A stretch of 64,000 nucleotides of DNA, taken from contig OY763326.1 in assembly GCA_963667285.1 (NCBI GenBank), forward strand, positions 4,152,030-4,216,029, given 5' to 3'. Within the stretch, counting starts at the first letter, position 1. Each line of letters begins with the position of its first letter. Of the stretch, positions 1 through 64,000 are shown piece after piece. Below the pieces are notes generated by a model, which saw only the letters and a list, made by a program, of their open reading frames with translations, had not been told where the DNA came from and did no database searches. Position numbers and translations under genes: made by a program. The DNA is from Alphaproteobacteria bacterium. Its GTDB lineage: Bacteria; Pseudomonadota; Alphaproteobacteria; MPNO01.

Positions 1-104
1 TGCGGCTCGGCTGGAAGGTGTTCCTGCCCGGCTCGCTGCTCTGGCTGGTGCTGGTGGCGGGCTATCTGGTGGCGACCGGCACCGCGCCGATAGGGGTGAG
101 GTGA
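1..104 (+). CDS. nuoH: NADH-quinone oxidoreductase subunit H, 3' end (partial)
   Basis: Reads [18 protein letters not shown]...VR*, a typical NuoH C-terminus; TGA overlaps the nuoI ATG (TGATG). Confidence 0.9.
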
Positions 105-592
105 TGGCTCTGCTCGACCGTTCCGCCCGGGCGCTGTTCCTGACCGAGCTCCTGTCGGGGATGGCGGTGACGCTGCGCTACTTCTTCAAGCCCAAGGTGA
201 CGCTGAACTACCCTTACGAGAAGGGTCCGCTCAGCCCGCGCTTCCGCGGCGAACACGCCCTCAGGCGCTACCCCAACGGCGAGGAGCGCTGCATCGCCTG
301 CAAGCTGTGCGAGGCGATCTGCCCGGCCCAGGCGATCACCATCGAGGCCGAGCCGCGCGCCGACGGCAGCCGGCGGACCACGCGCTACGACATCGACATG
401 ACCAAGTGCATCTATTGCGGGTTCTGCGAGGAGGCCTGCCCGGTGGACGCCATCGTCGAGGGGCCGAATTTCGAGTTCGCGACCGAGACCCGCGAGGAGC
501 TGATGTACAACAAGGAGAAGCTCCTCGACAACGGCGATCGCTGGGAGGCGGACCTTGCCGCCAGGCTCAGCGCCGATGCGCCCTATCGCTAG
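104..592 (+). CDS. nuoI: NADH-quinone oxidoreductase subunit I
   Basis: Two 4Fe-4S motifs [12 protein letters not shown] and [12 protein letters not shown]; [20 protein letters not shown]. Confidence 0.97.
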
Positions 593-601
593 GCGCCGGC
601 G

Positions 602-1216
602 ATGATCGTCCAGACCGCAGCCTTCTATCTGTTCGCCGCCGTCACCGTGGCGGCCGCGGTGATGGTGATCTCGGCGCGCAACCCGGTCCATTCGGTGCTG
701 TTCCTGATCCTCGCCTTCTTCAACGCGGCCGGGCTGTTCGTGCTGATGGGCGCGGAGTTCATCGCCATGACGCTGATCATCGTCTATGTCGGCGCGGTCG
801 CGGTGCTGTTCCTCTTCGTCGTCATGATGCTCGACATCAACTTCGTCGAGCTGCGCCAGGGTTTCCTGCAATACCTGCCGACCGGGGCGCTGATCGGCCT
901 CGTGCTGCTGGCCGAGCTGGTGCTGGTCTTCGCCGGCTGGGCGTTCGCCCCCGACGAGGCCGTGGTCCGCGCCGCGCCGACCCCGCCGGCGGGCGAGATC
1001 ACCAACACCCACGCGCTCGGGCGCATCCTCTACACCGACTACATCTACGCCTTCCAGGCGGCCGGGGTGATCCTGCTGATCGCCATGATCGGCGCGATCG
1101 TGCTCACGCTCCGGGCGCGCGAAGGGGTGCGCAAGCAGCGTATCGGAGACCAGCTCAGGCGCACCCGGAGCGACGCGGTGGAGCTCAAGAAGGTCGAGCC
1201 GGGGAGCGGCGTCTGA
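602..1216 (+). CDS. nuoJ: NADH-quinone oxidoreductase subunit J
   Basis: [29 protein letters not shown]; operon order. Confidence 0.96.
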
Positions 1217-1217
1217 C

Positions 1218-1523
1218 GTGGTCGGTCTCGCGCACTACCTGACGGTCGCCGCGATCCTGTTCACGCTCGGGATCTTCGGCATCTTCCTCAACCGCAAGAA
1301 CGTCATCGTCATCCTGATGTCGATCGAGCTCATCCTGCTCGCGGTCAACATCAACCTGGTCGCCTTCTCGGTCCACCACCAGGACCTGGCGGGCCAGGTC
1401 TTCGCGCTGCTGGTGCTCGCCATCGCGGCGGCGGAGGCGGCGATCGGGCTTGCCATCATCGTCGTCTATTTCCGCAACCGCGGCTCGATCGCGGTCGAGG
1501 ACATCAACCTGATGCGGGGCTAG
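1218..1523 (+). CDS. nuoK: NADH-quinone oxidoreductase subunit K
   Basis: [25 protein letters not shown]; GTG start. Confidence 0.96.
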
Positions 1524-1526
1524 GGC

Positions 1527-3458
1527 GTGCTCTACTCGCTTGCCGTCTTCCTGCCGCTGATCGGTGCGGCCATCGCCGGGCCGTTCGGCCGGCTGATCGG
1601 CGACCGGGCCTCGCAATACGTGACCTGCGGGGCGCTGATCGGCTCGGCGGCGATCTCGACCCTGATCCTCTACGAGGTGGCGCTCGGCGGCGAGCCGCGC
1701 TCGATCGTGCTGTTTTCCTGGATGACCTCGGGGACCTTCGACGTGGTCTGGTCGCTGCGCTTCGACCAGCTCGCCGCGGTGATGGTCTTCGTGGTGTCGG
1801 TGGTCTCGGCCTGCGTGCATGTCTACTCGATCGGCTACATGCACCACGACCCGTCGATCCCGCGCTTCATGGCCTATCTCAGCCTGTTCACCTTCTTCAT
1901 GCTGGCGCTGGTGACCGCGGACAACCTGCTCCAGCTGTTCTTCGGCTGGGAAGGGGTGGGGCTCTGCTCCTATTTCCTGATCGGCTTCTGGTACGACCGG
2001 CCGGCCGCCAACGCGGCGGCGATCAAGGCCTTCATCGTCAACCGGGTGGGCGATTTCGGCTTCGCGCTCGGCATCATGGGCGTGTTCCTGGTCTTCGGCT
2101 CGATCGAGTTGCCGGCGATCTTCGGCGCCGCGCCCGAAAAGGCGGAGGCGACGATCTCCTTCCTCGGCCTGGAGGGGCATGCGCTGACCGTGCTCTGCAT
2201 CCTGCTGTTCATCGGCGCGATGGGGAAATCGGCGCAGCTCGGCCTGCACACCTGGCTGCCCGACGCGATGGAGGGCCCGACCCCGGTCTCCGCCCTGATC
2301 CACGCGGCGACCATGGTCACCGCGGGCGTCTTCCTGGTCGCCCGCATGTCGCCGCTCTTCGAATACGCCCCGGTGGCTCTCACCGTGGTCGTGGTGGTGG
2401 GCGGCGCGACCGCGTTCTTCGCCGCGACCATCGGGCTCTGCCAGAACGACATCAAGCGGGTGATCGCCTATTCGACGTGCAGCCAGCTCGGCTACATGTT
2501 CTTCGCCTGCGGGGTCTCGGCCTATTCCGCCGGGATCTTCCACCTGATGACCCACGCCTTCTTCAAGGCGCTCCTGTTCCTCGGCGCGGGCTCGGTGATC
2601 CACGCGATGTCGTCCGAGCAGGACATGCGCAAGATGGGCGGGCTCTACCGGCTGATCCCGCTGACCTACGGGCTGATGTGGATCGGCAGCCTGGCGCTCG
2701 CCGGCATCCCGGTCTTCGCCGGGTTCTATTCCAAGGACGTGATCATCGAATCGGCCTTCGCCGCGCACACGCCGGCCGGAGACTTCGCCTTCTGGGCCGG
2801 TATCGCGGCGGCGCTGATGACCGCGTTCTACTCGTGGCGGCTGCTGATCATGACCTTCCACGGCGCGCCCAGGGCGGACGAGCGCACCATGGCCCATGTC
2901 CACGAATCGCCGCTGTCGATGATCGCGCCGCTGGTGGTGCTGGCCGCGGGCGCGGTGTTCTCCGGCATGCTCGGCTACCACTACTTCGTCGGCGGCGGGC
3001 TGGAGGCGTTCTGGGGCGATTCGATCCTCGTGCTGCCCGGCCACGACGCTCTCCAGGACGCCCACCACGCGCCGCTCTGGGTGATCGCGCTGCCGATCGT
3101 CGTCGCGCTGGCCGGGATCGCGCTCGCCTACTGGTTCTACATGGTCCGGCCGGGCATCCCGGGCGCGCTCGCCGGCAGGTTCGGCGCGGTCTACCGGTTC
3201 CTGCTCAACAAGTGGTATTTCGACGAGCTCTATGACTGGCTGTTCGTGCGTCCGGCGCACCGCATCGGCCGCGGGCTGTGGAAGGAGGGCGACGGCACGC
3301 TGATCGACGGGCTCGGTCCCGACGGGCTGTCGGCGGTCGCCCGCACCCTCGCGCGCCGCGCCAGCATGCTGCAATCGGGCTACGTCTATCACTACGCCTT
3401 CGCGATGCTGGTCGGCGTCGCCGCCTTCGTGACCTGGTACCTCTATGCGCAGGGTTGA
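1527..3458 (+). CDS. nuoL: NADH-quinone oxidoreductase subunit L
   Basis: [35 protein letters not shown]. Confidence 0.97.
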
Positions 3459-3470
3459 GGAGAGACCGGC

Positions 3471-4985
3471 GTGACCGACTGGCCGATTCTCAGCCTGGTG
3501 ATCTTCCTGCCGACGGTGGGGGCGCTGTTCGTCTTCATCGTGCGCGGCGACGAGCGCACGGTGGCGCGCAACGCGCGGATGACCGCGCTCTGGACCTCGC
3601 TGATCACCTTCGCCCTGTCGCTCGGGATCTGGATCGACTTCGACAACTCGACCGCGTCCTTCCAGTTCGTCGAGCGCGCCGAGTGGATCCCCGTCCTCGG
3701 CGCCAGCTACCATCTCGGGGTCGACGGCATCTCGATGCTGTTCGTGATCCTGTCGACCTTCCTCACCCCGCTCTGCGTGCTGGCGAGCTGGGAGGCGATC
3801 CAGACCCGCGTCAAGGAGTACATGATCGCCTTCCTGCTGCTCGAGACCTTCATGGTGGGGATGTTCTGCGCGCTCGACTTCGTGCTGTTCTACATCTTCT
3901 TCGAGGGCGTGCTGATCCCGATGTTCCTGATCATCGGGATCTGGGGCGGCGCCAACCGGGTCTACGCCGCGTTCAAGTTCTTCCTCTACACGCTGACCGG
4001 CTCGGTGCTGCTGCTGGTCGCGGTCATGGTGATCTATTTCGACGCCGAGACCACCGACATCGTCCGCCTCATCGGGATCGGCTTCGACCCCGAGCTGCAG
4101 ATCTGGCTCTGGCTCGCCTTCTTCGCGAGCTTCGCGGTCAAGGTGCCGATGTGGCCGGTCCACACCTGGCTGCCGGACGCCCATGTCGAGGCGCCGACCG
4201 CGGGCTCGGTGATCCTCGCCGGCGTGCTGCTCAAGATGGGGGCCTACGGCTTCCTGCGCTTCTCGCTGCCGATGCTGCCGGTGGCCAGCGAGTTCTTCGC
4301 GCCCTTCGTCTACACGCTGAGCATCATCGCGATCATCTACACCTCGCTGGTCGCGCTCGCCCAGGAGGACATGAAGAAGCTGATCGCCTATTCGTCGGTC
4401 GCCCATATGGGGTTCGTGACCATCGGCATCTTCACGGTGCAGACCCAGGGCGTCGAGGGCGCCATCGTCCAGATGCTCAGCCACGGCGTGATCTCGGCCG
4501 CGCTGTTCCTCTGTGTCGGCGTGGTGTACGACCGGCTGCACAGCCGCGAGATCGCGCGCTATGGCGGGCTGGTCCACCGCATGCCGGTCTACGCCGCGGT
4601 GTTCATGGTCTTCACCCTGGGCTCGGTGGGGCTGCCCGGGACCAGCGGATTCGTGGGCGAGTTCCTGGTCCTGGTCGGCGCCTTCCAGGTCAATACCTGG
4701 CTCGCCCTGCTGGCCACCACCGGGATCGTGCTCGGCGCGGCCTACATGCTCTACCTCTATCGCCGGGTGATCTTCGGCGCGCTGACCAAGGAAGACCTCA
4801 AGACCATTGTCGACCTCAACCGGCGCGAGATCGCGGTGTTTGCGCCGCTGGTGGCGGCGACGCTGTGGATGGGCATCTGGCCCGAGCCCTTCCTCGACGT
4901 GATGCACGCCTCGGTCGCCAACCTGATCGAGAACTACCGGGTCGCGCTCGAATCGCCGGGCGCGCTCACGGTGGCCGGACGATGA
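3471..4985 (+). CDS. nuoM: NADH-quinone oxidoreductase subunit M
   Basis: [36 protein letters not shown]. Confidence 0.97.
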
Positions 4986-6433
4986 CCGCCGCCATGCCCG
5001 ATCTCGTGCTGATCCTGCCCGAGCTCGTCCTGGTCTGCGGCGCGATGGCGCTGCTCATGCTGGGGGTCTTCCTCGGCGACCGGTCCTACCAGACCGTGAG
5101 CTGGCTCTCGGTGGCGCTGATCCTGGGCGCCGGGGTCGCGGCAAGCCTGACCACCGAGATCCGGGCCACCCTGTTCGACGACCGCTTCGTGGTCGACGCC
5201 TTCGGACATTTCATGAAGTGGCTGGTGTTCGCCGGCTCCGCGCTCGCCATCGTCATGTCCTTCGGATACAACCGCCGCGAGCGGATCGGCCGGCCGGAAT
5301 ACCCCATCCTGATCGTCTTTGCGACGCTCGGGATGTCGATGATGATCTCGGCCAACGACCTGATCTCGCTCTATGTCGGGCTCGAGCTCCAGTCTCTCGC
5401 GCTCTACGTGATCGCCGCCTTCCGGCGCGATTCGGCGCGCTCCTCCGAAGCCGGGCTCAAATATTTCGTCCTCGGCGCGCTGTCGACCGGCATGCTGCTC
5501 TACGGCTGTTCTATGATCTACGGCTTCGCCGGCTCGACCGGTTTCGAGACCCTGGCCGGGCTGTTCGCGCGCCCCGGCACCGGGGTCGAGATCGGCGTCG
5601 TCGTCGGGCTGGTCTTCGTGATCGCCGGGCTCGCCTTCAAGATCTCCGCCGTGCCGTTCCACATGTGGACGCCCGACGTCTACCAGGGCGCGCCCACGCC
5701 GGTCACCGCCTTCTTCGCCATCGCTCCCAAGATCGCCGCGATGGCGCTGTTCGCGCGCGTGCTCATCGGGCCGTTCTTCGACCTGTTCCAGCAATGGCAG
5801 CAGATCGTCATCTTCATCTCGATCCTGTCGATGATCCTGGGCGCGCTGGCGGCGATCTGGCAGACCAACATCAAGCGGCTGCTCGCCTACAGCTCGATCG
5901 GCCATGTCGGCTACGCCCTGGTCGGCCTCGCGGCGGGCAGCGCCGACGGCGTGCGCGGCGTCGTGATCTACATGGCGGTCTATCTGGTGATGACCGCCGG
6001 CACCTTCGGCTGCGTGCTGGCGATGCGCCAGAACGGGCGCATGGTCGAGGGGCTCGCCGATCTCTCGGGGCTCTCGCGCAACGCCCCGCTGATGGCGCTG
6101 GCGCTCGCCATCTTCATGTTCTCGATGGCGGGAATCCCGCCGCTTGCCGGGTTCTTCTCCAAGCTCTACGTGTTTCTCGCCGCGATCGACGCGGGCCTCT
6201 ACACGCTCGCGGTGATCGGCGTGCTGACCAGCGTGATCTCGGCCTTCTACTATCTGCGCATCGTCAAGATCATGTATTTCGACGAGCCGACGGAGGCGTT
6301 CGACAGGCCGATGGGACGCAGCCTCGGCGCCATCGTGGCGGTCTCCAGCGTGCTGGTCGTGGTGTTCATCGCGTTCCAGACCCCAATCGTGCGGGCGGCC
6401 GAGATTGCCGCGACCGTGCTCTTCCTCACCTGA
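4982..6433 (+). CDS. nuoN: NADH-quinone oxidoreductase subunit N
   Basis: [30 protein letters not shown]; ATG at 4982 overlaps nuoM stop (ATGA). Confidence 0.96.
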
Positions 6434-6436
6434 CCG

Positions 6437-7138
6437 GTGGCTCTTCCGGCCGGCTACCGGCTCGTCCGATTGCGGCGGATCGACAGCACCAATGCCGAGG
6501 CGCTGCGCCGCGCCGCCGGCGGGGCGGCGCACGGGACGGTCGTCGTCGCCGAAGATCAGACCGCCGGGCGCGGCCGGCGCGGGCGCAGCTGGATTTCCGC
6601 ACCGGGCAATCTGTTCATGACCGTCCTGGTCCGCCCGCCGGAGGGGAGCGCGGTCGCCCAGCTCTCGTTCGTCGCCGCCGTCGCGCTCGGCGAGGCGCTG
6701 CCGCCGGGCACGGATTACCGCTTCAAATGGCCCAACGACCTGCTGCTGGACGGCCGCAAGCTCGCCGGCATACTGGTCGAGGCGGATGGCGGCGCGGCGG
6801 CCGTGGGAATCGGCGTGAACACCGCCTCCACCCCGGATGCGGTGCGCGGCAGCGCCGCCGATCTCGCCGGACGGTGCGACGCGCCGCGGCTGGCCGGCGA
6901 TGTCTGCGGCGCCTTCGACCTCCGCTACCGGCGCTGGCTCGCCGAGGGGTTCGGGCCGGTACGCGAGGCCTGGCTCGGCCGCGCCGCCGGGCTCGGCGAG
7001 GAGGTTGCGGCGGGGTCCGCGCGCGGCCGCTTCGAGCGGCTGACGCAAGACGGCGCGCTGGTCCTCGTCGACGCCTCGGGCGCGGAGACCGAGATCGCCG
7101 CCGGCGAGGTGCTTTTCGGGAGGCGCCGGTGCTGCTGA
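6437..7138 (+). CDS. birA: Biotin--[acetyl-CoA carboxylase] ligase (no N-terminal HTH)
   Basis: [29 protein letters not shown] motifs. Confidence 0.95.
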
Positions 7139-7902
7139 CCATCGACTCGGGCAACACCAACATCGTGTTCGCGCTCTACGAGGGCGAGGAACAGCGGGGC
7201 GCGTGGCGCAGTTCGAGCGACCCCAGGCGGACCGCGGACGAATACGCGGTGTGGCTGAGCCAGCTGATGTCGCTGCGCGGCCTGACGCCGGACGATGTCG
7301 ATGCCGCGATCGTCGCCACGGTCGTCCCCGAGGCGCTGTTCAGCCTGCGCAGCCTGTGCCGGGGCTATTTCGGCTGCGACCCGCTGGTGGTCGGCGAGCC
7401 CGGCGTCGAGCTCGGCATCGGCGTGCTGGTCGACAGCCCGTCCGAGGTCGGCACCGACAGGCTGGTGAACGCGGTCGGCGCGCATGAGCGGTTCGGCGGG
7501 CCGCTGATCGTCATCGATTTCGGCACGGCGACGACCTTCGACGTGGTCGACGGCGAAGGCAGCTATGCCGGGGGCGCGATCGCACCCGGCATCAACCTCT
7601 CGCTCGATGCGCTGCACGCGGCGGCGGCGCAGCTGCCGCGCGTCGCGGTGCGCCGCCCGCCGAGCGTGATCGGCAAGCGCACCGTGCCGGCGATGCTGTC
7701 GGGCATCTACTGGGGCTATGTCGGGCTGATCGAGGGTCTGGTCGCGCGCATCGAGGGCGAGTACGGCAGCGCCATGAAGGTCATCGCCACGGGCGGTCTC
7801 GCCCCGCTATTCGCGGAAGGGACCAAGGTGATCGGCGATGTCGATCCGGAGATGACGCTGCGCGGTCTGGCCTCCATCTGGCGCCGGAACCTGGACGCAT
7901 GA
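7129..7902 (+). CDS. coaX: Type III pantothenate kinase
   Basis: [26 protein letters not shown]; GTG start. Confidence 0.95.
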
Positions 7903-9548
7903 AGGCTATGGACGAACTCCGCTTCGTCGCTCTCGGCGGGGCCGGCGAGATCGGCATGAACCTCAGCCTCTACGGCTGCGGCGGACGCTGGCTGATGGTC
8001 GATCTGGGGCTCGGCTTTGCCGACGAATCCACGCCGGGGATCGACATCCTGGTCCCGGACCCCGCCTTTATCGTGGAACGCCGCGGAGCGCTCGACGGTA
8101 TCGTGCTGACCCATGCGCATGAGGACCATCTGGGTGCGGTCGCGGTCCTCTGGCCAAAGCTCCGCTGCCCGGTCTACGCCTCGCCCTTCGCGGCGGCGGT
8201 GCTCAAGCGCAAGCTCGCCGAGGCCGGGGTGAAGGACGTGCCGCTCCACCTTGTCACGCCCGGCCGACGCTTCGACGTCGGACCTTTCGAAATCGAGTAT
8301 CTGAGCGCCGCCCATTCGATCCCCGAGGGCCACGTGGTCGTCATCCGGACGGCGGCGGGGCTCGCGGTCCACGCCACCGACTGGAAGCTCGACCCGGCGC
8401 CGCTGGTGGGCGCCGAGACCGACGAGGACCGCCTGCGCGCGGTCGGCGCCGAGGGCGTCCAGGCCCTGCTGGTCGATTCGACCAACGCCATGGTCGAGGG
8501 CCGCGCCGGTTCGGAGGGCGCGCTGCGCGACAGCCTGACCGAGATCGTCGCCGGCTGCGCCGGTCGCATCGCCGTGGCCTGCTTCTCCAGCAACATCGCG
8601 CGCATCGAGACCATCGCCCACGCCGCCGCGGCCAATGACCGCCAGGCCTGCCTGGTCGGACGGTCGCTGTGGCGCATGGTGGAGGCGGCGCGCGAGACCG
8701 GCTACCTCGCCGACACGCCGCCCTTCCTGACCGAGCACGACGTGGGTTACCTGCCCCCCGAGAGGGTGGTGATGGCGGTGACGGGGAGCCAGGGGGAGAG
8801 GCGTTCCGCGCTCTCCCGCATCGCCGCCAACGACCATCCGGCGGTCGCCCTGGAGCCCGGCGACACCGTGGTGTTCTCCTCGCGACAGATCCCCGGCAAC
8901 GAGCTCGCGATCTCGCGGGTGCAGAACCGGCTGGTGCGCCAGGGGATCGAGGTCATCGTCGACGGCGCGCGCGAGACCCATGTCTCCGGCCACCCGGCGC
9001 GCGAGGAGCTGCGCGCGCTCTACGCGTGGCTCCGGCCGGCCGCGGTGGTTCCCATCCACGGCGAGGCGCGCCACCTCTTCGAGCAGGTCGCGCTCGCCCG
9101 CTCGGCCGGGGTGGCCGACGCGCTGGTCGCGGAGAACGGCACCATGCTGCGGCTGATGCCCGGCCCGGTCGAGGTGATCGGCGAGGTGGAGACGGGGCGG
9201 CTCGGGCTCGACGGCAAGCGGCTGGTGCCGGCCGATGGCGGGACGATGCGCGCGCGCCACCGGATCGGCTTCTCGGGCTCGGCGGTGGCGACGGTCGTCG
9301 TCGATCGGCGCGGCGCGCTCGCGGCGGACCCGAAGGTGACCCTGCACGGCGTCATCGAGCCCGACGACGCCGGGGAAGTCGAGGAGGAGGCGATCGACGC
9401 GATGATCGATGCGATCGACGGCCTTTCCAGGCAGGCGCGGCGCGACGACGACGATGTCGCCGAGGCGGCGCGGCGGGCGCTCGCCGGCACGCTGCGGCGG
9501 ACCACCGGAAAGCGCCCGCTCGCCGAAGTCCATGTCGTCAGGGTCTGA
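7899..9548 (+). CDS. rnj: Ribonuclease J (beta-CASP metallo-beta-lactamase)
   Basis: [29 protein letters not shown]. Confidence 0.95.
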
Positions 9549-9563
9549 GGAGAGGCCGGGCCG

Positions 9564-9809
9564 ATGAGCTGGGTCTCCGGGATCGTCGTCTACCTGATCC
9601 TCTGGTGGCTGGTCTTTTTCGTGACATTGCCGTTCGGCGTGCGCGCGCCGCACGAGGCGGGCGAGACCGTTCAGGCGGGTAACGCCGACGGCGCCCCGGT
9701 CAGGCCGCGGCTCTGGCTCAAGGCCGGGGTCGCCACGGTCGTCACCGCGATCCTCTGGGGCATCGCCTGGTGGCTGGTCGCCTCCGACCTGATCTCGTTT
9801 CGCGGCTGA
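9564..9809 (+). CDS. DUF1467-family small membrane protein
   Basis: YLILWWLVFFVTLPFGVR...GAP..PRLWLK; usual neighbour of rnj/proS in Alphaproteobacteria. Confidence 0.8.
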   Translation: MSWVSGIVVYLILWWLVFFVTLPFGVRAPHEAGETVQAGNADGAPVRPRLWLKAGVATVVTAILWGIAWWLVASDLISFRG

Positions 9810-9813
9810 GGCG

Positions 9814-10377
9814 ATGTCGTATTGCGACATCGCGCCCGGCCATCCGTTCCACGGCCCCTACCACGACACCGAGTACGGCTTCCCGACGCGCGGGGATTCG
9901 GTGCTGTTCGAACGGCTTGCGCTCGAGATCAACCAGGCCGGGCTCTCCTGGCTCACGGTGCTGAAGAAGCGCCAGGCGTTCCTTGCCGCCTTCGACGGCT
10001 TCGACGTCACGACCGTCGCGCGCTATGGCGAGCCCGAACGGGCGCGGCTGCTCGCCGATGCCGGGATCATCCGCAACCGGCTGAAAGTCGACGCGGTGAT
10101 CGCCAACGCGCGCACCGTCGAAGGGCTGATCGCCGAATTCGGCTCCTTCGCCAACTGGCTCGACAGCCGCCACCCGATGCCGAAGGACGCATGGGTCGCA
10201 CTGTTCCGCAAGACGTTCCGCTTCACCGGCGGCGAAATCACCGACGAATTCCTGATGAGCACCGGCTACCTGCCGGGCGCGCACGATCGGAGCTGCCCGA
10301 TCTACCGCCGGATCATGGCCCTGACCCCGCCCTGGGCAGGGGTGGGCGGTGACGCCGGAGGACCCGATGTGCCATGA
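9814..10377 (+). CDS. tag: DNA-3-methyladenine glycosylase I
   Basis: YHDTEYG, LEINQAGLSW, GIIRNRLKV, C-terminal HxxxC zinc ligands. Confidence 0.92.
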   Translation: MSYCDIAPGHPFHGPYHDTEYGFPTRGDSVLFERLALEINQAGLSWLTVLKKRQAFLAAFDGFDVTTVARYGEPERARLLADAGIIRNRLKVDAVIANARTVEGLIAEFGSFANWLDSRHPMPKDAWVALFRKTFRFTGGEITDEFLMSTGYLPGAHDRSCPIYRRIMALTPPWAGVGGDAGGPDVP

Positions 10378-10448
10378 TCGCGCCCGCCGTTCGGAACCGG
10401 CACCGAGAGAAACGCCCGGGGAGACGATGCAGGTCTGGAGGTTTGGCG

Positions 10449-11999
10449 GTGGCGTCTGAAGGCGGTCCGGCCCGTCTTGCGCTCACCGATATCCGCAAGG
10501 CGTTCCCCGGGGTCGTGGCGAACGACGACGTGTCGCTGTCCCTCGAGCCGGGGGAGATCCACGCGCTGCTCGGCGAGAACGGCGCCGGCAAGTCCACCCT
10601 GGTGAAGATCGTCTACGGCGTGCTGCGCGCCGATTCGGGCGAGATGCTGTGGAACGGGACGCCGGTGCAGGTCTCCTCCCCGGCGCAGGCGCGCCGGCTC
10701 GGCATCGGCATGGTGTTCCAGCATTTCTCGCTCTTCGACTCGCTGACGGTGGCGGAGAACATCGCCCTCGGGATCGACGAGAAGGTGCCGATGCGCGACC
10801 TGACCGGGCGCATCGGCGAGGTCTCGGCGCGCTACGGGCTCGCGCTGGACCCGGGACGCCACGTCCACACGCTCTCGGTCGGCGAGCGCCAGCGGGTCGA
10901 GATCGTCCGCTGCCTGTTGCAGAGCCCGAGCCTGCTGATCATGGACGAGCCCACCTCGGTGCTGACCCCGCAGGAGGCCGACCGCCTGTTCGAGACCCTG
11001 CGCCGGCTCGCTTCCGAGGGCGTGACGGTGCTCTATATCTCGCACAAGCTGGAGGAGATCCGCGCCCTCTGCGAGGCGGCGACGGTGCTGCGCGGCGGCC
11101 GGGTGGTGGCGACCTGCGATCCGCGCCGCGAGACCGCACGCGGCCTCGCCCAGATGATGATCGGCGGCGAGCTCGCGACACCGGTGCGCGGCGCCGGAAG
11201 CGGCGAGGGGAGGGAACGGCTCACGGTGAGCGGGCTCTCGCTCGAATCCGACCACCCCTTCGGGACGCCGATCCGCAATGTGAGCCTCGCCGTGCGCGCC
11301 GGCGAGATCCTCGGCATCGCCGGCGTCGCCGGCAACGGCCAGCCCGAGCTGCTCTCGGCGCTCGGCGGCGAGACCCTGAGCCCGGTGGCGGACGCGATCC
11401 TGCTCGACGGCCGGCCGGTCGGAAATCTCGGCCCGCGCGGACGCCGCGCGCGCGGCCTCTGCGTGGTGCCGGAGGAACGGCTCGGCCAGGCCACGGTGCC
11501 CGAGATGACGCTCGCCGAGAACGGGCTCTTGAGCGCCTACCTGCGCGAGGGCCTGCTGCGCCACTGGCTCCTGCAGGTCGGCGCCATGCACCGCTTCGCC
11601 GCCGAAATCGTCCAGGCCTACGCCGTGATGACCGCGGGCACCGCCGCGCAGGCCGGCAGCCTGTCGGGCGGCAATCTGCAGAAATTCATCATCGGGCGGG
11701 AAATCCTCCAGGACCCGGAAATCCTCATCGCCGCGCACCCCACCTGGGGGGTGGACGCGGGCGCCGCCGCGGCGATCCAGCAGGCGCTGCTCGACCTTGC
11801 CAGGGCGGGAGCGGCGGTCCTGGTGGTCTCGCAGGACCTCGACGAGCTGTTCGCGATCAGCGACCGCCTCGCGGTAATCTGCGAGGGCCGGCTGTCGGCC
11901 AGCCGGAGGACCGAGGACACCACCATCGCCCAGGCCGGATTGCTGATGGGCGGCATGTTCGACGAGCGCGGCGAGATCATCGAGACCCATGCGGCCTAG
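10449..11999 (+). CDS. CUT2-family (nucleoside/sugar) ABC transporter ATP-binding protein, two ATPase domains
   Basis: GENGAGKST, LIMDEPT, LSGGNLQK; GTG start chosen from GGAGG upstream (start uncertain). Confidence 0.9.
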   Translation: MASEGGPARLALTDIRKAFPGVVANDDVSLSLEPGEIHALLGENGAGKSTLVKIVYGVLRADSGEMLWNGTPVQVSSPAQARRLGIGMVFQHFSLFDSLTVAENIALGIDEKVPMRDLTGRIGEVSARYGLALDPGRHVHTLSVGERQRVEIVRCLLQSPSLLIMDEPTSVLTPQEADRLFETLRRLASEGVTVLYISHKLEEIRALCEAATVLRGGRVVATCDPRRETARGLAQMMIGGELATPVRGAGSGEGRERLTVSGLSLESDHPFGTPIRNVSLAVRAGEILGIAGVAGNGQPELLSALGGETLSPVADAILLDGRPVGNLGPRGRRARGLCVVPEERLGQATVPEMTLAENGLLSAYLREGLLRHWLLQVGAMHRFAAEIVQAYAVMTAGTAAQAGSLSGGNLQKFIIGREILQDPEILIAAHPTWGVDAGAAAAIQQALLDLARAGAAVLVVSQDLDELFAISDRLAVICEGRLSASRRTEDTTIAQAGLLMGGMFDERGEIIETHAA

Positions 12000-13080
12000 C
12001 CTGGAACCCCGCGCCGGCGTCTCCGCCGCGATGATGGTGCTGACGCCTCTGATCGCCGTCGGGTTGACCCTGATCGCCGGTGTGATCCTGTTCGCGGCGC
12101 TGGGCTTCGACCCGGGCCGCGCGCTCTACACCTTTTTCATCAAGCCGGTCTCCACCCTCTACGGGGTGTCCGAGCTGCTGGTCAAGGCGACGCCGCTGGC
12201 CGTCATCGCGATCGGGCTGGCGCTCGGATTTCGCGCCAATGTGTGGAACATCGGCGCCGAGGGGCAGTTCACCCTGGGCGCGGTCTGCGGCGGCGGCGTG
12301 GCGCTCGCCCTGCACGGCGTCGACAGCTGGCTGGTGCTGCCCGCGATGGCGGTGGCGGGCATCATGGGCGGGCTCGTCTGGGGGGCGATCCCGGCCTTTC
12401 TCCGGGTGCGTTTCAACGCCAACGAAATCCTCACCAGCCTGATGCTGACCTATGTGGCGATCCTGCTGCTGAGCTACCTGGTGCACGGGCCGTGGCGCGA
12501 TCCGGAGGGGCGGAACTTCCCGGAATCGCGCATGTTCGAGGACTCGGCGCTGCTCCCGGTGATCCTCGACGGGACCCGGCTGTCGATCGCCGCGCCGATC
12601 ACGCTGCTGATCGTCCTCGTCGGATGGGTAGTTCTGAGCCGCGCCTTTGTCGGCTTCCAGATCAAGGTGGTCGGGCAGTCCCCCGCCGCCGCCAGCTATG
12701 CCGGGTTCTCGCAGAAGAGGCTGATCTGGACGACGCTCTGCGTCTCCGGGGCGCTTGCCGGGCTCGCCGGCATGTTCGAGGTGTCCGGGCCGATCGGCCA
12801 GCTCCACCCGGTGATCTCGCCGGGCTACGGCTTCACCGCGATCATCGTCGCCTTCCTCGGCCGGCTGCACCCGGTGGGCGTCCTGTTCGCCGCCCTGCTG
12901 GTCGCGCTCAGCTATCTCGGCGGAGAGCTGGCGCAGATCGAGCTCAAGCTGCCGCTCGCCCTGACCGGCGTGTTTCAGGGGATGCTGCTGTTCTTCCTGC
13001 TGGGGACCGACGTGCTGATCCGCTACCGCATCCGCTTCAGGCCGCGCGCCGCGCGAATCGCTGCGGCGCAGGAGGGCTGA
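11989..13080 (+). CDS. Nucleoside-type ABC transporter permease
   Basis: WNIGAEGQ, NEILTSLML, GYGFTAIIVAFLGRLHP. Confidence 0.9.
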   Translation: MRPSLEPRAGVSAAMMVLTPLIAVGLTLIAGVILFAALGFDPGRALYTFFIKPVSTLYGVSELLVKATPLAVIAIGLALGFRANVWNIGAEGQFTLGAVCGGGVALALHGVDSWLVLPAMAVAGIMGGLVWGAIPAFLRVRFNANEILTSLMLTYVAILLLSYLVHGPWRDPEGRNFPESRMFEDSALLPVILDGTRLSIAAPITLLIVLVGWVVLSRAFVGFQIKVVGQSPAAASYAGFSQKRLIWTTLCVSGALAGLAGMFEVSGPIGQLHPVISPGYGFTAIIVAFLGRLHPVGVLFAALLVALSYLGGELAQIELKLPLALTGVFQGMLLFFLLGTDVLIRYRIRFRPRAARIAAAQEG

Positions 13081-13081
13081 G

Positions 13082-14002
13082 TTGGACACCGCCGCCGCCG
13101 TGCTGGTCTCCATGATGGCCGCCGCCACGCCGCTGCTCTACGCCGCGCTCGGCGAGCTGGTGACCGAGAAGTCGGGCGTGCTCAATCTCGGCGTCGAGGG
13201 GATGATGATCACCGGCGCGGTGACCGCCTTCGCCGCCGCGACGATCACCGGCAGTTCGGCGCTCGGGATCGTCGCCGGGGCCGCGGCGGCGACCGCGCTG
13301 TCGCTGATCTTCGCCCTGTTGACGCTGTCGCTGGTCGCCAACCAGGTGGCGACCGGGCTGGCGCTCACCATCTTCGGCATCGGGTTCAGCGCGCTGATCG
13401 GCCAGGGCTATGTCGGAACGCCGCTCGACGCGCTGCCGAAGCTCGACATTCCCGGCATCAGCGACCTGACCTTCATCGGCCCGGTGCTGTTCGGGCACGA
13501 CTTCCTGGTCTACTTCTCCTTCGTGATGGTCGGCGCCGTGGCATGGTTCCTGTACCGCACCCGCGCCGGGCTGGTGCTGCGCGCGGTGGGCGAGTCGCAC
13601 GACGCGGCCCATGCCATCGGCTATCCCGTCATCGCCATCCGCTATCTCGCGGTCGCCTTCGGAGGCGCGATGGCCGGGCTCGGCGGCGCCTATCTCTCGC
13701 TCGCCTACACCCCGATGTGGATCGAGAACATGACCGCGGGGCGGGGCTGGATCGCCCTCGCCCTGGTGGTGTTCGCGACCTGGCGCCCGGGCCGGGTGCT
13801 GCTCGGCGCCTATCTGTTCGGCGGCGTCACCATCCTGCAGCTCCACGGGCAGGGATTCGGGTTGGACATCGCATCGCAGGTCCTCTCGATGCTGCCCTAT
13901 ATCGCGACCATCCTGGTGCTGGTGCTGATCTCCAGCGACCGCGCCCTGATCCGGCTCAACGCGCCGGCCGATATCGGCAGGATTTTCCGGCCCGCGAATT
14001 GA
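13082..14002 (+). CDS. Nucleoside-type ABC transporter permease
   Basis: EKSGVLNLGVEG, GRGWIALALVVFATWRP; TTG start. Confidence 0.9.
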   Translation: MDTAAAVLVSMMAAATPLLYAALGELVTEKSGVLNLGVEGMMITGAVTAFAAATITGSSALGIVAGAAAATALSLIFALLTLSLVANQVATGLALTIFGIGFSALIGQGYVGTPLDALPKLDIPGISDLTFIGPVLFGHDFLVYFSFVMVGAVAWFLYRTRAGLVLRAVGESHDAAHAIGYPVIAIRYLAVAFGGAMAGLGGAYLSLAYTPMWIENMTAGRGWIALALVVFATWRPGRVLLGAYLFGGVTILQLHGQGFGLDIASQVLSMLPYIATILVLVLISSDRALIRLNAPADIGRIFRPAN

Positions 14003-14073
14003 CGCGCGGTCTTATCACGGGCGGTTTCGGTCGGCTAAGATGCGGTGAAACCGTAGACAAGGAGAATCGAGTC

Positions 14074-15147
14074 ATGAAACGCGCAGGATTCTTGCTGGCC
14101 GCGGCGGCCGCGCTGGCGCTTGCCGGCGGCGCCCAGGCCGCCGACAAGCTCAAGGTGGGCTTCGTCTATGTCGGCCCGATCGGCGACCATGGCTGGACCT
14201 ACCGCCACGACGTCGGCCGCCTGGCGGTCGAGAAGGCGCTGGGCGACAAGGTCGAGACCACCTATGTCGAGAGCGTGAGCGAGGGCGCGGATGCCGAACG
14301 CGTCATCCGCCAGCTCGCCTCGACCGGCCACGGGCTGATCTTCACCACCTCGTTCGGCTTCATGAACCCGACCGTCAAGGTCGCCAAGAAGTTCCCCAAG
14401 GTGAAGTTCGAGCACTGCTCGGGCTACAAGCGCGGGGCGAACGTCTCGACCTACCTGGCCCGCTTCTACGAGGGACGGACGATCTCCGGCCTGATCGCGG
14501 GCAAGATGACCAAGTCGAACGTCATCGGCTATATCGCCTCCTTCCCGATTCCCGAGGTCGTGCGCGGCATCAACGCGTTCACGCTGGCGCTGCGCGAGGT
14601 CAACCCGAGGGCCGAGGTCAAGGTGGTGTGGGTCAACACCTGGTACGACCCGGGCAAGGAAGGCGACGCCGCCAAGGCGCTGATCGACCAGGGCGCCGAC
14701 ATCATCCTTCAGCACACCGATTCGCCCGCCCCGGCGCAGATCGCGCAGAAGCGGGGCGTCTGGGCGGTGGGCCAGGCCTCCGACATGACCAAGTTCGCGC
14801 CCAAGGCGCATCTGACCGCGATCATCGACGACTGGAACAACTACTACGTCGCCCGCACCAGGGCGGTGCTCGACGGGACCTGGAAGTCGCAGAACGTCTG
14901 GGAAGGGCTCGACACCGGCATGATTGCCATGGCGTCCTACAACCCGGCGATCCCCGAGGACGTGGTCGCGCTGGCCAGGCAGGCCGAGGCCGACATCAAA
15001 TCCGGCAAGCGCCATCCCTTCCAGGGGCCGGTGCGCGACCAGGCCGGCAAGGTCGTCATCCCCGAGGGCAAGGCGGCCGACGACAAGATGCTGCTCTCGA
15101 TGGACTGGTATGTCGAGGGCGTGCAGGGCAAGCTGCCCGGCAAGTAG
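14074..15147 (+). CDS. BMP-family ABC substrate-binding protein (purine nucleoside-like)
   Basis: Signal peptide; YVGPIGDHGWTY, FTTSFGFM, WVNTWYDP; SD AAGGAG. Confidence 0.92.
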   Translation: MKRAGFLLAAAAALALAGGAQAADKLKVGFVYVGPIGDHGWTYRHDVGRLAVEKALGDKVETTYVESVSEGADAERVIRQLASTGHGLIFTTSFGFMNPTVKVAKKFPKVKFEHCSGYKRGANVSTYLARFYEGRTISGLIAGKMTKSNVIGYIASFPIPEVVRGINAFTLALREVNPRAEVKVVWVNTWYDPGKEGDAAKALIDQGADIILQHTDSPAPAQIAQKRGVWAVGQASDMTKFAPKAHLTAIIDDWNNYYVARTRAVLDGTWKSQNVWEGLDTGMIAMASYNPAIPEDVVALARQAEADIKSGKRHPFQGPVRDQAGKVVIPEGKAADDKMLLSMDWYVEGVQGKLPGK

Positions 15148-15162
15148 GCGCGGACCCGAGAG

Positions 15163-15195
15163 AGCCCGGCGCAGCTCCCGCGCCGGGCTTTTTCT
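15163..15195 (+). terminator. Rho-independent terminator of the ABC operon
   Basis: AGCCCGGCGC-7nt-GCGCCGGGCT followed by TTTTCT. Confidence 0.8.
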
Positions 15196-15268
15196 CGGCC
15201 GTCCGCCGGCCGCGCGCCTATATATGTAACGTCCGGCGTCTCCGACACCGGCCCGATCCGAGGACGCG

Positions 15269-16612
15269 ATGAGGCTGTCGAGCTTCTTCCTGCCCACTTC
15301 GAGGGACGACCCGGCCGAGGCGCAGATCGTCTCGCACCGGCTGATGCTGCGCGCAGGCATGATCCGCCAGGCCAGCGCCGGCATCTATTCCTGGCTGCCG
15401 CTCGGCTTCCGCGCGCTGCGCAATGTGGAGCGCATCGTGCGCGAGGAGCAGGATCGCGCGGGCTGCCAGGAAATGCTGATGCCGACCATCCAGTCGGCGG
15501 ATCTGTGGCGCGAGAGCGGGCGCTACGAGGGTTACGGCAAGGAGATGCTGCGCATCGAGGACCGTCACGGGCGCGACATGCTGTACGGTCCAACCAACGA
15601 GGAACTGATCACGGAAATCTTCAGACATTACGTCAAGAGTTACCGTGAACTGCCGAAACTCCTTTATCATATCCAGTGGAAATTCCGCGACGAGGTGCGC
15701 CCCAGATTCGGCGTGATGCGGGGCCGCGAGTTCCTCATGAAGGACAGCTATTCCTTCGATCTCGACTACCAGGGCGCGCGCCGGTCCTACAACAAGATGT
15801 TCGTCTCGTATCTGCGCACCTTCGCCAGGCTCGGGCTCAGGGCGATCCCGATGCAGGCCGATACCGGCCCGATCGGCGGCGATCTCAGCCACGAATTCAT
15901 CATCCTCGCCGGCACCGGCGAGAGCGAGGTGTATTGCCACCGAACCCTCGTCGAACAGGATGTGCTGGGCGACGAGGTGGACTACGAGGCGGATCTCGCG
16001 CCGGAGGTCGCGCGCTGGACCGGGCTCTACGCGGCGACCGACGAGAAGTTCGACGAGGCGCAAGCCGCGGCGCTCGGCGACGATCTGGTGCGGGCGCGGG
16101 GCATCGAAGTCGGCCACATCTTCTATTTCGGCACCAAGTACTCCAGGGCGATGAACGCGGCGGTGCGCGGCCCGGAGGACGAGGAGATCTTCCTGGAGAT
16201 GGGCTCCTACGGGATCGGCGTCTCGCGCCTGGTGGGCGCCATCATCGAGGCCTCGCACGACGAGGACGGCATCGTCTGGCCGGAAGCGGTCGCGCCGTTC
16301 CGGGTCGGGCTGGTCAATCTGAAGGCCGGCGATGCGAAATGCGACGGCGCCTGCGAGGAGATTTACCGGACGTTGGAGGGGGCGGGCAGCGAGACCCTGG
16401 TGGACGACCGCGCTCTGCGCGCGGGAGCCAAGTTCGCCGACATGGACCTGATCGGCCTGCCGTGGCAGGTCATCGTCGGCCCGCGCGGAGTAGCCGGCGG
16501 CACCGTCGAGCTCAAGCGGCGCGACAGCGGCGCGCGCGAGGAGCTTTCCGTCGAATCCGCTCTCGCCCGGCTGACCGCGCCGCCCGGCGCCGGAGGCTTG
16601 GCCGCTTCGTGA
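15269..16612 (+). CDS. proS: Proline--tRNA ligase (short form without editing domain)
   Basis: [46 protein letters not shown]. Confidence 0.97.
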
Positions 16613-17856
16613 TTTTCTCCGCGCTCGAGCGCATGATCGCGATGCGCTATTTGCGGGCCCGGCGCGAAGAGGGCTTCATCTCCGTCATCGCGGGGTTTTC
16701 GCTGGCCGGCATCGCGCTCGGCGTCGGCACGCTGATCGTGGTCATGTCGGTGATGAACGGTTTCCGGGCCGAGCTCATGTCCCGCATCCTCGGGCTCAAC
16801 GGTCATCTCGGGGTGCGCGCGGTATCGGGCAGCCTCAAGGACTTCGATTCGCTGGCCGGGAGGCTGAGAGCCATCCCGGGCGTCGTCAGCGTGACCCCGC
16901 TCGTCGAAGGTCAGGTCATGGCGACCGCCAACGGGGTCGCGGGCGGCGCCCTGGTGCGCGCGCTGCGTCCCGACGATCTGAAAGCGAGGCGCGCCATCGC
17001 CGAGGGCATCGAGAGCGGCAGCCTCGACGACTTCGAGGGCAGGAGCGCCGTCCTGGTGGGCGACAGCTTCGCCAGGCGCTACGGGCTGGCGCCGGGCTCG
17101 GCGCTGCGGCTGATCTCGCCGGAAACCAGCACCACCGCCTTCGGGACCATGCCCCGGACGAAGACCTACAAGGTCGCCGCGATCTTCGACGTCGGCATGT
17201 TCCAGTACGACAACGGCTTCGTGTTCATGACGCTCGACGCCGCCCAGCGCCACTTCCGCACCGGGCAGGCGGTGACCCAGCTCGAAGTGTTTCTCGACGA
17301 CCCCGACGGCGTGGACGGCATCAAGCCGCAGATCCGCGGACAGACCGAGCGCAAGCTGCGGCTGATCGACTGGCAGCAATCGAACGCCGCCTTCTTCAAC
17401 GCCATCGAGGTGGAGAGGAACGTGATGTTCCTCATCCTGACGCTGATCATCCTGGTCGCGGCGTTCAACATCGTTTCCAGCCTGATCATGCTGGTCAAGG
17501 ACAAGGGTTCCGATATCGCGATCCTCCGGACCATGGGCGCGAGCCGGGCGGCGGTGATGCGGATCTTCCTGCTCGCCGGCGCCTCGATCGGCATCGTCGG
17601 CACCCTGATCGGCTTCATTCTCGGCCTCGCCTTCGCGAGCAACATCGAGACCATCCGCGGCTGGCTGGAGGCGCTTTCCGGCACCAACCTGTTCGCGGCC
17701 GAGATCTATTTCCTGTCGCGGCTGCCGTCGCGTGTCGAGGTAGACGACGTGCTGTTCGTCGTCGCGCTCTCGATCGTGCTGTCGCTGCTGGCGACGCTCT
17801 ACCCGGCGTGGCGCGCGTCGCGGCTCGATCCGGTCGAGGCGCTGCGCTATGAGTGA
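16609..17856 (+). CDS. lolE: Lipoprotein-releasing ABC transporter permease LolC/E
   Basis: [48 protein letters not shown]. Confidence 0.93.
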
Positions 17857-18556
17857 TCCCGCGCCGGCGATTGCCCTCGACCGGGTCGCCAAGACCTACC
17901 GCCAGGCCGGCGGCGGGCTCGAGGTGCTGAAATCGGTCAGCCTGTCGGTCATGCCGGGCGAGATCGTCGCCATCGTCGGCCCGTCGGGCGCCGGCAAGTC
18001 GACCCTGCTCCACATCGCCGGGCTGCTCGACCGGCCGACCGGCGGCTCGGTCCGCTTCGGCGACGAGGACTGCGCCGCGCTCGGCGACGACCGGCGGACC
18101 GCGCTCCGGCGCGGCGGCATCGGCTTCGTCTACCAGTTCCACCACCTGCTGCCCGAGTTCTCCGCGCTCGAGAACATCGTGCTGCCGCAGATGATCGCCG
18201 GCCGCCGCCGGCGCGAGGCGGCGGACCGGGCGCGCGAGCTGCTGGGGCAGATGGGGCTCGCCGAACGGGCCAGCCACCGCCCGGCGCGGCTCTCCGGCGG
18301 CGAACAGCAGAGGGTCGCGATCGGCCGCGCGCTGGCCAACCGTCCGAAAGTGCTGATCGCCGACGAACCGACGGGAAATCTCGACCCGCAGACCGCCCTG
18401 TCGGTGTTCCGGATGCTGCTGTCTGCGGTGCGCGACCACGGGGTGGCGGCCCTGATCGCCACCCACAACACCGAGCTCGCCGCCCGGATGGACCGCCGCC
18501 TGGTGCTGCGCGACGGCGCGATCCAGTTCGACGACGGACCCGCGACCGTCGAGTAA
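17849..18556 (+). CDS. lolD: Lipoprotein-releasing ABC transporter ATPase
   Basis: [22 protein letters not shown] (LolD motif), LSGGEQQR. Confidence 0.95.
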
Positions 18557-18646
18557 TCCACAGGCGAAGAGCCCCTGCGCGATTGGTGATTCGCCGCGCG
18601 CGTGGAATCCTGTGGCATCACAGTGTCCGCCGCCCATGTGCCGCCC

Positions 18647-21600
18647 ATGTCACACGCCGATTACGTCCATCTCCGGGTCCATACCGCCTATTCGCTTTCC
18701 GAAGGGGCGATCAAGATCCCCGACCTCGTTCGGCTCTGCGTTGCCGAGGCGATGCCCGCGGTCGCGGTCACCGATACGAACAACCTCTTCGGCGCGCTCG
18801 AATTCGCCATGGCGGCGGCGGCCGAGGGGGTGCAGCCGATCATCGGCTGCCAGCTCGCCGTGGCCTCGATGGACGCCGATTCCGCGATCGAGAGCGCCGC
18901 CAGGCCGGGGGCGCGCAACGGGCGCAAGAGACGGCGCGATTCGCTGGTCCTGCTGGTGCAGAACGAGGAGGGCTACGGCAACCTGACGCGCCTGGTCTCG
19001 CGCGCGTTCCTCGAATCCGAGGCGGGCGATCCGCATGTCTCCTTCGCGGATGTCGCGGCGCACCGGTCGGGGCTGATCGCGCTGACCGCCGGCACTTCGG
19101 GCACGCTCGGCCGCCTGCTCGCGGACGGGCAGGTGCAGAAGGCGAGCGGCGCGCTGCAACAGCTGCGCGAAGCGTTCCCGGACCGGCTCTATATCGAGCT
19201 CACCCGCCACGGCGAAGAGATCGAGAGGCGGATCGAGGACGACCTGATCGACCTCGCGATGACCCACGACCTGCCGCTGGTCGCCACCAACGAGGCGTTC
19301 TTCGCCGACGCCGCGATGTACGAGGCGCATGACGCGCTGCTGTGCATCGCCGAGGGCGCCCATGTGGTGGAGCAGGACCGGCGCCGGCTCACGGCCGAGC
19401 ACCGGTTCCGCAGCGCCGCCGAGATGCGCGCGCTGTTCGCCGACCTGCCCGAGGCGCTCGACAACACGCTGACGATCGCCCGGCGCTGCGCCTTCATGCC
19501 GGAGCCGCGCCAGCCGATCCTGCCGCGCTACCGGGCGGCGGGCGGGGAGAGCGAAGCCGACGCGCTGACCGCCGCGGCGCAGGCCGGGCTCGAAGCCCGT
19601 CTCGAAGCCGGCGTCTATCCCGCCGGCGCGACGGCCGAACAGAAGGACGAAGCCGCGAAACCCTATCGCGAGCGGCTCGCCTACGAGCTGGAGACCATCA
19701 TCGGGATGGGCTTCCCGGGCTATTTTCTGATCGTCGCCGACTTCATCCAGTGGGCGAAGAGGCAGCGGATCCCGGTCGGGCCGGGGCGCGGCTCGGGCGC
19801 CGGCTCGGTGGTCGCCTGGTCGCTCACGATCACCGATCTCGACCCGCTGCGCTTCGGGCTCCTGTTCGAGCGCTTTCTCAACCCGGACCGCGTCTCGATG
19901 CCGGATTTCGACATCGACTTCTGCCAGGACCGGCGCGACGAGGTGATCCGCTATGTCCAGGACAAGTACGGCGCCGATCGGGTAGCCCAGATCATCACCT
20001 TCGGGACGTTGCAGGCGCGGGCGGCGATCCGCGACGTGGGGCGGGTCCTGGGCATGCCCTATGGCCAGGTCGACCGGATTTCCAAGCTCGTGCCGTTCAA
20101 CCCCGCCCATCCGCCGACCCTCGCCGAAGCGCTGGAGAAGGAGCCGCAGCTGCGCGAGATGCGCGCCGGCGACGAACAGGTGGCGCGGCTGCTCGACCTC
20201 GCGATGGCCCTCGAAGGGCTGTACCGCCACACCTCCACCCACGCCGCGGGGGTGGTGATCGGCGACCGGCCGCTCGACGAGCTGGTGCCGCTCTACCGCG
20301 ATCCCCGCTCGGACCTGCCGGCGACCCAGTTCTCGATGAAGTACACGGAGCTGTCCGGTCTGGTGAAGTTCGACTTCCTCGGGCTGAAGACGCTGAGCGT
20401 GCTCGACCGCGCGCTCAAGCTGATTCCCGAGGGAGCGCGGCCGGACCTGCTGGCGCTGCCCTTCGACGACGCCGGGACCTACGCCATGCTGGGGCGCGGG
20501 GACACCGCCGGGGTGTTCCAGATGGAAAGCGCCGGCATGCGCGACGCGCTGCGCCAGATGAAGCCCGACTGCATCGAGGACCTGATCGCCCTGGTCGCGC
20601 TGTACCGCCCGGGGCCGATGGACAACATCCCGCGCTACAACAACTGCAAGCACGGGCGCGAGCAGCCCGACTACCTGCACCCCGACCTGGAAGACATCCT
20701 GCGCGAGACCTTCGGCGTGATCATCTACCAGGAACAGGTCATGCAGATCGCGCAGAAGCTGTCCGGCTTCAGCCTCGCCGGGGCCGATCTGCTGCGCCGC
20801 GCGATGGGCAAGAAGATCCAGGCCGAGATGGACGCCCAGCGCGGCGCCTTCGTCGACGGCGCGGTCGCGCGCGGCGTGGACGAATCGAAGGCGCGGCAGA
20901 TCTTCGAGCAGGTCGACAAGTTCGCCGGCTACGGCTTCAACAAGTCGCACGCCGCAGCCTATGCGCTGATCGCCTACCAGACCGCCTGGCTGAAGGCCAA
21001 CCACCCGGTCGAGTTCTTCGCCGCCCTGATGACCCTCGACCTCGGCAACACGGACAAGCTCGGCGTCATCCGCCAGGAGCTCCAGCGTCTCGACATCCCG
21101 CTGCTGCCGCCCGACGTCAACCGCTCGGCCGCCGCGTTCTCGGTCGAGGAGACCAGCAACGGCAGCCGGGGAAAGGCAATCCGCTACGCCCTCGCGGCGA
21201 TCCGCAAGGTGGGCGGGCAGGCGATGGAGGATCTCGCCGCCGAGCGCGAATCCGGCGGGCCGTTCCGGGACGAGTTCGATTTCGCGCAACGGCTCGGCGG
21301 GACGCTGGCCAATCGCCAGCAGCTCGAAAACCTGGTACGGGCGGGCGCGCTCGACTGCCTGAACCCCAACCGGCGCCAGACCTTCGAGGCGATCGACCGT
21401 CTGGTGCGGCTCGGCCAGTCCGCCGCCCAGGCGCGCGACAGCAACCAGACCAGCCTGTTCGGCGAGGACGGGGACGGGTTGCCTCCGGTGGAGCAGCAGC
21501 GCCCCGAGGTTGCGGACTGGACCGCCATGGAGCGCCTCGACCACGAATTCGACGCGGTGGGCTTCTATCTCTCGGCGCACCCGCTGGACGGCAACGAGCG

Positions 21601-22141
21601 CCGTCTCAAGCGGCTCGGAGTCGCGCCCTACGCCGAAATCGCGCGCCGCGCGGAATCGGGGACCTGCAAGCTCGCCGGCATCGTCGCCGCGCGGCAGGAG
21701 CGTACCTCGCCCAGGGGGAACCGCTTCGCCTATGTCCGGCTGACCGATTCTTCCGGCGCCTTCGAGGTGGTTGTGTTCAACGAGCTGCTCGGCCAGTCGC
21801 GCGAACTCCTCGAGGCAAACAGCCGGGTGCTTGTCACCGCCGAATCGCGCGCCGAAGGCGACGGGGTGCGCCTGATCGCGCACCGTATCGAACCGCTCGA
21901 CCGGGCGATAGACGGAATGGAGACCGGGCTCCAGGTGCGGGTGGCCGATTCCGCCTGTCTGCCCACCGTCAAGTCCGAGGTCGGACGCTGGAAGCGGGGG
22001 CGCGGCCGGGTGAGCATCCTGATCGCCGTCGATTCGGGGCATGAGGTCGAGGTCACGCTGCCTGGCGGCTACGCGGTGCCGGCCGACGGCCCGCCGGCGC
22101 TCGACGCCCTCGCCGGGGTGAGCGAGGTCAACGAGCTGTAA
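18647..22141 (+). CDS. dnaE: DNA polymerase III alpha subunit
   Basis: PHP HLRVHTAYSL, GPGRGSGAGS, SMPDFDIDF, FNKSH, QTSLF clamp motif. Confidence 0.98.
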   Translation: MSHADYVHLRVHTAYSLSEGAIKIPDLVRLCVAEAMPAVAVTDTNNLFGALEFAMAAAAEGVQPIIGCQLAVASMDADSAIESAARPGARNGRKRRRDSLVLLVQNEEGYGNLTRLVSRAFLESEAGDPHVSFADVAAHRSGLIALTAGTSGTLGRLLADGQVQKASGALQQLREAFPDRLYIELTRHGEEIERRIEDDLIDLAMTHDLPLVATNEAFFADAAMYEAHDALLCIAEGAHVVEQDRRRLTAEHRFRSAAEMRALFADLPEALDNTLTIARRCAFMPEPRQPILPRYRAAGGESEADALTAAAQAGLEARLEAGVYPAGATAEQKDEAAKPYRERLAYELETIIGMGFPGYFLIVADFIQWAKRQRIPVGPGRGSGAGSVVAWSLTITDLDPLRFGLLFERFLNPDRVSMPDFDIDFCQDRRDEVIRYVQDKYGADRVAQIITFGTLQARAAIRDVGRVLGMPYGQVDRISKLVPFNPAHPPTLAEALEKEPQLREMRAGDEQVARLLDLAMALEGLYRHTSTHAAGVVIGDRPLDELVPLYRDPRSDLPATQFSMKYTELSGLVKFDFLGLKTLSVLDRALKLIPEGARPDLLALPFDDAGTYAMLGRGDTAGVFQMESAGMRDALRQMKPDCIEDLIALVALYRPGPMDNIPRYNNCKHGREQPDYLHPDLEDILRETFGVIIYQEQVMQIAQKLSGFSLAGADLLRRAMGKKIQAEMDAQRGAFVDGAVARGVDESKARQIFEQVDKFAGYGFNKSHAAAYALIAYQTAWLKANHPVEFFAALMTLDLGNTDKLGVIRQELQRLDIPLLPPDVNRSAAAFSVEETSNGSRGKAIRYALAAIRKVGGQAMEDLAAERESGGPFRDEFDFAQRLGGTLANRQQLENLVRAGALDCLNPNRRQTFEAIDRLVRLGQSAAQARDSNQTSLFGEDGDGLPPVEQQRPEVADWTAMERLDHEFDAVGFYLSAHPLDGNERRLKRLGVAPYAEIARRAESGTCKLAGIVAARQERTSPRGNRFAYVRLTDSSGAFEVVVFNELLGQSRELLEANSRVLVTAESRAEGDGVRLIAHRIEPLDRAIDGMETGLQVRVADSACLPTVKSEVGRWKRGRGRVSILIAVDSGHEVEVTLPGGYAVPADGPPALDALAGVSEVNEL

Positions 22142-22167
22142 GGCTCCGTCGAGGACCCTGATTTCGC

Positions 22168-22196
22168 TTGCGAATGCGGGGCTCCGGGTTTATCAC
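22168..22196 (+). promoter_or_regulatory. Candidate sigma70 promoter of rpsB-tsf
   Basis: TTGCGA-17nt-TATCAC immediately upstream of the rpsB leader. Confidence 0.5.
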
Positions 22197-22211
22197 AGCC
22201 GCGCTTCATAG

Positions 22212-22306
22212 AACGCACGCGGGGAGCGGAAGACGCGCCGTCTTCCATCCGGTCGGCACGGGAACAGCGCGTTCCCGGGCCGCAATGCCCGCGGAGGTAT
22301 AACCGG
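22212..22306 (+). ncRNA. rpsB 5' leader (t44/S2 autoregulatory RNA-like)
   Basis: CGCGG...CCGCG closing stem, internal hairpins GGAAGAC/GTCTTCC and CGGGAAC/GTTCCCG, ending in GGAGGTATAACC as in rpsB leaders. Confidence 0.65.
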
Positions 22307-22321
22307 ACGAGGACCGACATC

Positions 22322-23296
22322 ATGGCAATGCCAGACTTCACCATGCGCCAGCTGCTTGAGGCGGGGGTTCATTTCGGCCACCACACCAAGCGCTGGAACC
22401 CCAAGATGGCGCCCTACATCTTCGGCGTCAGGAACGGCATCCACATCATCGACCTGCAGCAGACCATGCCGATGCTGTATGCCGCGCTGGCCGCGATCCG
22501 CGAAATCACCGCGGCCCGCGGGCGTATCCTGTTCGTCGGCACCAAGCGCCAGGCGAGCGAGCTGGTCGCCGCTGCGGCCGGGCGCTGCGGCCAGTATTTC
22601 GTGAACCACCGCTGGCTCGGCGGGACGCTCACCAACTGGAAGACCATCACCGCATCCATCCAGCGGCTGCGCGACCTCGACGAAACGCTGGAGACCGAGG
22701 AGAGCGGGCTGACCAAGAAGGAGCTGCTGGGCCGGACGCGCGAGCGGGAGAAGCTGCAACGCGCGCTCGGCGGCATCAAGGAGATGGGCGGGCTTCCCGA
22801 TGCCCTGTTCGTGATCGACACCAACAAGGAGTCGATCGCGATCAAGGAAGCGAAGAAGCTCAACATACCGGTCGTGGGGGTGATCGACAGCAATTCCGAC
22901 CCGGACGACATCTCCTTCGCGATTCCGGGCAACGACGATGCGATTCGCTCGATCGCGCTCTATTGCGATCTCGTGTCCCGGGCGGTGCTGGACGGGTTGC
23001 AACAGGAGGCGATCGCCAGCGGAAGCGACATCGGCGAATCCGAGGAGGCGCCCGTGGAGGACCTTCCCGAGGGGGCCGACGCCGCGAGCGAAGCAGGGAC
23101 CCCCGACGCCCCTTCCGGGGATGTGGCCGATCCCGCGCCGGAAGCGGCTGCGGAAGCGACGGCCGATCCCGCGTCTGAAGCGGCCGCGGAAGCGACGGCC
23201 GATCCCGCGTCTGAAGCGGCTGCGGAAGCCACCGCCGATCCCGCTCCCGAAGCGGCCGCGGACGACGCAGCCGAGAGCAAGCCCGGCGGCGAGTAA
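22322..23296 (+). CDS. rpsB: 30S ribosomal protein S2 with acidic repetitive C-terminal tail
   Basis: [30 protein letters not shown]. Confidence 0.98.
23125..23268 (+). repeat. 4 x 36-bp in-frame tandem repeat (ADPA[P/S]EAAAEAT)
   Basis: Units ggccgatcccgcg[cc/tc]ngaagcggcygcggaagcgac start at 23125, 23161, 23197, 23233. Confidence 0.95.
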
Positions 23297-23360
23297 CGCC
23301 TGCCAGGCACAGCTTGACACGGGGGCCCACCCGGGGTCCCCGACAACCGACGAGGACAGC

Positions 23361-24281
23361 ATGGCGCAGATTACGGCGAGCCTGGTCAAGGCCCTGCGGG
23401 ACAAGACCGGCGCCGGCATGATGGATTGCAAGAAGGCGCTGACCGAAACCGGCGGCGAGATCGACGACGCGGTCGACTGGCTGCGCAAGAACGGTCTGGC
23501 CGCCGCGGCCAAGAAGGCGGGGCGGGTCGCTGCCGAGGGACTCGTGGCGGTAGCCACCGAAGGCACCGAAGGCGCGGTGGTCGAGATAAACGCGGAGACC
23601 GACTTCGTCGGGCGCAACGCGGACTTCCAGGCCTTCGTCCAGGAGGTGGCGAAGATCGCGCTGCGGACCGGGGATTCCGTCGAGGCGCTGGGCGAGGCCC
23701 CGATGGGGGAGGAGACGGTGGCGACCCGGCTCACCGACCTGATCGCCAAGATCGGCGAGAACATGTCGCTCAGGCGCGTCGAGCGGCTTTCGGTCGCGAA
23801 CGGGGCGATCGGCAGCTACGTGCACAACAGCGTCGCACCCGGGCTGGGGCGCATCGCCGTGCTGGTCGGGCTCGAATCCGCCGGCACTTCGGAGCGCCTC
23901 GACGGGCTTGCGCGCCACCTCGCGATGCATGTCGCGGCGGCGAGCCCCCAATGGACCGCGATCGACGGCATCGACCCGGCCGCGCTGGAGCGCGAGCGCG
24001 CCGTGCTGTCCGAACAGGCCCGCGCCAGCGGTCGCCCGGAGAACATCGTCGAGAAGATGGTCGAGGGACGGCTCAGGAAGTTTTACGAAGACACCGTGCT
24101 GCTCGAACAAACCTTTGTCATCGACGGTGAGTCGAAGGTATCCAAAGCGGTGGAAGCGGTCGCCGGGGAAATCGGTACCCCGGTCGCCGTGACCGGTTTC
24201 CGGCGCTTCGTCCTGGGCGAGGGGATCGAGAAAAAGGAAGAGGACTTCGCCGCCGAGGTCGCCGCGACCGTTGGTGGGTGA
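23361..24281 (+). CDS. tsf: Elongation factor Ts
   Basis: [25 protein letters not shown]. Confidence 0.98.
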
Positions 24282-24311
24282 GGGCGCGCGCCAAGCGCGG
24301 GAATCCGGTCC

Positions 24312-25025
24312 GTGACCTATCGGCGCATACTGCTCAAGCTGTCCGGCGAGGCCCTCATGGGCCCCGGGCAGTACGGGCTCGATTCCGCCACGGTCGAGCG
24401 CATCGCGCAGGAGATCCGCTCGGTCGCGCGGCTCGGCGTCCAGCTTTGCGTCGTCATCGGCGGCGGAAACATATTTCGCGGCGTCTCCGGCGCCGCGCTC
24501 GACATGGAACAGGCCACGGCCGACTATATCGGCATGCTGGCCACGGTCATGAACGCGCTTGCCCTCCAGGGCGTGCTCGAACGGCACGATGTCCACACCC
24601 GGGTGCTGTCGGCGATCCGCATGGAGTCGGTGTGCGAGCCCTATATCCGGAGGCGGGCGATCCGCCATATGGAGAAGGGCCGGGTGGTGATCTGCGCCGC
24701 CGGTACCGGCAACCCCTTCTTCACCACCGATACCGCGGCCGCGCTCAGGGCGAGCGAGATGGGGTGCGACGCGCTGTTCAAGGGCACCCAGGTGGATGGG
24801 GTATACTCGGCCGATCCCAAGCTGCATCGCGACGCGGTGCGCTATGACCGGCTGGGCTATCTGGAGGTTCTGTCGCGCGACCTGAAGGTGATGGATGCAT
24901 CGGCGGTATCCCTGGCACGCGAAAACAAGATACCAATTCTGGTATTCTCCCTTCAGACTTCGGGGGCGTTTGCAGATATCGTGGGCGGCGGAGGAACCTA
25001 CACTCTAATCGCCGAAGGGGGCTGA
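24312..25025 (+). CDS. pyrH: UMP kinase
   Basis: [25 protein letters not shown]. Confidence 0.98.
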
Positions 25026-25029
25026 GACC

Positions 25030-25587
25030 GTGGCGGACCCTGAAATTGCCGATATCGAAAGGCGCATGAACGGCGCCGTCGAGGCGTTGCGGCGCGAATG
25101 CGCAGGGCTGAGGACCGGCCGCGCATCGGCCGCCCTGCTCGAGCCGCTGACCGTCGAGGCCTATGGCAACAAGATGCCGATCAACCAGGTCGGAACCATC
25201 GGCGTCCCCGATCCGCGCATGCTCACCGTCCAGGTCTGGGACCAGGGCCAGGTCGGCGCGGTCGAGCGGGCGATCCGGGATTCGGGGCTCGGGCTGAACC
25301 CGCAGACCGAGGGCAATCTTGTCCGGGTGCCGATCCCGCAGCTCACGGAGGAACGCCGCGTGGAGCTCACCAAGGTCGCGAACAAGTACGCGGAACAGGC
25401 CCGGGTGGCGGTGCGCAATGTGAGGCGCGACGGCATCGAGCGGTTCCGCAAGAAGGAAAAGGAAGGCGAGATCTCGCAGGACGAGCAGCGCGCCTGGTCG
25501 GCCGAAATCCAGCAACTCACCGATGCGACCATCGCAACGATCGACGAAGCCCTGTCGGCCAAGGAGACCGAGATTCTTCAGGTCTGA
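25030..25587 (+). CDS. frr: Ribosome recycling factor
   Basis: [26 protein letters not shown]. Confidence 0.97.
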
Positions 25588-25592
25588 AATCC

Positions 25593-26327
25593 ATGGAGCC
25601 CGTGCTTGCATATCCCGACGAAGTGGCGCCGACCCATGTCGCCGTGATCATGGACGGCAACGGTCGCTGGGCGGAGGCGCGGCAGATGAACCGCGCGGTC
25701 GGGCATCGGCAGGGGGCCGAAGCGGCCATGGAGGCGGTCAGGAGCGCGGTCGAGCTCGGTGTCTCCTACCTCACCCTGTACGGGTTCTCGAGCGAGAACT
25801 GGAACCGTCCGGCGCACGAGATCGACGAGCTGATGGAGCTGCTCCGGCGCTACCTCCGCGAGAAGGTGGAAGAACTCGACCGGCAGGGCGTCAGGATCCT
25901 CTTCATCGGGGATCGCGCCCGGCTCGCCGGAGATATCGTCGCCCTTGCCGAAACCGCGGAACGGCGCACGCGCGGCAACACCCGGCTGACGCTGGTGCTC
26001 GCGGTCAGCTATAGCGGGCGGCAGGAGATCGCCCGCGCCGCCCGCAGTCTCGCCCGGAAGGCGGCCGCGGGAGACATGGACCCGGAGACGATCGACGAGG
26101 CGACGCTGGCCGGCGAATTGTTCACGGCGAACATTCCCGATCCCGACCTGGTGATCCGCACCAGCGGGGAACAGCGCATCAGCAACTTTCTGCTGTGGCA
26201 GAGCGCCTATGCCGAGCTGGTGTTCGTCGACACGTTGTGGCCGGATTTTTCGCGCGAAGACTTCATTTCCGCGGTGCGCGAATTCCAGCGGCGCGAGCGC
26301 CGGTTCGGAACGACCTGTGTCGGCTAG
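25593..26327 (+). CDS. uppS: Undecaprenyl diphosphate synthase
   Basis: IMDGNGRWA, FSSENWNRP, IRTSGEQRISNFLLWQ. Confidence 0.97.
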   Translation: MEPVLAYPDEVAPTHVAVIMDGNGRWAEARQMNRAVGHRQGAEAAMEAVRSAVELGVSYLTLYGFSSENWNRPAHEIDELMELLRRYLREKVEELDRQGVRILFIGDRARLAGDIVALAETAERRTRGNTRLTLVLAVSYSGRQEIARAARSLARKAAAGDMDPETIDEATLAGELFTANIPDPDLVIRTSGEQRISNFLLWQSAYAELVFVDTLWPDFSREDFISAVREFQRRERRFGTTCVG

Positions 26328-27135
26328 CGCGGAGAATTCGAAGCTTGCCAAGCGTGTTCTGTCGGCCGTGGTACTGGGGCCGGTCGTATTGGCGGCGTTG
26401 TACATGGGCTCGCCGTTTCTCGAGCTGGTCGTTACCGCCGCGGCCGTGGCGATGGCGTGGGAGTGGGACCGGCTGTGCGGCGAGCGGCGCTTCGGGCTGA
26501 GCGGCTGGGCGGCGGTCCTCGGCCTCGCGGTGGCCGGCGTGGCCGCGTGGAGCGGGCGCTACGACGCGGCCGCTCTTGCGCTGCTCCTCGGAACGCTGGC
26601 CGCCTACGCGGCCGCCGCGGCAGCGCGCCGCAGCCATCCGGCCTGGATCTCGGCCGCGCCGATCGTGATCGGCGTTCCCTGCGCGGCGCTGCTATGGCTC
26701 CGCAGCCAGCCGATGGACGGCTTCGAGACCGCGCTGTGGCTGATCGGCGCCGTGTGGGCGACGGATATCGCCGCGTTCGCCATCGGCCGGCTGGTCGGCG
26801 GCACGCGGCTCGCACCGCGGATCAGCCCGCGCAAGACATGGGCCGGGCTGTTGGGCGGGGTTGCGGTGGCCGCGCTCTGGGGGCTGCTGTTCGCCGTCTG
26901 GGCGGGCGCGAAGACGCCGTGGCTGCTCTGTGTTCTCGGCGCCTGCGCGGCGGTCGTCGCCCAGGCGGGAGATCTCGGCATATCCTTCGTCAAGCGGCGC
27001 TTCGGCGCGAAGGATGCGAGCAACCTGATCCCCGGCCATGGCGGCGTGCTCGACCGGCTCGACGGCATGCTGACCGCGGCGCCCGCGCTGGTCGCGCTGG
27101 TTCTGGTCAGCGATGCGGGAATTCTCGCATGGTAG
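26317..27135 (+). CDS. cdsA: Phosphatidate cytidylyltransferase
   Basis: WATDIAAF, ISPRKTW, KDASNLIPGHGGVLDRLD; GTG start inferred. Confidence 0.93.
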   Translation: MSASAENSKLAKRVLSAVVLGPVVLAALYMGSPFLELVVTAAAVAMAWEWDRLCGERRFGLSGWAAVLGLAVAGVAAWSGRYDAAALALLLGTLAAYAAAAAARRSHPAWISAAPIVIGVPCAALLWLRSQPMDGFETALWLIGAVWATDIAAFAIGRLVGGTRLAPRISPRKTWAGLLGGVAVAALWGLLFAVWAGAKTPWLLCVLGACAAVVAQAGDLGISFVKRRFGAKDASNLIPGHGGVLDRLDGMLTAAPALVALVLVSDAGILAW

Positions 27136-28307
27136 CCGCCGGGGCGCCCCGCACGGTGACGGTTCTGGGCTCCACCGGGTCCGTCGGTTGCAGCACGATC
27201 GACCTGATCGCGCGCGAGCCGGAGCGCTTCGAAGTCGCGGCGGTCACCGCCAACACCAACGCCGGGCTTCTCGCCGATCAGGCGCGCCGGGTCGGCGCCG
27301 GCTTCGCCGCCATCGCCGATCCCGCGCAATACCGCGCCCTGTCGGACGCGCTCGGGGATAGCGGGATCGAGTGCGCAGCCGGAGCCGGGGCCATTGTCGA
27401 GGCGGCGGAGAGGCCGGCGGAGTGGGTGATGGCCGGCATCGTCGGAGCCGCCGGGCTCGCACCCACCCTCGCCGCCGTCCGGCGGGGAGCGATCGTCGCC
27501 CTGGCCAACAAGGAATGCCTGGTCTGCGCCGGCTCGCTGTTCATCCGTGAGGTCGCGGCGAGCGGCGCGACCCTGCTTCCCGTCGACTCGGAGCACAATG
27601 CGATCTACCAGGTGTTCGCCTCCAGGGCTCCGGAGACGGTCGAAAGGATCATCCTGACCGCTTCGGGCGGACCTTTCCGAACCGCATCCATGGAACGGAT
27701 CGCGAGCGCCACCCCGGAGCAGGCCGTGGCGCATCCGAACTGGGACATGGGCGCCAAGATCTCGGTCGATTCGGCGACCATGATGAACAAGGGGCTGGAG
27801 CTGATAGAGGCTCATCACCTGTTCGGCCTGCCCGGCGAGCGGATCGAGATCGTGGTCCACCCGCAGTCGATCGTCCATTCGATGGTCGCCTATATCGACG
27901 GATCGGTGCTGGCCCAGCTCGGCACCCCCGATATGCGCATCCCGATCTCCTACGCCCTTGCCTGGCCGCACCGGATGGGTACGCCAAGCGAACGGCTCGA
28001 CCTGTGCGCGATCGCCCGGCTGGACTTCGAGGCGCCCGATCCGGTGCGCTTCCCGGCACTCCGCCTGGCGCGCGACGCGCTCGGCGCCGGGGGCGCCGCG
28101 CCCACGGTGCTCAACGCCGCCAACGAGGAAGCGGTGGGGCAATTCCTGGCCGGACGGATCGGCTTTCTCGAAATCGCCCGCATCGTCGAGACGGTGCTGG
28201 AAGAGATGGCGGGGGTCGGGATATCCACCCTCGATGACGTGCGCGAGGCCGACCGGGCGGCGCGCGTCCACGCCCGCGCGGCGCAGGCCGCGCCGGCCGG
28301 CGGATAG
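27129..28307 (+). CDS. dxr: 1-deoxy-D-xylulose 5-phosphate reductoisomerase
   Basis: LGSTGSVG, LANKE, PVDSEH, TASGGPF, HPNWDMG. Confidence 0.97.
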   Translation: MVAAGAPRTVTVLGSTGSVGCSTIDLIAREPERFEVAAVTANTNAGLLADQARRVGAGFAAIADPAQYRALSDALGDSGIECAAGAGAIVEAAERPAEWVMAGIVGAAGLAPTLAAVRRGAIVALANKECLVCAGSLFIREVAASGATLLPVDSEHNAIYQVFASRAPETVERIILTASGGPFRTASMERIASATPEQAVAHPNWDMGAKISVDSATMMNKGLELIEAHHLFGLPGERIEIVVHPQSIVHSMVAYIDGSVLAQLGTPDMRIPISYALAWPHRMGTPSERLDLCAIARLDFEAPDPVRFPALRLARDALGAGGAAPTVLNAANEEAVGQFLAGRIGFLEIARIVETVLEEMAGVGISTLDDVREADRAARVHARAAQAAPAGG

Positions 28308-28315
28308 GAAGGCGT

Positions 28316-29488
28316 ATGGAATTGTTCGGCGGCGTCGCGGATACGGTCGTTTCCCTCCTGGTCTTCCTGCAGGACTACGCGATCCCCTTTCTGATAGCGA
28401 TCACCGTGCTCGTGTTCGTCCACGAAATGGGACACTATTTGGTCGCGCGCTGGTGCGGCGTCCGGGTCGAGGTGTTCTCGGTCGGCTTCGGCCGGGAGAT
28501 CTGGGGCCGGACGGATGCCCGGGGAACCCGCTGGAAGTTGAGCTGGATCCCGGTCGGGGGCTACGTCAAGATGTTCGGCGAGATGCTTCCGCCGGCCGGA
28601 GACCGGGCGGCCGAGCCGGGGCAGAGCTCCGCGGAAGAGCGGGTTTCGTTCCACACCAAGGCGCTGTGGCGCCGCGCCGCGATCGTGTTCGCCGGTCCGT
28701 TCGCCAATTTTCTGTTCGCGGTGGTGCTGATGGCGGGCATTTTCGCGACGGTCGGCGAGTTGTCGACCCCGTCCAACATCACCGCGGTGGTGGAAGGAAG
28801 CGCGGCGGAGCGTGCCGGGTTCAAGCCGGGCGACGTGATCCGGCGCATCGAAGGCACCGAGATCGACCGTTTCGAGCAGGTCGCCCGCATCGTCCGCATG
28901 TCGGCGGGTATCCCGCTGGAGATCGAGGTCGAGCGGGAGGGGCGGCTGATCGCGCTGGTCGCCGTGCCCGACGAGGTGCGGCAGGGCGAAGGTCCCGGCG
29001 CGTCCCAGAAAATGGGCCGGCTGGGGGTTTCCCGAAGCGGCGGCGGGGTCACGGTGATACGCCACGATCCGGGCGAGGCGGTGCTGCGCGGCATCGCCGA
29101 GACGTTCCGCATCATCGGAGAGATCTTCCGGGCGATCGGACAGATGCTGTCGGGCGCCCGGGACGCCAGCGATCTGGGCGGGCCGCTTCGAATCGCCCAG
29201 ATCTCGGGCGATGTCTGGCAGGCCGGGTTGCTCAGCATGGTGGCCTTCGTCGCCACGCTGTCGATCAATCTGGGCCTGATCAACCTGTTCCCCATCCCGC
29301 TGCTGGATGGCGGTCATCTGATGTTCTATGCGATCGAGGCCGTGACCGGACGGCCGCCCGGCGAACGGGCGCGGGAATACGGCTACCGCATGGGAATCGC
29401 CATGTTGCTGGGGCTTATGGTATTCGTGACATGGAATGACCTGCTGCAGCTGCGGGTCTTCGACTTCTTTGTGGGTCTGGTAACCTGA
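28316..29488 (+). CDS. rseP: RIP metalloprotease RseP
   Basis: HEMGH, PDZ domain, NLFPIPLLDGGH. Confidence 0.96.
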   Translation: MELFGGVADTVVSLLVFLQDYAIPFLIAITVLVFVHEMGHYLVARWCGVRVEVFSVGFGREIWGRTDARGTRWKLSWIPVGGYVKMFGEMLPPAGDRAAEPGQSSAEERVSFHTKALWRRAAIVFAGPFANFLFAVVLMAGIFATVGELSTPSNITAVVEGSAAERAGFKPGDVIRRIEGTEIDRFEQVARIVRMSAGIPLEIEVEREGRLIALVAVPDEVRQGEGPGASQKMGRLGVSRSGGGVTVIRHDPGEAVLRGIAETFRIIGEIFRAIGQMLSGARDASDLGGPLRIAQISGDVWQAGLLSMVAFVATLSINLGLINLFPIPLLDGGHLMFYAIEAVTGRPPGERAREYGYRMGIAMLLGLMVFVTWNDLLQLRVFDFFVGLVT

Positions 29489-29495
29489 AGCAAGC

Positions 29496-31799
29496 GTGAG
29501 GCGAGGCGTGGTGTGTTTTTTCAAGCGGTCTCCTGCGCGGGTCGGGGCGCTCGCAGCGTTCCTCGCGATGCTGGCGTTCTCCGACATGGCCCGGGCGCAG
29601 GACGCTCGCGAGCCGGTGAGCGCGATACGGGTCGAGGGTACCGAGCGGATCGAGCCCGAAACCGTCCGTTCCTATATGACGTTCAGGGCCGGCGCCACGA
29701 TCACCGAGGCCGATCTCGACGAGTCGCTCAAGCGCCTGTTCGAGACCGGGCTGTTCGCCGACGTCTCGGTGCGGCGCGAAGACAACGCGGTCGTGGTCCG
29801 GGTCGTCGAGAACCCGATCATCAACCGGATCGCGTTCGAGGGAAATCTGCGCATCGACGATGAGATCCTGCGCGATGAAATCACCCTCCGGCCGCGCGTC
29901 GTCTACACCCGGTCCCGGGTCCAGGCCGATCTGCTTCGAATTATCGAGATCTATCGGAGCAGCGGACGGTTCGCGGCCCGGGTGGTGCCGAAGGTGGTGC
30001 AGCTGCCGCAGAACCGGGTGAATCTGATCTTCGAGATCCATGAAGGCAGCCCCACCGATGTCCGCCGGATCACCTTCATCGGCAATACCCGGTTCAGCGA
30101 CGGCGAGCTGAGAGAAGCCATCCAGACCAGGGAGTCCGGGTTCTTCAGCTTTTTCAGCGGCGGCGACCTCTACGACCCCGATCGGCTGGCATTCGACAGG
30201 GAGCTGCTGCGCCGGAAATACCTGAACGCCGGCTATGCGGACTTCCGCGTCGTCTCCGCGGTCGCCGAGCTCACGCCCGACCAGGACGCCTTCTTCATCA
30301 CCTTCACCGTGGAAGAGGGCCAGCGCTACAGATTCGGCAAGATCGGGGTAACCAGCGGGCTGCGCGACCTCGACGTGTCGCAGCTGGCGGAGGTGGTGAG
30401 GATCGCCGAGGAAGACCCGTACAGCGCGGAAGACATCGAAGACGCGACAACCGCCCTCACCGAGGCCGCGGGTCGTGCCGGCTATGCCTTCATCGCGGTC
30501 AAGCCCGAGACAAAGCGCGATCGGGAAAGCCGGCGCATCGACGTCAGCTTCGAAATCGAGGAGGGACCGCGAGTCTTCGTCGAGCGAATCGTCATTCGCG
30601 GCAACCTGCGCACCGAAGATCGGGTGATCCGGCGCGAGTTCCGCCTGGTGGAGGGCGACGCGTTCAACAGCGACTACATCCGCCTCGCGCGCCGCAACCT
30701 CCTCAATCTCGGCTTTTTCGAGGAGGTCGAGATCAAGAACGTCCGCGGATCCGCGCCCGACCGGACGGTGATCGAGGTCACCGTCAAGGAACGGGCCACC
30801 GGAGAGGTGTCGTTCGGCGGCGGCTATTCCACCGCGGTCGGGGCCGTGGCGGACATCGTGCTGCGCGAGAGAAACCTGCTCGGCAAGGGTCAGGATGCGC
30901 GGATACGCGCCCAGCTCGCCCAAAGAGAGCAGCAGCTCGAGCTCAACTTCACCGAGCCCTATTTCCTCGACCGCAAGCTGTCCGCCGGGTTCGATGTCTT
31001 CAGCACGGCGCGCGACTACCAGGAACAAAGCTCGTTCGATCAGGAGACGGTGGGATTTTCGCTGCGCATGGCATACCCGCTGGCCCAGGACTTGAGACAG
31101 CGCTGGCGGTACACGCTCCGGCGGGACAATATCACCGCCATTCCGGACAACGCCGCGCGGGTGATCGCCGAACAGGAGGGCGCGGCCGTGCTCTCGTCCG
31201 TCGGCCACGCCGTGGTCTATGACTCGAGAGACAGCCGCTTCTCGCCGCGCGAGGGAATCCTTGCCAGCATCGACCACGACCTGGCCGGGATCGGCGGGCA
31301 GGTAAGGTTCGTGAAGACCGAGGTGAGGGGATCCCTTTTCGTCCCGATCACCGACAGCCTGACCGGCAGCGCCACCCTGGGCAGCGGCTATGTCCACGGG
31401 CTCGGCGAAGACATACGAATTCTCGACCGGTTTTTCCTGGGCAGCGACGAGGTCCGGGGCTTCGCACTTTCCGGCGCCAGCCCGCGCGATCTGCAAACCG
31501 GCGATGCGGTCGGCGGGAACTGGTATTATGCGGGGTCTTTCGGGCTGTCCTTCCCGCTCGGACTGCCGAACGACGCCGGGATACGCGGCCGTACCTTCGT
31601 GGATTACGGGAGCAGCGGCCTCACGGAGGGCAAGGACGCAGGCATCGCCGCGGATACCGGTATACGGGCGGCAGGCGGCGTGGGCTTGACTTGGGCGTCG
31701 GTGCTGGGGCCGATGAATATCGACTTCGCGTGGCCCATCCGCAAGGAAGAGCACGACGAGACCCAGCTTGTCCGTTTCAGCTTCGGAACGAGGTTCTAG
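29496..31799 (+). CDS. bamA: Outer membrane protein assembly factor BamA
   Basis: POTRA repeats, VRGF, C-terminal FSFGTRF; start uncertain. Confidence 0.96.
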
Positions 31800-31805
31800 C
31801 AGCGC

Positions 31806-32408
31806 ATGCCATCCACGGCGCCCCTCCATCGCCCCTTGCTGTCCGCCGCATTGGCGATCGGCATCCTTGCGGGAACGGCGCAGACAACCGCGATCGCCCA
31901 GGACGAGCTCCCGTCCATCGGCGTCGTCGACGTGCAGATGATCCTCCGCAACTCCAAGGCTTCCAAGAGCGTCAGGCCGCAAGTCGAGAAGCTCCGCAAG
32001 GATTACCAGGACTCGGTCAGAGAACGCGAAGCCGAGCTGCGGAAGGCCAGCCAGGAGCTGCAACGCCAGCGCGCAATTCTTTCCCCGCAAGCTTTCGCAA
32101 AGAGACGCGGGGCGTACGAGGAGCGGGCCCGCAAGGCACAGGTCGACTTTCAGAATCGCAAGCGCCGGCTCGACGACGCCTACAGTACCGCCATGCGCGC
32201 GGTCCATCGGTCCATGGTGATTGCCGCGGCCAAGATCGCCGAAGAGCGCGAGTTCGACGTGGTTCTGCCCAAATCCCTCGTCCTGCTCGCCGACCAGAAG
32301 CTCGATATCACGACCGAGGTGCTGCGCCGCGTGGACGAAACCTTGCCTTCGATCAAGGTGAGCGTGAAGAAACACCCGGACCGAACGGCGCCGGCGCCGA
32401 ACAACTGA
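31806..32408 (+). CDS. skp: OmpH/Skp periplasmic chaperone
   Basis: Signal peptide, IGVVDVQ, coiled coil, DITTEVL; between bamA and lpxD. Confidence 0.88.
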
Positions 32409-32410
32409 GA

Positions 32411-33433
32411 ATGGCGGATCCCCGCTTTTTCGACCGCGCCGGCCCGTTTTCGCTCTCCAGGCTCGCCAAACTCGCCGATGCCACGCTGGGCGACACTGCC
32501 GACCCGGACAGCGAGATCGTCGACGTGGGGCCGCTCCACATGGCGGGTGCGGGGGAGATCAGCTTTTTCGACAACCGGCGCTATGGCGACAGCCTGGCCG
32601 CCAGCGCGGCCGGCGCCTGCCTGATCCGCGGCGCCGATGCCGGCATGGCGCCGGACGGCATGGCTCTGCTGGTGACCGAGACGCCCTATCTTGCCTACGC
32701 CCGGGTAAGCCGGGCGTTCTATCCCGTCCCGCCGGTCGAGCCCGGGATCGCGGCGACAGCCGCGATCGATCCCACGGCCGCGATCGGAACGGGGTGCCGG
32801 ATCGAGCCCCTCGCCGTGATCGGAGCCCGGGCATCCATCGGGCCGCGCTGCCATATCGGACCGCACGCGGTGATCGGGCAGGGGGTGTCGATCGGCGAGG
32901 ATGTCCGCATCGGCGCGGGGTGCAGCCTCGCTCATTGCATCGTCGGTTCCCGGGTGCGCCTGCTCGCCGGCGTTCGCATCGGCGAGCAGGGGTTCGGTTT
33001 CGCGACCGACCGGGACGCCGGCGACCATGTCGACATTCCGCAGATCGGGCGGGTGCTGATCGAGGACGATGTCGAAATCGGCGCCAACTCCACGATCGAC
33101 CGCGGCGCCGGCCCCGATACCGTTATCGGCCGCGGAACCAGGATTGATAACCTGGTGCAGATCGGCCACAATGTCGTTCTCGGTCGCGGCTGCATTGTTG
33201 TTGCCCAGGCCGGCATATCCGGGAGCACCACTCTTGGCGATTTCGCCGTCGTCGCCGCCCAGGGCGGTGTCGCCGGACATCTCAGGATCGGCGCCGGCGC
33301 GAGGATTGCCGCCAAGGCAGGGGTGATGCGCGATGTCGCGGATGGGGAAACCGTCGCGGGCGCCCCGGCGGTGCCCATCAAGGAATTTTTTCGCCGCGTC
33401 GCCACCTTGAGACGGCTGTCGGAACGAAAATAG
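32411..33433 (+). CDS. lpxD: UDP-3-O-acylglucosamine N-acyltransferase
   Basis: MADPRFF, hexapeptide repeats, [19 protein letters not shown]. Confidence 0.96.
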
Positions 33434-33442
33434 CCACAGCCA

Positions 33443-33910
33443 ATGGATACTCTGGACACCGAAGCACCGATCACCGATCTCGCCATCGAGCGGGTCATGG
33501 AAATGATCCCGCACCGATACCCGTTTCTGATGATCGACCGGGTATTGGAGCTCGTCCCCGACAAGCGGGCGACCGGCCTCAAGAACGTTTCGATCAACGA
33601 AGCGCATTTTCAGGGCCATTTCGAGGGCGAAAAGGTGATGCCGGGGGTGCTGCTGATCGAAGCGATGGCGCAGACGGCGGCGGTGCTCGTCGTGCACACC
33701 CTGGGACCCGAGTCCGAAGGCAAGCTGGTCTATTTCATGTCGGTCGAAAGCGCCCGCTTCCGCAGGCCCGTGGTGCCGGGCGATGCGGTCCGGGTCGAAG
33801 TGGAGAAGCTGCGCAACCGCGGCAATGTCTGGAAGTTCGGCGGCAGGGCCGTGGTCGAGGGGGTGGTGGTGGCCGAAGCGACCTACACGGCGATGATTCG
33901 GGACAGCTAG
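33443..33910 (+). CDS. fabZ: 3-hydroxyacyl-ACP dehydratase
   Basis: IPHRYPFLMIDR, FQGHF, MPGVLLIEAMAQ. Confidence 0.97.
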   Translation: MDTLDTEAPITDLAIERVMEMIPHRYPFLMIDRVLELVPDKRATGLKNVSINEAHFQGHFEGEKVMPGVLLIEAMAQTAAVLVVHTLGPESEGKLVYFMSVESARFRRPVVPGDAVRVEVEKLRNRGNVWKFGGRAVVEGVVVAEATYTAMIRDS

Positions 33911-33915
33911 GCTCC

Positions 33916-34716
33916 ATGGCCGAGATTCACCCCACGGCGATCGTGGAGTCGGGGGCCGAGCTGGGCGAAGGAGTCGTCGTCGGCCCTTACTGCACCGTCG
34001 CCCCCGAAGCCGAGCTGCACGATGGCGTCCGGCTGGTCTCGCACGTGGTGGTCGCCGGCCGTACGGTGATCGGCGCCGAAACCCGCGTCTACCCCTTTGC
34101 CTCCATAGGAACCCCGCCGCAGGATCTCAAATTCAGGGGCGAGCCGTCCCGGCTGGAGATCGGCACCGGCAACATCATCCGTGAATACGTCACCATGAAC
34201 CCGGGGACCGAGGGCGGCGGCATGCTGACCCGGGTCGGGGATAACGGCCTGTTCATGGTGGGGGCCCACGTAGCCCATGACTGCCGGGTCGGGAACCACG
34301 TTATCCTTGCCAACAACGCGACCCTGGGCGGTCACGTCGCCGTCGGCGATTTCGCGATCATCGGCGGGCTGGCCGCGGTCCACCAGCATTGCCGGATCGG
34401 CGCGCATGCGATCATCGGCGGGGTGTCCGCGGTGGTCCAGGACGTCATCCCATACGGATCCGCCGCGGGCGATCGCGCCCGGCTCGTCGGCCTCAACGTG
34501 GTGGGGCTTCGCCGCCGGGACTTCCCGCGCAACGAAATCCAGGCGCTTCGCACCGCCTACCGGCTGTTGTTCGCCGAAGAAGGCACGCTCTCCGAACGGC
34601 TGGAGGATGTGGCGCGGATGTATGAGGACAACCGGCCGGTGATGGACATCGTGGCGTTCATCCGCACCGATTCGACCCGCGCCATCTGTCAACCCAAGAC
34701 GGGCAATGAGCCCTAG
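33916..34716 (+). CDS. lpxA: UDP-N-acetylglucosamine acyltransferase
   Basis: IHPTAIV, PQDLKF, HVAHDC, GLNVVGLRRR. Confidence 0.97.
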   Translation: MAEIHPTAIVESGAELGEGVVVGPYCTVAPEAELHDGVRLVSHVVVAGRTVIGAETRVYPFASIGTPPQDLKFRGEPSRLEIGTGNIIREYVTMNPGTEGGGMLTRVGDNGLFMVGAHVAHDCRVGNHVILANNATLGGHVAVGDFAIIGGLAAVHQHCRIGAHAIIGGVSAVVQDVIPYGSAAGDRARLVGLNVVGLRRRDFPRNEIQALRTAYRLLFAEEGTLSERLEDVARMYEDNRPVMDIVAFIRTDSTRAICQPKTGNEP

Positions 34717-34984
34717 CCCGCATTTCCCGCCAGGGTCACGGCCTGCGTCGCGCCCGGGCGTTCGTCCCGCCAGGAGCGGGCCGAAGAGCGTAGCGGGGAC
34801 TACGGTCAAGGCCCGCGACGCAGCGGGCGGGCGCCCGGGCGCGACCCGGAGGGCGGCGCTGTCCGGCCGACAGGGTGCGTCGAGGCGCTTGCCCGATGTC
34901 CCCGCATCGCGCCGCGCGCCTCTCCTGCCCTGTCGGCCGGACAGCGCCGCGCAGGCCATGACCCTGGCGGGAAATGCGGGCTAG
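34713..34984. mobile_element. Non-autonomous palindromic element (MITE/RPE-like), 268 bp net, flanked by duplicated CTAG
   Basis: 35-bp TIRs 34713-34747 and 34950-34984 (1 mismatch); deleting one CTAG plus the interior restores ATG AGC CCT AGG ATC GGG GTT (MSPRIGVVAG), a normal lpxI start. Confidence 0.9.
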
Positions 34985-35795
34985 GATCGGGGTTGTCGCC
35001 GGCGCCGGCGACATGCCCGACCGGGTGATCGCGGCATGCCGGGAGCAGGGGCGCGATCCCTTCGTCGTCGGGTTGAAGGATCAGGCCTGCCCGGCGTCTT
35101 TCTCCCGGCCGCCCGACGCCTGGATCCGCCTCGGCGAAGCGGGGAAGGGCGTCGATCTCCTCAAAGCCGCAGGGGCGAAGGAGGTCGTTCTCGTCGGCGG
35201 CGTCAACAGGCCGCCGCTTCGTTCGCTGCGCCCCGATGCCTGGACGGCGCGCCTCCTGCTGCGCGTCGGACGGTCCTATTACCGCGACGGCTCGGTTCTG
35301 AGCGCGATCGCCGCGGCGCTCGAAGCGGAGGGTCTCCGGGTCGTGGCGCCGGAGAGCTTCGCCGCTTCCCTGGCCGCCGAGGCGCGCGCCTATAGCGCAC
35401 GCGCGCCCGACGCGGCGGAACGCGGCGACATCGCGCGCGGCTTCGACGTGGCCCGCGCCCTTGGCTCCCTCGATGTCGGCCAGGCCGTCATCGTCCAGCG
35501 GGAGCAGGTGATCGGGGTTGAGGCGGCGGAGGGGACGGATGCGCTCATCGAACGCTGCGCGGCGCTGCTCTCTCCGGGCGAGGGGGGTGTGCTGGTCAAG
35601 GCCTGCAAGCCGGGGCAGGACATCCGAATCGACCTGCCGACGATCGGGCCGCGCACCGTCTCCGGTGCGGCCCGGGCGGGGCTCGCGGGCATCGCCGTGG
35701 GGGCGGGCAGGGCGCTGATCCTCGACAGCCAGGAGGTGACGCGTCTGGCCGATGCCGCCGGCATGTTCGTCATCGGAATCGGCGAGACGGGGTGA
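34974..35795 (+). CDS. lpxI: UDP-2,3-diacylglucosamine pyrophosphatase LpxI (start codon donated by the inserted element)
   Basis: IGVVAGAG, LDVGQAV, VEAAEGTDALI, QDIRIDLPTIG; between lpxA and lpxB. Confidence 0.92.
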   Translation: MRARIGVVAGAGDMPDRVIAACREQGRDPFVVGLKDQACPASFSRPPDAWIRLGEAGKGVDLLKAAGAKEVVLVGGVNRPPLRSLRPDAWTARLLLRVGRSYYRDGSVLSAIAAALEAEGLRVVAPESFAASLAAEARAYSARAPDAAERGDIARGFDVARALGSLDVGQAVIVQREQVIGVEAAEGTDALIERCAALLSPGEGGVLVKACKPGQDIRIDLPTIGPRTVSGAARAGLAGIAVGAGRALILDSQEVTRLADAAGMFVIGIGETG

Positions 35796-35807
35796 GGAGC
35801 GGTTCCT

Positions 35808-36998
35808 GTGGAACCCCTCAAGCCGTCGTTCTTCTTCATCGCCGGAGAACCGTCCGGAGACGAGATCGGCGGCCGCCTCATCGCGGCGCTGCGCGAGGCA
35901 ACCGGCGGGGAGATGCGCATCGCCGGGATCGGCGGCGAAGCGATGGCCGCCGAGGGGCTGGAAAGCCTGTTTCCGATCGAGGAGCTCTCGGTCATGGGGC
36001 TCGTGGAGGTGGTGCCTCGGGCGCCCGGGATCATGCGCCGCATGTCACAGACCGCCCGCGCGATTCGCCGTCTTGCGCCCGACGCCGTGGTGACCATCGA
36101 CGCGCCGGCCTTCGCGAACGGCGTGTGGCGCCGCCTCGGCGAGGTCGACGCCGCGTTGATCCACTATGTAGCGCCGACGGTCTGGGCATGGCGCGCGGGC
36201 CGGGCCCGCAAGCTGGCCCGCAAGATCGACCATCTGCTCGCCCTGTTTCCCTTCGAGCCGCCGCATTTCGCGGCGGAAGGGCTCGACTGCACGTTTGTCG
36301 GCCACCCTGTCCTGGAAACCGGGATCGCCACCGATGACGGGGCTTCCTTCCGGGCGCGCCACGGCATTTCCGCCGGCCCCGTGATTGGCCTGCTGCCCGG
36401 AAGCCGCCGCGGCGAGATCTGCCGCCTCATGCCGGTTTTCGCGGACGCGACGCGACGGATCGCGGAAGCCGTGCCCGCCATCCGGGCGGTGATACCCGCC
36501 GTGCCGGCCCATGCCGCGCTGATCCGCGAGGCTGCCGCCGAACTGCCGGTCCCGGTCACGGTGACCGCCGAGCGTGGGGAGCGCCATGCGGCGATGGCGG
36601 CATGCGACGCGGCGATCGCGGCGTCGGGCACGGTGTCGCTCGACCTCGCCCTCGCCGGCGTGCCGATGGCGATCGCATACAAGCTCAACCCGCTGACCGC
36701 AACGATCCTGCGCCGGATGATCCGCGTCCGTTACGCGACGATCGTCAACCTGGTGCTTGACCGGCCGGCGATCCCCGAGTTTCTTCAGGAGAACTGCACC
36801 GGGGCCGCCCTGGCGGAAGCGGCGCTCCTGCTGTTGCGGGACGAAGGGGCGAGGTGCACGCAGATCGAGGCGACGGCCTCTGCGATCGCCGCGCTGCACC
36901 CTGACGGGGAACGCCCGAGCGCCCGGGCGGCTGCGGCGATACTCGACGTCCTGCGCCACCGGACGGACACGCGCATCGAACAGGGAGCAGTCACATGA
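35808..36998 (+). CDS. lpxB: Lipid-A-disaccharide synthase
   Basis: AGEPSGD, YVAPTVWAWR, FVGHP, LPGSRRGE, ASGT. Confidence 0.96.
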   Translation: MEPLKPSFFFIAGEPSGDEIGGRLIAALREATGGEMRIAGIGGEAMAAEGLESLFPIEELSVMGLVEVVPRAPGIMRRMSQTARAIRRLAPDAVVTIDAPAFANGVWRRLGEVDAALIHYVAPTVWAWRAGRARKLARKIDHLLALFPFEPPHFAAEGLDCTFVGHPVLETGIATDDGASFRARHGISAGPVIGLLPGSRRGEICRLMPVFADATRRIAEAVPAIRAVIPAVPAHAALIREAAAELPVPVTVTAERGERHAAMAACDAAIAASGTVSLDLALAGVPMAIAYKLNPLTATILRRMIRVRYATIVNLVLDRPAIPEFLQENCTGAALAEAALLLLRDEGARCTQIEATASAIAALHPDGERPSARAAAAILDVLRHRTDTRIEQGAVT

Positions 36999-37130
36999 CC
37001 GATGCCTCAGACAGGACCCGCTACCGCTTGCTCCACGCCATGATCCGGGTGAAGGACCTTGAGAAATCGCTCGATTTCTACACCCGGCATCTCGGTATGC
37101 GCCTGCTGAGGCGGCGCGAGTTTCCCGACG
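36995..37130 (+). pseudogene. gloA: Lactoylglutathione lyase (glyoxalase I), 5' fragment; reads into the IS to TAG at 37216
   Basis: RLLHAMIRVKDLEKSLDFYT..LGMRLLRRREFPD, interrupted at the TSD. Confidence 0.93.
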
Positions 37131-37177
37131 TGCGGCGCGACAATCAAGCTGAGACTTCTGCGTCAATCAGGATGAGA
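37131..37177 (+). repeat. IS21 left inverted repeat with two 18-bp subrepeats
   Basis: GCGACAATCAAGCTGAGA and GCGTCAATCAGGATGAGA at 23-bp spacing; begins TG. Confidence 0.92.
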
Positions 37178-37216
37178 CGGGGGAAGGCGGCGGCCCGGAA
37201 CGGAGGGAGGGCGTAG

Positions 37217-39663
<2,447 letters not shown>

Positions 39664-39701
39664 GCTGCCGGCGCCGGATCGGCAGAGCGCCACGAAACTC
39701 A

Positions 39702-39738
39702 CGGCCCGCGGGGATCGCCTCCGCGGGCCGCTTCTTCT
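39702..39738 (+). terminator. Terminator-like hairpin after istB
   Basis: CGGCCCGCGG-9nt-CCGCGGGCCG followed by CTTCTTCT. Confidence 0.6.
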
Positions 39739-39833
39739 CCGACCGACCAACACCGTCCCTCCGCGACAATCAAAAACCCCCTTGCAATCGCCGCCGCGAC
39801 AGGGAATCATCCTCTCGCCGCTGCCGCCGGGAA

Positions 39834-39880
39834 TCTCATCCTGATTGACGCGCGGCTCTCACCCAGATTGTCGCGCTATA
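39834..39880 (-). repeat. IS21 right inverted repeat
   Basis: Reverse complement TATAGCGCGACAATCTGGGTGAGAGCCGCGCGTCAATCAGGATGAGA. Confidence 0.92.
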
Positions 39881-39886
39881 CCGACG

Positions 39887-40170
39887 GCCGGTTCACGCTG
39901 GCCTTCGTGGGCTATGGCGACGAGGCCGACAACACGGTGATCGAGCTGACCCACAACTGGGATCAGGAGGCCGCTTACGATCTCGGCTCGGCTTTCGGCC
40001 ATCTCGCGGTCGCGGTCCCCGATGTGTACGGCATTTGCGAGGCGCTGGAGAGGGAGGGAGTCGGCATCCCCCGCCCGCCCGGGCCAATGAAATTCGGCGG
40101 CAGCCAGACCCACATGGCGTTCATCGAGGACCCGGACGGCTACCGGATCGAGTTGATCCAGCGGTCGTAG
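39887..40170 (+). pseudogene. gloA: Lactoylglutathione lyase, 3' fragment
   Basis: GRFTLAFVGYGDE..IELTHNW..FGHLA..FIEDPDGYRIELI; joins the 5' part in frame to give 139 aa. Confidence 0.93.
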
Positions 40171-40178
40171 CGCGCCGG

Positions 40179-41507
<1,329 letters not shown>

Positions 41508-41581
41508 CTCCGTTGTCCCCCGTTGGCCAGAAAGTCCGGCGGCGCGCCGGCGCCGGACTCTAATGTCTTGGCGCCCGCGGA

Positions 41582-43015
41582 TCAAATTTCCGGGCTGCCG
41601 GGGGCCGGGTCCCGGAGCCGGAGCGCGTCCTGGACGCGGCCCAGGGTTTCGTCCCGCCCGAGGACCGCCGCGACCTCGAAGATCCCGGGCGAAACGGTGC
41701 TGCCGGCGAGGCTCGCCCGGAGCGGTTGCGCGACCGCGCCCAGCTTGACGCCCCGCCGCTGCGCCAAGCCGCGCACCGCCTGTTCGATCCCGTCCTCGTC
41801 CCAGGAATCGATCGCTCCGAGTGCCTCCGCGAGCGCATGAAGCGACGATCCCGCGTCTCCGCCCAGGAGTTTCCGCGCCTTGGCGTCGATCGGAACGGGC
41901 CGCTCCCTGACGTAAAACGCCGCGCTCTCGGCCAGGGCGACGAGGCTGTTCGCGCGCGGCTTGAGACCCGGTATCGCCCGGGTCAGCCTCGCCACGTGAC
42001 GGTCGTCGAGCGCGGCGCCCAGCTCATCCTCCAGGCGCGGTCGGATCGACGCCACCAGCGTGTCGGCGTCGGTCTCCCGCAGGTAATGCGCGTTGAGGTT
42101 CATCAGCCGGTCGAGGTCGAAGCGAGCGGCGCCGCGTCCGACATGGTCGAGGTCGAACCAGGCGACCGCCTGGTCGCGGCCGATGATCTCGTCGTCGCCA
42201 TGGCTCCAGCCCAGGCGCAGCAGGCCGTTCACCATCGCATCGGGCAGTATGCCGAGCTCGCGATAGGCCTCCACGCCAAGCGCGCCGTGCCGCTTCGACA
42301 GCTTGGCGCCGTCGGCGCCGTGGATCAGCGGGATATGGGCGTAGACCGGCGGTTCCCAGCCGAGAGCGCGGAAGAGCTGGGTCTGGCGAAACGCGTTGTT
42401 CAGGTGGTCGTCGCCGCGGATCGCATGGGTGATCTCCATATCGTGATCGTCGACGACGACGGCAAGCATGTAAGTTGGCGTGCCGTCGCTGCGCAGCAGC
42501 ACCATGTCGTCGAGCTGGCGGTTGGAAACCCGGACAATCCCCTGCACCGCGTCCTCTATCGCCGTCTCCCCCTCGCGCGGTGCCTTGAAGCGGATCACCG
42601 GGTCGACGCCGGCCGGCGCCTCGCCGGGACCGCGGTCGCGCCAGGTACCGTCGTAAAGCACCGGGCGGCCCTCGGCCTTGGCCCGCTCGCGCATTTCGGC
42701 GAGCTCCCCGGCCGTGGCATAGCAGCGATAGGCCTTGCCCTCGTCGAGCAGGCGGCGCGCCGCCTCGACATGGCGCGGGAGGCGCGAGACCTGGCTCACC
42801 GGTTCGCCGTCCCAGTCAAGACCGAGCCAGGAGAGGCCGTCATAGATCGCCGCCACGGCCGCTTCGCTGGAACGACGGCGGTCGGTGTCTTCGATCCGCA
42901 GCAGAAACCGTCCGCCGTGACGCCGCGCGAACAGCCAGTTGAACAGCGCCGTCCGCGCGCCGCCGATATGGAGGAAACCGGTCGGGGAGGGGGCGAAGCG
43001 GGTGACGACCGTCAT
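41582..43015 (-). CDS. gltX: Glutamate--tRNA ligase
   Basis: [19 protein letters not shown]. Confidence 0.97.
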
Positions 43016-43086
43016 GGCGGCTCCTCGGCGAATCGAGCTTCTTGCGCCGCGGCAACGAACCCGCGGCGCGGCTCAGCGCTTACACG

Positions 43087-45186
43087 ATGAACGCCGGGCT
43101 TGGCAACGCGGGCGTCTTGCGGGGCAGCGTGTCCGACCAGCGCGGCCGCTGGATTCTCTGGCTGCCGGTGTCGTTCGGGCTCGGCATCGCGATCTATTTC
43201 GCACTGCCCGTCGAGCCGGCGCTCTGGACGATCGCCATATCGGGCGTTCTCCTCGCTGCCGCCTGCGTCCTGGGCCGCGGCGTTCGCGGGCCCGCCCTGA
43301 TCGCGCTTGCCGCCCTCGCCGGCGGCTTCTCGCTCGCCCAGATACGCACCCTCGCGGTCGCCTCGCCCGTACTCGAACGCCGCATCGGCCCGGTCACCGT
43401 CACCGGGACGATAGAAGCCGCCTCGCTCTCGAAGCGCGGCGGGTGGCGTGTGACGATCGCCCAACCCCGGATCGCCCGACTCGCTCGCGAAGCGACGCCG
43501 CGGCGCATCCGGATCGGCATTCGCGCCGTCGATCCCGCACCCGAACCCGGCCGCCGCCTGTCGGTGCGCGCGGTTCTCCAACCGCCGCCGGTCCCGGTGG
43601 TTCCCGGCGGGTTCGATTTCGCGCGACGGGCCTGGTTTCTGGGCCTGGGCGCGGTCGGCTTTGCGGTCTCCCGGCCGACGGTCGTGCCGGCACGCGATTC
43701 CCCCGGTTGGAGAATGCGCGTCAACCGGCTGCGCCAGAGCGTCACCCGGCGCATCGTGTCTTCCCTCCCGGGCGCCGAAGGCGCGGTGGCGGCCGCCCTG
43801 ACCACCGGAGAGCGCGGAGCCATTCCCGAACGGGTGCTGGTCGCGATGCGCGATGCCGGGCTGGCCCATCTGCTCGCCATCTCGGGGCTCCACTTCTCGC
43901 TGGTGGCGGCCCTCCTGTTCGGCGGGATGCGCGCGGGTCTCGCCGCCATCCCCGCGGTCGCGCTGCGATACCCGATCAAGAAATGGGCGGCGGCCGGCGC
44001 GTTCGCGGGTGCGCTGGTCTATCTCGTGATCTCGGGCGCCTCGATCCCCACCCAACGCGCCTTCCTCATGCTTTCCGCGGTGCTGCTGGCGGTGCTGCTG
44101 GATCGGGCGGCGATCTCGATGCGGCTCGTCGCGGCGGCCGCCGCGGTGGTCCTGGCGATCGCGCCGGAAAGCCTGCTGGGCGCGAGCTTCCAGATGTCTT
44201 TCGCGGCCGTGGTCGCCCTCGTCGCCGCCTACGAGTCGGCTCGGGAATGGCTGGCCGGGCTGCGCGCGGATGCCGGGCCTCTGCGGCGCTTCGCCCTCTA
44301 CGCGTTCGGTGTCGCCCTGACGACCCTGGTTGCCGGCCTCGCCACCGCTCCGTTCGCGGCCTATCACTTCAACCGGCTCGCGGCGTTCGGGCTGGTGGCG
44401 AACCTGCTCGCCGTGCCGATTACCGGGCTCTGGATCATGCCCTGCGCCATCCTCGCCTTCCTGCTGATGCCGTTCGGGCTCGAAGGGATCGGGCTTCAGC
44501 CCATGGGATGGGGGATCGCGGTCGTCATCGCGGTCGCGGAGACCGTCTCGTCATGGCCCTCGGCGGTGCGCCTGGTTCCCGCCCTGCCGGCGGCCTTCCT
44601 CGCGCTGGTCACCGCCGGCGGGCTCTTTCTCTGCCTGTGGCGCGGCCGGCTGCGGACACTCGGGCTGGCTGGCATCGCGGCGGCGCTGTTGGTGGGCTGG
44701 CGCGAACGGCCGCCGGACATTCTCGTCGGCCTGGACCCGGGCGCCTTCGCGGTGCGTATCGCGGACGGCCTCGCGGTCGCGCCGGGGACGCGCCGCTTCA
44801 CCCGCGAGTATTGGCTGAGGAACGCGGGGGAGGCGGAAGCCGCAATATGGCCCGGCAGGCGCGGCGCCGGCGAATCCGCGCTCGCCTGCGACCGGCTCGG
44901 ATGCATGTTGCAACGCGGCGCCACCCCGGTCGCCCTGGTTTTCGACCGCGCCGCCCTGGAGGAAGACTGCCACCGGGCGGCGTTGCTGATCGCCGCGGTA
45001 CCGGTGCCCAGACGAAGATGCCGGGTGCCCGCTCGGCTGATCGATCTGTGGGAGCGCCGTCGCCAGGGCGCGCTCGCCATCTGGCTCAAGCCCCGCGGCC
45101 CACGGGTCCTGAGTGCGCGCGACTCCCGGGGCGCGCGCCCCTGGACGGCTCAGTACCGGCGGAACAGGCAGACCAGCCGGCCCTGA
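43087..45186 (+). CDS. comEC: ComEC/Rec2 competence protein
   Basis: [31 protein letters not shown]; start uncertain. Confidence 0.9.
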
Positions 45187-45851
45187 ACCTTGACCTGGTC
45201 GGGGCCGAATATGCGGGTCTCGTGGTTCGGGTTGGCGGGCTCCAGCGCAATCGAATCGCGGCGCCGCCGAAACCGTTTCAGGGTCACTTCCTCATCGCCG
45301 ACCAGGGCGACCACGATGTTGCCGTTCTCGGCCGTGTCGCCACGCCGGATCACCGCGACATCGCCGTCGTGGATGCCGGCCTCCACCATCGAATCCCCCT
45401 CGACTTCGAGGGCGTAGTGCTCGCCCGCGCCCAGCAGGGATTGCGGCATCGCGAAGCTTCGCGTGTTGTCGCGCAGCGCCTCGATCGGAACGCCGGCCGC
45501 GATCCGGCCATACAGCGGCAGCTCGACCAGCTGCTGGTCGTCGCCGCCGCTCGCGCCGCCGAGTTCGTTGGCGAAGTCGCCTTCGATCACCTTGGGCGCG
45601 AACGTGGCCCCCCGCCTGGCCGCACCCTCGGCCATCGTCTCCGGCCGGCGCAGCACTTCGAGGGCGCGCGCGCGGTGGGGCAGGCGGCGAATGAACCCGC
45701 GCTCCTCGAGGGCGACGATCAGGCGATGAATGCCCGATTTGGACTTGAGGTTGAGCGCCTCCTTCATCTCGTCGAAGGAGGGCGATACCCCGTGCTGGCC
45801 GATGAACGTGTCGATATAGGCCAGCAGTTCGTATTGCTTGGGCGTCAGCAT
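45150..45851 (-). CDS. lexA: LexA repressor
   Basis: [19 protein letters not shown] cleavage site, GDSM (Ser), TLKR (Lys). Confidence 0.97.
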
Positions 45852-45885
45852 GGGTCACCGTCCGGCTTGGTCGCTACCAGATATG

Positions 45886-45925
45886 GAACGAAACATAAAC
45901 ATCTATACATGTTCTAGTAAAGTTC
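45886..45925. promoter_or_regulatory. Two alphaproteobacterial SOS boxes upstream of lexA
   Basis: GAAC-N7-AAAC (45886-45900) and perfect GTTC-N7-GTTC (45911-45925). Confidence 0.88.
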
Positions 45926-45967
45926 CAATCCCGGGTCAACGCCCCTGGACGGTTCCCGATTCGCGCC

Positions 45968-47188
45968 TCAAATGCCCACCGCACCGCCCTGGAGCCGGAG
46001 GATGCGGACGGGGGCGCCTTTGGCGGCCGCCGGCGCGAAGGGCTCGCGGACGATCAGGCAGTCCGCGCGCGCCATGTTGGCGAACATGGAGCTGTCCTGG
46101 ACGTCGAACGGCGTCGCCGTCAACCCGCCCTCCGCGTCGACCGCGACGGAGGCACGCAGATAGTCCTCGCGTTCGTCGTTGGCGGCCAGAGCTGCGCCGA
46201 GCCGCGCCGGCTCGCCGGCGTCGGGCGCCGCCGCGGCGCCCAGCATGGCGGAGAGCGCGGGTTTTACGAAAATCATCGCGCAAACCATCGACGAGACCGG
46301 GTTGCCCGGGAGCCCGAGCAGCGGCGTGCCGTCCAGGCTGCCGAAGATCAGCGGCTTTCCCGGGCGCATCGCTATGCGCCAGAAATCGACTTCCAGCCCG
46401 ACCTCGCCGAGCACGCTCCGCACCAGGTCGTGATCGCCCACCGATGCGCCGCCGGTGGTCAGCACCAGATCGGTGCCGCGCGCGCCCGCCGCCATCCTCT
46501 TCAGGGACTCGGCCGAATCCGGCGCAATCCCGAGATCGACCGGGTCCGCGCCGAGGGCGGCTGCGAACCCGGCGAGCGCCAGCGCGTTGGAACTCACGAT
46601 CTGGTCGCGCCCGATCGGCTCCCCGGGCATGACGATTTCGTCGCCGGTCGCGAGGATCGCCACCCGGGGCTTGCGGCGCACCTTGAGCCAGGGCAGGTTC
46701 ATCCCCGCCGCCAGCCCGATATCGCGCGCCGTCAGGATGCGGCCCGCCTCGAGCAGCACGTCGCCCGCCGAGAAGTCCAGCCCGGCGGGGCGGACGAACC
46801 GTCCCGAGGGGGTCTCGCCGTCGACGACCTCGACGCGACCGTCGCCGGCATCCCTGGTGTTCTCCTGGATGACGATGGCATCGGCGCCGTCGGGCACCGG
46901 CGCGCCGGTGAAAATGCGCACCGCTTCCCGCGGGCCGACGCCGCCCTCGAAGGCGCGCCCGGCCGGAGCGTAGCCGATCACCGAGAGAAGGGCGGGGAGG
47001 GTGCGGACGTCTTCCGCCCGGACCGCGTAGCCATCCATCGCCGAGACGGCCAGAGGCGGCTGGGTACGCCGGGCCGCCACGTCCTCGGCCAGCACCCGTC
47101 CAAGCGCCGCGCCGAGCCCGACCTGCTCGGCCGGCATCGGGCGGAGCGCCGCCAGGATGCGGCCGCGCGCTTCGGCAACCGAGATCAT
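45968..47188 (-). CDS. moeA: Molybdopterin molybdotransferase
   Basis: [34 protein letters not shown]. Confidence 0.96.
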
Positions 47189-47664
47189 TGCGCGGCTTCG
47201 AAAGTGCCGGACCGGCCGCCCGCCTTGCGGACCAGCCGGATCTCGCCGATCGTCATCGCCCGGTCCACCGCCTTGCACATGTCGTAAACGGTGAGCGCCG
47301 CGACGCTGACCGCCGTCAGGGCTTCCATCTCCACCCCGGTGCGCCCGGCGAGCCGGCAGGTGGCCTCGATCTCGACCGCGGAGCGCTTTTCGTCGCATCG
47401 CAGCTCCACGTCGATCGCGGTCAGCGCCAGCGGGTGGCAAAGCGGGATGAGATCGGCCGTCCGCTTCGCCGCCATGATCCCGGCGAGGCGGGCGACGCTC
47501 AGAACATCGCCCTTGGCGACGCCGCCCGCGGCGATTCTGCGCAGCGTTTCGGGCGCCATCGAGATCGAGCCGCGGGCGGTCGCCGTCCGGTCGGTGACGT
47601 CCTTGCCGGAGACGTCCACCATGACCGCCTTGCCCTCGGCGTCGATATGGCTGAATTCGGCCAT
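47185..47664 (-). CDS. moaC: Cyclic pyranopterin monophosphate synthase
   Basis: [29 protein letters not shown]. Confidence 0.97.
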
Positions 47665-47668
47665 CCGG

Positions 47669-48469
47669 TCAGGCCGCCTTGCGGCGCAGCAGCGCCGCGG
47701 TCGCCGCGCGGACGTCGTGCTGGCTCATCAACGCCTCGCCGATCAGAAAGCTCGTCACCCCGACGGCCTCCATGGAGGCGAGGTCCTCCGGGCTGGAGAG
47801 GCCGCTCTCTCCCACCACCAGCCGGTCGCGGGGCACCAGCGGAGCCAGCCTGCGGGTGGTCGCGATGTCGGTCTTCAGCGTCTTGAGGTTGCGGTTGTTG
47901 ATGCCGATCAGCCCGTCGCCGACCCGGAGGGCGCGTTCCAGCTCGAGCTCGTCATGCACCTCGATCAGGACGTCCATCGCGAGTTCTCCGGCCAGAGCCG
48001 CGAGCTCCCCGGCAAGCGCGTCTTCCAGCGCCGCCATGATCAGCAGAATGCAGTCCGCGCCGATCGCGCGCGCCTCGGCGATCTGGTAGGGATCGAGCAT
48101 GAAATCCTTGCGCAGCACCGGCAGACCGACCGCCGCGCGGGCCGTCGAGAGGTGGTCGTCGTCGCCCTGGAAATAGGGCGGATCGGTCAGCACCGACAGA
48201 CAGGTCGCGCCACCGGCCTCGTAATCGCGGGCGAGGTCGACGGGATTGAAATCTTCTCGAATCAACCCCTTGCTTGGCGATGCTCGCTTGATTTCCGCGA
48301 TCAACCCGTAATGTCCCCGCCCGCGCGCGTGCCGCAGCCGGGCCGCGAAGCCGCGCGTCGGCGCGGCTGTGCCGGCTTCGTCGAGCACGGCGTTCATCGG
48401 CCGGCGCCGCTTGCAGGCGGCGACGTGTTCCCGCTTGACCGCGCAGATTTCCTGCAGCACGTCGCTCAT
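47669..48469 (-). CDS. trpC: Indole-3-glycerol phosphate synthase
   Basis: [27 protein letters not shown]. Confidence 0.97.
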
Positions 48470-49506
48470 GAGGACTCGTCGCCCCGGTTGGAAATCTCGA
48501 CCATCCGGGCGAGCGCGCCGCGCGCCTTTCCCCCGTCGATCGAGCGCGCCGCGAGCGCCGCGCCCTCGGCCAGATCCGCGGCCGCACCGGCCACCACCAG
48601 CGAGCCCGCCGCCGTCATGATGGCGCTGTCGCGATAGGTCCCGGGTTCGCCGTCGAGCAGGGCGCGGAGCCGCTCGGCGTTGTAGGTCCCGGTGCCACCC
48701 TTGAGATCCTCGATCCGGCCCTCGGCGAGCCCGGCATCGGCAGCGGTCACGGTGAAGCTGCGCACCGCGCCGTCCGCCCATTCGGCGACCGTGGTTTCCC
48801 CGGCGGAGGTGAGCTCGTCGAGCCCGCCCGCGCCATGGACCACCCAGGCCCGCTCGGAACCCAGGCGCCCCAGCACCTCGGCCAGAGGCTCGACCCATTC
48901 GCCGGCGAACACGCCGACCAGCAGCCGGCGCACGAATGCCGGGTTGGAGAGCGGGCCGAGCAGGTTGAAGATGGTGCGGACCGCGAGCTCCACCCTCGGC
49001 CCGGCGACGTGCCGGGTCGCGCTGTGATGCCGCGGCGCCATCATGAAACCGATCCCCGCCTCGCGGATGGATTTCTCGATAAGCGGGAAGGCGGCGTCGA
49101 TATTGACCCCGAGCGCGGTCAGCACGTCCGCCGCCCCGGCCCGCGACGACAGCGCACGGTTGCCGTGCTTGGCGACCGGTATGCCGCATCCGGCCACCAC
49201 CAACGCGGCGGCGGTGGATATGTTGAGCGTGCCCGCGCCGTCGCCGCCGGTGCCGACGACGTCGATCGCATTGTCCGGCGCGGCAATCCGCGCCGCCTTC
49301 GCGCGCATCGTCCGCGCCGCCCCGGCGATCTCGTCCACCGTCTCGCCGCGCAACCTGAGAGCCATCAGGAACGCGCCGATCTGCGCCGGCGTGGCGTTGC
49401 CTGTCATGATGGTGTCGAACGCGCGCTCGGCGTCCCGTTCGCTGAGGCGATGCCCGTCCGCGACCCGGCCCAGCACGCTCTTGAAAGCGTCGAAATCTTC
49501 ACTCAT
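48466..49506 (-). CDS. trpD: Anthranilate phosphoribosyltransferase
   Basis: [29 protein letters not shown]. Confidence 0.97.
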
Positions 49507-49614
49507 GGCTACGACTTGGTTCCGAAAAAGACAAAAATAATGGTGTCTTGACGATCTATTCTAAAGCACTGTTTCAATTCCGTCCGACCTCGCATGCCGC
49601 GCATGGCGGCGGGC

Positions 49615-51519
49615 TCAAGGCCGGATCGCGCCTTCGTCGAACAGCCTCTGGACGGCGCCCGAATTCACCGTTACCGAGTAGACCCCGCGCAGCGCATCGG
49701 TGTACTGCGCGAGGAGGTCCGACGTCATCGCGCCCTTCACCTGCTCGCGGATCCCGTCGAGCCCGTCCTTGTCGGCGGACGGATTCGCCGGTTCGATCCG
49801 GTGCAACGCCGCCACCGCGAACCCCTTTTCAGTCGGACCCAGGAACGCTTCGCCCTGTTTGGCCTCGAACAACGGCGTCGCGAGCGAGGCGGGGAGCGGC
49901 GTGTCGCCGCCCTGGTCGAAGCGCGTGAAGGGGGAGGAGGTCTTTGCCGTCAGCCCCATTTCCCGGGCCGCGGTATCGAAGCTGCGCCCCGCCTTGACCT
50001 CGCCCAGCAGCTTGTCCGCGCGCTCCTTCGCCCTGGCATTCAGGCGGTCCAGCCGCCAGGCGGCGGCGACCCTCTCGCGGACCCGGTCGAACGGTTCGAG
50101 CGCCGGCGGAACCACGCTGTCGACCCGGAGTAGAAAATAGCCTCCTTCCGCGGTCTCGATCAGGTCGCTCGTCTGGCCGTTGCCCGTCTCGAAGGCCGCC
50201 TCCAGGAAACGCCGGAGTGTCAGCAGACCGTCCTCGGGATCGCCGTCGGCCGACCGTCCGCTGCGCTCGACCGCGCGCAGCCTGAGCACCTTGGCATTGA
50301 CCTGGCCCGCCGCCTCTTCCAGCGCGGCGCCGCCGGCCAGCGTGTCCTCGACCTGGTTCGCCAGCTTTACCAGCGCGTCGATCGCCTGTTCGCGGGCCAG
50401 GTCGTCGCGGATCTTCGCCCGGACTTCGGCGAATTCGGGGGTCCTGCCCGGTTCGATCCGGTCGACCAGCAGGATGTGCCAGCCGATCGGCGAGCGGACC
50501 GGCTGGCTCGGAACGTTCGGTTGCAGCGCGAAGGCCGCATCGGCGATCTCCTGCGGCAGATCCGCCCTGGTGAGCGAGCCGAGCGAGACCGCATCCCGAT
50601 CCATCCCGGCGACCGCGACGGCGACATCGGCGATGTCGCGCCCGCTCCTCAGCGCATCCAGCGCGCGCTTCGCCGTGGCCTCGTCGGCGACGACGATCTG
50701 GGCGATGCGCCGGCGTTCCGGAACCGAAAGCTGTTCGAGGCGGTGCTCGTATTCGGCGCGCAACTCCTCTTCCGCGGGCTCGATCTCGGCGGCGACATCC
50801 GCGGGGTTGAGGTGAAGCGCCGTCAGGTCGCGCCTCTCGGGGGCGGTGAACGCGGCGGCATTCTCCTTGTGGAAACCGGTCAGGGCGCTGTCCCCGGGCG
50901 CGGACAACGTGCTCTCCGCGGGCCGGGCGATCTCGACGAAGCGCGCGATCCGCTTGTCGTTGCGGTAGTGGTAGAGCGACCTGACCAGCGGGTCGGGCGC
51001 GGTGCTGGCGCTGCGCAGGACGCCCGTCAAATGCGACATCTTGATCTGCTGGCGCACATCCTCGACATAGCGCTGCTCGGGGATGCCGAGCCGGTTGAGC
51101 GCGCTCTCGAAGAGCATGCGGTCGAAACTGCCGTCCGGACCCTGGAAGGCGGGCTCCGCATGCAGCTGGCGCACCACCTGGTCGTCGCCCACGATGACGC
51201 CGTTCTCCCCGGCATAGAGGTCGAGCAGACGCTGCGAGATCAAGCCTTCAAGCGTGGCTTCGGCCACGCCGAGATCGCGCGCCTGCTCCGAATCGACATC
51301 CGGACCGAGCGTCCTGCGCAGGTTCTCGACCTGTCGACGGAACGCGGCGCCGAACTCGTTGGCGGTGATCTTGCTGTCGCCCACCTCCGCCACGTCGGTG
51401 GGAAGCCCGGTCGCCCGGATCATGTCCTCGACGCCCCAGGCGGCGAAGCTGATGATCAGCAGCACGGCAAGAACCCGCACCACCCAGGTGGCGGCCTTGT
51501 TCTTCATCGCCTGAAGCAT
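49615..51519 (-). CDS. ppiD: PpiD/SurA-like membrane-anchored parvulin chaperone
   Basis: N-terminal TM (LLIISFAAWG), SurA_N region, rotamase SQPVRSPIGWHI; ATG at 51519. Confidence 0.88.
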   Translation of the reverse strand: MLQAMKNKAATWVVRVLAVLLIISFAAWGVEDMIRATGLPTDVAEVGDSKITANEFGAAFRRQVENLRRTLGPDVDSEQARDLGVAEATLEGLISQRLLDLYAGENGVIVGDDQVVRQLHAEPAFQGPDGSFDRMLFESALNRLGIPEQRYVEDVRQQIKMSHLTGVLRSASTAPDPLVRSLYHYRNDKRIARFVEIARPAESTLSAPGDSALTGFHKENAAAFTAPERRDLTALHLNPADVAAEIEPAEEELRAEYEHRLEQLSVPERRRIAQIVVADEATAKRALDALRSGRDIADVAVAVAGMDRDAVSLGSLTRADLPQEIADAAFALQPNVPSQPVRSPIGWHILLVDRIEPGRTPEFAEVRAKIRDDLAREQAIDALVKLANQVEDTLAGGAALEEAAGQVNAKVLRLRAVERSGRSADGDPEDGLLTLRRFLEAAFETGNGQTSDLIETAEGGYFLLRVDSVVPPALEPFDRVRERVAAAWRLDRLNARAKERADKLLGEVKAGRSFDTAAREMGLTAKTSSPFTRFDQGGDTPLPASLATPLFEAKQGEAFLGPTEKGFAVAALHRIEPANPSADKDGLDGIREQVKGAMTSDLLAQYTDALRGVYSVTVNSGAVQRLFDEGAIRP

Positions 51520-51686
51520 GGTGCCGGTTCCCGGTTCGGTCGGCCGCGCCGACGGATGGCGTACGCGGCTATATCTATTGGCTGCGGGAAGGGATCGCAA
51601 CCGCGGACGCTTCCGTCCGGTTTCCCGGCGCGGCGCCGCTGTGCTAGAAATCCGCCCCGTCCGAACCGCCTCGCAAACGGCGCTCC

Positions 51687-52442
51687 ATGATCGATTCCGT
51701 CCGCCCGCTGGTCGCGGGGAACTGGAAGATGAACGGCTCGCGCGCGATGACGCGCGACCTGCTCGCTTCGCTCGGCACCGCGCTCGACGACGCGGGCGGC
51801 GCGCCGTGCGAGATCGTCGTCTGTCCTCCGGCCCCCTATCTCGCCGATGCCGCCCGGGCGCTCGCATCCATTCCCGGGATCCGACTCGGCGCGCAGGACT
51901 GCCACGGCGCCGCCTCGGGCGCCCATACCGGGGATGTCGCGGCGGGGATGCTCGCCGATCTCGGCTGCCGCTACGCCATCGTCGGGCATTCGGAACGGCG
52001 CGGCGACCACGGGGAAGACAGCGCGACGGTCAGGGCCAAGGCGGCGGCGGCCCTCGCGGCGGGGCTCGGCGCCATCGTCTGCGTCGGCGAGACCCGCGCC
52101 GACCGCGAGGCCGGAAGGGCGGAGGCGGTGGTGGGCGGGCAACTCGATGCCTCGCTGCCGGACGGCGCCGACGCGGAGAACTGCGTGATCGCATACGAGC
52201 CGGTCTGGGCCATCGGAACCGGCCTTACCCCGACCCCGGCGCAGATCGACGAGATCCACGCCTCCATCCGGGCGCGGCTCGACCGGCGACGTGCCGACGG
52301 CGTGCGCATCCTCTATGGCGGCTCGGTCAAGCCGGAAAACGCCGCCGCGATACTGGCCGTCGCCGATGTCGACGGCGCCCTGGTGGGCGGGGCGAGCCTC
52401 GACGCCGACGCTTTCTGGTCGATATGTCGATCATGTCCGTAG
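51687..52442 (+). CDS. tpiA: Triosephosphate isomerase
   Basis: [29 protein letters not shown]. Confidence 0.98.
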
Positions 52443-52503
52443 AAATTCCCGCCCAATGGCGCTACATCATTGCCGGCGCTGACCGCAGGAAGGCCTGCCC
52501 GAC

Positions 52504-52821
52504 ATGATCGCTATTATTCTCGTGGTTCACCTCTTCATCGCGATCGCCCTGGTGGCGGTGGTGCTCGTACAGCGATCCGAAGGCGGCGGGCTCGGCATCG
52601 GCGGCGGCACGATGGGCGGGCTGATGACGACCCGCGGATCGGCCAATCTGCTGACCCGGGTAACCGCCGGGCTGGCCGTCTGCTTCATGGCGACCAGCAT
52701 CGTGCTCGCGATCCTGTCGGGCGCGGGCCAGGAGTCGCGTTCGGTGCTCGACCAGCCGGTGCAGCCGGCGCCGGTGCAGCCGGCGGAACCCGAGCCGCCG
52801 AGCGTTCCGCTGGCCCGTTGA
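52504..52821 (+). CDS. secG: Preprotein translocase subunit SecG
   Basis: [20 protein letters not shown]; tpiA-secG-pyrG synteny. Confidence 0.95.
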
Positions 52822-52906
52822 GGGAGCGCCCCGGCGACGCAGAGCGATCGAACCGGGTGAGCGCGCCACGCGTCCGGAGATGTGCCGCGACAGCGGGCGA
52901 GGGGCG

Positions 52907-54535
52907 ATGACACGCTATATCTTCATCACCGGCGGCGTCGTCTCCTCTCTCGGCAAGGGGCTCGCCTCCGCCGCGCTCGGCGCGCTGCTCCAGGCGCGTG
53001 GCTACAGGGTGCGGCTGCGCAAGCTCGACCCCTATCTCAATGTCGACCCGGGCACGATGAGCCCGACCCAGCACGGCGAGGTCTACGTGACCGACGACGG
53101 CGCGGAAACCGACCTCGACCTCGGCCATTACGAGCGCTTCACCGGCGTGCCCGCGAGCCAGAGCGACAACGTGACCACGGGGCGGATCTACCAGGACGTG
53201 ATCGAGCGCGAACGGCGGGGCGACTATCTCGGGGCGACGATCCAGGTCATCCCCCACGTCACCGACGCGATCAAGGCGTTCATCTCCGCCGATGCCGGCG
53301 ACGTGGATTTCATCCTGTGCGAGATCGGCGGTACCGTGGGCGACATCGAAAGCCTGCCCTTCCTCGAGGCGATCCGCCAGAAGGCCAACGAGCTCGGCCG
53401 CGAGCGGGCGATGAACGTGCATCTGACGCTGGTTCCCTATCTGCAATCCGCGGGGGAGCTGAAGACCAAACCCACCCAGCATTCGGTGAAGGAGTTGCAG
53501 AGCGTCGGCATCCAGCCCGACCTCATCCTGTGTCGCTGCGAGCGGGACGTGCCGCTCGACGACCGCCGGAAGATCGCCCTGTTCTGCAACGTGCCCGTCG
53601 AGAACGCGATCGCCGCGCCGGACATGGACACCATTTACGAGGTGCCGATCTCCTATCACGAGCGCGGGTTCGACGTTCAGGTGTGCCGCCATTTCGGCCT
53701 GCAGGAGGGGGCCGAACCCGACCTCGCGCGCTGGAGCGAGATCGTCGGACGGATCAGGAACCCGGAGGGCGAGGTGGCGATCGCGGTGGTCGGCAAGTAC
53801 ACCACGGTCCTCGATTCTTACAAGTCGCTCGCCGAGGCGCTGGAGCACGGCGGCATCGCCAATCGCGTGAGGGTACGGCTGGAATGGCTCGATTCCGAGA
53901 TTTTCGAATCCGAGGACGCGGTACACCATTTGTCCGGGGTCGAGGGGATCCTGGTGCCCGGCGGATTCGGCGAGCGCGGCACCGAGGGCAAGATCGCGGC
54001 GGCCCGCTTCGCACGCGAGCACAACGTTCCCTATCTCGGGATCTGTTTCGGCATGCAGATGGCGGTCATCGAAGCGGCGCGCAACCTTGCCGGCATCGGG
54101 GGTGCCGGATCGACCGAGTTCGGGCCGGCGCCCGAGCCCGTCGTCGGTCTGCTCAGCGAGTGGATCAAGGGCGACCGGATCGAGCAGCGCGGGCTCGGCG
54201 ACGATCTCGGGGGCACGATGCGGCTGGGGGCATATGACTGCGCGATCCAGTCCCGCTCGCTGGCCGACGAGATCTATCGCCGGCCGGTGATCAGCGAGCG
54301 CCACCGCCACCGCTACGAGGTCAACATCAACTACCGCGCCCGGCTCGAAGAGGCGGGGCTGGTGTTTTCGGGCCTCTCGCCCGACGGGATGCTGCCGGAG
54401 ATCGTCGAACTGCCGGCGCATCCCTGGTATCTCGGCGTGCAGTTCCACCCGGAGCTAAAGTCGAAGCCGTTCGACCCGCACCCGGTCTTTCAATCCTTCG
54501 TCCGCGCCGCGATCGAACGCTCCCGGCTGGTGTAG
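52907..54535 (+). CDS. pyrG: CTP synthase
   Basis: [31 protein letters not shown]. Confidence 0.98.
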
Positions 54536-54538
54536 ACG

Positions 54539-55384
54539 ATGGACGATCCGCATCGGATTCGCATCGGCCCGGTCGAGCTGGGCAACGACGCCCCGCTGGT
54601 ACTGATCTCCGGGCCGTGCCAGATCGAAAGCCGCGTCCACGCGCTCGACTGCGCCGAGCGGCTGGTCGACATCGCCGGTCAAGCGGGGGCGGCGCTGATC
54701 TTCAAGTCGTCCTTCGACAAGGCCAACCGCACCTCGCTCGGCGCCGAGCGGGGGATCGGGATCGACGAGGGGCTGGATATTCTCGCCGGGATCCGGGAGC
54801 GCTGCGGCTGCCCCGTCCTGACCGACGTCCATTTGCCCGAGCAATGCGCCGCGGCGGCGGAGCGGGTCGACGTGCTGCAGATCCCCGCCTTCCTGTGCCG
54901 TCAGACCGATCTGGTGGTCGCGGCCGCGGAAACCGGAAAGCCGCTCAACATCAAGAAGGGCCAGTTCCTCGCCCCCTGGGATATGGTCAACGTGGTCGAA
55001 AAGGCGCGCGCCTCCGGCAATCGCGACGTGATGGTCTGCGAACGGGGCGCGAGCTTCGGCTACAACGCGCTGGTCAACGACATGCGCGCCCTGCCGCAGC
55101 TGGCCGAGACCGGGTGTCCGGTGGTCTTCGACGCGACCCATTCGGTGCAGCAGCCGGGCGGCCTCGGCTCGGCGAGCGGGGGGCAGCGGGAGTTCGTCCC
55201 GGTGCTGGCGCGGGCGGCGGTCGCCGTCGGCGTCGCCGCGGTGTTCATGGAATCCCACCCCGATCCGGACAACGCCCCCTCCGACGGCCCCGCGATGGTC
55301 CCGCTGGACGCGCTCGGCCCGCTGCTCGAACAGCTCGTCGCCGTCGACCGGTTGAGCAAGAGCCTGCCGCGGCTCGCGCTCTGA
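54539..55384 (+). CDS. kdsA: KDO-8-phosphate synthase
   Basis: [31 protein letters not shown]. Confidence 0.97.
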
Positions 55385-56701
<1,317 letters not shown>

Positions 56702-56785
56702 ATTTTCCTCGTCGGTTGCGAATCATCGCTCCATCGCTACTTGAATTTTGCGGCTTGACTTATTGAATCTCAATGTGATTGCCTG

Positions 56786-57154
56786 TTGGATATGGCGATG
56801 CGGTTGGACAAGCGCCGAGCGATGCGCACCGTGGCCGGCCCGGTACTCGGGGCCGCGCTCACCGCCTATTTCGCCTTCAGCGCCTTCGAGGGCGACCGCG
56901 GCGTGTTGCGAATCCTCCAGCTGGACCAGGAGATCGTCCGCGCCGAACAGACGCTCGCCAGGGTGACCGCCGAGCGTGAAGGCCTCGACCGGCATGTCGT
57001 GTCGCTGCGCGCCGATCGCCTGGACCGCGACTATCTCGACGAGCGGGCGCGGATGATGACCGGGCTGCTCGGCCCCGACGATATCGTGATTTCCGGCACC
57101 CGGACGACCCGCCGCATTTCGGTCGTCGGCGGCCCTCCCGCCGTCCAGAGGTGA
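56786..57154 (+). CDS. ftsB: Septum formation initiator (FtsB/DivIC family)
   Basis: Single TM, GDRG, coiled coil, LDRDYLDERAR; downstream of eno; start uncertain. Confidence 0.85.
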   Translation: MDMAMRLDKRRAMRTVAGPVLGAALTAYFAFSAFEGDRGVLRILQLDQEIVRAEQTLARVTAEREGLDRHVVSLRADRLDRDYLDERARMMTGLLGPDDIVISGTRTTRRISVVGGPPAVQR

Positions 57155-57341
57155 GCCGCGTGCCGGCCGGGCGCGACCGCCCGGCGGCGTATCTTCGTTG
57201 CGCAAAGCCGCGCCAAAACGACACAAACTTACCCATCCCTTTGTTGCGCCGCGTCGCGGTCGATTAGTATCCTCCCATCAGCGGTAGCCGATTCATCCGA
57301 ACCGCTGTGCGGTCGCTCGGAAACGCAAGGGAATATCGCTG

Positions 57342-58406
57342 ATGGCCGCGAGGCCGCGGAAACCCGCAACCGGACACGCTGCGGAACCGGCGTCGGGCGA
57401 AGAGCCCGGCAAGTCCGCCAATGGCGGCGCACGGCCGGCCCATGTCGATCTGGACGAGTTGATCGACTTCTACCGCCAGATGCTGGTGATCCGGCGCTTC
57501 GAGGAGCGCGCGGGACAGCTCTACGGCATGGGGCTGATCGGCGGGTTTTGCCACCTCTATATCGGCCAGGAGGCCGTGGTCGTCGGCATGCAGGCGTCCG
57601 CCCGACCCGGGGACGCGTTGATCACCAGCTACCGGGATCACGGCCACATGCTGGCATGCGGCATGGATCCCAAGGGCGTGATGGCCGAGCTGACCGGGCG
57701 GCGCAGCGGCTATTCCAAGGGCAAGGGCGGCTCGATGCACATGTTCAGCCGCGACAGGAACTTTTTCGGCGGGCACGGCATCGTCGGCGCCCAGGTGCCG
57801 ATCGGTACGGGTGTCGCATTCGCCCAGAAATATCGCGACGACGGCGGGGTGACGTCGGCCTATATGGGCGACGGAGCGCTCAACCAGGGCCAGGTGCACG
57901 AAGCCTTCAACCTCGCCGCGCTGTGGTCGCTCCCGATCGTGTTCGTGATCGAGAACAACCGCTACGGCATGGGCACCTCGGTGGATCGCGCTTCGGCCCT
58001 GAAGGACCTCCACCGGATCGCCGAGCCCTTCGGCATCCCCTCCGCCCAAACGGACGGCATGGACGTGCTTGCGGTCAAGGAGGCGGGCGCTGCGGCGATG
58101 GCGCATTGCCGCGCGGGCAAGGGGCCGTATGTGCTCGAGGCCCTGACTTACCGCTATCGCGGGCATTCGATGTCCGACCCCGCCAAGTATCGCAGCAAGG
58201 AAGAGGTCGCGGAGATGCGGACCGAGCACGACCCGATCCAGAATCTCCGGGATCGGCTGGTTTCGGTCGGGTTCGTCGACGAGGACGCTCTCAAGGATAT
58301 GGACCGCGATATCAGGACGATCGTCGCCGATGCCGCGGAGTTCGCGCAGAACAGTCCCGAGCCCGACCCGCGCGAGCTCCTCACCGACGTGCTGATCGAG
58401 GCCTGA
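57342..58406 (+). CDS. pdhA: Pyruvate dehydrogenase E1 alpha
   Basis: [20 protein letters not shown] motif, YRGHSMSDP. Confidence 0.97.
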
Positions 58407-58424
58407 CCGGCGCGGGTGTCCGAG

Positions 58425-59756
58425 ATGCCGATCAACATCCTCATGCCGGCACTTTCACCGACGATGACCGAGGGCAATCTCGCCAGGTGGCGCAAGAGCG
58501 AGGGCGATCCGGTGACCTCCGGAGAGGTCATCGCGGAAATCGAGACCGACAAGGCGACGATGGAGGTCGAGGCGGTCGACGAGGGCGTGCTGGGCAGGAT
58601 CGTCGTGCCGGAAGGCTCGGAAGGGGTGGCGGTCAACTCGATCATCGGCGTCCTGCTGGTCGACGGCGAAGACCCCGCGGCGCTCGGCAGGGCCGCGCCC
58701 TCCAACGGCAGCGCCGCCGCGCAACCTTCGGTCGCCGCGGCGCCGCCCGAGAAGGAGGCGCCGCACGGCGAAACCGTTCGCCAGACCGTGCGCGAGGCGC
58801 TGCGCGACGCGATCGCCGAGGAGATGCGTCGCGACGAAACGGTTTTCCTGATGGGCGAGGAGGTCGCCGAGTATCAGGGCGCCTACAAGGTGAGCCAGGG
58901 CCTGCTGCAGGAGTTCGGCCCGCGCCGCGTGATCGACACCCCGATCACCGAGCACGGCTTCACCGGGCTCGGCGTCGGTGCGGCGTTCGCCGGATTGCGG
59001 CCGATCGTCGAATTCATGACCTTCAACTTCGCCATGCAGGCGATGGACCAGATCATCAATTCGGCGGCCAAAAGCCTCTACATGTCGGGCGGCCAGATCT
59101 CCGCGCCGATGGTGTTTCGCGGGCCCAACGGCGCCGCCGCCCGGGTGGCCGCCCAGCATTCGCAGAACTACGCCAGCTGGTTCGCCCATGTGCCGGGACT
59201 CAAGGTGGTGTCGCCCTACAGCGCGGCGGACGCCAAGGGTTTGCTGAAATCGGCCATCCGCGACCCCAACCCGGTGATCTTCCTGGAAAACGAAATCCTG
59301 TACGGCGCCTCTTTCGAGGTTCCGGCGGACGAGGATTTCATCGTGCCGATCGGCCGGGCGAAAATCTGCCGCGCCGGGTCGGACGTGACGATCGCCGCGC
59401 TTTCGATCGCGGTGGGCCACGCGCTCGACGCCGCCGAGGCGCTGGCGGGGGAGGGGGTGGAGGCCGAGGTGATCGACCTCCGCACGATCCGGCCGCTGGA
59501 TACCGCGACGCTGGTCGCGTCGGTGAAGAAGACCGGCCGCCTGGTCTCGGTCGAGGAGGGCTGGCCGTTCGCCGGTATCGGCGCCGAGCTCGCCGCGGTG
59601 GCGATGGAGCAGGCCTTCGACTGGCTCGACGCGCCGGTCGCGCGCGTGACCGGAGCCGACGTTCCGCTGCCCTACGCCGCCAATCTCGAACGGCTCGCGC
59701 TGCCGCAGGTCGAGGACGTCGTCCGCGCCGCCAAAGACGTGCTGTACCGAGACTGA
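58425..59756 (+). CDS. pdhB: Pyruvate dehydrogenase E1 beta with N-terminal lipoyl domain
   Basis: ETDKATME lipoyl domain; [22 protein letters not shown]. Confidence 0.97.
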
Positions 59757-59788
59757 ACGCGCCCGGTTCTCCCCAGCCAGGATCCCCG

Positions 59789-61018
59789 ATGCCGATCAAT
59801 ATCCTGATGCCGGCACTGTCGCCGACCATGACCGAGGGAAACCTCGCCAGATGGCTCAAGGCCGAGGGCGACGCCGTCGAGGCCGGCGACGTGATCGCCG
59901 AGATCGAGACCGACAAGGCGACGATGGAGGTCGAGGCGGTCGACGAGGGGGTGCTCGGCAGGATCGTCGTGCCCGAGGGTTCGGAAGGGGTTGCGGTCAA
60001 TGCGGTGATCGGCGTCCTGCTCGCCGATGGGGAGGACGCGGCGGCGATCGGGGACCCGCCGGCGCCCGCCGAAATGCCCGCCCAGGCGGCGGAACCGGCG
60101 CCGCAGCGCCCCGCCGAGCCGCCACCGCCCGCCCCGCCCGCTCCGCGGGAGCGCATCGCCGCCAGTCCGCTCGCCCGGCGCATGGCCGCGCAGGCCGGGC
60201 TCGACCTCGCCGCCATCAGCGGCAGCGGAACCGGCGGGCGGATCGTCAAGGTGGATATCGAAGCCGCGCTCGCCGCAGGGTCGGCGGCCGCCGAACCGGC
60301 ACACGCGCCGCCCGGACCCGCCGCCGCGCCGGCCCCGGGGGAAACCGTCAGGCTGTCGACCATGCGCCGCGTGATCGCCGAGCGGATGACCGAATCCAAG
60401 GCGACGGTCCCCCACTTCTATCTCACCGTCGACTGCGAGATCGACGAGCTGCTCAAGATGCGGAGCGAGATCAACAAGCGGATCGAGACGGCCAGAATAT
60501 CGGTCAACGACATCGTCATCCGGGCCTGCGCGCTCGCGCTCCGTGAGGTCCCGGCCGCCAATGTCACCTGGGCGGGCGAAGGGTCGATGACACGGCACGG
60601 TACGGTGGACATCTCCGTCGCGGTGGCGATCCCGGGCGGGCTGGTCACCCCGATCGTCAGGAACGCCGACGCCAGGGGTCTGGTCGAGATCGCGGCCGAA
60701 ATGAAGGCGCTCGCGGCGCGGGCGCGCGAGGGCAAGCTCACGCCGGAGGAGTACCAGGGCGGCAGCTTCTCGATCTCCAATCTCGGGATGTACGGCGTCA
60801 AGAGCTTCGATGCGGTGATCAACCCGCCGCAGGCCTGCATTCTCGCGGTCGGCGCGGGGGAACCGCGGCCGGTGGTCCGCGACGGCGCGATCGTTCCCGC
60901 CACCGTCATGTCGTGCACGCTGTCGGTCGACCACCGCGTGGTGGATGGCGCCATCGGCGCCGAGCTGCTGGGCGCGATCAAGCGGAACATCGAGTATCCG
61001 CCGGCGATGCTGGCCTGA
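59789..61018 (+). CDS. pdhC: Dihydrolipoamide acetyltransferase E2
   Basis: Lipoyl ETDKA, E3-binding ASPLARR..GRIVKVD, DHRVVDG. Confidence 0.97.
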
Positions 61019-61033
61019 TCGGGGATAGCGTCC

Positions 61034-62431
61034 ATGGCCCGGCACTCCTTCGACATCGCCGTGATCGGCGGCGGCCCCGGCGGCTACGTCGCGGCGATCC
61101 GCGCCGCCCAGCTCGGCATGAAGGCCTGCGTGGTCGAGCGCGAGCAGCTCGGCGGGATCTGCCTCAACTGGGGCTGCATTCCGACCAAGGCGCTGCTGCG
61201 GACCTCGGAAATCAACCATCTGCTCGGCCAGCTCGACTCCTTCGGCTTCGCCGCGGACGGGGTCGCCTTCGACCTTCAGAAGATCGTCAGGCGCTCGCGC
61301 GACGTTGCCGGACGGCTGAGCGCCGGGATCGGCCATTTGATGAAGAAGAACGGGGTAGAGGTCATCGAAGGGCAGGGCAGGCTGGCGGGCGGCGGGCAGG
61401 TGGCGGTGGAGCGCGACGGCGCGCTCGCCGAGGAGATCGCCGCGCCCCGCATCGTACTCGCCACGGGCGCGCGGGCGCGGACCCTGCCCGGGCTCGAGCC
61501 GGACGGCGAACGGGTCTGGACCTATCGCGAGGCCATGGTGCCGCCCGCCATGCCCGCCTCCCTGCTGGTGATCGGATCGGGAGCGATCGGCATCGAGTTC
61601 GCGAGTTTCTACCGCGACCTCGGCGCCGAGGTCGCGGTGGTCGAGATCCTGGACCGTATTCTTCCGGTAGAAGACGAAGAAATCTCTGCACTAGCCAGAA
61701 AAGCTTTTGAAAAGCAGGGAATGGAAATCCTTACCGGCGCCGCGGTGAGCGGTCTGGAACGCCGGGGCGAGGGCGTCCGGGCGGCGATCGAGGCGGGCGG
61801 CGAGACCCGTGAAATCGACGTCGAAAAGGCGATCCTGGCGGTCGGGATCGTCGGCAATGTGGAGGACATCGGGCTCGAAGGAAGCGGCGTCGAAGTCGAT
61901 CGCGGCCACGTCGTCGTCAACCGCTGGTGCGAGACGGGCGAGACCGGCGTCTACGCGATCGGCGATTTGGTCGGGCCGCCCTGGCTGGCCCACAAGGCGA
62001 GCCACGAGGGGGTGATCTGCGTCGAACGCATCGCCGGTATCGAGACCCGTCCGCTCGAGGTTTCGCGCATCCCGGGCTGCACCTATTGCCGGCCGCAGGT
62101 GGCGAGTATCGGCCTCACCGAGGCGGCGGCCAGGGCGGAGGGCCGCGAGGTCAGGATCGGCCGTTTCCCCTGTCTCGCGAACGGCAAGGCGATCGCGCTC
62201 GGCGATGACGAGGGGCTGGTCAAGACGGTGTTCGACGCGGCGACCGGCGAGCTGCTCGGCGCGCACATGATCGGCGCCGAGGTGACCGAGCTGATCCAGG
62301 GCTTCGCCATCGCGAAGACGCTGGAGACCACCGAGGCGGAGCTCATGGAGACGGTTTTCCCGCACCCGACGCTGTCCGAGATGATGCACGAGTCGGTGCT
62401 TGACGCTTACGGGCGGGCTCTTCATTTCTAG
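61034..62431 (+). CDS. lpdA: Dihydrolipoamide dehydrogenase
   Basis: GGGPGG, CLNWGCIPTK, HPTLSE. Confidence 0.97.
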   Translation: MARHSFDIAVIGGGPGGYVAAIRAAQLGMKACVVEREQLGGICLNWGCIPTKALLRTSEINHLLGQLDSFGFAADGVAFDLQKIVRRSRDVAGRLSAGIGHLMKKNGVEVIEGQGRLAGGGQVAVERDGALAEEIAAPRIVLATGARARTLPGLEPDGERVWTYREAMVPPAMPASLLVIGSGAIGIEFASFYRDLGAEVAVVEILDRILPVEDEEISALARKAFEKQGMEILTGAAVSGLERRGEGVRAAIEAGGETREIDVEKAILAVGIVGNVEDIGLEGSGVEVDRGHVVVNRWCETGETGVYAIGDLVGPPWLAHKASHEGVICVERIAGIETRPLEVSRIPGCTYCRPQVASIGLTEAAARAEGREVRIGRFPCLANGKAIALGDDEGLVKTVFDAATGELLGAHMIGAEVTELIQGFAIAKTLETTEAELMETVFPHPTLSEMMHESVLDAYGRALHF

Positions 62432-62446
62432 ATCGACGGCTATGCA

Positions 62447-63397
62447 GTGGCCCCGATGACCGGCACAAGCCCAACCGCGACCATCCGCCATCCCGAAAAG
62501 ATCGGCCGCGAGGACGCCCCGATCCCGCGCAAGCCGCCGTGGATCCGCGTGCGCGCGCCGGTCTCGCCGGTCTTCGGCGAGACCCGCGGCGTCATGCGCG
62601 AGCTCGGGCTGACCACGGTGTGCGAGGAAGCGGCGTGCCCCAATATCGGCGAGTGCTGGGCCCAGCGCCATGCCACGATGATGATCCTCGGTGCCGTCTG
62701 CACCCGCGCCTGCGCGTTCTGCAACGTCGCGACCGGGCTGCCGGACCGTGTCGATCCGGACGAGCCGGGGCGGGTCGCCGAGGCGGTCGCAAGGCTCGGT
62801 CTGCGCCATGTCGTCATCACCTCGGTCGACCGCGACGATCTCGACGATGGCGGGGCAGGGCATTTCGCGCGCGTCATCGGCGCCATCCGGGCGCTGGACC
62901 CGGAAACCAGCATCGAGGTGCTGACGCCCGATTTCCTGAGAAAGGACGGGGCCGTCGAACAGGTGGTCGAGGCCCGTCCGGACGTCTATAACCACAACCT
63001 GGAGACCGTGCCGAGGCTGTATCCGACGGTGCGGCCGGGGGCGCGGTACTTTCACTCCCTGAAGCTGCTCGACCGGGTGAAGCAGCTCGACCCGTCGATG
63101 TTCACCAAGTCAGGGCTGATGGTCGGGCTCGGCGAGAGCCGCGAGGAGGTGCACCAGGTGATGGACGACCTGCGCGCCGCGGATGTCGACTTCCTGACCG
63201 TCGGCCAGTACCTCCAGCCGACGCCCAAGCATCACCCGATCGACCGGTTCTGGGAGCCCGGTGAGTTCGAGGAGCTGGCCAGGATGGCCAGGGGGAAGGG
63301 CTTCCTGATGGTGTCGGCGACGCCGCTCACCCGCTCGTCCTATCACGCCGACCGCGACTTCGAGGCGCTGCGCGCGGCGCGCCGGGCGTCCGGCTGA
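62447..63397 (+). CDS. lipA: Lipoyl synthase
   Basis: [26 protein letters not shown]. Confidence 0.97.
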
Positions 63398-63401
63398 CCA
63401 G

Positions 63402-63884
63402 ATGCCGAGCCACGCCGAACGCCGCTACGCCGCCTACGCGCCGGCCCAGATCTACGAGCTGGTGGCCGATGTCGAGAGCTATCCGGCCTTCCTGCCCTGG
63501 TGCACCGGCTGCCGCATATACAGCCGCGAGGGCAACGTGCTGCACGCCAACCTCAGGGTCGGCTTCAAGATGGTGAGCGAGAGCTTCAGGTCGCGGGTGA
63601 CGCTGGACCCGGTCGAACGCATCGACATCGCCTATCTCGACGGGCCGTTCCGCTATCTCGACAGCCGCTGGCAATTCAGCCCCAGGGACGATGGCTGCGT
63701 GATCGACTTCTTCATCGATTTCGAGTTCCGCTCGATGCTGCTGCGCAAGATCATTGGACCGCTGTTCAACGAGGTGGTCCGGCGCAGCGTCGCCGCCTTC
63801 ATCGCGCGGGCGGATACGCTTTACGGCTCCGCGAGGGTGGGCGGCGCGCCCGGCCGGCGGGCCGCCTCCGCCATTCAGAAATAG
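63402..63884 (+). CDS. ratA: RatA/PasT (Coq10/START-domain) protein
   Basis: LVADVESYPAFLPWC, GPFRYL, FEFRS. Confidence 0.88.
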   Translation: MPSHAERRYAAYAPAQIYELVADVESYPAFLPWCTGCRIYSREGNVLHANLRVGFKMVSESFRSRVTLDPVERIDIAYLDGPFRYLDSRWQFSPRDDGCVIDFFIDFEFRSMLLRKIIGPLFNEVVRRSVAAFIARADTLYGSARVGGAPGRRAASAIQK

Positions 63885-64000
63885 ATCAGGCCCTCGATCC
63901 GTTCGACCGGATCGCGCGCCGCCCGGCGCAACCGCGGCAGGTTCGCGGCTGCGATCGCGGCGAGCACGGAATCCAACGCATCGCCGCCCGGGTCGTCGGC
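63875..64000 (-). CDS. 3' end of a minus-strand gene, possibly DUF429-like (partial)
   Basis: Open frame ADDPGGDALDSVLAAIAAA...IEGLIYF*; family assignment from recalled motif only. Confidence 0.45.
   Translation of the reverse strand, partial: ADDPGGDALDSVLAAIAAANLPRLRRAARDPVERIEGLIYF

What the first reader, a model, noticed from the sequence alone, without database searches (positions are those of the whole stretch)
34713..34984. Two-armed palindromic element carrying one 52-nt structural motif on each strand, with internal covariation
Seen: 35-bp TIRs close a junction with two long arms. Arm A core (34771-34822) is cagga-GCGGGCC-gaagag-CGTAG-cgggga-CTACG-gtcaa-GGCCCGC-gacgca. The reverse complement of arm B core (34876-34927) is cagga-GAGGCGC-gcggcg-CGATG-cgggga-CATCG-ggcaa-GCGCCTC-gacgca. 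They align ungapped at 38/52. The apical loop and outer internal-loop strands are identical, and all 10 stem differences are compensatory (5 swapped base pairs). Inference: the fold and loop sequences are under selection, while stem divergence stops the arms zipping into one duplex. Each single strand would then display exactly one copy of the motif, as expected for a strand-independent ssDNA/RNA signal read by a protein. The TAG ends and purine-rich internal loops recall Rickettsia palindromic elements; I do not recognise this double-arm design as described.
Basis: partly seen in the sequence, partly recalled or inferred. Interest (0 to 1): 0.88.

Follow-up and report, generated by a model that had tools for sequence, protein, structure and literature searches.

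The report
Two-armed MITE with mirrored hairpin module
This is one copy of a small non-coding mobile element, inserted exactly at the stop codon of lpxA, whose two internal hairpins carry the same conserved folded motif on opposite strands, a design shared by related elements across many alphaproteobacteria and not found in the literature searched.

Summary
Window 34713-34984 is a 272-bp element with 34/35-complementary terminal inverted repeats, two self-folding arms and a 52-nt core that matches the reverse complement of the other arm at 38/52; 10 of the 14 differences are 5 swapped stem pairs.

It is a MITE. The genome holds 38 full-length copies. They end in CTAG with a TA duplication, and four congeners have an unoccupied CTAG at this lpxA/lpxI junction. 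The genome's own IS630-family elements use the same CTAG target, but no transposase gene bounded by this element's ends was found.

The core ("M") is a cargo module shared by about 270-bp MITEs with at least three different end classes. A covariance model finds it in 21 of 78 genomes of the order and in 16 of 150 other sampled families of the class. Paired cores were always arranged + then - (59 of 59).

Stems covary (98% of cells paired; 15 of 20 pairs changed on both sides). G·U outnumbers A·C 124 to 11 on the M strand, so one single strand is under selection.

What reads M is unknown. No Rfam family matches and none of my text searches found a description. It is a new variant of a known kind.

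The parts
34713..34984 (.). Whole element, 272 bp: a non-autonomous MITE of TIR class 1
   Evidence: 38 full-length copies at 86-100% identity in the genome. Y-shaped fold on both strands. Consensus fold of 57 class-1 elements has 111 pairs, 49 of them with compensated changes.
34713..34746 (.). Left terminal inverted repeat, the 5' half of the closing stem
   Evidence: 34/35 complementary to the right end. TIR variants among copies are compensated at alignment columns 15/17 with 280/282, 21-22 with 275-276, 30 with 267, and 9 with 288.
34951..34984 (.). Right terminal inverted repeat, the 3' half of the closing stem
34714..34715 (.). Left copy of the duplicated TA, inside CTAG
   Evidence: The empty site in G001, G006, G007 and G011 reads ..CCCTAG|GATCGG... 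Copies with CTAG...CTAC, GTAG...CTAG and CTAG...CTAA fit a TA duplication in an NTAN target.
34982..34983 (.). Right copy of the duplicated TA
34747..34845 (+). Arm A, a long hairpin with M on the + strand
   Evidence: The lower stem has conserved U·G pairs on this strand: columns 50-121, 51-120 and 55-117.
34765..34828 (+). Motif M, + strand copy: 64-nt model match, 52-nt core at 34771-34822
   Evidence: R1 match at 89.1 bits (G000:C1:4186794-4186857). Covariation.
34846..34852 (.). Central linker with a 2-bp mini-hairpin. It carries a 24-nt insert in 7 of 38 copies.
34853..34950 (-). Arm B, a long hairpin with M on the - strand. Its base is a perfect 23-bp stem.
   Evidence: repeat I3: 34853-34875 / 34928-34950, 100% complementary.
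34870..34933 (-). Motif M, - strand copy: 64-nt model match, 52-nt core at 34876-34927
   Evidence: R1 match at 86.9 bits (G000:C1:4186899-4186962).
34714..34716 (+). TAG stop codon of the lpxA-like ORF (33916-34716), lying inside the element's terminal CTAG
   Evidence: Pfam Hexapep + Acetyltransf_11.
34974..34976 (+). ATG inside the right TIR that opens the lpxI-like ORF (34974-35795)
   Evidence: The LpxI_N profile starts at residue 4 of this ORF. Using this ATG as the start codon is an inference.

Best explanation
[quoted passage not shown] It inserted at the CTAG that holds the lpxA stop codon, and it separates lpxA from lpxI.

Its interior is a conserved chassis. A closing stem formed by the inverted ends carries two self-folding arms. 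Each arm bears the same 52-64-nt hairpin module, M, on the strand that reads 5'->3' inward from the nearer end. Either strand, or a transcript from either direction, therefore reads end - M - linker - anti-M - end.

Shown here:
- mobility and the target site;
- the fold;
- compensated stem evolution;
- the mirrored arrangement in every paired case;
- the same chassis under at least three unrelated end classes across many alphaproteobacterial families;
- a strand bias (G·U tolerated, A·C not), which means the M strand is selected as a single strand.

Inferred:
- The ends are cut and pasted by an IS630-family transposase supplied in trans. None is identified for this end class.
- M is a recognition hairpin. 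Its unpaired bases are near-invariant, including candidate G·A pairs flanking the 7-bp stem. It is read on a single strand, most likely in RNA, because these elements sit at gene 3' ends and inside operons and so must be co-transcribed.
- Selection acts on lineages that keep spreading (transposition competence and/or tolerance of new insertions) and not on each resident copy.
- Self-folding arms with diverged stems keep the element from being one long perfect palindrome.
For: Copies and ends:
- 38 full copies plus fragments.
- CTAG at the left end in 32 of 38 copies, at the right end in 27 of 38, and at both ends in 23 of 38. The end variants fit a TA duplication.

Insertion site:
- Unoccupied CTAG at the orthologous junction in G001, G006, G007 and G011.
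- CTAG is rare: 1,281 sites against 64,651 TA sites. CTAG targeting is therefore specific.
- The genome's own DDE_3 (IS630-family) elements IS-A (10 copies) and IS-C (5 copies) are all bounded by C-TA-G. So are IS630 elements in congeners.
- Related two-arm MITEs carry IS630-like ends. The L091 end shares its first 13 nt with IS-C.

Fold:
- z about -16 on both strands.
- The Y fold is 47 kcal/mol better than the best zipped duplex.

Covariation:
- 22 cores: 98.2% of cells paired, 15 of 20 pairs changed on both sides, 0 of 500 shuffles reach this, slid controls 30-42% paired.
- 57 whole elements: 111 pairs, 49 compensated.

Strand bias:
- In 124 distinct cores there are 132 G·U against 43 A·C. 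Without the weak 2-bp inner helix the count is 124 against 11.
- Near-invariant unpaired bases: A10 117/124, G12 122, G23 121, G29 119, C35 122, A66 123, G68 122.

Arrangement and spread:
- 59 of 59 pairs within 200 nt are + then -, with modal spacing 105 nt.
- M found in 21 of 78 genomes of the order and in 16 of 150 other sampled families of the class (15 of 149 without the unpublished G117).
- Named hosts include Inquilinus, Defluviicoccus, Rhizomicrobium and Afifella.
- Three end classes with constant length (260-300 bp) and 69-75% interior identity.

Level of selection:
- Variants shared by 2 or more copies keep pairing in 243 of 270 cells. Private variants break the pair in 20 of 27 cases.

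Gene context:
- 19 of 76 element ends coincide with a flanking ORF's stop codon.
Against: - No transposase gene bounded by this end class was found. I looked in the own genome, in 26 of the 59 DDE_3 matches in the genus (those with loci, excluding own-genome loci) and in 80 outside loci.
- No two copies are identical (the best pair is 99%), so recent activity in this genome is not shown.
- There is no direct evidence of transcription, processing or protein binding. The only RNA libraries holding pieces are metatranscriptome contigs of other copies.
- RNA versus ssDNA is unresolved, because G·T is also the mildest DNA mismatch.
- Private mutations are not significantly rarer in paired columns than in unpaired ones: 27 in 228 against 8 in 44, p = 0.32. 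Resident copies therefore show no sign of purifying selection, which fits a host-level RNA function poorly.
- Alignments A2 and A3 were fitted to the model and lean towards its structure.
- Copies are related, so counts overstate the number of independent events.
- The pattern used for the collection scan fixed some paired bases.
Confidence: 0.6

Rival explanations
1. The same MITE, but M works in DNA. It would be a hairpin on transiently single-stranded DNA (for example the lagging-strand template) that recruits a host factor or the transposase and so promotes excision or integration. RNA would be irrelevant.
For: - Constraint is seen on shared (propagating) variants but not on private ones.
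- The chassis is kept while the ends are exchanged among at least three classes, as expected for something that helps mobility in general.
- Each strand has one M whichever way the fork passes.
- The element folds the same way with DNA parameters, at -141 kcal/mol.
Against: - IS630/Tc1-mariner transposition is a double-strand cut-and-paste with no known single-strand step (general knowledge, recalled).
- A cruciform would need both strands to fold, yet A·C mismatches are tolerated on the anti-M strand.
- No transposase partner is identified.
Confidence: 0.2
2. There is no function. The hairpins are kept perfect by mutation, through template switching within quasi-palindromes or gene conversion between arms and copies. 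The apparent covariation would be a by-product of being a palindromic repeat.
For: - Palindromic repeats are prone to such correction (general knowledge, recalled).
- Compensated variants come as shared haplotypes, and chimeric copies exist, for example c1071075, c5245485 and c5502652.
- Private mutations decay freely.
Against: - Correction should act alike on both strands, yet G·U exceeds A·C by 124 to 11.
- It does not explain near-invariant unpaired bases over many families.
- It does not explain the fixed + then - arrangement in 59 of 59 cases.
- It does not explain why the arms stay different from each other while each stays self-complementary.
Confidence: 0.08
3. A bidirectional transcription terminator or RNA 3'-end stabiliser spread by transposition, in the way REP/BIME and ERIC elements act on mRNA ends. 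M would simply be a very stable hairpin.
For: - 19 of 76 ends lie at a stop codon of a flanking ORF.
- 13 of the 25 copies with ORFs called on both sides lie between convergent ORFs.
- The fold is extremely stable.
Against: - No T-run terminator and no promoter were found in the element.
- This copy lies inside the fabZ-lpxA-lpxI-lpxB cluster, where termination would cut off lpxI and lpxB.
- Stability alone does not need conserved loop bases.
Confidence: 0.07
4. A REP/BIME-type repeat moved by a REP-associated tyrosine (HUH) transposase, or the end hairpins of an IS200/IS605 element.
For: GC-rich hairpins in alternating orientation. One stem reads CGTAG...CTACG, which recalls the GTAG head of REPs (a recalled feature).
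Against: - No Y1_Tnp match in the complete genome, while the control genomes ring.
- 35-bp TIRs and a TA duplication are present.
- The GTAG is only a stem variant; other cores have CGATG or CGTAC.
Confidence: 0.02

Closest known systems
bcr1 of the Bacillus cereus group (as described in passages of PMC3184786)
   Same: A small dispersed repeat flanked by direct repeats. [quoted passage not shown]
   Different: Found in Firmicutes and flanked by 5-bp direct repeats. I recall its size as about 155 bp. Those passages report no mirrored shared motif on the two strands and no exchange of ends. No sequence comparison was made here.
CIR (Caulobacter CcrM-associated intergenic repeats) and Brucella Bru-RS1/2 (passages of PMC2229807; the original paper, Chen & Shapiro 2003, is not held)
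   Same: Alphaproteobacterial intergenic repeats conserved between genera. They have TA at the termini and an RNA fold with two arms joined by a linker. Bru-RS repeats are preferred targets of IS711, which duplicates TA at YTAR (PMC2266754 passages). Here likewise IS-A and IS-B sit at the element's CTAG tips.
   Different: CIRs are about 110 bp, listed as lacking TIRs, and defined by a GANTC site in a hairpin loop. This element is 272 bp, has 35-bp TIRs and no GANTC. Sequence relatedness could not be tested because no CIR or Bru-RS sequence was available.
Correia/NEMIS elements of Neisseria and RUP of Streptococcus pneumoniae (table and passages in PMC2229807)
   Same: TIR-bounded MITEs with TA at the termini and highly paired transcripts. 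RUP is proposed to be moved by an IS630-family transposase.
   Different: They fold as one stem-loop formed by end-to-end pairing, without independent arms, and have no shared internal module under different ends. They are about 100-155 bp long.
IS630-family insertion sequences of this genome (IS-A, IS-C)
   Same: The same CTAG target with TA duplication. MITEs of end class 2 that carry the same chassis share the terminal TAGAGC... sequence with them.
   Different: They encode a DDE_3 transposase, are about 1,055-1,060 bp long and carry no M. Their ends do not resemble the class-1 ends of the window's element beyond TAG.
Rickettsia palindromic elements
   Same: Alphaproteobacterial palindromic repeats with some MITE traits (table in PMC2229807).
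   Different: RPEs are listed with 12-bp TIRs and are often found in frame within genes. No sequence or model comparison was made here, so the likeness is general only.

Membership tests
Bacterial MITE (non-autonomous DNA transposon) | Short and without a transposase gene | tested here: met
   The element is 272 bp. The only ORFs across it are two mirror-image 92-aa frames typical of GC-rich DNA. No DDE_3 or Y1_Tnp match overlaps any copy.
Bacterial MITE (non-autonomous DNA transposon) | Terminal inverted repeats | tested here: met
   34/35 complementary, and 38/42 over 42 nt. Conserved in 57 elements.
Bacterial MITE (non-autonomous DNA transposon) | Target-site duplication | tested here: met
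   TA within CTAG. The empty sites contrast with the filled site, and the end variants CTAC, GTAG and CTAA fit. A 4-bp CTAG duplication is not excluded for most copies.
Bacterial MITE (non-autonomous DNA transposon) | Many dispersed copies and insertion polymorphism between relatives | tested here: met
   38 full copies. The element is present in 10 of 11 other species of the genus. The lpxA/lpxI site is empty in 4 congeners.
IS630/Tc1-mariner-derived MITE | Ends matching an autonomous IS630-family element that supplies the transposase | tested here: not met
   No DDE_3 element with class-1 ends was found among 17 own-genome matches, 26 genus loci or 80 outside loci. Class-2 relatives do share 13 terminal nt with IS-C. 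For the window's class the link therefore rests on the TA/CTAG target and the shared chassis.
IS630/Tc1-mariner-derived MITE | TA duplication, with CTAG preferred in bacteria (a recalled property of IS630) | tested here: met
   The same target is used by this genome's DDE_3 elements.
REP/BIME with RAYT | A HUH (Y1) transposase gene in the genome, and no TIR or TSD | tested here: not met
   No PF01797 match in a 100% complete genome. TIRs and a TSD are present.
CIR / Bru-RS | GANTC (CcrM site) exposed in a hairpin loop; about 110 bp; no TIR (as summarised in PMC2229807) | tested here: not met
   No GANTC in the element. It is 272 bp with TIRs. The two-arm-plus-linker fold is shared.
CIR / Bru-RS | Sequence similarity to CIR1-4 or Bru-RS1/2 | not testable with these tools
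   The original paper is not held and no sequence was available. Named Caulobacter or Brucella genomes cannot be searched with a custom model.
Any Rfam 15 family | A covariance-model match | tested here: not met
   Only two chance-level matches, both outside the element (E about 0.5), in 34300-35400 at E <= 1.
Rickettsia palindromic elements | Sequence or profile similarity to RPE families | not tested
   No RPE sequence or model was used.

The most novel reading that the evidence does not exclude
M is a portable recognition hairpin for a conserved alphaproteobacterial protein that binds single-stranded nucleic acid. The mirrored two-arm chassis makes it independent of orientation. At least three lineages of IS630-type MITEs have kept this chassis while changing their ends. 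They deposit it precisely at TAG stop codons and operon junctions. That would make it a mobile, strand-symmetric post-transcriptional (or single-strand DNA) signal and not just a folded piece of junk.
Probability: 0.25. Interest if true: 0.8.

Novelty: new variant of a known kind. Interest (0 to 1): 0.6.

Why it matters
MITEs with folded transcripts are known. Three things are unusual here:
- one internal hairpin module is kept, with near-invariant loop bases and heavy stem covariation, under at least three unrelated kinds of ends and in about a tenth of the sampled alphaproteobacterial families;
- the module always appears once per strand in mirror orientation;
- there is strand-specific evidence (G·U but not A·C) that one single strand is what is selected.

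This makes a concrete, testable candidate for a widespread protein-binding RNA or ssDNA motif that is absent from Rfam.

The family also shows how a TA/CTAG-targeting element can insert at TAG stop codons without changing the upstream protein. In this copy it may even supply a new start codon for the downstream gene.

For genome annotation, the family explains assembly breaks. It also accounts for about 6% of this genome's rare CTAG sites (59 of 1,281 for the full-length copies alone). Its tips are a preferred landing site for other insertion sequences.

Tried and rejected
Autonomous partner:
- A 28-nt end probe with up to 6 mismatches gave 100 hits. All were MITE ends, short derivatives or solo ends.
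- ORF listing beside 15 solo ends was uninformative in this GC-rich DNA.
- The ends of IS-A and IS-C differ from the element's ends.
- 26 IS630 loci from congeners carry other ends.
- tblastn with IS-A and IS-C proteins found no transposase beside M in 100 loci.
- No class-1 end pairs 0.6-3 kb apart were found in the loci.

Other searches:
- Plasmid collection: no match for the class-1 element or for a class-2 element from a Rhizobium MAG.
- Rfam: nothing in the element.
- HUH/RAYT: none.
- Promoter/terminator scan: none inside the element.

Expression:
- The only RNA libraries with any words of the stretch were two metatranscriptomes (share 0.08-0.09).
- Their contigs cover pieces of the repeat with other flanks, so they are other copies, and they do not show transcription.
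- DNA contigs of two related organisms break at both element boundaries, as expected for a repeat. No contig joined across an empty site. The one skip joint (34347 to 35472) has 9 other letters between the sides and a 21-nt side, and I do not interpret it.

Scripts:
- A hard-constraint fold was mis-specified and returned 0. I replaced it with explicit evaluation and duplexfold.
- brought no answer from the script machine. I repeated the question with blastn.

Literature:
- Four end strings searched anywhere in text gave 0 papers.
- Keyword searches brought only general MITE reviews plus the CIR, bcr1 and Bru-RS comparators.
- Chen & Shapiro 2003 is not held.
- Supplementary files were not consulted.

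Recalled, not tested here:
- CsrA-type GGA reading of the loops. I considered it and dropped it because the apical loop is variable.
- A k-turn reading of the basal internal loop, which does not fit the pairing.
- The IS630 CTAG/TA specificity, VSP repair as the cause of CTAG loss, and the instability of long palindromes.

Full report
**1. The observation**

- The repeat finder reports terminal arms of 42 nt at 93% complementarity, inner arms 34771-34822 / 34876-34927 at 73%, and a perfect 23-nt stem (34853-34875 / 34928-34950) under arm B.
- Counting from 34713, the ends are 34/35 complementary (38/42 over 42 nt). Arm A and the reverse complement of arm B agree at 38 of 52 positions.
- Ten of the 14 differences are five swapped stem pairs. 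Two of the four loop differences (A-T to C-G) look like a sixth compensated pair.
- As RNA both strands fold into the same Y: a closing stem of about 34 bp, arm A, a 2-bp mini-hairpin and arm B. Energies are -240.2 and -239.3 kcal/mol, z about -16, and no shuffle of 200 folds as well. DNA parameters give the same shape at about -141 kcal/mol.
- The Y is 47 kcal/mol better than the best duplex between the two halves (-193.6) and far better than the strict mirror hairpin (-111.9). A perfect palindrome of this length would reach -350.

**2. It is a mobile repeat**

The window lies in a complete 5.68-Mb genome.
- blastn finds 53 places, 38 of them full-length copies of 245-296 bp at 86-100% identity.
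- There are also one-arm derivatives of about 167-180 bp, end-only remnants, and one copy split by a 5.4-kb insertion.
- Seven of the 38 copies carry a 24-nt insert in the central linker.
- 32 of 38 left ends and 27 of 38 right ends read CTAG, and 23 copies have it at both ends. Copies reading CTAG...CTAC, GTAG...CTAG or CTAG...CTAA fit a TA duplication in an NTAN target that is usually CTAG.
- The flanking genes are fabZ, lpxA, lpxI and lpxB by Pfam.
- At the orthologous lpxA/lpxI junction, four congeners (G001, G006, G007, G011) have a single unoccupied CTAG..CCCTAG|GATCGG...
- CTAG is very rare in this genome: 1,281 sites against 16,084 expected from base composition, and 64,651 TA sites. 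The target choice is specific.

**3. What moves it**

- The genome has 17 Pfam DDE_3 (IS630-family) matches.
- The two multi-copy elements are IS-A (1,055 bp, 10 copies, one truncated) and IS-C (about 1,060 bp, 5 copies). Both are bounded by C-TA-G in every full copy. IS630 elements in congeners are too. The same target is thus used by resident IS630-family elements.
- Their ends (TAGAGC...) do not match the element's ends (TAGCCCGCATTTC...).
- I found no transposase gene between such ends in this genome, in 26 of the 59 DDE_3 matches in the genus (those with loci, excluding own-genome loci), or in 80 loci from other taxa. The transposase for this end class is unidentified.
- There is no HUH (Y1_Tnp) gene in the genome. 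That removes REP/RAYT and IS200/IS605 mechanisms.

**4. The core is a module shared by different MITEs**

The element occurs in 10 of 11 other species of the genus, with weaker matches in other genera. Looking at those weak matches changed the picture.
- A contig of G036, from another family of the order, holds a 269-bp two-arm element with quite different ends (CTAGAGCCTTGTCC...). It carries the same core in both arms in opposite orientation, with stems differing by compensated changes.
- I aligned 22 cores (A1). With the structure, 98.2% of cells pair and 15 of 20 pairs show changes on both sides. None of 500 shuffles reaches this, and slid controls give 30-42% paired.
- A covariance model (R1) finds 82 matches in the own genome, all inside copies or fragments of this element.
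- R1 finds matches in 21 of 78 genomes of the order: families f1 14/19, f5 2/5, f3 4/25, f4 0/26, f2 0/2.
- It finds matches in 16 of 150 other genomes drawn one per family from the class. That is 15 of 149 without the unpublished G117.
Named hosts include Inquilinus limosus, Defluviicoccus, Rhizomicrobium, Afifella pfennigii, Hyphomicrobiaceae, Kiloniellales and many alphaproteobacterial MAGs.

**5. Architecture**

- R1 gave 144 matches on 80 of those loci.
- Every pair of matches within 200 nt, 59 of 59, is + then -. Spacing ranges from 97 to 150 nt with a mode of 105, the same as in the window. Of 26 unpaired matches, 14 lie at a locus edge.
- The five two-arm elements found within the order have the same arrangement.
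- Because + then - is unchanged by turning the element over, each strand reads end - M - linker - anti-M - end.
- Fifty-five distinct elements of 233-325 bp (most 260-300) fall into at least three end classes: the window's (CTAGCCCGSATTTCTCACC), an IS630-like class (CTAGAGC...; the L091 end shares 13 nt with IS-C), and TATACCAAGG... All are flanked by TA.
- The interior is 69-75% identical between classes and 94% identical to a Defluviicoccus copy of the same class.
- These copies are related and many come from the same assemblies, so 59 of 59 shows a conserved design, not 59 independent events.

**6. Which strand, and at what level selection acts**

- In 124 distinct cores read on the M strand, the stems hold 2,209 Watson-Crick cells, 132 G·U and 43 A·C. 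Leaving out the doubtful 2-bp inner helix, the count is 124 G·U against 11 A·C.
- In 57 whole class-1 elements, the lower stem of arm A has conserved U·G pairs on the M strand. These would be mismatches on the other strand.
- Strand assignment rests on the loops, not on the pairs. The model does favour G·U somewhat, but most hits score far above threshold.
- This bias argues against a purely double-stranded role, a cruciform role, or mutation-driven palindrome correction. It argues for selection of the M strand as a single strand.
- Unpaired bases are strongly conserved: A10, G12, G23, G29, C35, A66 and G68 in 117-123 of 124 cores. The G12/A66 and G23/A55 positions could form G·A pairs flanking the 7-bp stem. 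That is my reading, not a test.
- Within this genome, variants shared by two or more copies keep pairing in 243 of 270 cells. Private variants break the pair in 20 of 27 cases and are not rarer per paired column than per unpaired column (27 in 228 against 8 in 44, p = 0.32).
- With these small numbers, constraint appears in the lineages that spread and not in resident copies.

**7. Gene context**

- With a crude ORF caller (stop-to-stop at least 100 codons, GC3 at least 0.85), 19 of 76 element ends, in 17 of 38 copies, coincide with the stop codon of a flanking ORF.
- 13 of the 25 copies with ORFs called on both sides lie between convergent ORFs.
- Insertion at the TA of C-TA-G keeps a TAG stop intact, as it does here for lpxA (34714-34716).
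- In the empty sites the lpxI frame starts at an ATG overlapping the end of lpxA. In this genome the right end of the element supplies an in-frame ATG (34974), and the LpxI_N profile begins at residue 4 of that ORF.
- That ATG pairs with CAT 5-7 nt past the lpxA stop in the closing stem. A ribosome terminating at the stop could therefore unmask it. This is an inference about this copy only.
- No promoter or T-run terminator is predicted in the element.

**8. Comparison with what is known**

- Rfam 15 has no match.
- Text searches for the end sequences found nothing. Keyword searches returned only general reviews.
- From passages of those reviews, the nearest described things are two.
  - bcr1 of Bacillus: two independent stem-loops kept by compensatory changes (PMC3184786).
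  - The alphaproteobacterial CIR/Bru-RS repeats: two arms joined by a linker and TA at the termini, but about 110 bp, no TIR, and defined by a GANTC site in a loop (PMC2229807).
- This element has no GANTC.
- The original CIR paper is not held, so sequence relatedness stays open.
- Bru-RS repeats are preferred targets of IS711, which duplicates TA at YTAR (PMC2266754). This parallels section 9.
- I file the element as a MITE of the TA/CTAG-targeting kind, with the defining link to an autonomous IS630 partner not met for its end class. It is a new variant: a conserved mirrored cargo module under exchangeable ends.

**9. Seen in passing**

- IS-B is an IS4-family element (Nterm_IS4 + DDE_Tnp_1) of 1,462 bp with 15 identical copies. 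It makes 10-bp duplications centred on CTAG (NNNCTAGNNN). In 11 of 15 cases it sits exactly at a tip of this MITE.
- Three IS-A copies also abut MITE tips.
- The closest congeners, G003 and G010, read ..CAACCCAAATCGGGAAATGCGGGTTAG|GATC.. at the lpxA/lpxI junction. This matches the last 18 nt of the MITE (16/18) better than the ancestral empty site (11/18). It suggests loss of the element by deletion between a flank repeat and the right end (my comparison).
- Four right ends read CTGG and three left ends read CCAG.

**10. Verdict**

A protein reader of the motif remains a hypothesis. I put 0.6 on the explanation as stated: a MITE plus a single-strand recognition hairpin, most likely read in RNA. 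The DNA-level variant gets 0.2 and non-functional or other readings share the rest.

Noticed in passing
G000:C1:3407228-3408689 (L009:36-1497), plus 14 further copies listed: A 1,462-bp IS4-family element (Pfam Nterm_IS4 + DDE_Tnp_1) with 15 identical copies. It makes 10-bp duplications centred on CTAG (for example GCGCTAGCCC). 11 of the 15 copies sit exactly at a tip of the MITE, which looks like site-specific targeting of the MITE end.
   Followed up: partly
G000:C1 around 1339487, 2060112 and 2299932 (L031, L035, L036): IS-A is a 1,055-bp IS630-family element (10 copies, one truncated) bounded by C-TA-G. Three copies are inserted at the terminal CTAG of a MITE copy. IS-C (5 copies, about 1,060 bp) uses the same target.
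   Followed up: partly
L060 and L061, about 1470-1500 (G003 and G010, lpxA/lpxI junction): The two closest congeners lack the MITE but read TCGGGAAATGCGGGTTAG (TTAA in G010) before GATCGG. This matches the MITE's right end at 16/18 and the ancestral empty site at 11/18. It suggests the element was lost by deletion between CGGGCAATG in the flank and CGGGAAATG in the end, leaving a MITE-derived lpxA tail and lpxI start.
   Followed up: partly
window 34974-34976 with 34721-34723: The ATG that opens the lpxI ORF lies in the right TIR and pairs with CAT just past the lpxA stop in the closing stem. In the empty sites of congeners a different ATG, overlapping the end of lpxA, is in the same frame. 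Coupling by ribosome unwinding is possible but untested.
   Followed up: no
whole genome G000: CTAG occurs 1,281 times against 16,084 expected from base composition. Four MITE right ends read CTGG and three left ends read CCAG. These are the changes expected if CTAG is being eroded (VSP-type repair is a recalled idea, not tested).
   Followed up: no
7 copies in G000, e.g. 2108190-2108485 and 4105659-4105954: A 24-nt insert (GAGCCTGCCCTGAGCTTGTCGAAG) in the central linker may lengthen the mini-hairpin into a short third arm (by eye; not folded). Contigs of a related organism show the same insert as a loose end at 34851.
   Followed up: no
G000:C1:1125873-1126039, 1841675-1841841, 2349258-2349437; 2357993 onward: One-arm derivatives of about 167-180 bp (ends plus arm A) and an end-only mini form of about 70 nt. 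Arm-B-only forms occur in G003 and G012. The family is modular.
   Followed up: partly
window 34706-34984 (+) and 34736-35014 (-): Two mirror-image open frames of 92 aa run through the element on opposite strands. They are probably an effect of GC-rich, stop-poor sequence and were not examined further.
   Followed up: no
runs X1, X2 laid on window 34200-35500: Two metatranscriptome libraries hold short contigs covering parts of the repeat with other flanks. Relatives of the element are therefore present in those samples' nucleic acid, but transcription is not shown.
   Followed up: partly

Follow-up and report, generated by a model that had tools for sequence, protein, structure and literature searches.

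Several families of small bacterial repeats are known to fuse with host genes. In the accessible sections of the papers cited here, repeats fused in frame to host ORFs are described at internal positions, at 3' ends and occasionally at 5' ends (PMC3184786), a 2024 review of MITEs (non-autonomous transposons with terminal inverted repeats, TIRs) describes in-frame fusions, chiefly those of the Rickettsia RPEs, in text where the term 'start codon' does not occur (PMC10969869), and an account of Coxiella MITEs reports functional genes overlapped at their 3' ends only (PMC5896051). The element considered here resembles the Rickettsia palindromic elements, RUP/BOX, BRE and QMITE in that a small hairpin repeat joins a host frame and the gene survives (PMC3184786, PMC10969869, PMC5896051). 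As far as these accounts go, such fusions are mostly internal in-frame insertions or 3' extensions, with 5' fusions mentioned but not analysed, whereas here a start codon from the element takes over from the displaced native one, and the end that supplies it appears to outlive the element.

The Neisseria REP2 repeats and similar repeats of Borrelia bring a promoter, an RBS and an ATG to the genes that they precede (Delihas 2011, PMC3184786). REP2 and the MITE described here both carry an RBS or SD-like motif and an ATG at the gene-proximal end, the ATG being present on 71 of 82 MITE ends. In the sections available, REP2 has the character of a promoter and 5'-UTR and is not described as a TIR transposon with a target duplication, whereas no sigma-70-like promoter was found in the MITE, only 5 of its 41 copies appear to donate a start, and the donor is the inverted-repeat tip of a transposon. 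IS1380-family members, for their part, are described with outward promoters and with acceptance of IR-like sequences (PMC9330008, accessible part). In the open-access literature we found no account of this element, of an IS1380-type MITE that donates start codons, or of a transposon tip taking the place of displaced start codons or persisting after decay.

The locus lies in a 64,000-nt stretch of DNA, referred to below as the window. An IS1380-type MITE has inserted into the start of lpxI, and we consider it probable that an ATG carried by the element is now the lpxI start codon and that the element tip acts as a portable start module.

An element within the lpxA/lpxI overlap

Pfam matches give the operon order fabZ-lpxA-[insert]-lpxI-lpxB, with all features on the + strand apart from the two CTAG copies, to which no strand is assigned. 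The operon context is provided by fabZ (33443..33910; Pfam FabA-like, E 3.6e-34) and lpxB (35808..36998; Pfam LpxB, E 7.5e-90). The lpxA ORF (33916..34716; Pfam Hexapep and Acetyltransf_11) ends with the TAG at 34714-34716, and the native lpxI start codon is at 34706..34708. The MITE proper, a near-perfect hairpin of 264 nt, occupies 34717..34980 between the left (34713..34716) and right (34981..34984) copies of CTAG, the tetranucleotide that also flanks other MITE copies. The net insert is 268 nt (the 264-nt MITE and the 4-nt CTAG duplication), or 3x89+1, and the native lpxI ATG at 34706 now lies 268 nt from the gene body and out of frame with it. The LpxA protein is unaltered by the insertion because its TAG is part of the left CTAG copy.

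A previous sequence-only reading had proposed a 268-nt insertion on the overlap of the lpxA stop and the lpxI start that shifts the frame, and this description holds base for base. The empty site which that reading had reconstructed is found in relatives: in five of eight congeneric lpxA/lpxI junctions compared (G001, G002, G006, G007 and G011) the sequence reads ATGnnnnCTAG with an 11-nt overlap, the native junction being GGGCAATGCCCCCTAG or a near variant. The G005 junction is without the ATG, and two further congeners (G003 and G010) have a sequence resembling the MITE end at this position. A search for related loci with LpxI returned five loci, all of them in metagenome-assembled alphaproteobacteria. 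The assembled contigs of four runs (X2, X5, X6 and X7) end at the MITE borders; none of them joins 34716 to 34985, and none spans a junction by >=31 nt.

The insert is a MITE, as is evident from its TIRs, its hairpin, its 41 copies, the empty sites in relatives and the lack of a transposase. The TIRs (34712-34753 and 34944-34985) are 42 nt long and 93% complementary; within the element proper, the inverted-repeat comparison places the left repeat, which begins CCCGCATTTC, at 34717..34753 and the right repeat at 34944..34980. The element is ~75% G+C and nearly palindromic, and the whole of it folds as a single hairpin with an MFE of -250.3 kcal/mol (z = -14.8), a stability reached by none of 100 shuffles. 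Neither a Pfam match nor a transposase gene is found in the element or in the 92-aa ORF that reads through it. BLAST detects 38 full-length copies in the genome, and pairing of end motifs gives 41, including short (167-181 nt) and long (295-296 nt) forms. CTAG is present on both sides of 25 of the 41 copies and on at least one side of 39, and degenerate flanks are mostly CCAG or CTGG, with CCAG on both sides of one copy. The lpxI copy is 98.9% identical to another copy. No full-length parent was found in the genome as a pair of MITE-type ends 350-5000 nt apart, solo MITE ends are short remnants that give way to unique sequence, and a search of a plasmid collection with the MITE returned no match.

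As the sequence-only reading had also described, the old ATG opens a stop-free ORF of 92 codons (34706..34984) that crosses the MITE and ends with the TAG (34982-34984) of the right CTAG copy. We rejected the openness of this frame as a sign of selection: a stop-free 92-codon frame occurs in 1775 of 5000 shuffles (35%) at the same G+C, and the open read-through frame in one orientation is shared by every copy.

The right repeat bears both an SD-like GGCGGG (34966..34971) and a new ATG (34974-34976). The final 11 nt of the element together with the duplication read ATGCGGGCTAG at lpxI, downstream of the SD-like motif, and the same sequence is found exactly on 57 MITE ends. With the TAG at 34982-34984 lying 5 nt past the new ATG, the ATGnnnnnTAG geometry and the 11-nt overlap of the native junction are rebuilt. 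The current lpxI reading begins MRARIGVVAGAGDMP and extends over 34974..35795 (273 aa, MRARIGVVAG...), in agreement with the in-frame start and identical overlap that had been proposed for it. The MITE entered the CTAG that the lpxA stop codon and lpxI codons 3-4 together make up, and LpxI would now be made from the element-borne ATG with a change limited to residues 2-3 (MRAR for MSPR). That the element ATG is in frame with lpxI follows from geometry, because the ATG falls in frame for every gene in which the target is read as xCT-AGx.

The ATG at 34974 very probably serves as the lpxI start, judging from the reading frame, from homology and from the comparison with relatives. Upstream, the lpxI frame is closed by an in-frame TGA at 34959..34961 (translation P*PWREMRA...), and only CCC TGG CGG GAA separates this TGA from the ATG, which is the only ATG, GTG or TTG between the TGA and the conserved LpxI N-terminus. 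The LpxI_N domain covers residues 4-133 (profile positions 1-129; Pfam E 3.4e-28) and LpxI_C covers residues 139-267 (E 8.1e-46). The alignment with C. crescentus LpxI (PDB 4GGM; E 2.9e-39, query 2-269 on chain 4-277) begins at residue 2, with RARIGVVAGAGDMP against MRKLGLIAGGGALP. The next Met is residue 14, and a protein begun there would be without strand 1 and the Gly-rich loop. The predicted duplex of GGCGGG with the 16S 3' tail (-5.9 kcal/mol) falls at the 45th percentile of 4202 called genes, and that of the commoner SD-like variant of the element, GGTGAG (-7.4 kcal/mol), at the 65th percentile.

Lipid A synthesis is generally essential. LpxI_C has a single match in the 5.68-Mb complete genome and a search of this genome with the LpxH profile (TIGR01854) gave no match, so lpxI, the ORF of which is intact, should be needed. 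Insertion in the sole UDP-2,3-diacylglucosamine hydrolase gene would be tolerated because the ATG and SD-like motif of the element replace the displaced start.

Other genes with a probable start in the element

Four further genes of this genome read from an element ATG, and in each of them the CTAG follows the native start by 4 or 7 nt. A Hydantoinase_B-like gene (719 aa) changes from native MPSLFDRHV to MRASLFDRHV, and its start codon is at the displaced position in 7 of 7 relatives. An ABC transporter gene (609 aa; native MSSPHSKG, now MRASPHSKG), a DUF2125 gene (340 aa; native MA[RK]KAAFG, now MRARKAAFG) and a DctQ-like gene (172 aa; native TTG start with (M)RASLERL, now MRASLERL) each have an empty site in 9 of 10 relatives and a MITE in one other species (G010, G001 and G003, respectively). 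The empty-site relatives show the native start at exactly the displaced position. The presence and absence of the MITE across species does not follow one tree, and by copy identity a copy at a given locus in one species does not have its nearest relative in the copy that occupies this locus in another. Such same-locus copies may reflect shared ancestry, recurrent insertion or gene conversion; the distribution and the copy identities together suggest that recurrent insertion or gene conversion is involved.

At several genes the tip is present and the remainder of the element is reduced or gone. Among the relatives, the closest two, G003 and G010 (~92% identical), lack the MITE at lpxI and read GGGAAATGCGGGTTAG and ...TTAA. 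Their lpxI flank has 1-2 differences from the element end, compared with 5/17 from the native flank; the terminal 13-16 nt of the tip are retained, the length of the junction and its 11-nt overlap are unchanged, and the LpxI N-terminus (MRVR/MRVK...) is read as element-encoded. Palindromes provoke deletions between short matching sequences, and the simplest reading of the G003 and G010 junctions would be a deletion of this kind between the flank CGGGcAATG and the element CGGGaAATG.

A sensor-kinase gene shows a graded series of the same kind. G001 has a full 272-nt copy, and right-end remnants of decreasing length are present in G002 (85 nt), G007 (49 nt), the genome studied here (G000, 31 nt), and G009 and G006 (18 nt each); in G003 no remnant is detectable by BLAST. 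All seven species, G003 included, have kept a start of the ATGCGnnCTAG/A type (MRARLLRSTTF), and the native junction is found in four species (G010, G008, G011 and G005). In an amine-oxidase-type FAD gene, a 20-nt footprint of the element end forms the start in 3 of 11 species (G000, G003 and G010), with 18-19 of 20 positions matching the element end, and gives MPARVHVVGAGL directly before the Rossmann motif; in the other 8 species the start is native, either GTG or TTG.

This distribution of copies, remnants and footprints argues that the tip has been kept by selection while the rest of the element decayed. The MITE end would thus be a portable start module that stays as the start of a gene after the rest of the element is lost. 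If so, cells can survive a transposon insertion within the opening codons of an essential gene, and the tip of such an element can become the lasting translation start of host genes, here for a lipid A enzyme, a sensor kinase, transporters and oxidoreductases, a possibility that bears on start-codon annotation in repeat-rich, GC-rich genomes.

Target choice and family origin

To describe the choice of sites, copies were excised in silico and genes were called with a codon-usage model trained on this genome. CTAG is scarce in the 5.68-Mb complete genome, with 1281 occurrences against 51,935 for GATC, and ~40% of CTAG sites are stop codons. We could classify 39 of the 41 occupied sites, and compared them with 1217 unoccupied CTAG sites: stop codons account for 21 occupied and 487 unoccupied sites, intergenic positions for 13 and 591, positions internal to a gene for 1 and 128, and start-proximal positions for 4 and 11, with the lpxI site tallied under stop codons. 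A CTAG common to two convergent genes is found at nine occupied sites. Landing on stop codons mostly follows from target choice.

The sequence-only reading had suggested that copies might be enriched where the ATG of the TIR is in frame with the downstream gene, and the census agrees. A displaced native start together with an in-frame element ATG (native start 4 or 7 nt before CTAG, frame xCT-AGx) is found for 5 of 41 copies, compared with 12 of 1217 unoccupied sites of the same start and frame class (Fisher odds ratio 13.9, p = 1.3e-4), an enrichment that rests on the custom codon-usage gene caller. In a raw-sequence test independent of gene calls, with ATG at -4 or -7, the corresponding counts are 5 of 78 and 64 of 2434 flanks (p = 0.06). 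In the other frame, CTA-Gxx, start-proximal positions account for 0 of the 41 occupied sites and 6 of the 1217 unoccupied ones. Two of the 12 unoccupied start-proximal in-frame sites are themselves footprints of element ends. Of 17 start-proximal in-frame CTAG sites, 5 are occupied and 2 are footprints, compared with occupancy of ~3% for stop-codon and intergenic CTAG.

Judged by its ends and flanks, the MITE is derived from the IS1380 family, with a probable duplication of CTAG; a 4-bp target duplication is a property of this family. Intact 1648-bp IS1380-family elements with NF033539 transposases are present in two congeners, G009 (10 copies) and G007, and have 14-nt ends, CCCGGATTTCTCAA, with CTAG on either side. 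The MITE and these elements have the terminal nucleotides CCCG[C/G]ATTTCTCA in common, and over the first 14 nt the match is 10/14 for the lpxI copy and 12/14 for two other copies compared, the sharing being limited to the terminal ~14 nt. The IS1380 insertion sequences have an inverted repeat of ~14 nt and a transposase, whereas the MITE has a repeat of ~42 nt and no transposase. Read outward, the parental IS ends in ...GAAATCCGGG, with ATC where the MITE, which ends in ...GAAATGCGGG, has ATG; because the parental end is without the ATG, the outward ATG is a feature of the MITE lineage. In the same genome, the search for an autonomous IS1380 partner found fragments only (best 199.6 bits, profile positions 210-417), none of them adjoining a MITE-type end. 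The duplication may alternatively be one of TA within a CTAG target instead of the 4-nt CTAG.

CTAG flanks had first suggested an origin from IS630, since IS630-family elements and the MITEs derived from them, such as RUP, have a CTAG preference. We rejected this origin: CTAG flanks the two IS630-type families of the genome as well, but the ends of these families (AGCGTATCC... and AGCACTATCC...) are unrelated to those of the MITE, whereas IS1380-family ends match.

Possible access to the buried start codon

In the predicted hairpin, the 42-bp basal stem takes up both the new ATG, which pairs with 34721-34723, and its SD-like motif. Ready initiation is opposed by the position of both within a -250 kcal/mol hairpin and by the strength of the SD in this copy, which at -5.9 kcal/mol is only average. 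The stem is probably opened by ribosomes translating the opposite arm, and two routes can be envisaged. By the first, ribosomes that terminate at the lpxA TAG, inside the left arm, would expose the ATG. By the second, ribosomes would start at the native ATG, read 92 codons through the hairpin, terminate 5 nt beyond the new ATG and begin again at that codon. Such a relay from lpxA through the element ORF to lpxI is plausible from the arrangement of the frames; a search of sequencing runs returned no RNA run of this organism, only a metatranscriptome run with a share of 0.04. The relay would resemble ordinary termination-reinitiation coupling in its spacing: here, as at the native lpxA/lpxI junction, 5 nt separate the restart ATG from the stop that follows it. 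Unlike ordinary coupling, the candidate coupling ORF would be a 92-codon read-through of a transposon, the translation of which would have to unwind a 264-nt hairpin. The locus is in this respect a natural construct for reinitiation across a very stable hairpin, and bears on how operon coupling survives insertions.

Other displaced-start copies share this arrangement. The native start codon is kept in all 9 full displaced-start copies examined (5 in this genome and 4 in relatives), and in all 9 the frame that it opens ends shortly before the end of the element, at 0 nt in seven cases and at 23 nt in two. In 7 of these 9 copies the upstream ORF ends with a stop that overlaps the restart codon or lies next to it. 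All five displaced-start copies of this genome have the right end facing the gene (one-sided p ~0.03, from five loci), and the G001 kinase copy is oriented likewise; when the element lies the other way round, the frame of the native start closes 87-93 nt before the element end. The expectation, drawn from the sequence, that both TIRs carry an outward ATG and that rescue could work in either orientation thus stands for the ATG, which most ends carry, but none of the five rescues is in the other orientation. Both the orientation bias and the retained native starts are consistent with the relay.

A serious competitor, to which we assign somewhat less than an even chance, is that the element ATG is used without any relay. 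Ribosomes terminating at lpxA would melt the left arm over its first 10-15 nt and free the ATG and SD, or the stem would breathe or be cut by a double-strand RNase, with direct binding of the 30S subunit. The location of the lpxA stop within the left arm, the pairing of the ATG with 34721-34723 and the SD-like motif that the end itself carries all fit this proposal, as do the element-end remnants that still serve as starts although they have neither a left arm nor a native start; remnants without a left arm need no relay. At three of the five displaced-start copies, however, no upstream gene ends at the CTAG (the nearest is 127 nt off, 51 nt off or divergent), so at these copies the retained native start alone could load the left arm, and the orientation of all five copies would be left unexplained.

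It is unlikely that lpxI is transcribed from a promoter inside the MITE, with a leader too short to form the hairpin. The accessible part of a survey of the IS1380 family does describe outward promoters in ISEcp1 and ISPme1 (PMC9330008), but these sit in IS-internal sequence that is absent from the MITE, the high G+C and near-palindromic sequence of the element speak against one, and a scan of 34500-35100 for sigma-70-like sites, with other promoter types outside its scope, found 0. Least credible, and in our view very improbable, is a recent and mildly harmful accident in which the in-frame ATG is there by coincidence and LpxI either is under-expressed or begins at Met14 or at some non-canonical codon: the ATG is indeed automatic given the target frame, and the near-identity of this copy to another suggests that the insertion may be young, but a start at Met14 would lose the beginning of the LpxI_N domain, and replacement of this kind is fixed elsewhere, both at further genes and in further species, where it outlasts the element.

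The preferred reading, in which the element ATG is the working lpxI start, bears on whether mobile elements evolve harmlessness at particular gene positions. We suggest, tentatively and as something that may well prove wrong, that this MITE lineage is specialised for gene starts. The tip would then be an evolved, portable SD and ATG module and the body, open in one orientation, a natural ribosome relay; an insertion would be nearly neutral even where it hits the opening codons of an essential gene, and slippage would later delete the hairpin and leave the tip as a permanent start. Such specialisation would explain why 7 of 17 start-proximal sites are occupied or carry footprints, against ~3% elsewhere, and why sites are hit repeatedly across species. 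Some native targets already resemble the element end, as at lpxI (GGGCAATGnnCCCTAG), the DctQ-like gene (TTGCGGGCCAG) and the kinase gene (GGAAATGGCCTAG), and identical start sites are occupied in several species.

Element ends at other predicted gene starts

At four sites in the genome that contains the window, a predicted gene start coincides with a solo MITE-end remnant or with a footprint, the short piece of a MITE end kept at a gene start. These lie on the minus or plus strand at C1:2357992, C1:4005519, C1:4906591 and C1:2619445, and comparison with relatives confirmed the first two. The C1:4906591 site is an ABC-permease-like case in which GGGAATGCGGGTTAG occupies an 11-nt stop/start overlap. 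When all MITE copies are excised in silico, the stop/start overlaps at positions 4155933 and 4578456 of the resulting empty genome read ATGCGGCCTAG and ATGCCGGCTAG, matching the MITE end at 9-10 of 11 positions. The two overlaps may be old footprints or may have arisen by chance (rough p about 0.12).

At C1:5638413, a MITE lies on the stop codon that ends a permease gene, and the permease gene downstream is in frame with the element's ATG (MRASRAAPLVQW...). The true start of this downstream gene is uncertain: position -31, the element's ATG and position +62 are all candidates.

CTAG target sites and neighboring repeats

At 9 of the 41 MITE sites in the same genome, a single palindromic CTAG provides the stop codons of two convergent genes, one on each strand, and the MITE is placed exactly between the two genes (for example, at C1:380941, C1:2303407 and C1:5590523). 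Genome-wide, GATC occurs 51,935 times versus only 1281 occurrences of CTAG. Most decayed MITE flanks read CCAG or CTGG, and very-short-patch-type repair would be expected to convert CTAG to either sequence.

The flanks of 10 of the 38 full-length copies contain a second repeat that adjoins the MITE and whose end, reading ...AATCACTAAGTGAACAGTATTG, is followed by three variable nucleotides and CTAG (for example, at C1:1338693, C1:1545883, C1:3969515 and C1:4886531). The CTAG of this repeat is apparently a hot target. The MITE and an IS630-type element lie in tandem at one CTAG at each of three positions, 1338693, 2059319 and 2299537.

lpxA-lpxI loci in relatives and an antisense ORF

Several congeneric relatives (G005, G003, G011 and G002) have two or three lpxA-lpxI-like loci each; those of G005 are at C6:1236687, C6:1493990 and C2:281772. 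The G005 copy used in the junction comparison has no ATG at the lpxA/lpxI junction. In the window, a 350-aa ORF lies antisense to lpxA (33907-34959, minus strand) and extends into the MITE. We rejected it as a gene based on the ORF listing and a codon model, and regard it as a shadow ORF typical of DNA with 69% G+C.
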